From: a virus
Taxonomy: Duplodnaviria; Caudoviricetes
Reading direction: 5' to 3' (one strand)
Virus record (IMG/VR): IMGVR_UViG_3300034197_000041
Span: 1 to 45,960 of that record
Length of the DNA stretch: 45,960 bases
Made by a program: the position numbers and the translations under genes. The first letter of the stretch is position 1; each line of letters starts with the position of its first letter. Shown here piece by piece: positions 1-45,960 of this stretch. The notes under the pieces were generated by a model. The model saw only the letters and a program-made list of their open reading frames with translations, was not told where the DNA came from and made no database searches.

Positions 1-99
1 GGGCGGGCGGGGACTCGCCGAGCGGGGCCGGGGGCGCCTCCGGGGCGCGGGGCAGCGACGGGGCGGGCGGGGACTCGCCGAGCGGGGCCGGGGGCGCCT
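1..99. repeat. 60-bp tandem repeat at contig start (encodes 20-aa unit PAPLGESPPAPSLPRAPEAP on minus strand)
   Basis: Positions 1-39 recur at 61-99. Positions 30-89 are identical to the last 60 nt of the window (45901-45960). Confidence 0.95.
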
Positions 100-151
100 T
101 GGGCTCAGGCACCGGCGCCCGGGCGGGGTCCTTCTTCTTGGGGTCGCTCAT
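1..151 (-). CDS. Pro-rich repeat protein, 5' part (MSDPKKKDPARAPVPEPKAP...), continuing across the contig junction
   Basis: ATG at 151 with GAGGGAG RBS just after the capsid stop. The frame is open to position 1 and resumes in the same repeat frame at the right end. Confidence 0.75.
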   Translation of the reverse strand, partial: MSDPKKKDPARAPVPEPKAPPAPLGESPPAPSLPRAPEAPPAPLGESPPA

Positions 152-162
152 GGGCTCCCTCG

Positions 163-1254
163 TCAGCTAAACGTCGGCGGCACATAGTTGCCCGACGCGG
201 CCACCGAGATCAGCGTGGCGGCGGTGCGGTCATTCGTGCCGATGCCAAGCGATTGGCGAAGCACGGCATTTGACAAAGGGTAGAGGTCGCGGTAGCGCAA
301 CGTCGCCGCCCGCCCGCGCAGCCGGTCGTAGCGCCACGCCAGCGGGTTCTGCGGGCTCAGGGCGCCGTAGCTCTTGAAGAGTCCGACGTTGGCCGAGCTG
401 AAATCGTCGATCTCCGCATGGACGCGGATGTCGCCGAAGAGCACGCCGAGATACGTGGTTGCATCCACCGTCGCCTCGCTGGCCCCGCTGCCCTGACGGA
501 TCAGGGCCGAGCCGGCGCTCACGAAGCCATCCTGGGGGTTCGTGGCCGAGATCGCGCTGATCGCCGAGATCTGGGCACTGGGGGCGACCAAATCGAAGGG
601 GCCTTTATGCCACTTCCTCAGCCGGTTGCGGGCCAGCTTGATCGTCGCGCCCAGATCGGCGGCGGCGGTGCGGTAGTAGTGGCTGTAGGGGCTGGGGAGC
701 GGCGTGCCATCGGGGTAGCTGGTGCGGGCGAACACGTTGTCGCCCGTGCCGCTCCCGGCGAAGCCAGGGCTGGTAACGGTCGTCCGAAGCGCGACGCGCA
801 CCTCGAGGTCGCTGAAGAGGCGCGCGAGGGCCAGCCGGCGGTACAGCCGGCGGTAGCCCAGGAACATCGACTCGACATTGGCGATGATCAGGTCCATCGG
901 CATCGACTCGAGGCCATCCTCGGTGAAGCCGACCGACACGTCGTAGTCGCGAATGGGGAGCATGTGCGCCCCGCCCTCCACGAGCTGCGGGCGGGCCAGC
1001 GTGTACTCGCCGCGCTCGTCAACCTGGAAGGCCGTGGGGGCGCTGGTGGCCGCGTACTCCTCCATGGTCGGGGTGATCAGCATGGCCACGAGGGGATCAA
1101 GCCCCCCGTTCAGCGCGGCGATGCGCGCGTTGATCTCGCGCAGCAGCTGCGCCATATCCACGCCCGCGCGGGTGCGCAGGCCCTGAATATAGGCGGGGTC
1201 GGCCCCCTGGGGGTAGTCGATATAGGTCGTGCCGTCAATGATGCCCATCGGCAT
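163..1254 (-). CDS. Major capsid protein (probable HK97 fold)
   Basis: 363 aa, last gene of the portal-scaffold-decoration series, AGGAGAA RBS. Assigned from size and position. Confidence 0.75.
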   Translation of the reverse strand: MPMGIIDGTTYIDYPQGADPAYIQGLRTRAGVDMAQLLREINARIAALNGGLDPLVAMLITPTMEEYAATSAPTAFQVDERGEYTLARPQLVEGGAHMLPIRDYDVSVGFTEDGLESMPMDLIIANVESMFLGYRRLYRRLALARLFSDLEVRVALRTTVTSPGFAGSGTGDNVFARTSYPDGTPLPSPYSHYYRTAAADLGATIKLARNRLRKWHKGPFDLVAPSAQISAISAISATNPQDGFVSAGSALIRQGSGASEATVDATTYLGVLFGDIRVHAEIDDFSSANVGLFKSYGALSPQNPLAWRYDRLRGRAATLRYRDLYPLSNAVLRQSLGIGTNDRTAATLISVAASGNYVPPTFS

Positions 1255-1296
1255 AGCGGTACTTCTCCTGATGTGCGCGGGCGCGGCCGGCGCGAG

Positions 1297-1701
1297 CTAG
1301 ACGAACAGGTAGCGAATGCGGGTCGCGGTCGCGGCGCGGATCTGCGGCTGTACGGGCACGGCGACGGCGGGCGTGGTCGCGACGCCGTACCAGCTGGCGG
1401 CGGTGGTGTCGAGGCCGCCGGCGACGCTCGCCGATGGGTACAGGGGGTCGCCCGGCGTCAGGCCGCTGAAGCCATCCATCTCGCCATGCAGGCCAATCGA
1501 GCACCCGCCCTGGCCGGCGTAGGCATCCTGCAACGCGATGCCGTGCGCGAGCAGCGTGCCCGCCGCCGCCACGCTCCACCCGCCCGCCCCGTTGGTCAGC
1601 AGGTCGCCCGCGACCCACGCGGTCGCGGCCACGCCCTTGTCCACGACCTCGTAGCCCGCCGGCGTGACCGGCCTGGCCTTCACTCTGGTAACGGCACTCA
1701 T
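1297..1701 (-). CDS. Capsid decoration/cement protein
   Basis: 134 aa Gly/Ala-rich beta-type protein (GDLL...HGIAL...GLTPGDPLY) between scaffold and capsid. Confidence 0.65.
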   Translation of the reverse strand: MSAVTRVKARPVTPAGYEVVDKGVAATAWVAGDLLTNGAGGWSVAAAGTLLAHGIALQDAYAGQGGCSIGLHGEMDGFSGLTPGDPLYPSASVAGGLDTTAASWYGVATTPAVAVPVQPQIRAATATRIRYLFV

Positions 1702-1720
1702 GTGCTACTCCTACTGCGGC

Positions 1721-2374
1721 CTACCAGGCCACATCTTTTTCGTTGACGAATCGGTACGCTGGCTTCCCCTGCGTCCCCTGCCCCTGCCCTGCCGGCGCGG
1801 CCGGGGGCGGCGTGCCGTTGCCCGCGCCGGCCTCAGTCGCGGGGGCCTTGGGCAGGCTGGCCAGCTTCTTGGCGAGCGGGCGCATCTTCTCCAGCCAGTC
1901 GAGCCGGGCCTCGACGTTCGCCGCGCCGGGGTCGGTGCCCCTGACCTCCTCAGGCCAGTCGGCGATCTCCCCGTCGGCGAGCGCGTTCAGGCGCTTGGCG
2001 TAGGCCGTGGCGGCCTGGGCCTGGGCCTTCGTCGACTCGAGCTCGGCGCCGCGCTGATCGGCCAGCGTCTTCCACTCGGCGTTGTCGGCGAGGGCCTTCT
2101 CTTCCGCGGCCTTCTTCTCGGCGGCGCTCTTGGCGTCGGCGCGGCGCTGCGAGTCGGCGAGGCGCTCCTTGACGATGCGGTCAAGGTCAGCCTGGGTAAA
2201 GGTCTTGTCGGTCTTAGGGGGGTCGTCCCCGCTTGAGGATGCGGGTACCTTGCCCGGATCGCCAGCGCCAGCGTTACCAGATCCCGGGTCGCTCCCGGTG
2301 GGCGGTGGTGTCGCGGTGCCCCCGCCGCCAGCGTCAGAGCTGTAGCGGTGAGGGCCGATGAAGCCACGAAGCAT
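1721..2374 (-). CDS. Capsid scaffolding protein
   Basis: FTQADLDRIVKERLA motif typical of phage scaffolds, coiled-coil middle and low-complexity ends. ATG at 2374 has an AAAGGAAG RBS. Confidence 0.8.
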   Translation of the reverse strand: MLRGFIGPHRYSSDAGGGGTATPPPTGSDPGSGNAGAGDPGKVPASSSGDDPPKTDKTFTQADLDRIVKERLADSQRRADAKSAAEKKAAEEKALADNAEWKTLADQRGAELESTKAQAQAATAYAKRLNALADGEIADWPEEVRGTDPGAANVEARLDWLEKMRPLAKKLASLPKAPATEAGAGNGTPPPAAPAGQGQGTQGKPAYRFVNEKDVAW

Positions 2375-2408
2375 GCGAACTTCCTTTCTAGGATAGCACG
2401 GGTGTCTA

Positions 2409-2777
2409 TCAGGGCTGCGACGGCGGTAGCAGGGCCTCCGTGAAGGCGGCGATCTGCCTATGGACATCGTGGTAGGCGCCCACGCTGGTAGGCGCCCGGC
2501 CATAGAAGGCCGCCCCACTGCCGTGGGGCGGTTCACTGGTGATCATCACCGTCCAGAAGACGCGCGGGCGCCTAGAGGCGTGGATCGCCTCTTCTTGCGC
2601 CTTGCGCGCCAGCTGCTCATCGCGAAAGGGCGTTAGCTCCGGCAGAGTGTTGAGCAGATCAGGATCTGGCTCATTGAGGGCGATCCGCCCCACTTCAAAG
2701 CGGAAGGGGGTCGGTAGTGCGCAGAGCACGGCGAACACCTCGGCGTCGGTCATCGTGCGAACGTCGCGAACCGTCAT
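2409..2777 (-). CDS. Hypothetical protein between portal and scaffold
   Basis: 122 aa, ATGA overlap with the portal stop, lower GC. Confidence 0.6.
   Translation of the reverse strand: MTVRDVRTMTDAEVFAVLCALPTPFRFEVGRIALNEPDPDLLNTLPELTPFRDEQLARKAQEEAIHASRRPRVFWTVMITSEPPHGSGAAFYGRAPTSVGAYHDVHRQIAAFTEALLPPSQP
2415..2432. repeat. Dispersed 18-bp palindrome, copy 1
   Basis: CTGCGAC GGCG GTAGCAG. Confidence 0.85.
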
Positions 2778-4180
2778 CCATTACCTCCATTCGTGGCGAT
2801 GAGGGGCACCGCGATCGCGGCGCTCGCCTCCTCTTTGAGCTCGGCCAGGATGCGCTCGATCTCCGCTGGCGAGCGGCCCAGCGTGCGCAGCGTCTCGCGC
2901 CGCGAGACGAAGGGCGCCTCTGCGGTGGCGACGGTCGCCCTGGTCAGCGGGTCGCGCCGCTCGGCGGGGGCGAAGACGCTGGTGATCAGCAGCGTCGGGT
3001 CCAGCTGATAGCCGCCGAAGCAGTTGAGCAGCAGCGTGGCCTTGTGCGCGATGCTGGACCACGACGGGCCGATGACGCGGATCAGCGCCTCGCAGCGGTC
3101 GGTAAGCGGGCGCTCGGCGCGCAGCAACGCCTCGCCGCTCGGCCACTGGCCGCTGATGAGGTGCTGGGGCACCGCGGTCTGGCGCGAGACGGCCTGCAGC
3201 TTGATCGTGAGCGTGCGCTCGAGCTCGGAGAGCGACCCCGCCGGGAACGTGCCGAAGGCGGCGTCGGGGTTCTCGTCGCGGAAGAAGGCGCCGGGCTCGA
3301 CGATGAGCGGCACCTCGTTCCCCTCGGCGTCCCGCTGCGGCGTGATCCCCGTGCCCCAGAGCATCTGGTAGCCGGCGAAGCGCGCGGCGGCGCTGATGTC
3401 GCGCTGCACATCGTTGATCTCATCCTGCAACCCCAGCACGCCGCCGTCGAGGATGCTCACGCCGTAAGCCGGCGCCGGGTCATCGGCCTGGTCGCCGTCG
3501 CTGGGGCGCTCGCGGCAGGCGAGGTGGACGACGGGGATACCGAGCGGGGCGCCCGCGCGGTCCAGCCAGGGCACGGGCCACACATCGCCATCTTCAGGGA
3601 GGCGGTAGGGCCGCCAGCCGTCGCCCTGGGCCAGGTAGCGCTCGATCCGGTCGGCGTACCAGATGGTGCGCCGGAGCCCTTCCGGGGCCTCCCAGTCCTT
3701 CACGGCGTAGCGCGGGCGCTCGCCGTCGTCGTAGGCCACGAACAGGCCGCTCTTGCCGTTCCACCAGCGCTCGCGGGCCAGCCGGACGCGCCCGCCCTCC
3801 CAGCCCAGCGCGATCGCGTGGTTGCCGTCGCGCAGCGTGGCGTAGTGGGCGGCGCCGGCCAGCGCCGGGATCTGCGCCGTGGTCCAGAGCTCGCGCAGCG
3901 CCGTCTCGACGGCGGCGGCCGCCGTCGCCGAGGCGCGGTCGCCCTCGACGGCGAAGCGCGCCAGCTGGAGGCGCGCCGCGACCTGGTCCAGGACCATCGC
4001 GCAGACATTATCGGCGAAGCGGTGCGCCAGGAGCCCTCGAAGAATGTGCGCCTGCCCGGCGGTGAGCGTCCCCCGCTGCTTCCCTCTCGCGTAGGCCCTG
4101 AACGTGCGCACGAGCGCCGCGTCGGGCTGCGCCGCCTTGCGCTCGGCCTCGATCCGGCTGTGGGTGCTGAGGTCACTCAT
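2774..4180 (-). CDS. Portal protein (SPP1 gp6-like)
   Basis: 468 aa directly after the terminase. DNVCAMVLD, IPVVHL, LQDEIN and SGEAL motifs resemble SPP1-type portals. Confidence 0.85.
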   Translation of the reverse strand: MSDLSTHSRIEAERKAAQPDAALVRTFRAYARGKQRGTLTAGQAHILRGLLAHRFADNVCAMVLDQVAARLQLARFAVEGDRASATAAAAVETALRELWTTAQIPALAGAAHYATLRDGNHAIALGWEGGRVRLARERWWNGKSGLFVAYDDGERPRYAVKDWEAPEGLRRTIWYADRIERYLAQGDGWRPYRLPEDGDVWPVPWLDRAGAPLGIPVVHLACRERPSDGDQADDPAPAYGVSILDGGVLGLQDEINDVQRDISAAARFAGYQMLWGTGITPQRDAEGNEVPLIVEPGAFFRDENPDAAFGTFPAGSLSELERTLTIKLQAVSRQTAVPQHLISGQWPSGEALLRAERPLTDRCEALIRVIGPSWSSIAHKATLLLNCFGGYQLDPTLLITSVFAPAERRDPLTRATVATAEAPFVSRRETLRTLGRSPAEIERILAELKEEASAAIAVPLIATNGGNG

Positions 4181-5876
4181 GGGCGTCTCGTAGGTAGTTG
4201 GCCTGACGCGTGGGCGCCCGGCGGAAGAGGTGATCGGGCGCCACGGCGAGCGCCAAGCCGTCGCCGTCGTCAGGGCTGCGGCCGTCGTGGCGCTTCTTAA
4301 ACACCTTCTTGGCCTCGAGCTGCTTCACGTCGTAGCCGCCCACCTTGACCCAGTCCCAGGTGCGCTCGCACAGGTCGGCCTCGAGCGCGTCGGGGGGCCG
4401 CTCGAGGGCCAGGGCCTTGAGACTCTCGGCGGCGTGCCAGTACATTTCGGTGCCTAGATCGGCGAACGCCTTCGGGTCGTGGGGGACCCCGTTGTTGTTG
4501 ACCTCGAGCACCTGGTAGTCGAGGAAGGCCCGCGTGAGGTCCTGGTCGCGCCGGAGCTGATCCACGATGCCGCCGCCGTAGCCGCCGCCGCCGTCCACCC
4601 GGATGTGCAGCGAGCTTACGCGCCGGGCCTTGAGCGCGAGCGCCTCACGCTTGACCGTCTGGGCGTAGACCACGGTGTCGAGCTGGGCCAGCCGCGCCGC
4701 CCGGTAGGCCCGCCCGCTGTGGCGCACCCAGACCGCGCCCGCGTCGTCGCCCCACCTGGCCACGTCGACCCCGATGCGGGCCTGGTGCGCGGCCTCAGGC
4801 GCGGGGGCGCGCCGCTTCGCCGCCTCGTAGCGCCCGACGGGGCAGAAGACATTCACAGCGGTGTTGCTCGGCGCGATACCCAGCACGCGGAAGAGGAACT
4901 CGGCGTCGGGCTGGTAGATGATACCGGGGCGCCAGGGCAGCTCGAACGTGTGCTGATCGGGGTCGTGCTGGGCCACCACCTCGCAGTGCCGCGTCTCGCC
5001 GTTGTCGATCATCGACTCGACGTAGTCGCGCATCACGGCGCCCGGCACGATCTCGCGGCCCGCCAGCACATTGGGGTGGGCCAGGCAGGAGATCCGAAAG
5101 TTGACCACATCCACGGCCCCGGCCGCCTTGTGGAACCGGCTGGTGCGCGTGCGCGGGTTGGCCAGCATCACCACGATCGCGATGCCGCCAGAGATCATCG
5201 TGCGGATCGCGTTGAAGACGAAGTCCTCAACGCCCTCGGCCTCGTCGACCACGAAGAGCAGGTAGGGCGCGTGCTGGCCCTGCACGCGCTCCGACCCCTG
5301 GCCGTGCGCGTTGTTGGTGGCGCGCCCCTTCACGAAGTGATCGCCGCTCGTGCTCTTCAGCTCCGGCGTTTCGAGGACGCGCCCCGGGAGCCCGCGCGCG
5401 CGGCGCTGGCTGCGGATCTCCTTGAAGAGCAGATCGTTGATCTGCTCGTAGCCGGGGGCGAAGCAGTAGCCGATCGACTCGTCGAAGCAGTCGAAGAAGT
5501 GGCTCACGATGCCCGCCGCGACCATCGTCTTGCCGACGGTGTGGCCCGCTTCCACGCGCACGGTGCGCCGGATCGTCTCGCCGGGCTGCCAGCAGGTGAG
5601 CTCGTGCGCGGCGAGCCGCTCGGACTCGTAGTCGCGCCGCTCGTGCTGCTGGCGCAGCGCCAGCGCGTAGGCGTCGAGGATCTCGGCCTGGCCGGGGGCG
5701 CCAGGCGTGCCGCGCCATGGCTGCCACCCCAGCTGCTCCGTGATGTAGCGCTCTGGCTCAAAGCGGTAGGCGTCGAAGCGACCCGTAAGCTCGCCGGCCT
5801 CCCGGCGCCGGTGGAGCTCGAGCGCCGCCCGGGCGCGCAGCTGCAGCAGGCTACTGCTGGCTGAGTAGGACAGCAT
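4173..5876 (-). CDS. terL: Terminase large subunit
   Basis: Walker A GHTVGKT, Walker B FVVDEAEG, LANP motif, RNase H-like nuclease motifs IGVDVARWGDD and SPDDGDGLA. Confidence 0.93.
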   Translation of the reverse strand: MLSYSASSSLLQLRARAALELHRRREAGELTGRFDAYRFEPERYITEQLGWQPWRGTPGAPGQAEILDAYALALRQQHERRDYESERLAAHELTCWQPGETIRRTVRVEAGHTVGKTMVAAGIVSHFFDCFDESIGYCFAPGYEQINDLLFKEIRSQRRARGLPGRVLETPELKSTSGDHFVKGRATNNAHGQGSERVQGQHAPYLLFVVDEAEGVEDFVFNAIRTMISGGIAIVVMLANPRTRTSRFHKAAGAVDVVNFRISCLAHPNVLAGREIVPGAVMRDYVESMIDNGETRHCEVVAQHDPDQHTFELPWRPGIIYQPDAEFLFRVLGIAPSNTAVNVFCPVGRYEAAKRRAPAPEAAHQARIGVDVARWGDDAGAVWVRHSGRAYRAARLAQLDTVVYAQTVKREALALKARRVSSLHIRVDGGGGYGGGIVDQLRRDQDLTRAFLDYQVLEVNNNGVPHDPKAFADLGTEMYWHAAESLKALALERPPDALEADLCERTWDWVKVGGYDVKQLEAKKVFKKRHDGRSPDDGDGLALAVAPDHLFRRAPTRQANYLRDAHE

Positions 5877-6594
5877 AGGGGTCCTCCCCAGCCGACAGCC
5901 GCTCGAGCTGATCGGGCGTCAATTTCGCGACGTCGAGGTACTTCATAATGCCGCCGGCGGGGTCGTCGCCCCAGAGCTTGCGGTGCTTTCCTAGCAGTTC
6001 GAGTGCATCTTTTGCACTGTAGAGCTCAATAGACTCCTTGCCGTCCTTATCGACGGTGTACTTCTTCACGACGCCGAGTTTGCCTCGCTGCCCAGCCTCC
6101 AGGAGGTCAAGGCGGGCAACGGCGCGCTTCACCGTCGCGGTGCGGAGGATGCGATCAGTGGGCTGCACGGCATCCTGAGTGGCCAACTTCACCACCAGGC
6201 CGCCAATGTCCACTTCGCCACTCTCCGGGTCAAGCGGCGCGCTGATCAGCGACCAGGTGAGGGTGACATCCTCTTCGTCCACCCTGAGGTAATTGCTCAT
6301 GTCGCCGCGGGCCTGAGTGCTGAGCCGGGTCAGAATCTCATTGGCCGGCATGACCTGCAGGTCCATACCGGCCTCAATAGCCGCTGAGATCTTCGGATTT
6401 CTTCGGAGTTCTGAGGCCTGTTGATCGGCGCTTTTCGCCGAAAACCCGGCGCGAATCGCCGCGTTTCGCTGATGGAGGTCGCGCAAATACTCAGAGACGA
6501 ACTTGCGGTGGCGGGGGCGCAGTTCGGCCAGCGCCGCCTCGTAGCGCTCCTGTAGAGTGAGCGGGGGAGTGGGTTGTGGGGTGGGATCGCTCAT
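5851..6594 (-). CDS. terS: Terminase small subunit
   Basis: RKFVSEYL...NAAIRAGFSAKSA...ASELRRNPKI N-terminal motif and ALELLGKH C-terminal motif. Confidence 0.9.
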   Translation of the reverse strand: MSDPTPQPTPPLTLQERYEAALAELRPRHRKFVSEYLRDLHQRNAAIRAGFSAKSADQQASELRRNPKISAAIEAGMDLQVMPANEILTRLSTQARGDMSNYLRVDEEDVTLTWSLISAPLDPESGEVDIGGLVVKLATQDAVQPTDRILRTATVKRAVARLDLLEAGQRGKLGVVKKYTVDKDGKESIELYSAKDALELLGKHRKLWGDDPAGGIMKYLDVAKLTPDQLERLSAGEDPYAVLLSQQ

Positions 6595-6628
6595 AGTGAG
6601 TCCTCAAAACCGAACATTTCCGAAGATT

Positions 6629-6985
6629 TCAGGACGAACTCGACGGGTCACGCTCCCCCACGGCGCGCTCGAGCTGCGCCACGGCGCCGCGCAGCTCGGC
6701 GATCGCGGCGTGCATCGCGGCCAGGCGCTGGCCGTGCGACTCCAGCTGCTCCCACATCAGGGGCACGTAGCCCAGGGCGACCGTGAAGGCGTCGATCTGG
6801 GCCAGGCGGAAGGTGTCGAGCGCCGCCTCGTAGATCGCCTGCGCGGCCACGGCGTCGCCGCCAGCGGACAGCGCAGCGCCGCGGGCCTGCTCGGCGTCGG
6901 CGATGGCCTGCCAGGCGTCGCGCAGGCGGTCGGCGACGGCCTCGCTGCCGGCGGCGCGGGCTTGGGCGCGGGCGTCACTCGCCAT
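6629..6985 (-). CDS. Hypothetical coiled-coil protein
   Basis: 118 aa, GGAGG RBS, in operon between lysin and terS. Confidence 0.6.
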   Translation of the reverse strand: MASDARAQARAAGSEAVADRLRDAWQAIADAEQARGAALSAGGDAVAAQAIYEAALDTFRLAQIDAFTVALGYVPLMWEQLESHGQRLAAMHAAIAELRGAVAQLERAVGERDPSSSS

Positions 6986-7190
6986 GCCAGCCCTCCGGGA
7001 TCGGCGGCTCGCGTCGCTCGAGGGCGGCCACGCGGCGGCGCAGCGCGTCGAGCTCGACGTAGAGCCGGCTCAGCTCCTGCTCGAGCAGCGCCAGGTCGCC
7101 GCACAGGGCCAGATGCAGGCGGGCGGCGAGATCCATCGGCTCGGGCGGCGGCTCGGGGGCGAGGCCGTAGGGCGTGCGGATCGGCTGCAT
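6975..7190 (-). CDS. Hypothetical coiled-coil protein
   Basis: 71 aa, overlaps both neighbours. Confidence 0.6.
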   Translation of the reverse strand: MQPIRTPYGLAPEPPPEPMDLAARLHLALCGDLALLEQELSRLYVELDALRRRVAALERREPPIPEGWHGE

Positions 7191-7435
7191 CAGATTCCCC
7201 AGGTGATCGCGGCGGCCACGAGGCCCCCGGCGATCAGGATGGCGGCGGCCAGGCCCCAGAGCGCCGCCACAAGGGCGGAGAGGCGGCGGTCGTCGAGCGC
7301 GGCCACGCTCTGGGTCAGGGAGAGCACGGCGCGCTCGATCGCGCTGTGCTTGGTCGCGGCGGTGTCCTGCTGCCCCTTGATGTCGCGCAGCAGGCCGATC
7401 ACCTCGGTCGCGAGGGCGTCATCGCTCAGGGTCAT
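7190..7435 (-). CDS. Small membrane protein, possible holin/lysis accessory
   Basis: ATG at 7435 with GGAGG RBS. Coiled coil plus C-terminal hydrophobic helix LVAALWGLAAAILIAGGLVAAAITWGI, downstream of the endolysin. Confidence 0.55.
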   Translation of the reverse strand: MTLSDDALATEVIGLLRDIKGQQDTAATKHSAIERAVLSLTQSVAALDDRRLSALVAALWGLAAAILIAGGLVAAAITWGI

Positions 7436-7781
7436 GCGGCGGCCCTCCCAGGTAGATGTGGTAGATGCTGCCGCTGGCAACCTCGCCGATCTGGATGTCG
7501 CCCGTCTGCGCCCCGTTGAGCGCGACGGCGGCCACCTGCGCGGCCAGCGAGAGGTCGCGGGTGATCGCCTGGCCCGCCGTGTTGGCGGTGATCTGGCCCT
7601 GGGCCAGCTGCGCGATCAGGGCGGGCAGCGGCTCCAATCTCCCGGCGGCGTCGGCCCGGTCGAGGTGGCGCAGCGACCGGGCGGTGAGGGCGACCTCGAC
7701 CGACAGAAACTTGTTGGTCGGGTCGAGGCGCAGGCGGGCGCGCATCTGGGCGAGCTGCCGGCGGGCGGCGTCGTGTGACAT
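7419..7781 (-). CDS. Hypothetical protein
   Basis: 120 aa after the endolysin, C-terminal GAQTGDIQIGEVASG motif. Confidence 0.6.
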   Translation of the reverse strand: MSHDAARRQLAQMRARLRLDPTNKFLSVEVALTARSLRHLDRADAAGRLEPLPALIAQLAQGQITANTAGQAITRDLSLAAQVAAVALNGAQTGDIQIGEVASGSIYHIYLGGPPHDPER

Positions 7782-7787
7782 GCACGG

Positions 7788-9215
7788 CTAGGCCCCCTGC
7801 CGGAGCGCGGCGACGCCCCGGCGCACGGCGGCCAGATCGACGGCCTTGCCGGGGCACGTCTTCGTCGTCTTCGGGTCGTCCCGGTGGCCGTTGAGCGTGG
7901 CGGTCGTCACGCCGCGCCAGCCGGCCCAGTCATGCAGCGCGGCCAGGGCGCCCAGCGCCAGCGCTGCCGTGCCCGCGTCCCAGCGCTGGCTATCGTAGGA
8001 GCCGATCACCTCGATCCCCCAGTGGGTCGCGTTGAAGGCCGCCGCGTGGATGCCCGGCTCGGAGAGCGGACACATTTGCCAGATGCCACTGTGATCGGGG
8101 TTGGGCGCGCCGCTCACCGCGAAGAGGTGCGGGCCGCGATCCCAGCCGTGCTCAGGGTCGTCGCGGTAGAACTTCGCCATGCTCAGGACGCTGGCTACGC
8201 CGCGCCACGTCGAGGCAAGCGGGCTGACGCTGTGGTGCAGGGTCACGCCGGTGGCCCACGGCGCCGTCTGGGCGTAGCCGTAGCAGGCCAGGTGGCGCCG
8301 GAACGCGCCGACGGTGCGCCACTGCCACACGTCCATCAGGAAGTCGTCGATCCGCTCGGGGTGGTGCGCGGCGGGCGCCACGGCGGGCGCGGGCGCGGCG
8401 CCGAGCGGCGGGCTGGCGTCGCCGAGGGCCTGGAGCGTGGCCGGGCTCAGCCGGTACTGCGCCGGCCCCTGGGCGGCCAGCGTGGGGCGGTCGTCGGCGC
8501 TGTCGAGGTGGTAGAGGCAGGCCACGGGGATCGGGAGCGCCGCCAGCACGTCGGCGTAGCGCGCGCCCCGCGCCGCGTCGGCGAGATCCTCGAAGAGCCC
8601 GAACTCGGTGAGCCAGATCGGCATGTCGCCGCTGACCAGGTCGCGCAGCGCGTGGAGGCCGCTCACCGCCTGCGTCACCGAGTAGGCGTGCAGGCCGAGC
8701 ACATCGCAGCGCCGGTAGGTGGGCGCGGCGATGGCGTCCCAGCGGCGCTGCCCGTCGGCGTGCTCGCCCAGGCGCACCAGGTGGTCGCGCTGGTGCGCCG
8801 GCGCGATCAGGTGGGCGTGGGGGAAGCGCCCGCGGATCGCCGTGATGCTCGCGGCCAAATGGGTCAGGTAGTCCCAGGCGTAGCCCTCATCGGTCGCCTC
8901 GAGCAGCGGCTCGTTGCCGATCTCGATGGCCGCGTCGGCCCGCGCCGACAGCCAGGGCGCGACCTCGTCACAGACCTGGTTGGCGTAGGGCATCGCGCGG
9001 GCGCCGCCGTTGTACGAGGGGTCGCCCCAGCTGGTGCGGACGATCAGGGTCTCGGCCATCGTCGCCGCCGCGCTGATGGCCGCCGGGGTCCAGCCGCCGT
9101 CGAGGCCCCACGCCGGCACGACCTTTAGCACGGTCGCCCGGGCGCGGGCGAGCTGCGCGTGCAGCCAGGCGAGGTCGGGGGCGTGGGTGAGGACCAGGCC
9201 AATCGCGGGGGCCAT
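7788..9215 (-). CDS. Endolysin: N-terminal clan GH-A-like glycoside hydrolase plus C-terminal Amidase_2 (N-acetylmuramoyl-L-alanine amidase)
   Basis: IEIGNEP and IWLTEFG (acid/base and nucleophile Glu), Pro/Ala linker, then VTLHHS, GPHLF, GIEVIG and GHRD...KTCPG zinc-amidase motifs. ATG at 9215 with CAGGAG RBS. Confidence 0.85.
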   Translation of the reverse strand: MAPAIGLVLTHAPDLAWLHAQLARARATVLKVVPAWGLDGGWTPAAISAAATMAETLIVRTSWGDPSYNGGARAMPYANQVCDEVAPWLSARADAAIEIGNEPLLEATDEGYAWDYLTHLAASITAIRGRFPHAHLIAPAHQRDHLVRLGEHADGQRRWDAIAAPTYRRCDVLGLHAYSVTQAVSGLHALRDLVSGDMPIWLTEFGLFEDLADAARGARYADVLAALPIPVACLYHLDSADDRPTLAAQGPAQYRLSPATLQALGDASPPLGAAPAPAVAPAAHHPERIDDFLMDVWQWRTVGAFRRHLACYGYAQTAPWATGVTLHHSVSPLASTWRGVASVLSMAKFYRDDPEHGWDRGPHLFAVSGAPNPDHSGIWQMCPLSEPGIHAAAFNATHWGIEVIGSYDSQRWDAGTAALALGALAALHDWAGWRGVTTATLNGHRDDPKTTKTCPGKAVDLAAVRRGVAALRQGA

Positions 9216-9300
9216 GCGGCGCTCCTGACGAGAGGCCAGGACGCGCGGTGCATAGGCAGGCTCAGAACGTTCGCTTCCCGCGCGTCCTGAGCCTGATCGG

Positions 9301-9309
9301 AGTATAGCA
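9301..9309 (-). promoter_or_regulatory. Extended -10 promoter (TGcTATACT) for the lysis/packaging operon
   Basis: TGn-TATACT about 85 nt upstream of the lysin ATG, just beyond a terminator. Confidence 0.55.
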
Positions 9310-9339
9310 CAGGGGGGCGAGCGGGGCGTACCAGGGCGC

Positions 9340-9377
9340 AAGAAGCCCCCTGCGACGGTGGTAGCAGGGGGCTTCTT
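9340..9377. terminator. Intrinsic terminator-like hairpin
   Basis: AAGAAGCCCCCTGC-10 nt-GCAGGGGGCTTCTT, perfect 14-bp inverted repeat. Confidence 0.8.
9350..9367. repeat. Dispersed 18-bp palindrome, copy 2
   Basis: CTGCGAC GGTG GTAGCAG, inside the terminator hairpin. Confidence 0.85.
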
Positions 9378-9378
9378 T

Positions 9379-9486
9379 GGTGCAAACCCCTTCAGAGCGG
9401 GGCAAAAGCCAGGAAGAGCCTTGAGGCACGAAGCGGCGCGGATCTCACTGTTTCAAACCCCTTCAGCGCGGGGCAGCGGGCCGGCA
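9379..9486 (-). CRISPR. CRISPR-like mini-array: repeat, one spacer of about 34 nt, degenerate repeat
   Basis: Minus strand TGCCGGCCCGCTGCCCCGCGCTGAAGGGGTTTGAAAC / AGTGAGATCCGCGCCGCTTCGTGCCTCAAGGCTC / TTCCTGGCTTTTGCCCCGCTCTGAAGGGGTTTGCACC. Period 71 nt, 23/26 identity in the core, CCCC..GGGG hairpin followed by an 8-nt TTTGAAAC handle. Confidence 0.75.
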
Positions 9487-9498
9487 TGCCTCCCTCCA

Positions 9499-9527
9499 AT
9501 CCTAGCACGCGCGCGCGCCGCGCGCAA
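9499..9527 (-). promoter_or_regulatory. Sigma70-type promoter driving the mini-array
   Basis: TTGCGC (9527-9522), 17-nt spacer ending in TGc, TAGGAT (9504-9499), about 12 nt upstream of the first repeat. Confidence 0.7.
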
Positions 9528-9611
9528 GGCCCCTGGGAGGCGCTGTGACGATCTCGGCGCCAAGGACACCGCCCCGCCCCGTCGCGGGCCAGGGAGGCCC
9601 GGGGAGCGCGG

Positions 9612-9836
9612 CTAGGCGGGCAGATCACAGTCCGCTCGCGCCTGTGCCCACGCCGCGCGCCGCGAGCGGTGGCGCCGGGTGCGGTAGGTGCCGCGCTCAG
9701 CCCAGAAGTAACGCACGACCACCGGGCCGAACTGAAGATAGCGGCACGTGTAGCCGAAGCCAGCGGCCAGCAGGGCGTCGTGCGCGTCGCTCTCGGCGGC
9801 GCCGTGGGGCTCTGGCTGGTAGAAGAGGGGGCTCAT
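9612..9836 (-). CDS. Small hypothetical protein
   Basis: 74 aa, ATGA-coupled to the recombinase stop. Confidence 0.6.
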   Translation of the reverse strand: MSPLFYQPEPHGAAESDAHDALLAAGFGYTCRYLQFGPVVVRYFWAERGTYRTRRHRSRRAAWAQARADCDLPA

Positions 9837-10774
9837 AGGGGCACGTCTCCCATCGCCTCGCCCGCCGCCCGGAGCGCCCGCTCGCCGCGCCGGTCGTAGC
9901 CGGCGGTGGTGTCGGTGCTGGCGTGGCCGGCGACGCGGGCCGCCGTGGCGAGATCGACGCCGCGATCAAGCAGATTCGAGATCAAGGTGCGGCGCATGTC
10001 ATGCGGCGTGGCGGGCGCCACGGCGGCCTCGGCGCAGCGGCGCAGCAGGACGTAGCGCACGGCGGCCGGCGTCAGGCGCCGGTCGTCGAGCGGGCGCCCC
10101 GTCCTGCTGATCGCGACGAAGAGCGGGCCGGCGGGGCGCGTGGCGGCCCACACCCGCGCCAGGGCGAGGGCGTCGCCGGCCAGGTAGACCGCGCGGTCCT
10201 TGGCGCCCTTGCCCCGCCGCACGGAGAGGCGCCCGTCGGCGGCGAGGTCGGCGAGGTCCAGCGCCGAGAGCTCAGCCCGGCGCAGGCCCCCGGCGAGGCC
10301 GACGGCGAGCAGCGCGGCGTCGCGCCGGCCGCGCGGCGAGGCGTCGGCGGCGCAGGCCCGGAAGAGCGCGGCCACCTCGGCCAGGTCCAGCATGCGCCCG
10401 CGCGGGGCGGCCTGGCCGGCGACGGGGCGCAGATCGACCAGGCGGGCGTAGTCGTCGGCCGAGAGCAGGCCGCAGCGGCGGCAGGCGAGCAGCACGCCGC
10501 GCAGGGCGGCCAGCAGGCGGTTGGCGGTCGCGGGGGCGTAGCGGGCTGCGAGCTGCTGGCGCAGGGCGGCCACCTGGTGCCAGCCCAGATCGTGCCAGGG
10601 GCAGGCGTCGGGACCGGGGCGGCGCAGGAGGGCGGCCAGGGCCTTCAGGGCGGCGGCCTGGGTGGCCGCAGAGCCGGGGGCGAGCGTGGCCAGGTAGGCG
10701 GCCGCAGGCGAGACTTCCTGAAAGTCTTCTTTTCGATCCTGTCGCATCTGGACGCGATCCGCGAGCGTGGCCAT
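9833..10774 (-). CDS. Tyrosine recombinase (Xer/resolvase-like), second copy
   Basis: GLRRAEL (R), VRRGKG (K), TPHDMRR (HxxR) and AGHAS...TTAGY (H, Y) give a complete catalytic set. ATG at 10774 with GGGAG RBS. Confidence 0.9.
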   Translation of the reverse strand: MATLADRVQMRQDRKEDFQEVSPAAAYLATLAPGSAATQAAALKALAALLRRPGPDACPWHDLGWHQVAALRQQLAARYAPATANRLLAALRGVLLACRRCGLLSADDYARLVDLRPVAGQAAPRGRMLDLAEVAALFRACAADASPRGRRDAALLAVGLAGGLRRAELSALDLADLAADGRLSVRRGKGAKDRAVYLAGDALALARVWAATRPAGPLFVAISRTGRPLDDRRLTPAAVRYVLLRRCAEAAVAPATPHDMRRTLISNLLDRGVDLATAARVAGHASTDTTAGYDRRGERALRAAGEAMGDVPL

Positions 10775-10868
10775 GGCGGGCTCCCGGGGCGGCGGCGGGG
10801 CATGGCTCAGCATAGCACGGGCGCAAAGAGCCCCCGGCGAGGGGCGCCGGGGGGCGGGCGGGGCGGTG

Positions 10869-11111
10869 TCAGTCGGCGGCCAGGGCCGTGCCGCACGCCC
10901 GGCAGCGCGGGTGAAAGCGCTCGTTGATCTGCCGGCAGGCCGGGCAGCGGCACACGATGGCCCAGTTTGGCGGCGTGAGCGCTACCACGATCAGGCCCAG
11001 GGGGCCGAGAAACAGCCCGGCGAGCAGGCCGACGATCACCGGGCGCCCCTTGCGGTGGGAGACGAGCGGGCAGCACGCGCCGCAGATGATCCAGACCAGG
11101 ACGATGAGCAT
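10869..11111 (-). CDS. Small two-TM membrane protein with C-terminal zinc ribbon
   Basis: AAGGAGG RBS, two hydrophobic segments (GLFLGPLGLIVV), CPAC...CRAC. Confidence 0.7.
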   Translation of the reverse strand: MLIVLVWIICGACCPLVSHRKGRPVIVGLLAGLFLGPLGLIVVALTPPNWAIVCRCPACRQINERFHPRCRACGTALAAD

Positions 11112-11243
11112 GACGGGGACCTCCTTGCCTGCATCGTGCCCCCGGCGCGTTACGGCGCGGGCACGGGCGGCACGGTGCCACGCGGCCCCCGCCGGGGCGT
11201 GGGGCGGGGCTAGCGGGGGCGGCGGGGGCGGCTCAGCCGGCGA

Positions 11244-12881
11244 TCACCACAGCCCGCCCTGGCTGGCGCCGTGGGCGGAGCGCTGGGCCTGCTTGAACGG
11301 GCCGGTGATCGGCGGCATCTCCAGCCGGGCGCGCCCGTGCAGGAGGTCGCCGACGGCGAGGATCTGGAGCTTCGGAAAATCCTTACCCCAGCCCGGCGAG
11401 CGGTAGAAGCCGGCGCTGGTGGCCTCTAGCCGCATCTCGCGGGTAGGCTCTTCCAAGGTGATAAAGGCGCCGAGGGCGGCCCGCTCGCGCTCGATCACCC
11501 CGCGCAAATCCCGCACGTCGCGGGAGGAAACCGCCCCACTCTTCACCTGCACCAGGGCCTGCTTCGGGGTCTCGTTCGCCTCATCGAAGAAGGTGATCAG
11601 CCCATCAACGCCACGATCGGCACCCTTCTTCCCGCGCTTGCCGTCGCCCACGTCGCCGAAAGGGCGGGCCCTGACCAGCGAGAGCGCCCACCACTGGAAC
11701 TGGTAGCGGTCCTGGCGGGCCAGCGCCTGCGCGGCGCCGAGGTCCTCGGGCTCGCCGATCACCTGGTAGGCGATGCCGGGGAACATCTCGGCTAGGCGGC
11801 TCTTCTGGATGCTGATGGCCAGGTGGGTCACATCGATGCCGAGCCACGCACGATCGAGGCGCTGGGCGGCCGCGATCGCGGTGCCGCAGCCGCAGAAGGA
11901 GTCGAGCACCAGGTCGCCGGGGTTGGAGCTGGCGGCGATGATCCGCTCGAGCAGGGCCAGGGGCTTCTGCGTCGGGTAGCCGAGGCGCTCGGCGGCTTGC
12001 GAATTCAGCGGGGGGATGTCGTCCCAAAGATTTTGAAGCGGCTGGCCCTGCGACTCGTCAAGGTACAGCTTGAGACGGATCCGCCCTCCGGGGTCTCTCG
12101 GGAAGGAGAGTCGGCCCTCGAGATCATACTGTTCCATCTTTTCACGACAAATGGACCAGCCATTGGGGTGCGGCGTATAGCCACTGTACTCATAGGTCAG
12201 GTTAGGACGGGGGCTGGGACTGCGCAGATCGCGGGTGGTGTAGCGGCGCCCATGCTCGTCCACCAACGTGTACTTCTCGGCAATGTGCTTTTCAGAGAGT
12301 GGCACGCTCGGTCGGTTCCAGGTCGCGCTATCAGATTTGGCGTAGAAGAGAAGAATGTCGGTGACATCACCATAGCGTGCCCGCGCATCGCTATGGGCGC
12401 TCGTGCGCTTCCAGACAATCTCGTTACGGAAGTTCTGCGGCCCGAAGATGGTGTCGAGCAGGATCTTCAGGTAGTGGCTGGCTGTCGGGTCGCAGTGCAG
12501 GTACAGGCTTCCCGTGGGCTTGAGCACCCGGTGCAGCTCGACGAGGCGCGCGGCCATCATCACCAGGTAGGCCATCATCGGGCTGCGGCCCAGCATCGTG
12601 CGCATCGCCCCCACCATGGTGCTGACCCGCGCCGGCGCATCGGTGACCAGCTCGCGGTAGGTCCGCTCGGCCGTCTCGCCCCACTGCCAGGTATCCCCGA
12701 AGACGGCGATCTGGGCATCGCTGAGCTTGCCCTGCTCGTCACGGAAGAGCAGGTTGAAGGTACGCTGAGAATTGAAAGGGGGATCGAGATACACCAGGTC
12801 GGCGGTGGCGTCGGCGATGTGCTCGCGCAGGATGTCGAGGTTATCGCCGTAGTAGAGCGTGTTCTGGTGCGCTGGCGGCAT
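11244..12881 (-). CDS. N6/N4 DNA methyltransferase (beta class) fused to Mrr-like restriction endonuclease domain
   Basis: YLDPPF catalytic motif, YPTQKP, DSFCGCGT SAM motif, C-terminal ADRGVDG...VQVKSG. Start taken at MPPAHQNTLYYGDNL. Confidence 0.88.
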   Translation of the reverse strand: MPPAHQNTLYYGDNLDILREHIADATADLVYLDPPFNSQRTFNLLFRDEQGKLSDAQIAVFGDTWQWGETAERTYRELVTDAPARVSTMVGAMRTMLGRSPMMAYLVMMAARLVELHRVLKPTGSLYLHCDPTASHYLKILLDTIFGPQNFRNEIVWKRTSAHSDARARYGDVTDILLFYAKSDSATWNRPSVPLSEKHIAEKYTLVDEHGRRYTTRDLRSPSPRPNLTYEYSGYTPHPNGWSICREKMEQYDLEGRLSFPRDPGGRIRLKLYLDESQGQPLQNLWDDIPPLNSQAAERLGYPTQKPLALLERIIAASSNPGDLVLDSFCGCGTAIAAAQRLDRAWLGIDVTHLAISIQKSRLAEMFPGIAYQVIGEPEDLGAAQALARQDRYQFQWWALSLVRARPFGDVGDGKRGKKGADRGVDGLITFFDEANETPKQALVQVKSGAVSSRDVRDLRGVIERERAALGAFITLEEPTREMRLEATSAGFYRSPGWGKDFPKLQILAVGDLLHGRARLEMPPITGPFKQAQRSAHGASQGGLW

Positions 12882-13124
12882 GGGGGTACCCCGTGTGCGT
12901 TGGATTGCAGTGTCAAACGTAGTATGGAGCAAGGCCAATACCAGGAAAGCTATGCGTACAGCTGTTCGACACGCACAACATAGGCCATTACAATCATAAG
13001 AACGCGGGGAAACGCGCGAACGATACGCCCTGTCTGCACATAGACAAGGCGCGTTAGACATGCGTTAGGGTTTGCGGCCCACCGGCCTCACGGCTCCGCA
13101 GTGTTTGCCAGGGCCGACACGGAT

Positions 13125-13160
13125 CGCGCCCCCTGTCCCAAAATCGGGGCAGGGGGCGCG
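13125..13160. terminator. Hairpin ending the leftward early operon
   Basis: CGCGCCCCCTGTCCC-6 nt-GGGGCAGGGGGCGCG, 14/15 paired. Confidence 0.6.
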
Positions 13161-13183
13161 GGGCGTGGGCCGGGCGCGGAAGG

Positions 13184-13474
13184 TCAGCGCCCGGCGAGGC
13201 GCAGCGCCTGCTCGGTCGCCTGGCGCATCTCGTCGGGGCTGTAGCCCACGCGCGCCGCCGCGTCGAGCACGTCGGCCAGGCGCTGGGCCAGGCTGCCGAC
13301 GACATCCTCGGGGTCCAGCGGGATCAGCGCGTCGCGCGGGGCGATCTCCGGCCCGCTCAGGGTCTGCAGGACCACCATCGGGCGCGGCGGGGTCTGCGTC
13401 GCGTCGAGGTACTCGCCCACGACCCGGCCGCCGAACGTGTGCGTGCGCGCCCACTGGGCAATCTCAATGCTCAT
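13184..13474 (-). CDS. Hypothetical protein
   Basis: 96 aa from MSIEIAQWARTH, in operon. Confidence 0.65.
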   Translation of the reverse strand: MSIEIAQWARTHTFGGRVVGEYLDATQTPPRPMVVLQTLSGPEIAPRDALIPLDPEDVVGSLAQRLADVLDAAARVGYSPDEMRQATEQALRLAGR

Positions 13475-13479
13475 GCTCT

Positions 13480-13791
13480 TCACCCCTTCAGGTAGCGGCG
13501 GGCAAACACGGCCATGTCGAGCGGGTGGCTCCGATCCAGGCCGAGCGCCTCCAGCAGTTGATTGTGCGTGACCTGACGCTGGCTGTCGAGGTAGCGCAGC
13601 GTGTCGTCGTCGTGCCCCGATCCGTCCATCTCGGCCACATAGTCCAGGTAGTCGCTGCACAGGCCGGTCAACCCTTCGACCCGGAGCATCCACGGCTCAA
13701 TGCCAGAGTTGCCCGCACGACCGCGCATCCAGCTCGCCGCGATCAGCGCCAGCACCACGCCCACGAGCGCCCCGCCAAGAAGAAGCTCCAT
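13480..13791 (-). CDS. Membrane-anchored hypothetical protein
   Basis: N-terminal hydrophobic helix MELLLGGALVGVVLALIAASW, AAAGG RBS. Confidence 0.65.
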   Translation of the reverse strand: MELLLGGALVGVVLALIAASWMRGRAGNSGIEPWMLRVEGLTGLCSDYLDYVAEMDGSGHDDDTLRYLDSQRQVTHNQLLEALGLDRSHPLDMAVFARRYLKG

Positions 13792-13901
13792 CGCGCGCCC
13801 TTTCAGTATACGTTCCGCGTTCATCGTATGCCAAACTACAAAAAATCAGGCAGCTCCTCCTCGGGCAGCCTGGCCAGCCCCGCCGGGGGCGCGCCGTCGC
13901 C

Positions 13902-14177
13902 TCAGCGCAGCGGCGGCTTCATCGTCTCTTCGACGTACGCCCTACGCAGCGACGACTCGACGGCGAGACGATGCTCGCGCTCGAGCTCGCGGCGCCGGCG
14001 CAGGGCGGCGGTGACGATCTCGGCCGCCGCCGGGTCTGCGGCGCACACGGCGTCCACCAGGTCGTCGTAGGCGGCCAGCGCCGCGCGCACCGTCTCGATG
14101 TCGCGGGCGATCTGGTGGTCGGCGACGACCGCGCGGATCGCGGCCTCGACGATAGCGCGCTGCTGCTCGGGGGTCAC
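13902..14177 (-). CDS. Hypothetical protein (frame continues 21 codons past the TGA)
   Basis: GTGA overlap with the upstream gene, helical protein. Confidence 0.6.
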   Translation of the reverse strand: MTPEQQRAIVEAAIRAVVADHQIARDIETVRAALAAYDDLVDAVCAADPAAAEIVTAALRRRRELEREHRLAVESSLRRAYVEETMKPPLR

Positions 14178-14455
14178 TCCGACTGCCCGCCGTAGACAAC
14201 GCCCAGGCGCTCGGCGAGGGTGCGCGGGTCCGGCTCGGGCAGCCCCAGCGCCCGCCGCGCGACCTGGCCGTCGTCGGCCAGCTCCTGCATGCCCCAGCTC
14301 CCGACCACGGTCGCCTCGGCGTAGTACGCCAGCGCCTGGCGCAGCTGCGCCACCTCGTCGAGCAGCCAGGCCAGATCGGTGGGCGCCCAGGCGTGGACCA
14401 ACTCCAGCGCCCGGCTGGAGGCCAGGCGGGCGCGGATCTCCTCAGTGCGTGACAT
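14174..14455 (-). CDS. Hypothetical phage protein
   Basis: MSRTEEIRARL...APTDLAWLLDEVAQLR, a motif type common in small phage proteins. Confidence 0.65.
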   Translation of the reverse strand: MSRTEEIRARLASSRALELVHAWAPTDLAWLLDEVAQLRQALAYYAEATVVGSWGMQELADDGQVARRALGLPEPDPRTLAERLGVVYGGQSE

Positions 14456-14966
14456 TGAGCTGCTCCCTGATCGCCGCCTCGACGACCGCCGGCACATTCC
14501 AGAGCCCCAGCGCTCCCCGCGCCGGCACGGGCGCGGGGAGCGGGCACACGTCGGCGAGCAGCCAGGCGTAGCGGCCTGGCGCGTAGTCCCCGAAGGCGCG
14601 TTCCTGGTCGGTTAACTCCCACCGGTCCAGCCGATAGCGGTATCGGCTGGGCAGGCTAGGCCCGAAGCACACGTCTGTGCTCACAATGTCCACCAGCGTG
14701 GCCACGGCGACGATCTGACCAAGCGGCAGTCCACACGCCGGCGTCAGGTGTGCCCCGTAGCCAGCGGCGATGAGTGTACTGGCGAACGGGTCGTGACAGC
14801 ACAGGCTGTACAGTCCCGCGTGCCCACCGACCGGCCCCAGCCCCGCGCCGGCGTGGATGGCGATGGGGCCGCAGTAAGCCGCCGTCGCCCAGCTGCGAGT
14901 CTCGATTTTCTTGGCGCCCAGGGCGATCAGGGTGGCCCAGGGCTGGGTCAGGGTGAGTCCCTTCAT
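14442..14966 (-). CDS. ASCH domain protein
   Basis: LTLTQPWATLIALGAKKIETRSW...IAIHAG and PVPARGALGLW signatures. Confidence 0.9.
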   Translation of the reverse strand: MKGLTLTQPWATLIALGAKKIETRSWATAAYCGPIAIHAGAGLGPVGGHAGLYSLCCHDPFASTLIAAGYGAHLTPACGLPLGQIVAVATLVDIVSTDVCFGPSLPSRYRYRLDRWELTDQERAFGDYAPGRYAWLLADVCPLPAPVPARGALGLWNVPAVVEAAIREQLNVTH

Positions 14967-14995
14967 CGTAATTATACCTTTCGGCGTCAGGATGC

Positions 14996-15520
14996 CTAGA
15001 ACGGGATCTCGCCGTCGTCGGGCAGCGGCTGGGGCTGGTTGCGCGGCGCGTTGGGCGCCGTGCCGCCGCGAGGCTTCGCCAGCGAGCGCGGCGCCGCTGC
15101 GGGGGGCGCAGCGGGCGCAGCGGGGGCCGGGGCGTCGTCGTCGCCGAAGATCGGCGCGTCAACGTCGTCGATCGGGGCGCGCTCCCCCTTCGGCGAGAGG
15201 ATGATCATGTCGCTCAGCACGACCTCGGTGGCGTAGCGCTCCTGCCCGTCGCGGTCGGTGTACTTGCGCGTCTTGAGGCGCCCCTCGACGTAGACCTTCG
15301 TGCCCTTGCTCAGGTACTGGTTGCAGACCTCGGCGAGCTTATCCCAGGCAACGCAGCGGAACCACTCGGTCTCCTCGTGGGCCGCGCCGTCGCGGTCCTT
15401 CCACTGGCGGCCAGCCGCGACGCTGAAGGTCGTGACCGCGCTGCCCGTCGGCGTGTAGCGCATCTCGGGATCGCCGCCCAGGCGGCCGATCACCATCACC
15501 TTGTTCAGGTCTCTGGACAT
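14996..15520 (-). CDS. ssb: Single-stranded DNA-binding protein
   Basis: LNKVMVIGRLGGDPEMRYTP, TEWFRCVAW, KVYVEGRLKTR and an acidic C-terminal tail ending IPF. Confidence 0.96.
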   Translation of the reverse strand: MSRDLNKVMVIGRLGGDPEMRYTPTGSAVTTFSVAAGRQWKDRDGAAHEETEWFRCVAWDKLAEVCNQYLSKGTKVYVEGRLKTRKYTDRDGQERYATEVVLSDMIILSPKGERAPIDDVDAPIFGDDDAPAPAAPAAPPAAAPRSLAKPRGGTAPNAPRNQPQPLPDDGEIPF

Positions 15521-15543
15521 CCTCGTCTCCGTTCTGTAGGGGC

Positions 15544-15561
15544 CTGCTACGACGGTAGCAG
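15544..15561. repeat. Dispersed 18-bp palindrome, copy 3
   Basis: CTGCTAC GACG GTAGCAG, intergenic, upstream of ssb. Confidence 0.85.
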
Positions 15562-15577
15562 GCCCGCGATCACCGCC

Positions 15578-16399
15578 CTACCGCCCCACGGCCCCGCGCT
15601 CATCGTACCCCGCCCCGCCAGCCTCTTCGAGCGCCGTCGCATACTCCCTGGCCCAGTGCTGAATGCCATCCCACTCGCGCAGCGCGGCGGCGTGCACCGC
15701 GTCGGGGCGCCAGAGCCCGCGCAGGTACTCGGCGTCGATCGCCGCCGGGTGCAGGCTCACGAAGGGCACCACCGTGGCCGTATCGCCCTTGCCCCACTCC
15801 TGCTCCTCACCGGGGCCGAGCACGAGCGCGACCTCGTGGAAGGTCACGAGCGCCGGGTGGCGCTGGCGGTCGATCAGCGTGTCGCCGGCCTCGCAGACCC
15901 GCCCGTGGTCCACCAGGGCCGCGAGCAGCACGTCGGTCATACGCGAGCGCACCGAGAGCTGCACCAGGCGCAGGTAGCCCACCTGCACCAGGGGGCGCAG
16001 GAAGCCGCGCACGGCCAGCTTCGAGCGCTCGCCCGCGCCCCAGCGTAGGCCGATGCCGGCCTCGGCCGTCTCGCGGGCGTTGGCCCCGGCCAGGCTGCCG
16101 GCGACGGTCGGCGCCACCGGGCCGCTCGTCACCGGGTAGAAGCCGACGCTGTCGTGCAGCGCCCAGTGCGTCACGATCTCCGCCCCGCCGGGGCGCTGGT
16201 GCTTGATCTCGATCTGCGCGACCGTCGCCTCGCCCATGGCCGCGTCGAGCTCGCCGTCGCGCCCGGCCTCGATGTGGAAGCCCACGTAGGGGGCAAAGCG
16301 CCCGCTGCCCAGCGTGCGGCGGGCGACGGACTTCCCGCTGGCGTACTGGAGGGTGGGGGCGTCGATCACGGGGCGGACCTTGTTTCTTCCGATGGTCAT
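15578..16399 (-). CDS. Hypothetical protein (possible recombination/ssDNA-associated function by position)
   Basis: 273 aa immediately upstream of ssb. No motif recognised. Confidence 0.65.
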   Translation of the reverse strand: MTIGRNKVRPVIDAPTLQYASGKSVARRTLGSGRFAPYVGFHIEAGRDGELDAAMGEATVAQIEIKHQRPGGAEIVTHWALHDSVGFYPVTSGPVAPTVAGSLAGANARETAEAGIGLRWGAGERSKLAVRGFLRPLVQVGYLRLVQLSVRSRMTDVLLAALVDHGRVCEAGDTLIDRQRHPALVTFHEVALVLGPGEEQEWGKGDTATVVPFVSLHPAAIDAEYLRGLWRPDAVHAAALREWDGIQHWAREYATALEEAGGAGYDERGAVGR

Positions 16400-16463
16400 T
16401 GAGGGCCTTGCTTTCGTTGTGATGCCGCGCCGCAATGGGGCGCGTCGGGTTGCGAGAAATCTA

Positions 16464-16889
16464 CTAGTCGAAGAACTCGGACATCAGGGCGTCGCGAATA
16501 GCGCCGGCCTGGTCGGTGAGCGCGGCCACGTAGAGCAGCACGCGGTGGGGGACCTGGTCGCCCTCGGCGAACTCCACGGCGTTGCGGTGATCGGGCTCTG
16601 CGATCTGCCAGCGACTCACCTCTCCCCGAGGGTTGCGCAGCTCGAAGCGCCGACCGCCGTGCTCGAAGGTGAGCGCCACGTCCCCGCCCTGGTCGCTCAC
16701 GAAGAGCTCGCGGCCAGTCGCCTCGAGGAACGCCGTCCCGAAGCGGGCCTCGAGGCGCTCGAGAAAGTCAGCGGCGGTCGCGGCCCGCCGCTGCGCCCGG
16801 TCGGCCTCGGCGGCATCCTCAGCTGCGCGGATCTTGCGGGTCTCAACGGTGACGACTGCGGTGATCAGGTCGGTAAGGGTCGTCTGCAT
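16464..16889 (-). CDS. Hypothetical protein
   Basis: 141 aa from MQTTLTDL, AAAGG RBS. Confidence 0.65.
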   Translation of the reverse strand: MQTTLTDLITAVVTVETRKIRAAEDAAEADRAQRRAATAADFLERLEARFGTAFLEATGRELFVSDQGGDVALTFEHGGRRFELRNPRGEVSRWQIAEPDHRNAVEFAEGDQVPHRVLLYVAALTDQAGAIRDALMSEFFD

Positions 16890-16915
16890 CTCAACTGCCT
16901 TTCGTTGCGAAAAAT

Positions 16916-17032
16916 CTACGCCGCCTTCACCGGCCCCGGGGGCGGCGCCTGAATGCGCCCGCCCGTCTCGATCAGCCGCCGGAGGGTCGCGTCGCTCACG
17001 ACCACCGGCTTCTCGGGCTGCTTCGTGCTCAT
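16916..17032 (-). CDS. 38-aa hypothetical peptide (MSTKQPEKPVVVSDATLRRLIETGG...)
   Basis: GGAGG RBS and ATGA coupling with the upstream ORF. Not in the ORF track. Confidence 0.55.
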   Translation of the reverse strand: MSTKQPEKPVVVSDATLRRLIETGGRIQAPPPGPVKAA

Positions 17033-17283
17033 CGCCGCACCTCCGCTGCGAGCGCCGCCGCCGCGCGCTCAATGCTCAGGTAGCCCTCGGTGACCCAGTC
17101 GTTGATCACGGCGGCCACGGGGCGGCGCTTTGCCGAGGCGCGCACGCTGGCCTGTGCCCGCACCTGGACGGCGTCGAGGCTGGCCAGCCAGGCCACGCGG
17201 CGCCCGTGCGTCAGGAGATCCCACTCGGCGCTCGTCAGCATCCCCTCGGCGCCGATCAGTCGATTCAAGTTGAGCATAGCCAT
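17029..17283 (-). CDS. Hypothetical protein
   Basis: 84 aa, AAGGA RBS. Confidence 0.6.
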   Translation of the reverse strand: MAMLNLNRLIGAEGMLTSAEWDLLTHGRRVAWLASLDAVQVRAQASVRASAKRRPVAAVINDWVTEGYLSIERAAAALAAEVRR

Positions 17284-17426
17284 GGTATCCTTCTGGTGTC
17301 TGGGCGGCGGGGTTGTTGCCCTTCCGTCGCCGCCCGGGCGGGTTGGTTCGTCGGGGGCGCCCGTCAGTCTTCACCTGATGGGCGCCTTCGTGCGTCGTCT
17401 ACCACTTCAACGCGATCACCCCCTCT

Positions 17427-18215
17427 CTAGGCGGCCCGCGCCGCGCCCGTCGGCTCCTGCGCCTGCTCAGCCGCACAGGCGTGCCAGCACGGCGCGCCCG
17501 CCTGGCCTGCCTCGCAGCTACAGGCCCCGTCGAGCACGCGGTGGATCACGCCGCCGCGCGTGCCGCTCGGCACCAGCCAGGCGCCGTCGCGGTCCTGCCG
17601 CAGCTCGAGCCCGCCGGCCAGGTGGTACGCCGCCTTCGCCCGGGCGTTCGCCTCGGCCTTGGCGCGGTCCACCGGCCGCCGCCCCTTCGGCGCCGGGGGC
17701 TCCGGCGTGGGCTCCGGCTCAGGGCTGATCGGCGTCGCGCCCCAATTCACCCACACGCCCGCCTCGCCGTCGTTGCGGCACTCGGGGTACTCTTCCTCCA
17801 CCAGCTCGTCTGCGGGCGCCAGCGCCGGCAGCGCCTCGAAGCCGTCGAGGCCGGCGAGCTGCGCCGGATCCTCGTGGCACCACGTCGCCTCGTGGGCGGC
17901 GTCCGAGAGCGACGCCTCCAGCTCGAAGACGAGGCGGCCCAAGCGCGCCGCCAGGTCGTCGACCAGGCCCCAGCCCCAGTCCTTCCCGCTCTCGGCCAGG
18001 AAGCGGATCGCCACCAGGCGCAGCGTCACCGCGTCCATCCCCACCAGCAGCGCCGCCGCCCGCCCCGCCTTCGCCGCCGCGCTCAGCTCGGCGTGGCCCA
18101 CGGGGGCCTCGGTGAGCGCGCGGGCGATGATCGCCGCCTCGGCGTCCTGGCGGGCGAGGGCGGCGTCGTTGTCGAGGATGTTGTCGCGGGTGAGGGTGAG
18201 GCGCTGGCTGGTCAT
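17427..18215 (-). CDS. SWIM zinc-finger domain protein, first gene of the leftward operon
   Basis: C-terminal WLVPSG...CSCEAGQAGAPCWH (CxC-x(n)-CxH), AAGGAG RBS. Confidence 0.75.
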   Translation of the reverse strand: MTSQRLTLTRDNILDNDAALARQDAEAAIIARALTEAPVGHAELSAAAKAGRAAALLVGMDAVTLRLVAIRFLAESGKDWGWGLVDDLAARLGRLVFELEASLSDAAHEATWCHEDPAQLAGLDGFEALPALAPADELVEEEYPECRNDGEAGVWVNWGATPISPEPEPTPEPPAPKGRRPVDRAKAEANARAKAAYHLAGGLELRQDRDGAWLVPSGTRGGVIHRVLDGACSCEAGQAGAPCWHACAAEQAQEPTGAARAA

Positions 18216-18262
18216 TGGGGGGCTCCTTGCTGGTGCGTTGTAGTGCTTTGCTATTTCTGTAG

Positions 18263-18328
18263 TGTCACCGTGACATCTCTACAGTGTCATTATAGGACGC
18301 AGTAACGCCCTTGTCAAGAGGGCATTAC
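18263..18328. promoter_or_regulatory. Candidate operators
   Basis: Palindrome TGTCAC-C-GTGACA (18263-18275) and imperfect inverted repeat GTAACGCCCT-7-AGGGCATTAC overlapping the leftward -35. Confidence 0.55.
18289..18317 (-). promoter_or_regulatory. Leftward consensus sigma70 promoter
   Basis: TTGACA (18317-18312), 17 nt, TATAAT (18294-18289): perfect consensus. Confidence 0.9.
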
Positions 18329-18334
18329 GCCTAC

Positions 18335-18363
18335 TTGACAAAGACTTTGCGGCATGCTAGGAT
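18335..18363 (+). promoter_or_regulatory. Rightward sigma70 promoter for the XRE regulator
   Basis: TTGACA (18335-18340), 17 nt ending TGc, TAGGAT (18358-18363). Confidence 0.85.
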
Positions 18364-18392
18364 CGGCGGCAAGTGATCGGAGGGAGGTTACC

Positions 18393-18677
18393 GTGACGAA
18401 GGTAGTTTCACATCTGCGGCGGCTTCGTCGGGAGCTCGAGGTGAAAGAGGATCGTGATGTCACGATCCTCGAGGTTGCTCAGGCTTCTGGTCTCAGCCGA
18501 AACCGGCTCACCAGCCTCGAGCTGGGCAAGTTCGACCGGGTGTCCAATGACGAGCTGGCCAGTCTCAGTGCCTTCTACACAAAGGCGTTGGGGCGGCAGA
18601 TCCGCATCGGTGATATTCTGGAGATCAACGCAAATAGCCGGCGGGCGTATGTTCAGGCAGCCATTCCCAGTGGCTGA
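18393..18677 (+). CDS. XRE/Cro-C1-type HTH transcriptional regulator (repressor or Cro)
   Basis: LRRLRR...TILEVAQASGLSRNRLTSLELG HTH, GTG start with GGAGG RBS. Confidence 0.85.
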   Translation: MTKVVSHLRRLRRELEVKEDRDVTILEVAQASGLSRNRLTSLELGKFDRVSNDELASLSAFYTKALGRQIRIGDILEINANSRRAYVQAAIPSG

Positions 18678-18971
18678 ACATACGCCCGCCGGCTTGTAGT
18701 GTGCGCTGCTAGTCCGCCAAGAGTACCAGCGCCCTACGATGCCCGCGCCGATCACCCTCTCAGGATCTCGACGTTATTGGTACCGCCCGGAAGGGCGGGG
18801 ATACCCACGAAGGAAAGGACAGGGCCTACGGACGAGAACTTTATCCCCCTGGTGCTGCGCGACGCCCCCGAGGGAGAGCCGCGCACGGTCTACGTGGAGC
18901 GGGCGGCGCTGGCGGCGCTGGTGGTCGAGGTGATCGACGCCGAGCTGTCGGGCCTGCGCTTCCTGGGGCCT

Positions 18972-19262
18972 TCACCGAGCGGGCCGCGGCCCAGGGTCCC
19001 AGTCCGGCGGAAAGCCGAGGGTTTCCGCATCGAAGCGGAGCGTGAGTCCGCAGCGGTCGCAGGTGAGCCGAAACTCCAGGCGCCTGCGGTAGTGCCATTT
19101 GGTGGCTGACGGGTCGTAGTGCATTGGCCGGTCGGCGATGATAGACCAGCCGACACCCCGGCAGACGAAGCACCGAAGCGGGATCTCAACGTCCTCAGCC
19201 TCGGACAGCACGTCGAAGAATTGTCGAAGCGTGATGCTGTCGAAGTAGATCTCACCGCTCAC
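18972..19262 (-). CDS. Small zinc-ribbon protein next to attP
   Basis: 96 aa with CFVC...CDRC, lower GC. Confidence 0.5.
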   Translation of the reverse strand: MSGEIYFDSITLRQFFDVLSEAEDVEIPLRCFVCRGVGWSIIADRPMHYDPSATKWHYRRRLEFRLTCDRCGLTLRFDAETLGFPPDWDPGPRPAR

Positions 19263-19459
19263 GACCTTGCGACCTTTGCCAGCCGACGCTCAGCGCCCTC
19301 GCTCTGCCTAATCGAACGTTTCACCCCTGGCATATGCCACATGGCATAGAGCCCAGCTATCGCATTACCTGTCGCACCTGAACAACCGAAGATTGAGCTG
19401 ATTTTCGAAGGGATGACCGCGCCGCCCGCGTCCGGGGAGGGCGTGCGTGGCCGGTGCGC

Positions 19460-19497
19460 TGGTGGGCCCCCAGGGGATCGAACCCTGAACCAATTGA
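19460..19497 (-). mobile_element. attP core: 3' portion of a host tRNA (probably tRNA-Lys)
   Basis: Minus strand TCAATTGGTTCAGGGTTCGATCCCCTGGGGGCCCACCA contains T-arm, acceptor 3' strand and CCA. It lies 30 nt from the integrase stop and has no 5' tRNA half. Confidence 0.85.
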
Positions 19498-19526
19498 GTT
19501 GCTGATCTGGCCCACCCCCGCGCCGT

Positions 19527-20528
19527 CTAGCCCTCCAGTGCCGTCCGCACGGGCTCCGCCCCGTCGAGCCCGTGGGCCCGCCGGTACAGCGCCCGCCGGG
19601 GCTCAATGTCCAGCCCCAGGTAGCGCGCGATCACCGCCGGGGTGTCGTCGCGCAGCAGCTCGCCCACCTCGGCCTTGGACAGCCCGGCCCGCCGGAGCCG
19701 CCGCGCGAAGGCGTGGCGGAAGGCGTGGCACGGACTGCCGCTCGGCAGCGCCACCCCGGCCAGGCGCGCCAGCCGCTTGACCATGCAGCGGATCAGGTTG
19801 GGCGTCACCGCCTCGCCGTTGTTGCGCGACGACACCCCGCGCAGCAGCGGCCCGCGCAGCTCGCCCCGGCGCCGGCTCAGGTAGGCCCGGAGCGCCCGGG
19901 CCGTGCGCGGGGTCCAGAACAGCATCCCCTCCTTGCCCCCGCCCTGGCCCTTCCCGATCACCCGGGCCTGCTCGCGGGCCAGGTCCACATCGCGCTGGAG
20001 CAGCGCCGACAGCTCCGCGACGCGGGCGCCCGTATCCCAGAGCAGCCACAGAATCGCCCGGTCGCGCGCCGACTCCTCCGTGAGCCCGTCGCCGGCCGCG
20101 TCGAGCAGCGCCCGAAACGACTCCTCGCTGATCGCCGGTCGCTCGCGCGTGGGGATGGGCGGCAGCGGGATGCGCCGGCCCCGGAAGGCCGCCCGCTGCC
20201 GCTCGAAGCCCTCATGCTCATCGGCCAGCCAGCCCCACAGCGCCCGCAGCGTCCGAAAGTAGCCGTGCAGGGTCGCCTCGGCCAGGCCCGGCGCGCTCCC
20301 CCGCGCCCCGCGCCCGGGCGGCGCCTCGTCCGCCAGGTGGGCGAAGAAAGCTTTCAGCTCGGCCAGATCCACATCGGCCAGGCGCGGCCCGTGCCCGCCC
20401 GCCGCCCGCCAGGCGAGCCAGCGGTCAAGCTGGGACTCGTAGAGCGTCAGCGTCTCCACCGTGCGCCGCGCCGCGCGCCGATGGGCCAGGAACGCCCGCA
20501 CCGCATCGCACACTATCGTCTCTGTCAT
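19527..20528 (-). CDS. int: Phage integrase (tyrosine recombinase)
   Basis: N-terminal SAM-like domain, DTGARVAEL (R), VIGKG (K), HAFRH (HxxR), IARYL (Y). Adjacent to the tRNA-like attP. Start may lie further upstream. Confidence 0.88.
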   Translation of the reverse strand: MTETIVCDAVRAFLAHRRAARRTVETLTLYESQLDRWLAWRAAGGHGPRLADVDLAELKAFFAHLADEAPPGRGARGSAPGLAEATLHGYFRTLRALWGWLADEHEGFERQRAAFRGRRIPLPPIPTRERPAISEESFRALLDAAGDGLTEESARDRAILWLLWDTGARVAELSALLQRDVDLAREQARVIGKGQGGGKEGMLFWTPRTARALRAYLSRRRGELRGPLLRGVSSRNNGEAVTPNLIRCMVKRLARLAGVALPSGSPCHAFRHAFARRLRRAGLSKAEVGELLRDDTPAVIARYLGLDIEPRRALYRRAHGLDGAEPVRTALEG

Positions 20529-20665
20529 CGTTCCCCGCGGGGTCGGGGCGGGCCAGGCGGCCCGCTGCCTCGGTAGATCGTGGCGCACCCGCGCCGCGCC
20601 TGTGAGATCGGCCCGATCCGTGAACAACACGTTACGCCCCATCCCCTAGCCTACAGGAGGATCGC

Positions 20666-20995
20666 GTGGTTGTGACTAAAGTGCTTCAGGAGGGCGGGGT
20701 GGTCGGGCTCGGGGCGTCGCTCGCCATCGTGGCCGTGACGCACCTCGCCGGCCCCGACGTCGCGCCCGGCGCCCGTCAGGCGCTCAACCTCAGCCTGGTC
20801 TGCGTCGGGCAGCTCGTCTGGGCCGTGCGCCGCCCGGAGCGCCCCGCCATCGACGGCGCCATCGTCGCCGCCATCGCCGCGACGATGGCCGGACTGACGA
20901 TCCGCCTGGGCGAGTGGGTCCACCGCCGGATCGACGCCGCGGCCAACCGCCGAGCCGTGGGCGCGCTGGAGGCGGCCCGCCCGCGCTGCTACTGA
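20666..20995 (+). CDS. Small multi-TM membrane protein
   Basis: CAGGAGG RBS, three hydrophobic stretches. Confidence 0.6.
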   Translation: MVVTKVLQEGGVVGLGASLAIVAVTHLAGPDVAPGARQALNLSLVCVGQLVWAVRRPERPAIDGAIVAAIAATMAGLTIRLGEWVHRRIDAAANRRAVGALEAARPRCY

Positions 20996-20998
20996 GAG

Positions 20999-21232
20999 GT
21001 GCCTGTGCGACGCCCTGCGCGCTACCCCTACCGCACCGTCGGCGAGGTGGAGGACGTGACGGCCCACCTCCTCGAACTGCTGCGCCTGCTCGAAGAGGAC
21101 CGCCGCGCCGCCGCCACCCCGGCGCAGTGGCACCGCCTCAACGCCCAGACCCGCCACGCCGAGATCGCCTACCTCTGGCTGCGCGAGATGCGCGCCGGGA
21201 TGGGCGACGAAGATCCCGACGGTGCAGTTTAG
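20999..21232 (+). CDS. Hypothetical helical protein
   Basis: 77 aa following 20995. Confidence 0.55.
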   Translation: MPVRRPARYPYRTVGEVEDVTAHLLELLRLLEEDRRAAATPAQWHRLNAQTRHAEIAYLWLREMRAGMGDEDPDGAV

Positions 21233-21398
21233 TCACAGAATCGCCCGTCGGTGCTATCACTGAACTTGTAGGAATCGCCGAGCCCCCGAGCTGGCTGCAC
21301 AGCTGGGGGGCTCATGAACCACGAATGCATCTCATGATACCACGAGATCCGTGTCAGCCAGTGACACAGCGCGGCGTCCGTCGCAAGGCGGCGCGCCG

Positions 21399-21764
21399 AT
21401 GATCCGATCAATCGACTACGACGGCATCAGCCACGCGCGCCTCACCCGCGCAATGACCCAGGCCCGCCTGCCCGCGACCACGCGCGTGCTGATGGCAGAG
21501 ATCTTTCGGGCTATCCCCGTCGGGACGTGGCGGCACATCAGCCACCAGACCCTCGCCCGGCGCCTGGGCATCAGCGAGAGCACCGTCTCACGGGGCATGG
21601 CACTCTTAGACGGCAGCCTGCTTGATGCGGACGGCGCCCAGATCAACCGCGCGCCCTTCATCGAGCGACGGCCCCGCCAAGACGGGCGGCCTGGCTACGA
21701 GATCTGCCCGCTTCCCCCGCCCGAGCTGCGCGCGAAGACGAAACGCGGAAAGGCGAGCCGATGA
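21399..21764 (+). CDS. Winged-HTH protein, paralogue 1
   Basis: SHARLTRAM...ISHQTLARRLGISESTVSRGM HTH. Confidence 0.75.
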   Translation: MIRSIDYDGISHARLTRAMTQARLPATTRVLMAEIFRAIPVGTWRHISHQTLARRLGISESTVSRGMALLDGSLLDADGAQINRAPFIERRPRQDGRPGYEICPLPPPELRAKTKRGKASR

Positions 21765-22063
21765 GCACCGCGAAGACCGCCCGCCACGCCCGCATGACCG
21801 AGTCCATGGAACAGCAGCTTTCGATAGCCGAGTTCAAGATCCTTGCTGTCCTGCGGCGCCTCATCCCCGACGGGAAGCGCCGCAAACTCGCCACTGCGAC
21901 CGTCGCCAGCGAGGCGGGGTTCAGCAAGCGCAGGGTGCTGGTCGCAATTCGTGCGATGGATGGGAAGTTCCTTGTACACCACCCGTCCAGCAATCAGCGA
22001 GACGGCTCTGTCCTTATCGAGATGCTGCTGCCGCCCGAACTGCGAGAGGAGCCCGCGTCATGA
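21761..22063 (+). CDS. Winged-HTH protein, paralogue 2
   Basis: RHARMTESM...LRRLIPDGKRRKLATATVASEAGFSKRRV, ATGA-coupled. Confidence 0.75.
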   Translation: MSTAKTARHARMTESMEQQLSIAEFKILAVLRRLIPDGKRRKLATATVASEAGFSKRRVLVAIRAMDGKFLVHHPSSNQRDGSVLIEMLLPPELREEPAS

Positions 22064-23160
22064 GCACATGGAAGGGCACAAGCCACGCGCGTATGACCCG
22101 CTCGATGGACGGGCTCTATGGCTGCGAGTACAAGGTTTTGGCGACCATTCGTCGGCTTATCCCTGATGGGCAGAGGCGCAAAGTTAGCCAGGCCGATATC
22201 GCACGGCGGGCCAACGTCTCGCCAAGCACCGTCTCCGAGACGGTGAGAAAGATCGACAGGGTATTCATCAGGCTTCACTTCGTCGGCAAGGGGCGCGGCG
22301 GGGGCTACGAGATCGAGGTTATTTCCCCGATTGGACCACTGCCGACGGAGCCCTCTGCGCCCAAGAAACCCTCGCTGAGCGAGGATTGCAATCGATCTTT
22401 CTCTTCTGGCGTTGCAACGCCTCAAACGCCAGAAGAGAAAACCTCGCTGAGCGATCATTCTATCTTCTTAGATCATGCTCATGAGCAGCAGCAGACAGCG
22501 GCTCCTTCCACGGGAGCGGGTAGCGACGAGTCCGGGCAGGCCGATCAGCTCGCTCCTGAGACGATCACGGCCCTGGCCGAGGCGGGCGCACACCCAAAGC
22601 TGATCCAGCGCGTGGCCGCCGCGAACCCGGGCTGCTCGCCGGCTGACGTGGCGGCCGCCCTGGCCGGGGCGCACGCGAAGCCGACGGCGCACACGCCGCC
22701 CGGCCTCGCGCTTGAATGCCTGGCGAACCGCCAGCCAGTCATCACGCCGCGCCTGATCGCCCCGCCCCGCCCCCGTGGCCGTGCCGCGCCCGACGCCGGG
22801 ATCGACGTGGGCCAGGCCCGGGCCTGGATCGCGCGGCACGGCGGCGCGGCCAGCCCGCCGCCGGGGGAGGTCGCGCCGCCCCCGGCCCGCGCCAGCCCGC
22901 CGCCCGGGCTGACGAGCCTGTGGCACGCCGCCCAGGCCACGCTGAAGGCCAAAACGGACAGCGGCGCCTATGACTTCTGGCTGCGCCCGCTGCGCCTGCT
23001 CAGCCTCGCCGACGGCGTGGCAACCCTCGCCGCGCCCTCGCTCGACGTGGCCAGCGTGGCGCAGACGCGCTACGGGCGGGCGATCCGCGACGCGCTGGGC
23101 TCATTTGCGGGCGGGCTGGTGCGGGTCCAGGTGATCTACGCGTCGCCCGCCGCCGACTAG
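22060..23160 (+). CDS. Replication initiator-like protein: N-terminal wHTH (paralogue 3) plus C-terminal DnaA N-terminal-like domain
   Basis: SHARMTRSM...SQADIARRANVSPSTVSETV. C-terminal LWHAAQATLK...AYDFWLRPLRLLSLADGVATLAAPS...RYGRAIRDAL matches the DnaA domain I pattern. Confidence 0.75.
   Translation: MSTWKGTSHARMTRSMDGLYGCEYKVLATIRRLIPDGQRRKVSQADIARRANVSPSTVSETVRKIDRVFIRLHFVGKGRGGGYEIEVISPIGPLPTEPSAPKKPSLSEDCNRSFSSGVATPQTPEEKTSLSDHSIFLDHAHEQQQTAAPSTGAGSDESGQADQLAPETITALAEAGAHPKLIQRVAAANPGCSPADVAAALAGAHAKPTAHTPPGLALECLANRQPVITPRLIAPPRPRGRAAPDAGIDVGQARAWIARHGGAASPPPGEVAPPPARASPPPGLTSLWHAAQATLKAKTDSGAYDFWLRPLRLLSLADGVATLAAPSLDVASVAQTRYGRAIRDALGSFAGGLVRVQVIYASPAAD
22370..22455. repeat. Candidate replication origin inside the initiator gene
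   Basis: CCTCGCTGAGCGA at 22370 and 22442 flank a perfect 16-bp inverted repeat TTTCTCTTCTGGCGTT-11-AACGCCAGAAGAGAAA (22398-22440) in a locally AT-richer patch. Confidence 0.6.
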
Positions 23161-23177
23161 CCGAGAGGAGGCCCGCC

Positions 23178-23585
23178 ATGCCCGAGAGCCCCTGGCGCTG
23201 CGCGTACTGCCTGCGCACCGCCGCCTACGTCCGCCGGCGCGGGTCGTCGCCGGTCTGCGACCGCTGCCGGGACGCCCTGGCCGCCCGGGGGCTCAAGTTC
23301 TGTCGGGGATGCGGGCGCCCCCGCCCCGTCGCGCAGTTCGACCGGGTCGCCGGCCCGGGCGGCACCCAGCGCCGGGCCGCCTGCAAGCCTTGCAGGCTGC
23401 GGCAGCTCGGCCCGTGGAAACGAGACTACCTGATCGCCTGGCGCGCCCGCAACCGCGAGCGCTGGCGGGGATACTTCCGCAACCGCGACCCGGAGCGCCA
23501 GCGGCAGTACCGGCGCGCGAGCTACCTGCGCCGCAAGATGCGCCAGAGCGCCGCCCTGGCCCAACGACACGGGCCTGGCCGCTGA
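23178..23585 (+). CDS. Cys-rich zinc-binding basic protein
   Basis: Four CxxC pairs, Arg-rich tail, AGGAGG RBS. Confidence 0.7.
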   Translation: MPESPWRCAYCLRTAAYVRRRGSSPVCDRCRDALAARGLKFCRGCGRPRPVAQFDRVAGPGGTQRRAACKPCRLRQLGPWKRDYLIAWRARNRERWRGYFRNRDPERQRQYRRASYLRRKMRQSAALAQRHGPGR

Positions 23586-23653
23586 CACGACCAGGCCCCC
23601 GGCGCCCCGAGGTTCCGCCCGGGCGCCGCCGCTATGATAGCACGGAGGTTCCC

Positions 23654-23998
23654 ATGTCCTACTTCGCATCTGCCCGCCGATACGAGGCCCTGTGCGCCGA
23701 GCCGTCGCCGCGCCCGCCCCGCCCGGCGCCGCGTCCGCCCCGGCGCCCGCCTGGCCCACCCCGCCGCGATGGCCAGGCCGAGCTGGCCCGGGTCGCGGGG
23801 CTTCTCGGCACGACCCCCGGCGAGCTGCGCCGGCGCGACCGCACGGCGGCGGCCTCGCAGCGGCGCCACGAGGCCATGTACCTGCTGGCCCGCGCCGGCG
23901 TGGCCCAGGCCGAGATCGCCCGCCTGCTGGACCGCGACGGATCGTCCGTGCGCCACGGCCTGCGCCGGATCGCGGCGCGGCAGGGGGGTGGCCAGTGA
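23654..23998 (+). CDS. Stand-alone DnaA C-terminal-like (domain IV) HTH protein
   Basis: ELRRRDRTAAASQRRHEAMYLLARAGVAQAEIARLLDRDGSSVRHGLRRI parallels the DnaA pattern R..AMYL...EIG...RDHTTV.HA..KI. GGAGG RBS. Confidence 0.75.
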   Translation: MSYFASARRYEALCAEPSPRPPRPAPRPPRRPPGPPRRDGQAELARVAGLLGTTPGELRRRDRTAAASQRRHEAMYLLARAGVAQAEIARLLDRDGSSVRHGLRRIAARQGGGQ

Positions 23999-24438
23999 GC
24001 AGCCTACGCCTCGCCCCGCGCGCCCCGAGCCGAGCCGCCCCGGCGCCGAGCTCCTCCGAGTGGCGCCGCATCGCCCGCGCCCTGGCCGCCGGCCTCGACG
24101 ACCACGCCGCCGCCCGGGCGACCCGCCTGGCCCGCGCCCACGTCGCCGCGATCCGGGCGCAGCTCGCCCCGCCCGCCCCGCCGGCCGCCCTGGTGCCGGC
24201 GCCCGATCTGCGCCGGCCCGCCGCGCGCTACGCCGACGCGCTGGTGGTCCTGATCGCCCGGGAGGGGGACGAGTACGTGCGCTGGCTGCTGCGCCGGCGC
24301 TTCCTGGCTGCGCGCCGGGCCGTGTGGCTCGACGCCCGGGCCGGCGAGGCCCGCGCCGCCGGACAGCTCAGCCAGGCCGCCGCGCTCGACTCCGACGCCC
24401 GCCGCGCCGAGCGCGCCGCCGTGGCGGGGAGGCCCTGA
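23995..24438 (+). CDS. Hypothetical protein
   Basis: GTGA-coupled, Ala/Arg-rich helical protein. Confidence 0.55.
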   Translation: MSSLRLAPRAPSRAAPAPSSSEWRRIARALAAGLDDHAAARATRLARAHVAAIRAQLAPPAPPAALVPAPDLRRPAARYADALVVLIAREGDEYVRWLLRRRFLAARRAVWLDARAGEARAAGQLSQAAALDSDARRAERAAVAGRP

Positions 24439-24653
24439 TGCCGGATCGCCTCCCCGACCTCGACCGCCCCGGCGTCGTGATGCCCGACGCGCAGCGCCGC
24501 GCCGCGCTGCGCCACCTCCAGGCGGCGCATCGGGGCCGCGCGATCAGCGCCGGGCTCTACCTGAGCCTGATCGGGCATATCGTCAGCGAGCACGCGCCCC
24601 AGTCGATCTGGGCGCACTGGTGGGGCCAGCGGCCCCGAAAGGAAAACGAGTGA
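24438..24653 (+). CDS. Hypothetical protein
   Basis: MPDRLPDLDRP..., TGATG coupling. Confidence 0.55.
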   Translation: MPDRLPDLDRPGVVMPDAQRRAALRHLQAAHRGRAISAGLYLSLIGHIVSEHAPQSIWAHWWGQRPRKENE

Positions 24654-24853
24654 GCTGCGACCTGACCATTGCCGCCCGCCGCGCTGTCGAGGCGCTGCGG
24701 GCCCGCGCCGCCGTCGCCCGGCGCGACGGCGCGGATCACCTCGCCGCCTGGCTCGAGCTCGAGGCCAACCGCCTCGAGTCCCCGCTGCTCGCCGAGGAGC
24801 AGGCGGCCCGCCGACGGGACGAGGAGGCGCGAACGGCGCGGCTCAGCCGATGA
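24650..24853 (+). CDS. Hypothetical protein
   Basis: GTGA-coupled small ORF. Confidence 0.55.
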   Translation: MSCDLTIAARRAVEALRARAAVARRDGADHLAAWLELEANRLESPLLAEEQAARRRDEEARTARLSR

Positions 24854-25077
24854 GCGCCACGCTGCGCATCGACCCACCGCTGCCCTGCGCCACCTGGCAG
24901 GCGACCGACGCCGACCCGCTGGGCCGCTGCGGCCAGCCGGCCAGCGTCGGCCACGCCGACGCCCTGCCCGACGGCTCGTACCTGATCCTGCCGATCTGCC
25001 GCGCTTGCACCACCGCGATGGCCAAGGTCTACGGCGTCACCGCGAGCGACGCCGAGGAAGGGAGAGCGAACACATGA
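24850..25077 (+). CDS. Small Cys-containing hypothetical protein
   Basis: C..C..CRAC, ATGA coupling. Confidence 0.6.
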   Translation: MSATLRIDPPLPCATWQATDADPLGRCGQPASVGHADALPDGSYLILPICRACTTAMAKVYGVTASDAEEGRANT

Positions 25078-25283
25078 GCGACCCCCTGGAGCGTGAGGCC
25101 CTGCGCACGCTGATGCTGCTGCGCGGCGCCGTCGCGGTGGCGCGCAGGTCCGACGACGAGTCCGGGGCGATCCTGGCCGACCTGGTGGCCGTCGTCGAGT
25201 CCGCCGCGACGGACCTCGAGGCCGCGCTGACCGTGGTCGCGACGGCGCGCGGGCGCGAGACGCCGATCAGGAGGGAGAACTAG
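25074..25283 (+). CDS. Hypothetical protein
   Basis: MSDPLERE..., ATGA coupling. Confidence 0.55.
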   Translation: MSDPLEREALRTLMLLRGAVAVARRSDDESGAILADLVAVVESAATDLEAALTVVATARGRETPIRREN

Positions 25284-25284
25284 C

Positions 25285-27159
25285 ATGGCCACTGTGACGA
25301 AGCGACCGCCGCCGGCGATCACCCAGCTCGACCCCGGCAAGATCGACGCCGGCCTCGCCGGCTGGCGCTGGGGCCGCCAGGGCGGCGGGCTCGACGGCCC
25401 GCTCGAGTTTTCGCTGCGAGGTCCAGACGGCTGGGCGACGAAGTTCTATCAACACGACACGAGGGCCATCGCCGAAGCTCTGCGCCGCGTGCGCAGTCAG
25501 CCGAAGGCGCCCGCCCCCGCCCCCGCCGACGCGGGCTTCGACCGACTCGACGCCGTCGATCAGCGCCGCGACGCCGAGGCCCTGATCGCGGACCTCGAGG
25601 CCGTCGAGGCCCGCGTCACGGCTGCGATCGCCGACGCCACCGACCTGACGGCGCTGGACCAGATCCTGGCCGGCCTGGCCGCGCTCGGCGGCTACCTGAG
25701 CGCCGATCTCCGGGCGCAGGAGCTGCGCCAGGCGATCCTGCGCCCCGCCGAGACAGGGCTGATCGTCGTCGAGCCCGCCATCGATGGGATCGTCGTGATG
25801 TCCCGTGCGGAAGCCGAGACGGCAGAGGCGGCGATCATCGCCACCGCCGACAACCTGCGCCGGCGCATTGACGAGTTTGACCAGCGCCGGGGCTGGATGG
25901 CCCTGGGCCACGGCAGCTTCCGCGCGTGGGCGACGGCGAAATTCCCAGACACGAGCTTCCAGTACCTCTACCGGCTGCGCGATGCAGCCCAGGTTGACCG
26001 CGACCTCGGTTTCGCCATTGGCGAAACGCCGGAGAGCCACGCCCGCGAGCTGAAGCGCGTGCCGCCGGCGGAGCGCCCCGCCGCGATGGGCCGGGCCGAT
26101 GAGATCGCCATCGAGGCCGGGCGCTCCCGGCAGGCTCGCGACGTGGCGCAGGCGGCTCGGGAGCACGCCCCGCCGCCTCGCCCCGCCGAGCCGAGCGGCG
26201 CCGAGATCGAGGCGTCGATCCGGGCCTGCCTGCTGCGCGGGGACGCCCGCGCCGCCGCGCCGCTGCTGAGCGGCCTGCGCGGGGACGCCCGGCGGCTCTG
26301 GGCCGACGACTTCACGCGCGTGCAGGCGATCCCGCAGGCGCTGGCGCAGGGCCTCGAGGTCGCCGCGCGCTCACTGGCCAGCGCGCTCAACGACACGCCG
26401 CTGCGCAACGCCTATCTGGCGCAGGTCGCTGCCCACCCCGCCCCCGCCCCGCCCCCGAACCCCGCGCCCGCCGCCGAGTTCGCCGCGCTCGAGGCCGAGG
26501 CCCGCGCCGCCGGGCTCAGCCTGGCCTGGGACGGCGCCGAGGGCCGATTCGCCGTCTACGAGGGCGGAAAGGGGCCGGACGCACGCTACAGCTACTACCC
26601 GGCCACCTGCTGGGAGAACGCCGCCGGGCGCGTACGCTTCCTGCTGGGCCAGGGCGCCGCGCCGATCCGCGCCCCGGCAGCGGACGAGCCCGCCGCCGAG
26701 CCGTCGCTGCGCGACGGGCAGCTGATCGCCATCGCGCTGAAGGGCTGGCGCAAGGAGTTCGCCCCCGGCGTGGTCGAGCAGCTGGCGCGCGTCGCCGAGC
26801 TCGGCGGCCACGACGCGGCGATCTACGCCGCCAGCGCGGTGCGGCGGGCGCTCGAGGAAGAGCGTCGGCGCAGCGGCGCGCCGACTGAGCGGATCGGCGC
26901 GCCCCCTGCGACCGCCGTCGCAGCCCCGGCGCTCCCGGAGCCCGCGGCGCCGCTCACCCCTGAGCAGATCGTCGCGACCATCGAGCGCATCGAGCTGCGC
27001 TGGCTGGCCGGCGACGTCGCCGGCGACGATGAGGCCACGCTGCACCAGCTGGTCAGCGCGCTCGAGGCCCGGGTCGCCGAGCTCGACGACGCGACCTACG
27101 AGGGCCTGATCCAGCACCTCGGCGAGATGCTGGCCACCTTCGACAAGGAGCCGGCGTGA
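25285..27159 (+). CDS. Large multidomain hypothetical protein
   Basis: 624 aa, AGGAGG RBS, central GWMALGHGSFRAW...SFQYLYRL segment of a type seen in phage DNA-binding proteins. Confidence 0.7.
   Translation: MATVTKRPPPAITQLDPGKIDAGLAGWRWGRQGGGLDGPLEFSLRGPDGWATKFYQHDTRAIAEALRRVRSQPKAPAPAPADAGFDRLDAVDQRRDAEALIADLEAVEARVTAAIADATDLTALDQILAGLAALGGYLSADLRAQELRQAILRPAETGLIVVEPAIDGIVVMSRAEAETAEAAIIATADNLRRRIDEFDQRRGWMALGHGSFRAWATAKFPDTSFQYLYRLRDAAQVDRDLGFAIGETPESHARELKRVPPAERPAAMGRADEIAIEAGRSRQARDVAQAAREHAPPPRPAEPSGAEIEASIRACLLRGDARAAAPLLSGLRGDARRLWADDFTRVQAIPQALAQGLEVAARSLASALNDTPLRNAYLAQVAAHPAPAPPPNPAPAAEFAALEAEARAAGLSLAWDGAEGRFAVYEGGKGPDARYSYYPATCWENAAGRVRFLLGQGAAPIRAPAADEPAAEPSLRDGQLIAIALKGWRKEFAPGVVEQLARVAELGGHDAAIYAASAVRRALEEERRRSGAPTERIGAPPATAVAAPALPEPAAPLTPEQIVATIERIELRWLAGDVAGDDEATLHQLVSALEARVAELDDATYEGLIQHLGEMLATFDKEPA
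26906..26923. repeat. Dispersed 18-bp palindrome, copy 4
   Basis: CTGCGAC CGCC GTCGCAG. Confidence 0.85.
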
Positions 27160-27545
27160 CACCCCCCCGCTGCGCCCGGCCCTGCCCCCGCTGCGGCGGC
27201 CCCGTGGCGCTGTGGGGCTGGGTGCGCCCGCGCCTGTACTGCCGATCTCGGCGCTGCGGCTGGCGCGGGGCGCCGCCCGCCGATCTCCTGCTGCGCCGCC
27301 AGGGCGCGCCGTGCCTACCAGGATTTGAGGAGCCAGTGAACTACCTGATCGTGATCGCCGTGGCGGGGAAGCCCGCCGCCGTCGAGCGCCTGATCGAGCG
27401 GATCGACGGGATCGTCGAGACGACGACGATGGAGGGCGGGATCGACGGCCTGGCCACCGAGGTCGTCAAGGGCGCCCAGGCCGACGCCGCGCGCGAGCGC
27501 ATCCGAGGCGCGGCGAAGGCGCCGACGAAGCGGGGCGCCTCGTGA
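27156..27545 (+). CDS. Hypothetical protein (possible internal start at 27336)
   Basis: N-terminal CPRC...C..C zinc ribbon. GAGGAG RBS before GTG at 27336. Confidence 0.55.
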   Translation: MTPPRCARPCPRCGGPVALWGWVRPRLYCRSRRCGWRGAPPADLLLRRQGAPCLPGFEEPVNYLIVIAVAGKPAAVERLIERIDGIVETTTMEGGIDGLATEVVKGAQADAARERIRGAAKAPTKRGAS

Positions 27546-27961
27546 GCACGCTCATCCTGGCCTGTTCCGCCACGAAGGTCGCCAGCGGCCTGGAGATCCC
27601 GGCCCTGGACCGCTACGACGGCCCGCTGTGGCGCGTGCTGCGCCGGGCGCTGCGCGAGCGCGACGGCCTCGCAGACCGGCTGGCGATCTACGCGCTGTCG
27701 GCGCGCTACGGCCTGATCCCGGCTCGCGGTGTGGGGATCGCCTACTACAACCAGCGGATGACCCCGGCCCGCGCCGCCGAGCTCGCGCCGGCCGTCGCCG
27801 TGGCGCTGAACGCCGGGCTTTGGCCTGTGGACTATGTCGAGGTCGGACAGGCATACCGCCTGGCGCTGCCGATGCCGCCCTGGCCCGCGTCGATCCACGT
27901 CGGCCACGGGAGCATCGGGAAGCGCCTCCAGCAGCTAAGGAGCTGGCTATGGAGCGTGTGA
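27542..27961 (+). CDS. DUF6884/YaaA-like protein
   Basis: ILACSATK...PALDRYDG...ALSARYGLI...YNQRM signature. Confidence 0.65.
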   Translation: MSTLILACSATKVASGLEIPALDRYDGPLWRVLRRALRERDGLADRLAIYALSARYGLIPARGVGIAYYNQRMTPARAAELAPAVAVALNAGLWPVDYVEVGQAYRLALPMPPWPASIHVGHGSIGKRLQQLRSWLWSV

Positions 27962-28158
27962 CCACCCACGACGCCCGCACCCGCTTCGTCGGCCTCTGCG
28001 AGTTCGAGGCGCTGCTGTGGGACGCGCCGGCGCTCGCCCCGCCGGGGCGCATCGGGCGGCGCCGACCGGGCAGCGCGGTGCGGCCGCCGCCCGACTGGCG
28101 GCAGGAGCGGCGGATGTGGCGCCAGCTGCGCGCCGAGAGGAGCCCTGATCGTGAGTAG
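27949..28158 (+). CDS. Hypothetical protein
   Basis: AAGGAG RBS, MERVTTHD... Confidence 0.5.
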   Translation: MERVTTHDARTRFVGLCEFEALLWDAPALAPPGRIGRRRPGSAVRPPPDWRQERRMWRQLRAERSPDRE

Positions 28159-28477
28159 CGTTGACGACATCCACCGGCGGCTCGACGCGGCGCGCATCCC
28201 GCTGCCGCTCGACAACGCCGGGGCACAGGCTGGCGACCTCTGGGGCGGCGACGGTCGCTTCATCGGCAACATTGACGAGCCGCTGTTCGCCGATGTCATC
28301 GCCGCCGCCGTGAACGCGCTGCCCGCGCTGCTCGCCGTGGCGCGGGCGGCGGCCGCCGTCTGCGGCGAGACGTTCGGGCCGACGACGGACCTCCGGGGCC
28401 GCGTGGCGGGCGGGCCGGATCGCATGGCAGCGCGGCGCGCCGCGCTGGCGGCCCTAGACCAGGTCGATTTCTCGTGA
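28151..28477 (+). CDS. Hypothetical phage protein
   Basis: ADVIAAAVNALPALL motif common in small phage proteins. Confidence 0.6.
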   Translation: MSSVDDIHRRLDAARIPLPLDNAGAQAGDLWGGDGRFIGNIDEPLFADVIAAAVNALPALLAVARAAAAVCGETFGPTTDLRGRVAGGPDRMAARRAALAALDQVDFS

Positions 28478-29058
28478 GGCGCCGCCGCCACCGCTGGTTC
28501 GAGATCGTCGCGCCCGACGGGCTCACGCTGCGGATCTGCGGCGACCCGGGGATGGACCGCGAGACGCTGGAGGCCCTGATCGCGCTGGGGAAGGCGATGC
28601 AGACGATGGGAGAGGAAGCCGAGATGACCACCACCGACCCGATCACCGCCGAGCTGATCGTGACCCTGCCCGATGAGGCGGCCCTGATCGCCGCCACGTT
28701 CGCCGCGGCGGCCGTCGCCCCCGACGCCGCGCTGTTCCGCTCGAGCGCCGCCCCGTGGCAACTCAAGGCGAGCGCGGGCCGCACCGACGCCGCCACGTGG
28801 CGCGGGAGGCTCGTCAGCCTGGTCGAGGTGCTGCTGCCGGGGGCGGGGGCGACTCCGCTCGCCGCCCACCTCGACACGCTCGGCGACCTCGCTGAGCGCT
28901 GCGCCAACCTCCACGCGGCGGCGAGTCTGCCGCTGCGGCCGGAGCTGCATCTGGAGGCCCTGACGCCCGCGCTTAGGGAGATGTCGGCGCAGCTGCGCCA
29001 GATCTACGTCGCCGTCGCGGGCGAAGACCCGTGGGAGGATGCTCCTGATGAAGCCTAA
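28474..29058 (+). CDS. Hypothetical protein (possible internal start near 28624)
   Basis: GTGA-coupled ORF. Confidence 0.55.
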   Translation: MRRRRHRWFEIVAPDGLTLRICGDPGMDRETLEALIALGKAMQTMGEEAEMTTTDPITAELIVTLPDEAALIAATFAAAAVAPDAALFRSSAAPWQLKASAGRTDAATWRGRLVSLVEVLLPGAGATPLAAHLDTLGDLAERCANLHAAASLPLRPELHLEALTPALREMSAQLRQIYVAVAGEDPWEDAPDEA

Positions 29059-29362
29059 AGGCCGCACCCCGCCCGAGCGGCCCGAGATGCGCACCTTCAC
29101 GGTCACAAGCGGCTACGGCGGCAACACGCGCCGCCCGTTCGTCGGGATCGAAGGCCCAGCGCTGCCGATCACGATGGACAGCAGCGAGGCCCGCGCGCTG
29201 GCGCTGAACATCTACGAGGCGGCGATCACGGCTGAGGCCGACGGCCTGATCGTGGAGTTCTTCACCCGTGAGATTGGCACCAGCCAGGAGGAGGCCGCGC
29301 AGATTCTCCAGAAGTTCCGCGCCTACCGCAAGCGCTGGCGCAACGAAGCGGATATGGCCTGA
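29048..29362 (+). CDS. Hypothetical protein
   Basis: GGAGG RBS, 104 aa. Confidence 0.65.
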   Translation: MKPKGRTPPERPEMRTFTVTSGYGGNTRRPFVGIEGPALPITMDSSEARALALNIYEAAITAEADGLIVEFFTREIGTSQEEAAQILQKFRAYRKRWRNEADMA

Positions 29363-29396
29363 TCCACGCCCGCATAGCGAAAGTACAGAGGTTCCA

Positions 29397-30716
29397 ATGA
29401 GTGCAGGACACGGCCCGAACATCGGCCACGGCTACGTGAAGTACGTGATCATCGACCCGGCAGGGGTCGAGCTCCCCCCGGTCGTCTTCCCCGCCCAGAT
29501 CGCCCGCGCGGCCCGCGCCGTCGCCGGGGGCCTCGTCGAGGCCCGCCACGTCCGCGTCGGCGACGTGGCGTACTGGACCGGCGACGATGCCGGCCTGGCG
29601 CCCTCGCCGATCACGATGCTGGCGCAGGAGCGCCTCGGCGACCCCACCTTCATCCCCGCGCTCGTGGCGGGGGCGCTCGATAGGTTTGGGTGTTTGAATG
29701 GATCGTCCGTCGGGCAGTGCGTGACCGGGCTACCCGCGACCTGGGCTGAGCAGGGCGATTCGTGCCGCGCGCTGGGCCAGCGGCTGCGCGACGCCTACCC
29801 CTACGAGCGCATCCGCGTCATCGCGGAGCCGCTTGGGCTCGCGTATAGCGCCATCCTTGATAACGACGGCCAGGTCGCGGGCGACACCGTGCTGACTGAG
29901 GGTCGCATAGGAGTTGTAGATCTCGGCCACCACACCGTGGACGTAGCCGAATTGCTGAAACTCGCCGTGGCCAAGGGCTCCTTTGGCACCTGGCAGCAGG
30001 GTACTGCGACCCCGCTCCGCCAGATCCAGGCTCGGCTCTCCGCGTCCTTTGAGCGCGAGCTGAGCCTGGCCGAGACCGATCAGGCGGTCAGGGGCGAGGG
30101 CCTTTTTGTGCACGGGGATTGGTTTCCCTTGCCGCAGGGATGGGATCGGCCATTCGTCGAGCAGAGTCAGATTATCCTCGCGCGCCTGCGCGAGGTGTTT
30201 GGGCGCGGTGGGCGCCTTGATGCAATCCTGGTGGGCGGCGGAGGGGCAGAGGAGCGGCGTATCGTCGAGCCGATTTTGGCATATTACCCGCACGCGCGGA
30301 TCGTCCCTCAGCCGCAGACGGCGATAGCCCGCGGCTACGCCCGCCTCGCCCGACGCCTAGGGCGGCGCCTGAGCGAGGAACCAGGTGAGGCGCCGCCACG
30401 AACGACCTACCGGATGACCTCGGGCGATAACTACCGAGCGCGCAAGGCTGGCGCCCAGGGGGAGATTACAGACATCGAGTGGGATACGTTGCGCGCTCGT
30501 TTTGGGGGGCGTTGTGTTGGTTGCGGGCAGGTTGGTGCGGGGATGGACCACATCGTTCCGCTGTCTCGAGGCGGAATGCATACGATCGACAATATCCAGC
30601 CGCTGTGCCAGTCCTGCAACTCTGCGAAACGCAATGAGATCATCGATCTGCGGAACAGGCCATTTCCCGGCCCGGGCTGGTACAACCTCTGGAAGCGCGG
30701 GAAGCTTGAGCTATGA
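29397..30716 (+). CDS. ParM/StbA-like actin-fold protein fused to a C-terminal HNH endonuclease domain
   Basis: NIGHGYVK (phosphate 1), TGLP, IAEPLG, VVDLGHHTVD (phosphate 2), LVGGGGA (adenosine) and PQTAIARG, then CVGC...DHIVPLSRGG...NIQPLCQSCNSAK in one uninterrupted frame. Confidence 0.85.
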   Translation: MSAGHGPNIGHGYVKYVIIDPAGVELPPVVFPAQIARAARAVAGGLVEARHVRVGDVAYWTGDDAGLAPSPITMLAQERLGDPTFIPALVAGALDRFGCLNGSSVGQCVTGLPATWAEQGDSCRALGQRLRDAYPYERIRVIAEPLGLAYSAILDNDGQVAGDTVLTEGRIGVVDLGHHTVDVAELLKLAVAKGSFGTWQQGTATPLRQIQARLSASFERELSLAETDQAVRGEGLFVHGDWFPLPQGWDRPFVEQSQIILARLREVFGRGGRLDAILVGGGGAEERRIVEPILAYYPHARIVPQPQTAIARGYARLARRLGRRLSEEPGEAPPRTTYRMTSGDNYRARKAGAQGEITDIEWDTLRARFGGRCVGCGQVGAGMDHIVPLSRGGMHTIDNIQPLCQSCNSAKRNEIIDLRNRPFPGPGWYNLWKRGKLEL

Positions 30717-31066
30717 GCCTGAAGCTCCAGGGAATCAGGCTTGGCCCGGATCTGCGCGCCCTGGTGGATGCCGCTGGCCCCCTTAATCTGGCGGCCCGGG
30801 CACTGATTATTCTGGGCGCTGCCGCAGTCGGGCAGTCGGTTGGGTATTTGGAGCCCACGATCTGCACGCTCATCGGGTCTGGCGATCTGAGCCCTGCAAC
30901 GACTGCGGCACTTCGAAGGCTGCTTCGGGGCGGCGATAGCACCGGCGCTATCACCCTTGAAGAACTGCTTGATGAGCCATTGCCGGGGCCTGTGGCGTGG
31001 ACATCGCCAGAGGAGCTTGAGGCAGTGCTTAGCGATGATCTTGTTACGGTCGGCATGGAGGTCTGA
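30713..31066 (+). CDS. Small protein coupled to ParM-HNH, candidate ParR-like adaptor
   Basis: ATGA overlap, N-terminal strand-helix-helix-like start, acidic C-terminus. Function inferred from position only. Confidence 0.55.
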   Translation: MSLKLQGIRLGPDLRALVDAAGPLNLAARALIILGAAAVGQSVGYLEPTICTLIGSGDLSPATTAALRRLLRGGDSTGAITLEELLDEPLPGPVAWTSPEELEAVLSDDLVTVGMEV

Positions 31067-31215
31067 GCGTTTAGTCACGCCGGGGGCATTCCCCGGCACA
31101 ATAGAGACGGCGCCGCTTCCGACGGCGCCGGGGTTGGGGTCAGGGCGATGTGCGTTCCCTGACCGTGGCCCGACTAGAGCATAGCAGAGCCGTCAATCGA
31201 AAAGGATGTGCGACC

Positions 31216-31833
31216 ATGTCGAAGAGGTACCCCGGCCTGATGGCCGACCGCGTCGCCGCGCGCGACGCCGCCGAGATCCCCGAGCCCGACGCCGCCCCGA
31301 TGGCCCGACGCCCCGAGCCGATGCTGAGCCGCCCCGCCGACCGCGCCCCCGCCGTGCCGACGTTCCCTGATCAGGCGCCGACCGCCTCGCCCGCGCTGAT
31401 CGCCACGGTGATCGCCGTGGCCGTGGTCGCGCTGCTGGTGCTGGCGCCGCGCTTCCTCGGCGGCCCCCCGCCGCCCACGGCGCCCGTGCCGCCCCCCGCG
31501 CCCACGGCGACGATGGACCCGGCGGCGATCCCGCCGGCCCCCTGGCCACCGGTGGCCGCGCCCGGCGCCGCGCCCACGGAGGCGCCCGCCGACGCCGTGC
31601 CCACCGCGGCGAGCTTCCTTGAGCCCGTCCCTGGCCAGCAGCAGGCCCCCGCCCCGCCGGCTGCCCCGGCCCCGGCCGCCCCGGCGTGGGTGCCCCCGGC
31701 GCCCGCCGCGCCGCCCGCCGCGCCGCCCCCGCCCCCCGAGAACACGCCGTCGGCGCTGACGCTGATGGCGACGCCGATGACCAGCCTGGACGCGCTCGGC
31801 TGCACGCCCGGCCACTGCGGCGCCCGCCCGTGA
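31216..31833 (+). CDS. Single-TM Pro/Ala-rich membrane protein
   Basis: AAAGGA RBS, TM LIATVIAVAVVALLVLAP. Confidence 0.65.
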   Translation: MSKRYPGLMADRVAARDAAEIPEPDAAPMARRPEPMLSRPADRAPAVPTFPDQAPTASPALIATVIAVAVVALLVLAPRFLGGPPPPTAPVPPPAPTATMDPAAIPPAPWPPVAAPGAAPTEAPADAVPTAASFLEPVPGQQQAPAPPAAPAPAAPAWVPPAPAAPPAAPPPPPENTPSALTLMATPMTSLDALGCTPGHCGARP

Positions 31834-32483
31834 GCGCCGACAAGTGGTTCTTCGCCGGCTGCGTTTTGGCAGCCGGCTACTACCTCTGGGCGGGCATGCC
31901 CCCGCTGCTGCAGCTATCGGCGCCGCGCCCCGCCCTGGCCGGCGCGGCGGTGGCCGTGGCGCCCTCGGCCGCGCCCGCGCCGGCCAGGGCAGCTGCCCCG
32001 CCCCCGCCCCCGCCCGCGCCCGCCGCCCCGGCCCTGGGCGACGGCGGCCCGGTGGGCTGCCCCGTGGCGCCCGTGCAGGGCCGCGTGGCGATGACCCAGG
32101 GCTACGGCGTGGGCAGCCACACGCCCGCCGCGATCTGGGGCGCCGTCGATCTCGCCATCGATGGGGACGGCGACGGTGCCGCCGACGTCGGGGCCAGCTG
32201 GGGCGCGCCGATTGTCGCGACCCACGCGGGCACCGTGACGGCGACGCCCAACAGCCAGCCGGCGGGGAATCACGTCTGGGTCGACTCGCCGGACGGCTGG
32301 CGCACGGGCTACAGCCACCTGCAGGACATCCTGGTCAGCAGCGGCCAGTGGGTTGAGGCCGGGGCGCAGCTGGGGACGATGGGCTCGACGGGGGCGGCGT
32401 CAGGCCCCCACCTCGACTACCAGGTGTGGCGCGGCGGGGCCAACGTCGATCCCACGCCGCTCGTCGAGCCGTGTTTTTACTAA
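31830..32483 (+). CDS. M23 family metallopeptidase with N-terminal membrane anchor
   Basis: H...GAVDLA, G.PIVATHAGTV, GNHVWV, YSHL, GSTGAASGPHLDYQV, VDP. Confidence 0.88.
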   Translation: MSADKWFFAGCVLAAGYYLWAGMPPLLQLSAPRPALAGAAVAVAPSAAPAPARAAAPPPPPPAPAAPALGDGGPVGCPVAPVQGRVAMTQGYGVGSHTPAAIWGAVDLAIDGDGDGAADVGASWGAPIVATHAGTVTATPNSQPAGNHVWVDSPDGWRTGYSHLQDILVSSGQWVEAGAQLGTMGSTGAASGPHLDYQVWRGGANVDPTPLVEPCFY

Positions 32484-32492
32484 GAGGACTCT

Positions 32493-32987
32493 ATGCCGGT
32501 CACATCCCGCTGGCTCGATGAGCCGCCGCCCGAGCCGCCGCCGCTCAATGTGGGGATCGTCGCGATCTCACTCCTGATCGTCGGCCTCTCCGTCTACGCC
32601 ATGCTGGCGTTCTTCCTGGCGCCCGCGCCCGAAAGCGCCGCCGCGCCCACGCCGCCGGCAGGGGCTGCGACCACGGTCGCAGCCCCTGCCGGCGTGGCGG
32701 AAGCCCCCGCCCCCGCCGCGCCCACGGCCCCCGCAGCGGTGGCGCCGCTGCCCACGGCGGCGCCGACCGAGGCGCCGCCGGCCACGCCGATCCCCGCGAC
32801 CGCCGCGCCGCCCAGCCCGGCCTGCCCGCCCGCGATCGCGCTCCCCCCCGGGGCGCGTGTGGGCTGGCTGGCCCGGGCGGCCGGCTGCCCGGGCGTCCTG
32901 TACGCCCGGGTCAACGGCGAGAGCCGCTGGGTGCTCAAGCCGGCCGACTTCCCCGACGATCTGTATGCACAGCTCCCCGAGCTGTAG
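32493..32987 (+). CDS. Single-TM Pro/Ala-rich protein
   Basis: TM GIVAISLLIVGLSVYAMLAFFL, small C-terminal domain with a Cys pair. Confidence 0.65.
   Translation: MPVTSRWLDEPPPEPPPLNVGIVAISLLIVGLSVYAMLAFFLAPAPESAAAPTPPAGAATTVAAPAGVAEAPAPAAPTAPAAVAPLPTAAPTEAPPATPIPATAAPPSPACPPAIALPPGARVGWLARAAGCPGVLYARVNGESRWVLKPADFPDDLYAQLPEL
32665..32682. repeat. Dispersed 18-bp palindrome, copy 5
   Basis: CTGCGAC CACG GTCGCAG. Confidence 0.85.
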
Positions 32988-32998
32988 CCGAGGCCACC

Positions 32999-33445
32999 AT
33001 GCGCAAACTCTCTGCGGTCATCGCTCAAGGATTCTCGTACTCGGCGACTCTGGGCGCCGCGCTGTTCTTCCTCAACGAGGGCAGCGCCCTCATCGTGTGG
33101 GCCTTCGCGATCGTGATCGCCGCCGCGTTCGAGGCCCTCTTCTTCGGCATGAAGGAGGCCCTGTGGGCGCCGGGCCTTGGTAACAAGGCCCTCGGCGCCG
33201 GGGGCTTTTTTATCGACGGCCTGATCAACACCGCCGGTATTATGGGCCTCGCCATCGGCGCCAAGCTCTTGACCTTCGGCCCGGTACCGCTTATCCTGGG
33301 ATCACTCGATGTGGATGCCACCAACCCTGACGCCCGGCTGACAGCGGCCCTGTCGATCAGTTTCGCGCTGGGGATGGTGCTCTCGATTGCTCCACACATT
33401 CTCTGGCGAGCGGGCAAGCGGCCCGGGCGGGCCGCAGCGGCGTAG
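32999..33445 (+). CDS. Polytopic membrane protein (about 4 TM)
   Basis: 148 aa, mostly hydrophobic. Confidence 0.75.
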   Translation: MRKLSAVIAQGFSYSATLGAALFFLNEGSALIVWAFAIVIAAAFEALFFGMKEALWAPGLGNKALGAGGFFIDGLINTAGIMGLAIGAKLLTFGPVPLILGSLDVDATNPDARLTAALSISFALGMVLSIAPHILWRAGKRPGRAAAA

Positions 33446-33460
33446 TAGCAGGAGGGGGCG

Positions 33461-34129
33461 ATGGGTGGCGAGCCGACGATCTGGGCGTGGCTGGCGTTTT
33501 GGGTGCAGATCGCGTTGGCGGTCTACGCCTTCTTTGTGTTCGTCGCCGACCGCGTCCCCGGCCTGGCCGGGGTCGGCGCGGTCGTGCGCAAGGCCAGCTG
33601 GAAGCTCCTCATGATCTTCATCCAGCGCTGGGGCGACTGGCTGATCTGCTACATCTACGGCCCGCTCTGGCGGACGATCATCAGCCTGCCGCGCACCCTC
33701 TGGAGCGGCCCGCCCCCGCCCCCAGAGGCCGCCCCCGTGTCAAGGCTTTCCGTGCCGCTCCCCGGCGCGCTCCCCGGCGCTTATGTCGTGCCCGAGGCTT
33801 TGTCCACCCCCCAGAACGCCCCGTTCGCCCCGTCCGCCGTTCGTCCGTCTGCCCCGTCCGCGCCCGTGGAGCCCCCGGCGCCCCCGGCGCCCGCTGCCGT
33901 GGAGCGGCTAACGGTTGACAGATCGCGGGAGGCGCTGATTGAGGCGCTGCTCGCCGCGGGGTGGTCGGCGACGCAGATCCGCGAGCAGCTGCGCGGGGCG
34001 AACGCCACCACGGGCCAGGAGATCGAGGCGGCCCGGGCGCGCCTGGCTGAGGCGAGCGCCCCCCGCGCCACGCCCCTCGCCAGGCGCGCGCTCGCCGACG
34101 GCGTGGCCTTCCGCGAGCCCGCGCCGTAG
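33461..34129 (+). CDS. Membrane protein with Pro-rich linker and C-terminal HTH-like segment
   Basis: N-terminal TMs, EALIEALLAAGWSATQIREQLRG. Confidence 0.65.
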   Translation: MGGEPTIWAWLAFWVQIALAVYAFFVFVADRVPGLAGVGAVVRKASWKLLMIFIQRWGDWLICYIYGPLWRTIISLPRTLWSGPPPPPEAAPVSRLSVPLPGALPGAYVVPEALSTPQNAPFAPSAVRPSAPSAPVEPPAPPAPAAVERLTVDRSREALIEALLAAGWSATQIREQLRGANATTGQEIEAARARLAEASAPRATPLARRALADGVAFREPAP

Positions 34130-34154
34130 CCCCTGCGACCGCCCCGCCTCACCG

Positions 34155-34182
34155 CGCCCCCGCCGATCTCTTGGCGGGGGCG
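34155..34182. terminator. Hairpin between the convergent right arm and the tail operon
   Basis: CGCCCCCGCCGA-4-TTGGCGGGGGCG. Confidence 0.6.
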
Positions 34183-34184
34183 TC

Positions 34185-34289
34185 TTAGATCTTCGGCGTG
34201 GGCACGCTCACCCACCGGCTGAGCCAGGCGAGCAGCGCGCTGATGGCCCCGCTGAGGAGATCCGCGAGCCAGTCGAGGATGGCACGCAT
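34185..34289 (-). CDS. 34-aa amphipathic peptide MRAILDWLADLLSGAISALLAWLSRWVSVPTPKI
   Basis: AGGAGG RBS and TGATG coupling to the upstream gene. Not in the ORF track. Confidence 0.65.
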   Translation of the reverse strand: MRAILDWLADLLSGAISALLAWLSRWVSVPTPKI

Positions 34290-34729
34290 CACGCGCCTCC
34301 TAGCTCGCTGAGGATGCTGATCGGCGCCTTGCCGTGCGCCCGCTCGTCAGTGAGCGGCGTCTGGGCGGCGCCCTGAAACCAGTCCCACAAGGCCGCCATC
34401 TCCTCGGCCATCTCCCGGGTGACGCCCGGCGCCACCTCGGCCTCCGGCTCGGCGGCGGCGATCTGCGCGTCGATCCCGCCGGTCGCGCGGATGCGCTGCG
34501 GCGCCGCCGTCGCGTCGATGATCTGCGTGGTCGCCGTCGCGCACAGGGCGGCGCTCAGACGGTACCAGCGCTGCAAGGGGGTCTCGGCCACGGTGGGCAC
34601 TCCTTCGGGGATAGGCCCGGCGAGGCGCCAGGCGGCGAGGTACGGCCCGGCGCCGTCGTCCTGCACGACATAGTCGCGTGTCGGGTCGGCGCCGGGGTAG
34701 GCCGTGCGGATCAGCTCGTGGATCGTCAT
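34289..34729 (-). CDS. XkdW-like tail fibre chaperone
   Basis: N-terminus IRTAYPGADPTRDYVVQDDGAGPYLAAWRL resembles the XkdW family. Follows the fibre gene. Confidence 0.65.
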   Translation of the reverse strand: MTIHELIRTAYPGADPTRDYVVQDDGAGPYLAAWRLAGPIPEGVPTVAETPLQRWYRLSAALCATATTQIIDATAAPQRIRATGGIDAQIAAAEPEAEVAPGVTREMAEEMAALWDWFQGAAQTPLTDERAHGKAPISILSELGGA

Positions 34730-35982
34730 GATGTCGGCCCCATCCACCAGGCGGCGAACGCCGTGTAGGGGCTGCCGTGCTCGAGCTGCCCGCTGGCGTC
34801 GAAGGTCTGGTACACGTAGACATTGAGGTAGTCGGAGGCGCCGTCCATCGCGACGAGCGCGCTCCCAGATCCCGAGAACGACGGGCCGTCATAGAGTCGC
34901 TCGTAGCTCGACCCGTTTTTGTAGAGCGAGGCGATCAGGCGAGCGCTCGGCACGGTCGTGTTCAGGGTCAGGTGGCAGGTGACAAGGTAGATCCCCGCCC
35001 GGAGCGGCTTGTACTCGTAGTTCGTGGCGTTATCGTAATAGCTGCCGATGTCAAAATTCTCGGCCCCGAACCGGACCTTGACGAACGTCCCGGTGGTGAC
35101 GCCGGTCTGATTCGAGTACAGGTAGGCAGAGAACCCGACCGGGGCATGGATGAGGCTGCCGCCCGCGATGCTGAGCCCCGCGCCCGCCGTGATCAGCTCG
35201 GCGGCGCCCGTCCCCGCCGTCGAGCGTCCGAGCAGGCGCGCCGAGTCGACGGCGGCCACCGTGGCGTAGCTCTGCGTCCCGGTGTGCGTCGCCCGGTCGC
35301 GTAGCTGCGCGTCGGTCGCGTTGGCGGTCGCGCCGCTCGCCACGCCGTCTAATTTGCTCTTGTCGGCGGCGCTCATGCTTCCTGGCACGCTCGCCGTGGC
35401 GGCGCTGATGGAGATGGCCGGCGCCGTGCCGCCGCTCGACACAATCGGCGCCGTGCCGCTCACGCCCGTGACGGTCCCCGGCTGCGCCCCGGCGGCGATC
35501 CCGTCCAACTTCGTCTTATCGGCGGCGCTCATGCTGCCGGCAGCCCCGCTCGTGGCCGCGCTGATGGAGATGGCCGGCGCCGTGCCGCCGCTCGACACAA
35601 TCGGCGCCGTGCCTGAGACGCTGGCGACGGCCGCCCCGGCGGTGACACCGTCGAGCTTGCTCTTGTCGGCGGCGGCCATAAACCCGGCGGCGCCCGTGGT
35701 CGCGGCGGCGTGCAGGCTGCCCCCCGCGAGGTTGCCGTGCGCGTGGGTATGCCCCGCGTCCGAGGCGTCGCCCGTGGCCCCCGCCGTGGCGGTCCCCAGC
35801 GGCTGCGGCGTAGCGCTCGAGAGGCTGACCAGGTCGTCGAGGTCGACGACGCCGCGCGAGCCGCTGCCGGCCGGCGCGACCTGGCCGCCGGCGAGCTGCC
35901 CGGCGATCTGCGCCGCCGGGAGGCGCAGGCGGGCGAGGGCCTCCTCGATGGCGCGGGCGAGCGCCGAGGGCGCCTGTCTCAT
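34726..35982 (-). CDS. Tail fibre with shaft repeats and C-terminal C1q-like head
   Basis: Three G.M.AADK.KLDG repeats. C-terminal FSAY...KVRFGAENFDIGSYYDNAT...AGIYLV. Start at MRQAPSAL. Confidence 0.8.
   Translation of the reverse strand: MRQAPSALARAIEEALARLRLPAAQIAGQLAGGQVAPAGSGSRGVVDLDDLVSLSSATPQPLGTATAGATGDASDAGHTHAHGNLAGGSLHAAATTGAAGFMAAADKSKLDGVTAGAAVASVSGTAPIVSSGGTAPAISISAATSGAAGSMSAADKTKLDGIAAGAQPGTVTGVSGTAPIVSSGGTAPAISISAATASVPGSMSAADKSKLDGVASGATANATDAQLRDRATHTGTQSYATVAAVDSARLLGRSTAGTGAAELITAGAGLSIAGGSLIHAPVGFSAYLYSNQTGVTTGTFVKVRFGAENFDIGSYYDNATNYEYKPLRAGIYLVTCHLTLNTTVPSARLIASLYKNGSSYERLYDGPSFSGSGSALVAMDGASDYLNVYVYQTFDASGQLEHGSPYTAFAAWWMGPTS
35402..35613. repeat. 56-bp exact direct repeat within the tail fibre gene
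   Basis: 35402-35457 equals 35558-35613, period 156 nt. Confidence 0.9.
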
Positions 35983-38900
35983 GGCGCGCCCCCCGCGACC
36001 ACCACCTCGATCCACTCGGCGAGCGTGCCCGCCGGCAGGCCGATGGTCGTCCACGTCGCGCCGTCGAGAGTCACGTAGACCCCGCCCGTGCTCGGCGAGA
36101 GCCCTGCCACGGCGGTGCGCGACTGGGCGTCGCTGCGGATCGCGCTCACCGCGGCGCCGCTGTGCGCCACAGCGGCGGACGGCGCGCCGTCGATGCCGGC
36201 CACGCGCCAGATCGCGCCGTCGCCCCGCCGGGCCACGTAGACCCCGTGGGTGGCCGCCGCGACCCGGGTGCCAATGCCGCTGGCGACCAGGGCGGGCGCG
36301 GCGCCGGCGCGATAGTCGGCCACGGAGACGAGGCTGTCGGCGCCGACGATGCCGGCCACGCCCCGCCCGCCGGGCACGCGGACCAGGTCCAGGTACTCGC
36401 CCGGCGCGGCGGCGCTGGTGCGGGTGAGCGCCCCGCCGTCGGGCACGTAGCCGAGGCGCCGGTCGGAGGCGACGCCGGACGAGTAGGCCGCGACGACGAC
36501 CTCGTCGGCGCTCCCGGCGGCGGCGTGGAAGTGATTGACCGAGGCGCTCAGGCTCACCGCCGCGCCGCTGGTGGCGCCCGTGGTCAGGCGCCAGAGGTAC
36601 GACGCCCCGATCTCGTAGCCAAAGGCCCATGGCTGGCCGACGACCGCGTAGCGCCCCGGGGTCGTCTCCGACCACAGCGGGTTGATGTCTACGAGCGTCG
36701 CGGCGCCGAATGAGCCCGAGAGCGTGACGCCCTGCCACGTTGCCCCGCCGTCGGTGCTGAGGTACAGCGGCGTGTGGGTGCTGGTGGTGTAATCGACCAG
36801 GTGCCCGCCGCTGATCTTGCTGCCCGTGGCGCTCCGGCTGCCGCCCGAGAGCAGCAGGCAGCTCGGGTCGAACGGCGCTGCCCTGAGCCGGTACCAGTAC
36901 CAGCCCGCGCGCGGCGGCGTGATGTCGGCCCACGCGCCGGTGAGCGGGTCGTAGCGCCGGATCCGGTCGTTGGCGCCCGAGACGCCGAATGGCAGCACGT
37001 AGATCGTCGCGGGCCGCACCACCGCCGCGCCCACGCCCACCCGGTGCGCCTGGCTACCCGACGCCGGATCATAAAAAAGTGACAGCTTGTCGCCCAGCGG
37101 GAAGTACTTCTTCACACTCCCCTTCGTCGACCCGAAGCTGGCCAGATACACAATCGGCTCGTCCGGGTCGCAGAGCGCGTGCTGCGCCGTCTCGCCGGCC
37201 CCCAGCGTGGCCGTGATCGCCGTGGCGATCCCCGTCTCGCTCGCGACCGCCCAGCCCCGGCCCTGGCCGTCCCAGGCGTAGCACGTCAGCTCGTCCGTGC
37301 TGAGCGCGATGGCGCGCACCTCTGCCACGGTGGGCGCGGTGCCCAGCGGCCAGGAGGCGGTGAGCGGCCCCTCGACGCGCTGCAGCGGCGCGCCGATGAA
37401 GCTGCCCGTGTAGCAGATCCACGTGGTCGCGCCGCTTTCGCCCCTGACCAGGTGGCGCGCCGTCGCCCCGGCGGGGCCGGCGTAGAGCACACTCCAGCCC
37501 GTGCCGGGCGTCTCGGCGGTGGCGTGGTAGAGGTTCGCCCCGGCCAGGGCGAAGACGCTGCTTGGCACGGCGGGGTCCTCGAGCACGGCGGCGATCGACG
37601 CCGGCAGCGTGCCCCAGAGCGCGAACGTCGCCCCGCCGTCAGTCGAGCGGTAGAGGCTGGCGCCCTTCGCCGCCCAGACGCGGGCCGTGCCCGGGGTCTG
37701 GGCCAGGGCGGTGATCGCCCCGCCGAGGCTGGCCAGCGCCGTCGAGGCCGTGGCCAGCGCGTCAGACGAGCGGCGCAGGCCCGTGGCGCCCGTGGCCCGG
37801 GTGGAGAGCAGCGGGTCGCTCAGCTCCGGCACGAGGGTGCTGTCCCCGGTCGCCTCGACGTGCCAGGTGGCGCCGCCGTCGGGCGTGGCGGCCCACGCGG
37901 CGCCGAGCGCCACGCTCAGCACGCGGCTGCTCGGCGTCACGGTGGCGTCGCCGGCCAGGGTGATCGCCTGCGTGATCGCGCCGGTCTTCGAGCTCGTGTC
38001 GGTCACGGTCAGGGTGACGCTCGCCGTGGCGGTCGCGGCCGGGTAGACGAACATGGCGCGGGGGCCGGTGGCGCTGGCGCTGAAGCCGGCTGCTACCGCC
38101 GTCGCAGAGGCCCAGGCGTAGCTGACGATCTCCCCGTCGCCCAGCGAGTGGCTGCCCGTGCCGTCGAGAAACGCCTCGACGACCGCCACGCCGTTCAGCG
38201 TCTCGCGCACCAGGCGCCAGCTAAACGACGCCTCGGGCGGGGGCAGGGTCGTGTAGCCCTGATCGCCCACGCCGCCATCCAGCGTGAGCGACTGGGCGAA
38301 GTTCCCGGCGCGCAAATCCAGGGTGCTTGAGAGCGAGTAGATAAAAAAGGGCTTGGCTGCGCTGTAGCCGATCAGGCTGCACTGCACGGCGACGGTCATG
38401 CCCACCGCGAGGCGCGGGTCGGCCTTGAGCCGGCCAATCCTGATCACGTTGGGCTGGCGGCCCCACACCGTCAGGATGCGCTTCGCCACCCCGGTCGCGC
38501 TCGCGTTCCCGGCCTCAGCCTCGTTGACGAACTCAATCAGGCTGCTGCTGTACTCCTGCGTGCGATCCGCGTCGCCGGTCTGCCAGGCATCCCAGATCTG
38601 CGCGCCCTGCACGCCCGTGTTGGCCCCCCTGACGACCACGCGATTCTTCACGCTGGCGGCGTCGCGCTCGCGCTCCGGGGGGCCGGCGAGCAGGAAGTCA
38701 TCGCCCCACCTGAGCGTGCGGAACGGGCTATCTGAAGGCTTGCGCTCGATCAGGGCGGCCCGCGCGACGCCGCTGGCATCGCAGTAGAGCCAGTAGCCGA
38801 GCACCTCGCAGATCGCCTGCGCGGCCGCGAGCGCCGTGGTGTTCTGCCACGAGACGGGGGTGAGCGCGCCCAGTACCCACTCGGCGCCGGCCCACTTCGA

Positions 38901-39335
38901 GCCGCTGGCGGGCAGCGCGGGGATGCTCAGCCTGGTCAGCCCGGCGCCAGCGAGGATCTGCGCCACGGCGGCCGACGCGGCGATGCTGTTCAGCGGCGTG
39001 GTGGCGATGTCGGAGCGCCGCACGTCGGCGAGCCAGAGCGGGTCGGCCACCTGCAGGCGCCACTGATTCGGGTAGGAGCGCTGCAGCACCTTCGTGACCA
39101 CGCCCGTGAAGCCGGCCACCTCGTATCCGTCGTAGCCCCATGTCCAGCTGATCGCCGTCTCGCCCTCGCTGATCGTCACCGGCGGGTTGCGCCCGACGAC
39201 CTCGCCGCCTGAGACGCCCTGGCCGAAACTCGTGTCACGGCTGAGCGTGAGCACGTCGGCCCAGCGCTTGCCGCCCAGCCGCACGGTGGCGGTGGGTCGG
39301 CGGCTGTGGGCGGCGATGCGGGCGGCGAGCGACAT
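35979..39335 (-). CDS. Tail tip/hub protein with PKD-like domain and Asp-box (BNR) beta-propellers
   Basis: N-terminal hub-like region, LDGTGS...IVSYAW...TLTVTD PKD pattern, repeated (S/T)xDGGxTW motifs. Confidence 0.8.
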   Translation of the reverse strand: MSLAARIAAHSRRPTATVRLGGKRWADVLTLSRDTSFGQGVSGGEVVGRNPPVTISEGETAISWTWGYDGYEVAGFTGVVTKVLQRSYPNQWRLQVADPLWLADVRRSDIATTPLNSIAASAAVAQILAGAGLTRLSIPALPASGSKWAGAEWVLGALTPVSWQNTTALAAAQAICEVLGYWLYCDASGVARAALIERKPSDSPFRTLRWGDDFLLAGPPERERDAASVKNRVVVRGANTGVQGAQIWDAWQTGDADRTQEYSSSLIEFVNEAEAGNASATGVAKRILTVWGRQPNVIRIGRLKADPRLAVGMTVAVQCSLIGYSAAKPFFIYSLSSTLDLRAGNFAQSLTLDGGVGDQGYTTLPPPEASFSWRLVRETLNGVAVVEAFLDGTGSHSLGDGEIVSYAWASATAVAAGFSASATGPRAMFVYPAATATASVTLTVTDTSSKTGAITQAITLAGDATVTPSSRVLSVALGAAWAATPDGGATWHVEATGDSTLVPELSDPLLSTRATGATGLRRSSDALATASTALASLGGAITALAQTPGTARVWAAKGASLYRSTDGGATFALWGTLPASIAAVLEDPAVPSSVFALAGANLYHATAETPGTGWSVLYAGPAGATARHLVRGESGATTWICYTGSFIGAPLQRVEGPLTASWPLGTAPTVAEVRAIALSTDELTCYAWDGQGRGWAVASETGIATAITATLGAGETAQHALCDPDEPIVYLASFGSTKGSVKKYFPLGDKLSLFYDPASGSQAHRVGVGAAVVRPATIYVLPFGVSGANDRIRRYDPLTGAWADITPPRAGWYWYRLRAAPFDPSCLLLSGGSRSATGSKISGGHLVDYTTSTHTPLYLSTDGGATWQGVTLSGSFGAATLVDINPLWSETTPGRYAVVGQPWAFGYEIGASYLWRLTTGATSGAAVSLSASVNHFHAAAGSADEVVVAAYSSGVASDRRLGYVPDGGALTRTSAAAPGEYLDLVRVPGGRGVAGIVGADSLVSVADYRAGAAPALVASGIGTRVAAATHGVYVARRGDGAIWRVAGIDGAPSAAVAHSGAAVSAIRSDAQSRTAVAGLSPSTGGVYVTLDGATWTTIGLPAGTLAEWIEVVVAGGAP
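38090..38107. repeat. Dispersed 18-bp palindrome, copy 6
   Basis: CTGCTAC CGCC GTCGCAG. Confidence 0.85.
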
Positions 39336-39344
39336 AGGCGGTTC

Positions 39345-39701
39345 TCAGGACAAGAACAAAAATTCGAGGTCGGCGTAAAACAGCGGCCCGCCCCCGTGCG
39401 TGAGTGGCGTGGCCTTCGTGAGCAGCGCCGTGGCGCTCTGCCCGCCGACGCTCGTCAGCGTGCCCTGCTGCCCCAGCATGCCCACCAGGGCGTCACGGTC
39501 GGCCACGGCGGGGCAGCCGGCGCGCAGGCTCAGCGCCTCGAACTCGCGGGCGCCGATGTCCACATAGCGGCGCGGCGTGGCGCCCACGTCGCCGGCGATG
39601 GCGTCAATGGTGACGCTGATCGACTGGGCGAACCAGCGCGGGGCGCCGTCGGGGTCCATGCGGCGGAAGGCGACAGCGCGGAATGACCAGGATGCGCTCA
39701 T
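39345..39701 (-). CDS. Distal tail-like protein
   Basis: 118 aa between tape measure and hub genes. Confidence 0.6.
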   Translation of the reverse strand: MSASWSFRAVAFRRMDPDGAPRWFAQSISVTIDAIAGDVGATPRRYVDIGAREFEALSLRAGCPAVADRDALVGMLGQQGTLTSVGGQSATALLTKATPLTHGGGPLFYADLEFLFLS

Positions 39702-42307
39702 GGCCTCGGCCCTGACACGCCGCCGCCCTGCCCCGCGCCGGGCGGGGCGGTCACGCTGACGCTGGCGATCCCGCTGGCGAGCTCGGCGTCGACCAGCTGC
39801 TCGAAGAGCGGCCAGGTAACGGTGACGATCTGCTCGGCGCCGATGGCGATCTGCGTCGGCGCGATCTGGACCTGGAGCTGGATCGGCCCAGGGCGCTGCG
39901 CGGCGGTGGCGGCGAGCACGGCGGCGGCCTGGCTGGCCCCGGCCTGGGCGGCGACGGCCGCCGCAGGCACGGCAGGCACGGCGGCGCGGGCCTGCGCGGC
40001 GGCCTGGCCCGCGACGATCCCGGCCTCACGCGCGGTCTTCGCCACGTCGGTGCCGTAGTCCTCGCCCTGGCGCGCCCGCGCCCGCTGCGCGTCCTCGGCG
40101 GCCCGGCGCTGCTCAAGGCTGTAGCGCTGCTCGAGCTGGCGCGCCTCGAAGATGCGGCCCTCGGCCAGGAGGCGCTGGCGATCAAGCTGGTAGTCCTCCG
40201 TGCGCCGGCTGCTGGACAGCTCGTAGTCCTCCTGCATCTGGCGCAGCTGGCGGTAGTGGTCGCGCGTGCGCTCCTCAATCCGCTGCTGCGCCTGCGCGAT
40301 CTCTTCCTGGCGGCTCTTCTCGATCTTCTGGAGCTCGATCAGCACCTGCTTGTACTCGAGGCTGCTCGTCTTGCCCCGGCGCTCAAGCTCGGCCTTTTTC
40401 TGCTGCAAGAAGATCAGCTTCTCCTGCGCCGTGCCCTCGAGGGCCAGGTCGGCCCGGAAGTCGGCGGAGAGCGCGGGGTTCTTCGCGGCGGCGCGGGCGG
40501 CCTTGTCGGCGGCGGCGGCCTGCTCGTCAGCGAGCTGCTTGGTCAGCGTGGCCTGCTGCACCAGCAGCGCCCGGCGCTCCTCCGTGGTGAGCCCGGCGAT
40601 CTTGAGCTGCTGGTTGACGTTGGCCAGGCGCTGGGCCGTGGTGCCGGTCGCCTGGATGATCGCCCGCTCGGTGAGCAGGCGGTCCTGCGCGGCCTTCGCG
40701 GCGGCCTCGGAGCGCGCCACGTCGCCGGGGGCCGTGCCGCCGTAGCCGGGCTTGATTGCCGCCCCGCCCTCGAGCGCGGCCTTCTCGCGCAGCAGGGCGA
40801 TGATGTTCATGATCGCCGGGGCCTCGGTGCCGGCGTAGGCCGCGGCGATCCGCGCGGCGGCCGCCGCCACCGGCTCGCCCGACGCGGCGGCGCGATCCAG
40901 CTCCTGGTTCAGCAGGTTCTGCCGCACCTTGAGGATGTCCGCCTGGGCGGCGGCGAGGATCTTCGACTGTGCGTCGGCGTTCGAGGCGCCGGCGGCCTGC
41001 TGGGTCGATGCCGTGGCCTGCTGCATGGCCAGGGCGTTGGCGCGGGCGGCGCCAGCGTTGCGGCTGTGCGCGTCGGCCTGGCGGATGAGCGCATCGTCGG
41101 CGTGGGCCAGCTCGTAGAGCCAGGCGACGATCGGGTCGGTGGGGATGCCCTGCTGGATCGACGCGGTGAGCGCCTTCCAGTCGCCGGTGAACAGGCGCGT
41201 CCCCGCCCGCAGCGAGTCGATCCACGTCTCCGTGACGGCCATGCCCGGCCCCATGGCCAGCTGGCCCTGGGCGAGCTTCAGCTCCTCCTGCTGCCGCGCG
41301 ATCTCCTTGAGCTTGCCGAGCGGCCCGTCGAGCTGCGCGCTCAGGGTCGCCGAGGTGGCGTTGACGCCCTGGAGGTAGGTGTCGAGCACCCGCACCGCGT
41401 CGGCGCCGCCCTGGATCTCGGCCTTCATCTTGTTCGCCGAGGCCCGCGAGACGTTGAAGCGCTCGACGATCGAGGTGATGTCCCCCGACTGGAGCTCCTT
41501 CAGCGCGAGCGCCGCGCCCTGGATGTTCTCGGCGGGGTTGAGGATGGTCAGGCGCTGGAGGGCGCCGAAGATCTCCCCCGTGCTGGCCTGGCTGGCGCGC
41601 ATGATCGGGATCGACGCCTGCAGGACGCCGGCGATCTCCCCCTGCGTCAGCTTGAAGCGCTCGCCGTAAGCCTGCGCCTCATCGTAGGTGCGCTGGTAGT
41701 CGCGCACGCCCACGAGCTGGGCCGCGATCGAGCGGTTGGTCGCGTCGATCTGCGCGCTGAACGCGAAGGCCTCGCCGAAGGAGCGCAGCGCCACCGCCGC
41801 GACGCCGACGGCGCCCGCGAGCCCCGCCGCCGTGCTGGCGAAGGTGGCTGCGGTGTCCGAGAGGCCCGCGATGGTGCGGGGGAGGATGGGCGCCCCGCCC
41901 GCGCCCGTGCCCGCCCGCTGCGACTCGAGGCGGGCGAGCTGCGTCTCGGCGCCGATGACCCCGCGCGTGCGCTCGGTCTGGGTGGCCAGCGCCGTGTTGA
42001 TGCGCTGGATGGCCCCGGGGAGGTTGCCCTGCGCCTGCATGAGCCGGGCCTCGGCCTGGGCCAGGGCCAGCGTCTCGCGCTGCGCCCGCTGCGCCGCCGC
42101 CGCCTGGCTTTGCAGCTGCGGCGTGACGTTCTTCAGCCCCGCCGGGGCCGCGCTCGCCGGGATCACCGTCTGGGCGCCGCTGGCCGCCTGGCCGCCGAGG
42201 GTGCGCAGCTGGGCGTAGGCCGCCTTGATGCGCGCGATCTCGGCGTAGAAGGGGCCTGCATCCAGAGAATATTTGGCGGCCGCCGCCCCGGCGTCGTAGG
42301 AGGTCAC
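39698..42307 (-). CDS. Tape measure protein
   Basis: 869 aa, Ala/Gln-rich helical, downstream of the tail tube and chaperone genes. Confidence 0.85.
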   Translation of the reverse strand: MTSYDAGAAAAKYSLDAGPFYAEIARIKAAYAQLRTLGGQAASGAQTVIPASAAPAGLKNVTPQLQSQAAAAQRAQRETLALAQAEARLMQAQGNLPGAIQRINTALATQTERTRGVIGAETQLARLESQRAGTGAGGAPILPRTIAGLSDTAATFASTAAGLAGAVGVAAVALRSFGEAFAFSAQIDATNRSIAAQLVGVRDYQRTYDEAQAYGERFKLTQGEIAGVLQASIPIMRASQASTGEIFGALQRLTILNPAENIQGAALALKELQSGDITSIVERFNVSRASANKMKAEIQGGADAVRVLDTYLQGVNATSATLSAQLDGPLGKLKEIARQQEELKLAQGQLAMGPGMAVTETWIDSLRAGTRLFTGDWKALTASIQQGIPTDPIVAWLYELAHADDALIRQADAHSRNAGAARANALAMQQATASTQQAAGASNADAQSKILAAAQADILKVRQNLLNQELDRAAASGEPVAAAAARIAAAYAGTEAPAIMNIIALLREKAALEGGAAIKPGYGGTAPGDVARSEAAAKAAQDRLLTERAIIQATGTTAQRLANVNQQLKIAGLTTEERRALLVQQATLTKQLADEQAAAADKAARAAAKNPALSADFRADLALEGTAQEKLIFLQQKKAELERRGKTSSLEYKQVLIELQKIEKSRQEEIAQAQQRIEERTRDHYRQLRQMQEDYELSSSRRTEDYQLDRQRLLAEGRIFEARQLEQRYSLEQRRAAEDAQRARARQGEDYGTDVAKTAREAGIVAGQAAAQARAAVPAVPAAAVAAQAGASQAAAVLAATAAQRPGPIQLQVQIAPTQIAIGAEQIVTVTWPLFEQLVDAELASGIASVSVTAPPGAGQGGGVSGPRP

Positions 42308-42516
42308 AGATCACCCCGCTTCTTTGCCGGCGGGCCGTAGCTCCCGGCGACGATCACGGCCTGGTCAAAGACAAAGGCGGCCAGGGGGTCAGTGACCCCG
42401 GCGATCTCACTCGGGCGACGGTGGTAGGTCGTCGCCTGGTGGTGCAGGCTCCGAAGGCCCTGAAGCGTCGTTATCCGGGGGAGGCAGGTTAGCCGAGAGG
42501 CGACGGCCCTGCCAAA
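42304..42516 (-). CDS. Tail assembly chaperone extension (gpGT-like), startless ORF probably reached by frameshift
   Basis: +1 frame relative to the chaperone encodes ...QATTYHRRPSEIAGVTDPLAAFVFDQAV...KRGDL*. Its stop overlaps the tape-measure GTG. Confidence 0.6.
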   Translation of the reverse strand, partial: FGRAVASRLTCLPRITTLQGLRSLHHQATTYHRRPSEIAGVTDPLAAFVFDQAVIVAGSYGPPAKKRGDL

Positions 42517-42844
42517 AGTAGCCGAAGAACAGGCCCTCCACGTCGCCCCAGCTCAGCCGATCCGGGCCGATCTCGCCCTCCCCCGGCGCGCGGCCCAGCA
42601 CCAGGCGCGGGCGCACCAGGATGAGCGAGGCCAGCGAGTACATGCCCCGGATCTTGTTGCGCTTGCGCAGAAACTTCAGCGCCGGGTCCGCCGTGGGCAG
42701 CTCGGCGCCCTCGCCGTCGAGCAGGTTCAGCACGTCGATCATGACCTGGCTCGGGACGGCGTCCACGGTGGCGAGGATGGCGTAGAGGTCGGGCATGGCG
42801 ACCTCGGCCTCGCCGATCTGCGAGAGCGGCCAGGTGTCAGGCAC
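42407..42844 (-). CDS. Tail assembly chaperone (gpG-like)
   Basis: 145 aa between tail tube and tape measure genes. Confidence 0.7.
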   Translation of the reverse strand: MPDTWPLSQIGEAEVAMPDLYAILATVDAVPSQVMIDVLNLLDGEGAELPTADPALKFLRKRNKIRGMYSLASLILVRPRLVLGRAPGEGEIGPDRLSWGDVEGLFFGYFWQGRRLSANLPPPDNDASGPSEPAPPGDDLPPSPE

Positions 42845-43638
42845 TAGCCCACCTCGCCGTCGTAGAAGAACTCGCCGTCGCTCGAGGCACCCACGATGGG
42901 CACGCCCAGCAGATCCACGGCGGTGCGGCTGGCGGCGAACGAGTAGCTGGTCAGCCCCAGCTTCGCCCCGGTCTGCACATCGCCGGCGCCCTTGAGCGTC
43001 AGCGTGCCCATCGGGAAGTAGCGCCCGAAGACGACGCTGCTTTCGACGCCGTTGACGACCTTGATCGCGTCGGTCTCCAGGCGCACGCCGACGCTCACGC
43101 CGCCCTTATCGTTGCCGCCGCCGAAGCCCAGCGCGCTGGTGAGCCCGCCGGCCAGCGTGCCGGTGATCGTGCCCTTGCCGAAGACGCTGCGATGGGCGCT
43201 CGTGGGCACGGCGTCGAGGTCCAGCTGCAGGGTGAGGCCCGCCAGGCCCTCCTGCTTGATCTTGAGGTTGTCGCCCTCCCAGGTGATCGAGTCCGTCTCG
43301 GGGCTCACGCCGGCCTTCTGCGCCAGGTGAAACTGCGTCTCGATCAGCGGCACCAGCGACTGTGCCGAGCCGGTGCCGATGGTGATCGGGCTGCCGGCCT
43401 TCGTGGCGCTGATCTTCAGGTGGGTCGAGTCGGCGACGTTGACCACGAAGTAGCGCGTGAGCAGGGCGATCCCCGACGCCCCGCCGATCGCGGTGAAGGC
43501 GACGAGGTCGCCGACGGCGAGGCCGTGATCTGCGGCGGCGGTGAACGTGTCGGTGGCGCTGCTGCCGGCAATCGCCGTGCCGAGCGTCTGGATAATCGCC
43601 CGCCGAAAGCCGCTCGGGCGATAGTACGTGTAGGCCAT
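42844..43638 (-). CDS. Major tail (tube) protein with inserted small beta domain
   Basis: 264 aa from MAYTYYRPSG, CAGGAGG RBS upstream, expected position, ITWEGDN motif. Confidence 0.7.
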   Translation of the reverse strand: MAYTYYRPSGFRRAIIQTLGTAIAGSSATDTFTAAADHGLAVGDLVAFTAIGGASGIALLTRYFVVNVADSTHLKISATKAGSPITIGTGSAQSLVPLIETQFHLAQKAGVSPETDSITWEGDNLKIKQEGLAGLTLQLDLDAVPTSAHRSVFGKGTITGTLAGGLTSALGFGGGNDKGGVSVGVRLETDAIKVVNGVESSVVFGRYFPMGTLTLKGAGDVQTGAKLGLTSYSFAASRTAVDLLGVPIVGASSDGEFFYDGEVG

Positions 43639-43640
43639 GG

Positions 43641-44057
43641 CTAGCTGAGCCTCCTGTAGGTAAGTTGGACCGGTCGCACGAGCAGGCCGTCGAGGGTCGC
43701 GTCTTCCGTCGCCTGGCCGATCAGGGTGATCCGCGTCTCGCCCCACGCCAGCGCGTCGCGGGGGTACGCCGCCTCAATGAGCGGCACCAGGGCGTCAATG
43801 CGGGCGTAGCCCTGGCCCGGGTCGTCGTAGGCCCACCAGACGCCGGTGATCGGGCGCATGTCGCCCGACTGCCCGCCCACCGACCCGCCGCGCCACACGA
43901 GCAGCGGGCGGGCGGGGCGGGGCTCCTGGCGCAGCTTCTCGGCGGGGATGATCGAGGCCGCGCCGGCGCCCAGAGCCGCGCGCACCGCCCCGCCCGCCAG
44001 CGCCGTCTTGAGCTGGGCGTAGAGCAGGCCGTTCAGGGTGGCGAGGTCAGGGGGCAT
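43641..44057 (-). CDS. Tail terminator-like protein
   Basis: 138 aa immediately upstream of the tail tube gene. Confidence 0.65.
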   Translation of the reverse strand: MPPDLATLNGLLYAQLKTALAGGAVRAALGAGAASIIPAEKLRQEPRPARPLLVWRGGSVGGQSGDMRPITGVWWAYDDPGQGYARIDALVPLIEAAYPRDALAWGETRITLIGQATEDATLDGLLVRPVQLTYRRLS

Positions 44058-44253
44058 CGGGGGCGGGCTCCTCGACCACGGTAAGGGTCGCGTGCGGGTA
44101 CTCCCGTTGAATCGTCTCCAGCGTGTCGGCGCGGATGCTGCCCGACCGGGGGGCGTAAATGATCCGCCCGTCGGGCAGCTGGTAGCCCGGCTCGCTCCAG
44201 GTTGCGATCACGAGGATGACGCGGCGCAGCGGGATGCGCTCAGGTGTGTTCAT
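44047..44253 (-). CDS. Small hypothetical protein (weakly HicA-like C-terminus)
   Basis: 68 aa, PDGRIIYAPRSGSIRADTLETIQRE. Confidence 0.5.
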   Translation of the reverse strand: MNTPERIPLRRVILVIATWSEPGYQLPDGRIIYAPRSGSIRADTLETIQREYPHATLTVVEEPAPDAP

Positions 44254-44504
44254 CGATCCTCGAGGGGGATGAGCGCCGCGAGCGCTGTCTGAGCCCGTGC
44301 GATGGCGTCGTGCAGGGCGCCGGCCATGCCGTAGCCCTCGCCGGCCACCTGCACGTCGAGCAGTTCGATAGCGACGCGCACGAGTCCTCCGTCCTCTTCC
44401 TCGCCGTCGGCGCCCTCGTAGCCGTAGCGTGGCGAGAGATCGACCGACCCCCCGTGCGTATCGATGATGGTCTTGAGCAGGGCCAGGATCCGCTGGTCAT
44501 CCAT
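44250..44504 (-). CDS. Small acidic protein (weakly HicB-like)
   Basis: 84 aa, VQVAGEGYGMAGALHDAIARAQTALAA. Confidence 0.5.
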   Translation of the reverse strand: MDDQRILALLKTIIDTHGGSVDLSPRYGYEGADGEEEDGGLVRVAIELLDVQVAGEGYGMAGALHDAIARAQTALAALIPLEDR

Positions 44505-44506
44505 CC

Positions 44507-44950
44507 CTATCTCCCCTCTGCCGCGCGTGCGGTGAGCTCATCCACGTAGGCCGCGAACGTCGGCGCCAGCACGGCCTTCTCGCCGGCGTTTTCCGTTTCC
44601 AGCTCGCGCTGGTAGTCGGTGGGGCAGGTCAGGACCACGCCCCAGCTGTCGGCGCCGATGTGGCCCTCAGCCGTCGCCGAGTGCCCGGGGTTCTTCGCCT
44701 CGACGACGGCGATCGCCGAGCTGATCGCCTGAAGCGCGGCGGCCTGGTCGCCCAGCGACCCGCCGACGACGTAGGCCCGGTACCCGGCCCGGGTCGCGCC
44801 GGTCACGTCGCCGTGGGCTGAGGTCTGCTGCATGGCGCTCTGGGCGTCGCTGGCGGCGGCGCGCAGGCCCCGCGAGATCTTCGCCTCCTGGCGCGCCACG
44901 AAGGCGTCGAGGCCCTTCAGCGCCCCGCTGATGTCGGTGGTCAGGCTCAT
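44507..44950 (-). CDS. Neck/tail completion protein (HK97 gp10-like)
   Basis: ISGALKGLDAF...DVTGATRAG...DYQRELE...VLAPTF pattern. Confidence 0.7.
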   Translation of the reverse strand: MSLTTDISGALKGLDAFVARQEAKISRGLRAAASDAQSAMQQTSAHGDVTGATRAGYRAYVVGGSLGDQAAALQAISSAIAVVEAKNPGHSATAEGHIGADSWGVVLTCPTDYQRELETENAGEKAVLAPTFAAYVDELTARAAEGR

Positions 44951-45324
44951 GTGGGTACGACCTCCCAGGTCTCATGCAGGCGCCTATCGGTGACGCTGCG
45001 CAGGCGGAAGGCGTGCGCGGGCGTGGCCACGCTGGTGAGCACATCGTCGGGCAGCAGCGCGGGCGCGGCGCCGGTGATGATCGCCTCCCAGCTGACCTTG
45101 CCCACGAGGCTGCCGGGCGCGGCGCTCCCCTGCTGGCCCGCCGGTCGCTCGCCGATCAGGGCGGCGATGGTGCCGACGGTGGCCACGGTGGTCGCGGCGC
45201 CCACGCCGTCGCCGCTGCGCCGGGTGACGACCCACGCCGCGCCGCCCACGCCGCGCTCCCTGAGCTCATCCTCGCGGATCGCGCGCAGGGCCGCGCGCCC
45301 GCCGGGGGAGATCGGGGCGGGCAT
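44947..45324 (-). CDS. Head closure (stopper) protein
   Basis: 125 aa beta-rich protein following the adaptor. Confidence 0.6.
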   Translation of the reverse strand: MPAPISPGGRAALRAIREDELRERGVGGAAWVVTRRSGDGVGAATTVATVGTIAALIGERPAGQQGSAAPGSLVGKVSWEAIITGAAPALLPDDVLTSVATPAHAFRLRSVTDRRLHETWEVVPT

Positions 45325-45768
45325 CTAGTAGTCCCGCTCGAGCGGCTCGCGCCCGCTCGCGTAGTACTCGGCGCCGCCCTCCCGGCCCGGGCGCGTGGGG
45401 CGGGTCACGCTGAAGGAGCCGCGCCCCGGCGTGGTCGGCGCCTCGCTGGCGAGCTCGCCGCGCAGCCGGGTGGCCAGCGCCCGCCAGGCGGTGAGGCGGT
45501 TGCCCCACTCCGCGGACTCGACGCCCTCAACCGAGGCCTTCGTCTCCAGCTGTGCGTACTTGGCGATCAGGGCCTCGGCCAGGTCGATCAGCGCCTGCCG
45601 CTCGCTGCCGCCCCGCCGGGCCAGGGCGCCGTCGTAGACCGCGTCATCGACCGGGAGCGCCAGCGGGTCCGCCCCGGCCGCCTTGACCGCGCCGACGTTC
45701 GTGTCCCCGAGGTCGAAGCGCATGCGGTCGCGGGCCGTGGCCAGGGCCGGGCTGAACGTGGCCGCCAT
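45325..45768 (-). CDS. Head-tail adaptor protein
   Basis: RDRMRFDLGDT N-terminal motif. First neck gene after the capsid once the circle is closed. Confidence 0.7.
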   Translation of the reverse strand: MAATFSPALATARDRMRFDLGDTNVGAVKAAGADPLALPVDDAVYDGALARRGGSERQALIDLAEALIAKYAQLETKASVEGVESAEWGNRLTAWRALATRLRGELASEAPTTPGRGSFSVTRPTRPGREGGAEYYASGREPLERDY

Positions 45769-45960
45769 CAGGCGCCCCCGATCTCGTTGGTCACCGTGCC
45801 GTTGGACGCGACCGTGACGCGCTGCGCCGGCGGGGGCGTCGGATCTGGGGCGGCGGGCGGCGGGGGCGGCGGGGCTGCGACGGCGGTCGCAGGCGCTGCC
45901 GGGGGCGCCTCCGGGGCGCGGGGCAGCGACGGGGCGGGCGGGGACTCGCCGAGCGGGGCC
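45768..45960 (-). CDS. Pro-rich repeat protein, 3' part (...QRVTVASNGTVTNEIGGA*)
   Basis: Its TGA (45770-45768) overlaps the ATG of the next head-completion gene (TGATG coupling). Confidence 0.75.
   Translation of the reverse strand, partial: APLGESPPAPSLPRAPEAPPAAPATAVAAPPPPPPAAPDPTPPPAQRVTVASNGTVTNEIGGA
45875..45892. repeat. Dispersed 18-bp palindrome, copy 7
   Basis: CTGCGAC GGCG GTCGCAG. Confidence 0.85.
45901..45960. repeat. End repeat identical to 30-89; indicates a circular/complete genome opened inside a tandem repeat
   Basis: Exact 60-nt match read directly from the sequence. Confidence 0.92.

Follow-up and report, generated by a model that had tools for sequence, protein, structure and literature searches.

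Results

A repeat-spacer cassette between a lysin gene and an integrase-family gene

The window, that is, the whole stretch of DNA analysed here, is the whole of virus record IMGVR_UViG_3300034197_000041, with a length of 45,960 bases and a GC content of about 72%. On its minus strand, between an amidase-domain lysin gene and a tyrosine integrase-family gene, lies a small cassette in which two repeats enclose a single spacer, with promoter-like letters on one side and a stable hairpin on the other (Table 1). The repeats with their hairpin and handle, the 34-nt spacer, the 71-nt step and the 14-bp hairpin, all of which an earlier note had described from the letters of this DNA, were recovered on the minus strand where that note had placed them. 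Repeat 1, whose length of 37 nt is assumed from the length of host repeats, retains an intact handle at 9457-9450 (TTTGAAAC, 8/8), and repeat 2 ends in TTTGCACC. Two copies of the repeat core are present in the window, compared to an expectation of 0.01, and none of 100 shuffled sequences reached two.

Table 1. Features in and around the cassette, listed in the direction of its predicted transcription
Feature	Position	Strand	Remarks
Tyrosine integrase-family gene	9833..10813	-	upstream flank of cassette; PHROG 1, PF00589; 79% identical to L058
74-aa ORF, no family match	9612..9836	-	directly upstream of cassette; GC3 0.87
-35-like hexamer, TTGCGC	9522..9527	-	weak, 3/6; L058 has TTGCTG at equal 17-nt spacing
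Extended -10, TG-n-TAGGAT	9499..9507	-	17 nt after -35; L058 counterpart TG-n-TAGTAT
Predicted RNA 5' segment	9476..9492	-	short leader and variable 5' part of repeat 1
Repeat 1	9450..9486	-	hairpin 9473-9458 (CCCC 9473-9470 / GGGG 9461-9458)
Spacer, single, 34 nt	9416..9449	-	between repeats 1 and 2
Repeat 2, terminal type	9379..9415	-	hairpin 9402-9387 intact; degenerate handle; 71 nt after repeat 1
14-bp hairpin	9340..9377	-	-29.7 kcal/mol; short U-tract
Second extended -10, TG-n-TATACT	9301..9309	-	outside cassette; identical in L058
Amidase-domain lysin gene	7788..9215	-	downstream flank of cassette; PHROG 1493, PF01510; 72% identical to L058

The array occupies the space from start site to terminator nearly without spare sequence. 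No leader precedes repeat 1, and the predicted transcription start, placed near 9492 from the position of the -10 box, lies ~6 nt upstream of this repeat. The earlier claim that the cassette has a promoter and a terminator of its own can be upheld in part: the letters are present and are conserved in the sister phage L058, but a plain consensus scan called 0 promoters and 0 terminators at the cassette, where the -35 hexamer is weak and the U-tract short. As the scan is silent, both assignments rest on conservation in L058; the 14-bp hairpin is likely the terminator, and the second extended -10 likely serves the lysin gene as its promoter. The virus is present in five peat DNA runs of 2020, two of them flagged as possible sources. 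In 4/4 DNA runs, with one contig per run, positions 9340-9530 agree letter for letter; these are all peat runs of 2020 and possibly the source of the record itself. The cassette is therefore not an assembly artefact.

The phage encodes head, portal, terminase, tail and lysin proteins, together with two integrase-family genes at 9833-10813 and 19527-20642, a pair within a 46-kb phage. The absence of cas genes that the earlier note had reported holds for the 72 ORFs put through PADLOC, which gave 0 matches to cas families (291 ORFs of at least 50 aa, mostly overlapping, are listed in the window). Near the cassette we identified no acr-like gene, and Rfam families yielded 0 matches in the window. 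The 74-aa ORF directly upstream is missing from L058 and is found in a relative from run X2. A 482-aa protein at 29268-30716 combines an HNH domain with a weak actin-like (partition) region. The window ends (1-120, 45840-45960) overlap by 29 nt; a circular phage genome is plausible from this, but the overlap falls within a ~60-nt repeat.

The N-terminal domain of the lysin was matched in 15/167 Chloroflexales genomes, with the best match (323 bits) on contig G007:C4, which moreover aligns to the window at 69% over 1.2 kb and at 81% over 0.8 kb. Lysin matches and alignment together make a Chloroflexales bacterium the likely host.

The repeats belong to a family found at Chloroflexales type III loci

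The earlier note had expected the repeat to find a near match among CRISPR repeats of the host lineage, and this was borne out by real Chloroflexales arrays: the 3' core of repeat 1 matches the repeat of L014 at 26/26 positions (31/37 overall), and the core of repeat 2 matches Chloroflexales repeats at up to 24/26. A 25-nt core pattern returned 29 loci in 17 GTDB assemblies (12 labelled Chloroflexota), including many long arrays, with up to 72 copies at a spacing of 71-78 nt. The period of 71 nt is short, but inside this host range, being found in 6/257 host units, whose mode is 74. Since the 323-bit lysin homologue also lies on a Chloroflexales contig, phage and repeat are tied to one host group. 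The whole of repeat 1, allowing 3 mismatches, was found in 0/167 Chloroflexales genomes, so the true host is absent from the genomes searched. In run X4, a 104-nt contig matches repeat 1, while its 5' part and the letters that follow downstream differ, and we read it as a putative cognate host unit in the same habitat.

The conservation of the core does not extend to the 5' 11 nt, where the phage repeats reach at best 5/11 and 7/11 against host repeats and agree with each other at 5/11. From these differing 5' parts and the lost handle, the earlier note had argued for a regulatory or decoy role. The argument is weak, because host repeats of the family show both features: 17 distinct host repeats have a mean agreement of 3.8/11 in the 5' 11 nt versus 24.4/26 in the core, and at the ends of host arrays the hairpin is often retained in a repeat whose handle is gone (L008, L015, L019, L022, L023, L027). 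The degeneracy of the phage repeats is thus ordinary for the family.

All three host loci with effector genes (3/3) are of type III, namely III-D at G002:C814 and G005:C15, and III-B at G128. Three further loci (G001:C71, G002:C810, G019) have only RT, cas1, cas6, Csx1 or CARF-TM genes, and the six host loci scanned gave no match to a type I effector gene, with typing based on 53/110 and 50/58 candidate ORFs. The repeat may also be shared with a type I system elsewhere in the host.

Several host loci show peculiarities of their own. Differing 5' 11-nt segments are mixed within one array in L005, L007, L010, L018 and L027, and the three repeats of L010 are all unlike in this part. A lone repeat (L093:1244-1269) sits inside the III-D operon of G002:C814, between cas7 and csx19, and at L020:4600-5275 duplicated blocks that are not spacers interrupt a host array, where short tandem units follow truncated repeats. 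Among IMG/VR viruses, the repeat gave 2 single matches, both reading as coding sequence, and a looser pattern gave 3 loci, consisting of two long arrays on one contig and a lone repeat. The two arrays (L054 and L056) carry a related repeat with 15 and 8 matches; the lone one (L055:2001-2024) is a single related repeat in an intergenic-looking stretch of an AT-rich contig, and possibly a solitary repeat unit.

The transcribed part is replaced in a sister phage

L058 shares with the window the upstream region and the extended -10 and, further on, the hairpin, the second promoter and the beginning of the lysin gene, but between the -10 and the hairpin it has ~400 unrelated nucleotides. The similarity breaks off 3-4 nt beyond the -10 box and is regained at the stem of the hairpin, which is homologous to 9340..9377 and has altered outer and inner pairs. 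These breakpoints support the predicted promoter and terminator and indicate that the transcribed part alone has been exchanged, which marks the site as a putative exchangeable RNA slot between conserved promoter and terminator.

The L058 insert (5098-5520 (+)) looks non-coding, with flat GC across frames, and, with the terminator included, it folds better than 100/100 shuffled sequences (z -2.97). Rfam returned only sub-threshold hairpin matches for it, and searches among phages, plasmids and 167 or 401 genomes only short, hairpin-level ones (one in G376). We regard it as a candidate for an undescribed phage RNA of ~400 nt. In the abundant X2 relative (record 6, depth 70), 530 letters replace 328 at the joint 9312-9641, and this stretch has no match to the repeats at 80%. 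The distant relatives L032 and G007:C4 have other genes at the slot, in G007:C4 upstream of its lysin gene.

Searches for more sisters returned 1 close relative among 7 with the integrase, 3 distant relatives with the lysin, all without repeats, and 28 loci with the promoter motif, of which only the L058 contig is related to the phage; a metagenome scan with a lysin alignment confirmed 0/301 stretches. The mini-array was seen in one phage lineage only. No second mini-array with a different spacer was found among these, and thus no sign of spacer turnover.

Spacer searches find no target

The earlier note had looked to phage, plasmid and host genomes, and to cas loci, for a match to the spacer, and none was found. 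INPHARED phages and PLSDB gave no target, IMG/VR gave 19 and 12 short matches of at most 25/34 and 24/34, and JGI metagenomes contained 0 exact 22-mers; these collection scans need exact words and would thus miss a diverged target, and relatives are sparsely sampled. At 3 mismatches, the spacer was found in 1/167 and 0/167 Chloroflexales genomes, compared to 2 and 0 for the controls. Nothing above shuffle level was found in related phage contigs or in nine host stretches that include or adjoin cas loci, contigs of the peat runs had no match at 80%, and a repeat-spacer junction like that of the phage was present in 0/167 host genomes. Within a hydrogenase-like operon (read by eye), a 22/25 match to the spacer was rejected as being at control level. 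Likewise, 257 host spacers compared with the phage gave 17-nt matches at best and no protospacer.

One match lies within the phage itself. Nucleotides 1-25 of the spacer fit the start of ORF 28151-28477 (28179-28203) at 20/25 positions, antisense and in frame, a level that natural-sequence controls reach in 7/300, 2/131 and 2/80 cases (p about 0.02). Among 7 homologues of this ORF, 0 shift toward the peptide implied by the spacer, the mismatched residues being mostly Leu and Pro; the family was found in 0/59 viral stretches and with 1 weak match in 167 genomes. Because the homologues give no backing, the self-match is probably due to chance.

Both repeat stems form in the predicted RNA, and its 5' segment may pair with the spacer

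In the predicted 155-nt transcript both repeat stems form, with pair probabilities of 0.99 for repeat 1 and 0.97-0.98 for repeat 2, and cuts at the two stem bases would yield 71 nt. What a single guide requires, namely both stems and the first handle, is intact. The 5' segment of the predicted RNA, 17 nt in length, would form a duplex of -23.1 kcal/mol with the spacer, matched in quality by 7/1000 spacer shuffles and 33/1000 leader shuffles; this pairing came to notice only post hoc, and it presupposes the inferred start site. It would enclose the first hairpin. It may aid the folding of this hairpin, mask the guide, or have arisen by chance, and it could hinder crRNA loading.

Discussion

Judged by its letters, the cassette is a phage-borne mini-array with one spacer and two repeats of a Chloroflexales type III family. 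As to what it does, we give about even chances to the explanation that the host type III system gains from it a single guide directed at RNA of a rival element. All steps beyond the anatomy we infer as follows. A ~155-nt RNA would be transcribed from about 9492 to the terminator, and host Cas6 would cut it at the base of both hairpins, releasing one 71-nt crRNA composed of the 8-nt handle, the 34-nt spacer and 29 nt of repeat 2. Type III systems target RNA, need no PAM and trim the 3' ends of their crRNAs; after such trimming, a complex of type III-D or III-B would take up the phage crRNA. A complementary transcript from a rival phage or other mobile element, once paired with the guide, would be cleaved, and target recognition would start cyclic-oligoadenylate signalling to the CARF effectors encoded beside host arrays, with superinfection exclusion as the outcome. 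As there is no upstream leader, Cas1-Cas2 would not supply new spacers here, and recombination would be the only way for the spacer to change. The expectation of a rival element as the target comes from what has been described of other mini-arrays: the spacers of viral ones mostly target related viruses (PMC11656645, PMC6858448), and in Thermus, type III mini-arrays with one spacer, carried by plasmids, confer protection and act in trans (PMC7515739).

It is possible, if rather unlikely, that the RNA instead serves as a decoy, which, once cut by host Cas6, would keep this enzyme and the backbone subunits of type III occupied with a guide lacking any useful target, thereby lowering host immunity against the phage. 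The failure of all searches to find a target for the spacer would fit, but most spacers of any array are without a database match anyway. The 5' segment, moreover, is predicted to mask the spacer and to stay paired with it after the first cut, a pairing that was, however, noticed post hoc and that presupposes the inferred start. The conserved promoter is dedicated to the cassette, as one would wish for a decoy, yet the RNA has the handle, spacer length and second hairpin of an ordinary crRNA, and an accompanying acr-like gene was not identified nearby. A decoy role is kept open by the report that a non-targeting crRNA weakened type I-F interference by competition (PMC10651486); the same source reserves the name Racr for solitary repeat units and treats cases with two repeats separately, as mini-arrays. 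We consider it doubtful that, within a Chloroflexales phage family, promoter and terminator drive alternative weapons in the same conflict, a spacer-masked guide that inhibits type III immunity in one phage and a ~400-nt structured RNA in the other.

Improbable, in our estimate, is a relic, in which the RNA slot would have captured the trailer of a host array, that is, its last spacer and terminal repeat, now decaying without function. The resemblance of repeat 2 to terminal host repeats, the poor fit of both phage 5' parts to host repeats, and a slot that is filled otherwise in L058 and in the X2 relative, with the array in one lineage only, would all agree with such an origin. However, the array fills the space from start to terminator, its two stems and its first handle have been kept intact, and the 4/4 runs agree throughout.

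Slightly less probable still is a guide that acts on a transcript of the host or of the phage itself, lowering its level through partial pairing, with type III cleavage short of full activation. The antisense, in-frame fit of the spacer to ORF 28151-28477 could point in this direction, but 0/7 homologues of the ORF approach the implied peptide, the nine regions at or beside host cas loci hold no match above shuffles, and none of the 167 host genomes has a similar repeat-spacer junction. Repression of a cas promoter, as the earlier note had suggested, is unlikely, as it would need a DNA-binding effector and the cognate systems are of type III, which target RNA and use no PAM, although phage mini-arrays that repress type I cas promoters have been described (bioRxiv 2023.03.03.530964).

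Finally, it is very improbable that the duplication is a protein binding site, as its position near an integrase gene might suggest, a product of chance, or part of an mRNA for a 31-aa peptide (ATG at 9487; open frame of 31 codons, 9487-9392), given that long host arrays have this core as their CRISPR repeat, a finding which together with the core counts largely refutes the unrelated binding site that the earlier note had named as its alternative, that shuffling excludes chance, and that the GC3 of the frame is 0.69 as against 0.87-0.96 for neighbouring genes.

The cassette extends an already known trick, the virus-borne mini-array, to the type III systems of Chloroflexales, and it assigns a host group to a peat phage. 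In the literature searched, with supplementary lists of viral mini-arrays outside its scope, we found no report of a mini-array in a Chloroflexota phage. A type III guide is a costlier weapon than a type I guide, because recognition can trigger CARF effectors that harm the phage's own host cell; if a target were proven, this would be a phage turning the abortive immunity of its host on rivals. The swapped insert marks the likely ends of the RNA and points to a second RNA candidate of ~400 nt in L058. Of all parts of the system, it is the exchangeable RNA slot that most deserves further attention.

Comparison with known systems

Virus-borne mini-arrays are known from the Saccharolobus viruses SPV1 and SPV2 (PMC6858448) and from the phages of Faure et al. 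2019, to which PMC11656645 and PMC6858448 refer. As in the cases described in PMC6858448, the cassette has one spacer and host-lineage repeats, is without cas genes and is intergenic; it shares the lack of a leader with the phage cases given there. Unlike SPV1/SPV2 and the phages of Faure et al., its cognate system is of type III, with RT-cas1 loci, in Chloroflexales. It further differs from virus-borne mini-arrays in that its repeats match in the 3' 26 nt only, that its spacer has no target found in a related virus, and that it occupies a slot which holds another insert in L058.

With the Racrs, as far as the available text of PMC10651486 describes them, the cassette has in common a repeat-like hairpin just 3' of its own predicted promoter, in a phage of temperate type, and this hairpin would bind Cas6. 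That text covers tests on types I and V and nowhere uses the term 'type III' (0 occurrences; PMC10651486). Where a Racr is a solitary repeat, the cassette comprises two repeats 71 nt apart, a full-length spacer and an intact 5' handle.

Regulatory mini-arrays of cas loci go by the names CreA and CreR. Like those described in bioRxiv 2023.03.03.530964, the cassette has two diverged repeats, of which the spacer-proximal parts are best kept, and a spacer 2-3 nt below the host mode. Those mini-arrays, according to the same source, use DNA-binding type I systems on cas promoters with a PAM, whereas the system of the cassette is of type III; for the cassette, neither a host twin nor a match at a cas locus was found in the genomes searched.

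The III-D and III-B arrays of Chloroflexales, finally, differ from the cassette, which is without leader or cas genes, has one spacer and resides in a phage, but they share with it the core, the hairpin, the 8-nt handle and the decayed terminal repeat, and their range of periods includes its 71 nt.

Follow-up and report, generated by a model that had tools for sequence, protein, structure and literature searches.

An actin-like protein fused to an HNH nuclease domain

The window analysed here, a stretch of 45,960 nucleotides from the viral record IMGVR_UViG_3300034197_000041, contains an open reading frame (ORF) of 439 codons at 29397–30716 (+) that is open throughout, with no internal stop. 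Codons 1–325 (29397–30371, +) encode a ParM-like actin-fold domain that carries Asn at the phosphate-1 position and belongs to a family found on Chloroflexia mobile elements, and codons 326–439 (30372–30716, +) encode a linker and a minimal zinc-binding HNH domain. The next ORF (117 aa, 30713–31066, +) overlaps the fusion ORF by ATGA at 30713–30716 and encodes a candidate ParR-like adaptor. The motor motifs are present in order (GPNIGHG, with N8 as the phosphate-1 residue, E144, D175/G177 and GGGG), and those of the HNH domain are intact (C373/C376, D384-H385, N399 and C404/C407-N408). In Pfam, HNH (PF01844) matches residues 373–414 with E 1e-11 and 45 bits against a cut-off of 21.4, and ALP_N (E 2e-4) and MreB-like_C (E 6e-4) match below their curated cut-offs; the top NCBIfam match, plasmid segregation protein ParM (E 2e-13), lies far below its own. 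The initial annotation of this DNA had described a ParM-like actin and an intact HNH domain in one ORF, followed by a coupled small partner gene, and both descriptions hold, the partner belonging to a conserved family.

Continuity across the junction at 30360–30420 was borne out by assembled contigs of four out of four peat runs, which cross it with no differences (X1, 29224–31600; X2, 29477–31600; X3, 30110–30578; X4, 30283–30703); the fused allele is the only one in the contigs of these runs. All four are peat runs of 2020 that may represent one campaign, and coverage in runs X5–X7 does not reach the junction. The actin–HNH fusion is confirmed as real. It is extremely improbable that an assembly error joined two genes: the evidence consists of contigs, and the two deepest runs (X1 and X2) could come from the source sample itself, but four separately assembled runs are identical across the junction.

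The record represents a tailed temperate phage: the window encodes capsid, scaffold, portal, terminase small subunit and tail proteins as well as two integrases, and its ends share a 29-nt repeat. We describe it as a peat-bog phage, the actin-like part of which is predicted to position phage DNA. Two separate tyrosine integrase or recombinase genes lie in this one 46-kb phage (integrase 1, 9833–10813, −; integrase 2, 19527–20642, −). A DNA methylase fused to an Mrr-like or inactive restriction endonuclease domain is encoded at 11244–13061, and a 512-aa ORF at 21622–23160, with helix-turn-helix (HTH) matches, a C-terminal domain resembling the N-terminal domain of DnaA and a lower GC3 of 0.74, is a candidate replication initiator. 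The sequence TTTAGTCAC has three exact copies (0 in 100 shuffles), which precede integrase 2 (20672–20680, −), precede the replication-initiator region (21228–21236, +) and follow the adaptor gene (31070–31078, +); it is likely to be a phage promoter or operator element. Upstream of the motor, a 107-aa ORF (29093–29346) has a copy of about 87–90% identity on the commoner X1 and X2 contigs (depth 50–69). Proline-rich membrane-like ORFs and an M23 peptidase lie downstream of the adaptor (31150–34129), a position at which many relatives (loci L005, L006, L042, L047, L052 and L053) have an FtsK/SpoIIIE-like ATPase. These proline-rich, M23 and FtsK-like genes recall what we take to be cell-to-cell spread modules of filamentous bacteria.

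A putative ParM clade of Chloroflexia mobile elements

An AlphaFold model of the window protein has a pLDDT of about 90 across most of residues 1–325. Confidence is low at 330–359, partly because the alignment used held no other HNH rows. In Foldseek, the motor model matched pSK41 ParM best (3js6, E 1e-16); the top matches also include Dh-cParM1, pCBH ParM and Ta0583, and the second (8x1i, E 1e-15) is of the chromosome-encoded cParMR type. Structure matches in the Atlas are to ParM/StbA, with TM of 0.79–0.84 by target. The actin part is thus predicted to fold like ParM, and those of its homologues that carry a name are annotated as ParM/StbA in Chloroploca and Oscillochloris.

The initial annotation had noted Asn in place of the phosphate-1 Asp. 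The residue is present, as N8, but does not come with the fusion: all 120 aligned motor proteins (the matches listed, 120 of 229) have Asn at position 8, alongside conserved G10, K15, E144, D175, G177 and the GGG loop, and the residue is therefore unrelated to the fusion. Among representatives, 45 of the 48 with at least 34% identity have Asn at this position, and 12 of 13 more distant ones have Asp. Phosphate-1 Asn is therefore a mark of the clade and not of the fusion. Two distant Asp-type actin-like proteins, P0174 (646 aa) and P0203 (773 aa), carry long N-terminal extensions.

Because 14 of 16 genome loci with the motor family are Chloroflexota, and the family matches 35 of 167 genomes of one Chloroflexia order, we infer a Chloroflexia host. 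Genes near the motor loci (117 ORFs picked from 22 loci) encode integrases, IstB-like loaders, primases, Replic_Relax proteins, FtsK-like ATPases and M23 peptidases. A single-sequence scan of viral data with the motor returned no match, a search of plasmids returned two weak ParM matches, and a search of cultured phages returned HNH matches alone among the 25 of 81 rows listed. From sequence comparison, the motor family appears to be a ParM clade of Chloroflexia phages or prophages and integrative elements.

An apparently private fusion

A count of homologues with and without HNH had been set beforehand, and no second fusion emerged from it. All 119 non-self motor homologues among the matches listed (120 of 229) lack an HNH annotation and measure 323–344 aa, and the whole-protein search gave no fused form above 359 bits (best 120 of 228). 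Among the best 150 representatives at 50% identity, no actin-type match reaches the HNH part, although such clustering can hide fusions, since the window's own protein is missing from this set; seven long representatives read through contain no HNH. At the level of loci, 92 motor-gene ends were found, of which 29 duplicate another in their last 120 nt; the 63 distinct ones include the window. Fusion is seen at none of the 62 other loci, some of which are close relatives and not independent, and their longest motor C-terminal tail is 24 aa, against 115 in the window. The locus survey does not extend to the surroundings of the nine nearest motor homologues, P0003–P0011, where a separate HNH gene may lie nearby. 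In a tree of 57 rows, built by a quick method with SH-aLRT support only, the window protein is sister to the unfused P0003 (SH-aLRT 98), inside an unfused clade. On these sequences, the fusion looks private to this phage.

The initial annotation had offered two readings, a filament- or nucleotide-regulated nuclease or an HNH element that invaded the end of a partition gene. Invasion of the partition gene's end stands, whereas the regulated nuclease loses ground because all listed homologues are without HNH, which is half of what that annotation had named as counting against it.

Relatives of the HNH domain

Across residues 326–439, Pfam gives HNH-type matches only, with no separate DNA-binding domain. 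The closest HNH relative among the best 150 representatives is a stand-alone protein of 130 aa, P0166, which is 61% identical across window residues 341–438. Relatives in this set are stand-alone (92–130 aa) or joined to varied domains, and some carry C-terminal extensions that, by eye, resemble HTH or ribbon-helix-helix domains. A word-index search with the HNH part gave no match, nor did viral scans for P0166 and for its motif. The HNH type matches 22 of 401 Chloroflexia-class genomes (a tally that includes two unpublished genomes), and at none of 11 HNH loci examined in Chloroflexia genomes (11 of 12 returned) does a motor or partner gene lie within about 1.5 kb. Two familiar roles were considered and rejected. 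For a known defence system, PADLOC returned generic HNH matches only. For a terminase-associated HNH of the HK97 type, the gene of which sits directly beside the terminase and cos site in the sections of PMC10448857 covered, the terminase small subunit (5851–6594) is about 24 kb from the window HNH.

One other locus, L002, has an HNH at the motor/partner junction, as a separate 179-aa gene that is 42% identical to the window HNH over 66 aa. Because the L002 motor falls outside the window's clade in the tree, HNHs seem to have reached this junction twice (in the window and in L002), apparently independently. The L002 HNH begins with a helix that resembles the partner (35% probability and E 4e-4 in hhalign), and the tail of P0166 is weakly partner-like (3 bits, tied third among 297 tails), with no match when P0166 was aligned with the partner profile in hhalign.

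These observations bear on the idea that selection keeps the HNH in the partition machine, where a tether to the filament or segrosome would aim its nicks at phage circles, at the DNA of the host or at elements in the same cell. Its active site is intact, two independent arrivals at the junction would fit, and possible partner-derived pieces on two other HNHs would bring the ways of tethering to three. We nevertheless consider this explanation unlikely: none of the 62 loci or 119 listed homologues is fused, an HNH lies at the junction in 1 of 60 loci, and unrelated cargo enters the same site. The partner-like pieces are weak and would also result from insertion into the adaptor gene, and motor–adaptor deletion chimeras exist in the family. 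Such chimeras join the N-terminal half of the motor to an adaptor-like C terminus, apparently by internal deletion (L038, 791–1945; L057, 825–1979; and P0167).

Cargo and frame joining at the motor/partner junction

In 50 of the 60 loci besides the window that extend 400 nt or more past the motor, the partner lies directly 3′ of it. Cargo occupies the junction in 8 of the 60: PIN toxin–antitoxin genes (L016, L046 and L048), antitoxin-like ORFs (L042), DUF4058 (L044), a zinc ribbon (L019), a coiled-coil ORF (L008) and the separate HNH gene of L002. L046 has no partner within 4 kb, L073 has a gap of 103 nt, and L089 is a distant family member without a partner.

Motor and next gene are coupled by an RTGA overlap in 36 of 62 loci (RTGA followed by GC in 13), 7 of 41 motor genes checked end in CGATGA, and 97 of 118 motors end 6–8 residues past a GYARLA motif. 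At the relatives' motor end, the window reads TGA, out of frame, and then GC (30360–30374, +), which is likely to be a remnant of a stop/start overlap; the chance of an out-of-frame TGAGC at the family's end position is about 0.02 in a span of 5–7 codons. Read from this remnant, the HNH part has an N terminus that matches those of stand-alone relatives in length. In a related contig from run X1 (one contig, depth 2.7), the motor ends in the G-R-R letters that the window also has, with ATGA and a new ORF start next to them. Given the RTGA overlaps, the TGAGC remnant and the ATGA end of the X1 contig, a +1 frameshift at the coupled overlap appears to be the simplest route to the fusion.

The composition of the locus changes inside the motor gene. 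GC3 falls from 0.95 to 0.75 at a change point at motor codon 94 (0 of 300 permutations), is 0.70 in the HNH and 76/117 in the partner, and returns to 0.9–1.0 by 31210. The resulting lower-GC3 block (29679–31200, right edge approximate) takes in the 3′ two-thirds of the motor gene, the HNH and the adaptor. Because of this change point, and because a comparable drop occurs in 0 of 32 other loci, the 3′ motor part, HNH and partner are likely to have arrived as one block.

Alternatively, the block could be the co-conversion tract of a selfish homing nickase that targets the conserved motor end in relatives without an HNH, with fusion securing its expression. The insertion lies just past the nearly invariant ARGYARLARR end, the lower GC3 extends on both sides of the HNH, and identity of the window motor to P0003, 83% at first, declines along the gene to 69%; according to the covered sections of PMC10448857, the neighbourhood of essential genes and the boundaries of exchange are where homing nucleases cluster. 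Ordinary module exchange, however, accounts equally for the conserved site and the GC3 block. Moreover, the 114-aa part has no separate DNA-binding domain, close HNH relatives are located elsewhere, and there is no spread, in that same-sample relatives are HNH-free at this point (on low-depth contigs). We judge a homing nickase to be distinctly improbable.

A candidate centromere inside the adaptor gene

A profile built without the window partner recovered it with E 7e-19. Members of its family join a conserved N-terminal domain through a variable linker to a conserved acidic/hydrophobic C-terminal tail, which is the layout of ParR in the sections of PMC5016525 covered. The N-terminal pattern suits a ribbon-helix-helix by eye only. 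The monomer model shows helices and no strand, fold searches with it gave no significant match and none for ribbon-helix-helix, and the Atlas leads, MetJ and Plasmid_stab_B at 0.80, fell below its bar. The lack of structural support for a ribbon-helix-helix, a fold that the partner may nonetheless have, counts against the interpretation below.

The linker region of the partner gene holds short repeats. Period-11 self-similarity of at least 15/22 occurs in 17 of 59 loci versus 0 of 290 motor-gene control blocks, and period 12 at a score of at least 16 in 6 of 59 loci versus 1 of 290 controls. The period-11 profile is flat upstream of the operon and peaks 180–300 nt into the adaptor gene. Units lie exactly 11 nt apart, for example at 208, 219, 230 and 241 in L001, or 12 nt apart in L003, and they form no second cluster within those loci. 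At a period of 11 nt, successive copies fall in different reading frames, suggesting that it is the DNA on which selection acts. The remaining 42 of 59 loci, the window included (score 10 of 22), fall below the period-11 threshold.

In the window, two inverted 12-mers that start at adaptor codon 74 (30932–30955) form the candidate centromere. They lie at the position homologous to that of the repeats in relatives and resemble the four units of L003, the partner of which ranks among the window's closest. An 18-bp palindrome, earlier suggested as the site that the partner binds, was located here, at 30935–30952 inside the partner gene, but it is unremarkable alone, as 35 sites in the window are equally or more symmetric. 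The 24-mer palindrome is likewise unremarkable alone, with 27 of all 24-mers as symmetric. Only 34 nt separate the upstream gene from the motor start. We regard the partner-gene repeats as a likely candidate centromere within the adaptor coding sequence. A near-copy of the 12-mer, intergenic and upstream of the replication region (21250–21261), is a possible, statistically weak second adaptor site, and a further weak copy lies at 12360.

Had the fusion disabled the motor, the locus might now be decaying. The fusion is a singleton and the window's candidate site has two units versus four in L003, but the motor keeps its active-site residues and the adaptor its tail, and the window's terminal branch in the motor tree is modestly longer than that of its sister (0.26 versus 0.17), making decay very unlikely.

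A probable partition-like system with an HNH passenger

Taken together, these data make it fairly probable that the ParM-like motor and its coupled adaptor are a type II partition-like system for excised phage DNA, in which the HNH is a recent, frameshift-fused cargo and a tolerated passenger. A free-standing HNH gene would have entered the motor/adaptor junction, with its translation coupled to that of the motor. Recombination near codon 94 would have brought the 3′ motor part, the HNH and the adaptor into the phage as one block, and a +1 frameshift at the stop/start overlap would have joined the motor and HNH frames. Adaptor dimers may bind the repeats in their own gene, and their tails may engage the motor filament, so that phage circles would be positioned or segregated while the HNH hangs from the motor on a flexible linker.

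That the HNH is a passenger is suggested by the unfused state of all 119 listed homologues and all 62 loci, the unfused clade around the window protein, the position of L002 outside it and the cargo in 8 of 60 loci. It is also suggested by HNH relatives that are stand-alone or variously fused, and by the 11 HNH loci, none of which is beside a motor or partner. Its toleration is consistent with the low linker confidence at 330–359 and with AlpC–CFP, which still forms filaments in the sections of PMC4446434 covered. Against this reading stand the intact HNH residues, the fused allele as the sole one in four runs, the two HNH arrivals, and the partner-like pieces on the L002 HNH and P0166. The initial annotation had further argued that a partition system beside an integrase implies an additional extrachromosomal state. 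A plasmid prophage state is not required, as CGP3 (PMC4446434) and SXT/R391 (PMC4489591) show a transient excised form in the parts of these papers covered.

A bolder proposal, which we hold to be quite unlikely, is a cytoskeleton-guided nuclease cassette. Carried by the filament and adaptor, the HNH would reach the partition site of a related element in the same cell and nick it, so as to convert or exclude that element. With the centromere located in the adaptor gene, a 1.5-kb block of 3′ motor part, HNH, adaptor and site could spread as a self-contained specificity unit, and HNHs would have been recruited repeatedly, fused to the motor, to an adaptor helix or to the adaptor tail.

The fusion alone is probably a snapshot of how cargo genes fuse where the stop and start of coupled genes overlap, as well as a natural experiment on how much the C terminus of a ParM filament tolerates. 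The family behind it may matter more, as a ParM clade with an invariant Asn and a candidate centromere in the adaptor gene. Adaptor and internal site would move and evolve together and, should the binding prove real, dozens of natural pairs would allow a direct test of centromere–adaptor co-evolution. An HNH regulated by the filament would instead amount to a nuclease that a bacterial cytoskeleton positions, of which we found no description in the literature searched. In that literature (with most subscription papers and supplements outside its scope) we also found nothing on a phosphate-1 Asn or this ParM clade, on an actin-like or ParM protein fused to an HNH, or on a centromere inside parR; a family survey of actin-like proteins could already include this clade.

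Comparison with known systems

The family of the window locus shares with ParMRC systems (R1, pSK41 and pCBH) an actin-fold motor gene followed by a small adaptor gene, a conserved C-terminal tail on the adaptor, and short repeats about one helical turn apart. By contrast, the phosphate-1 residue is Asp in ParMRC and Asn across the window family, and the ParMRC centromere lies upstream of the operon (in the covered part of PMC5016525), whereas the candidate repeats of the window family lie inside the adaptor gene. The window system thus fails two textbook features of type II partition, the phosphate-1 Asp and the upstream centromere. It also differs in that its family resides on integrative elements and phages, and in the C-terminal HNH of the window member.

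AlpC/AlpA/alpS of CGP3 likewise comprises an actin-like protein and an adaptor on an integrating prophage, which act on the excised DNA of this integrated Corynebacterium prophage. Its gene order is unlike the motor-then-adaptor order here, alpS lies in the upstream promoter region as opposed to internal repeats, and no nuclease domain is mentioned for AlpAC (all from the sections of PMC4446434 covered). A further parallel is srpMRC, a type II partition system on SXT/R391 integrative and conjugative elements with a transient circular form. Many window-family loci similarly have integrase, Replic_Relax, FtsK-like or primase genes nearby, although the srpMRC elements are gammaproteobacterial and conjugative, and the likeness drawn here is one of element type (PMC4489591, covered in part). 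The cParMR systems (Dh-cParM1 and Cb-cParM) also comprise ParM/ParR pairs off plasmids, with palindromic binding sites. Their binding site flanks the genes, in contrast to the candidate site inside the window adaptor gene, and the main text of PMC12270681 makes no mention of Chloroflex-, phage, fusion or HNH. Finally, the window HNH resembles free-standing phage HNHs (PF01844; phrog_1035 and phrog_8660) in being minimal and intact, with two CxxC pairs, and departs from them in being fused to an actin-fold protein, with no AP2, HTH or similar domain.
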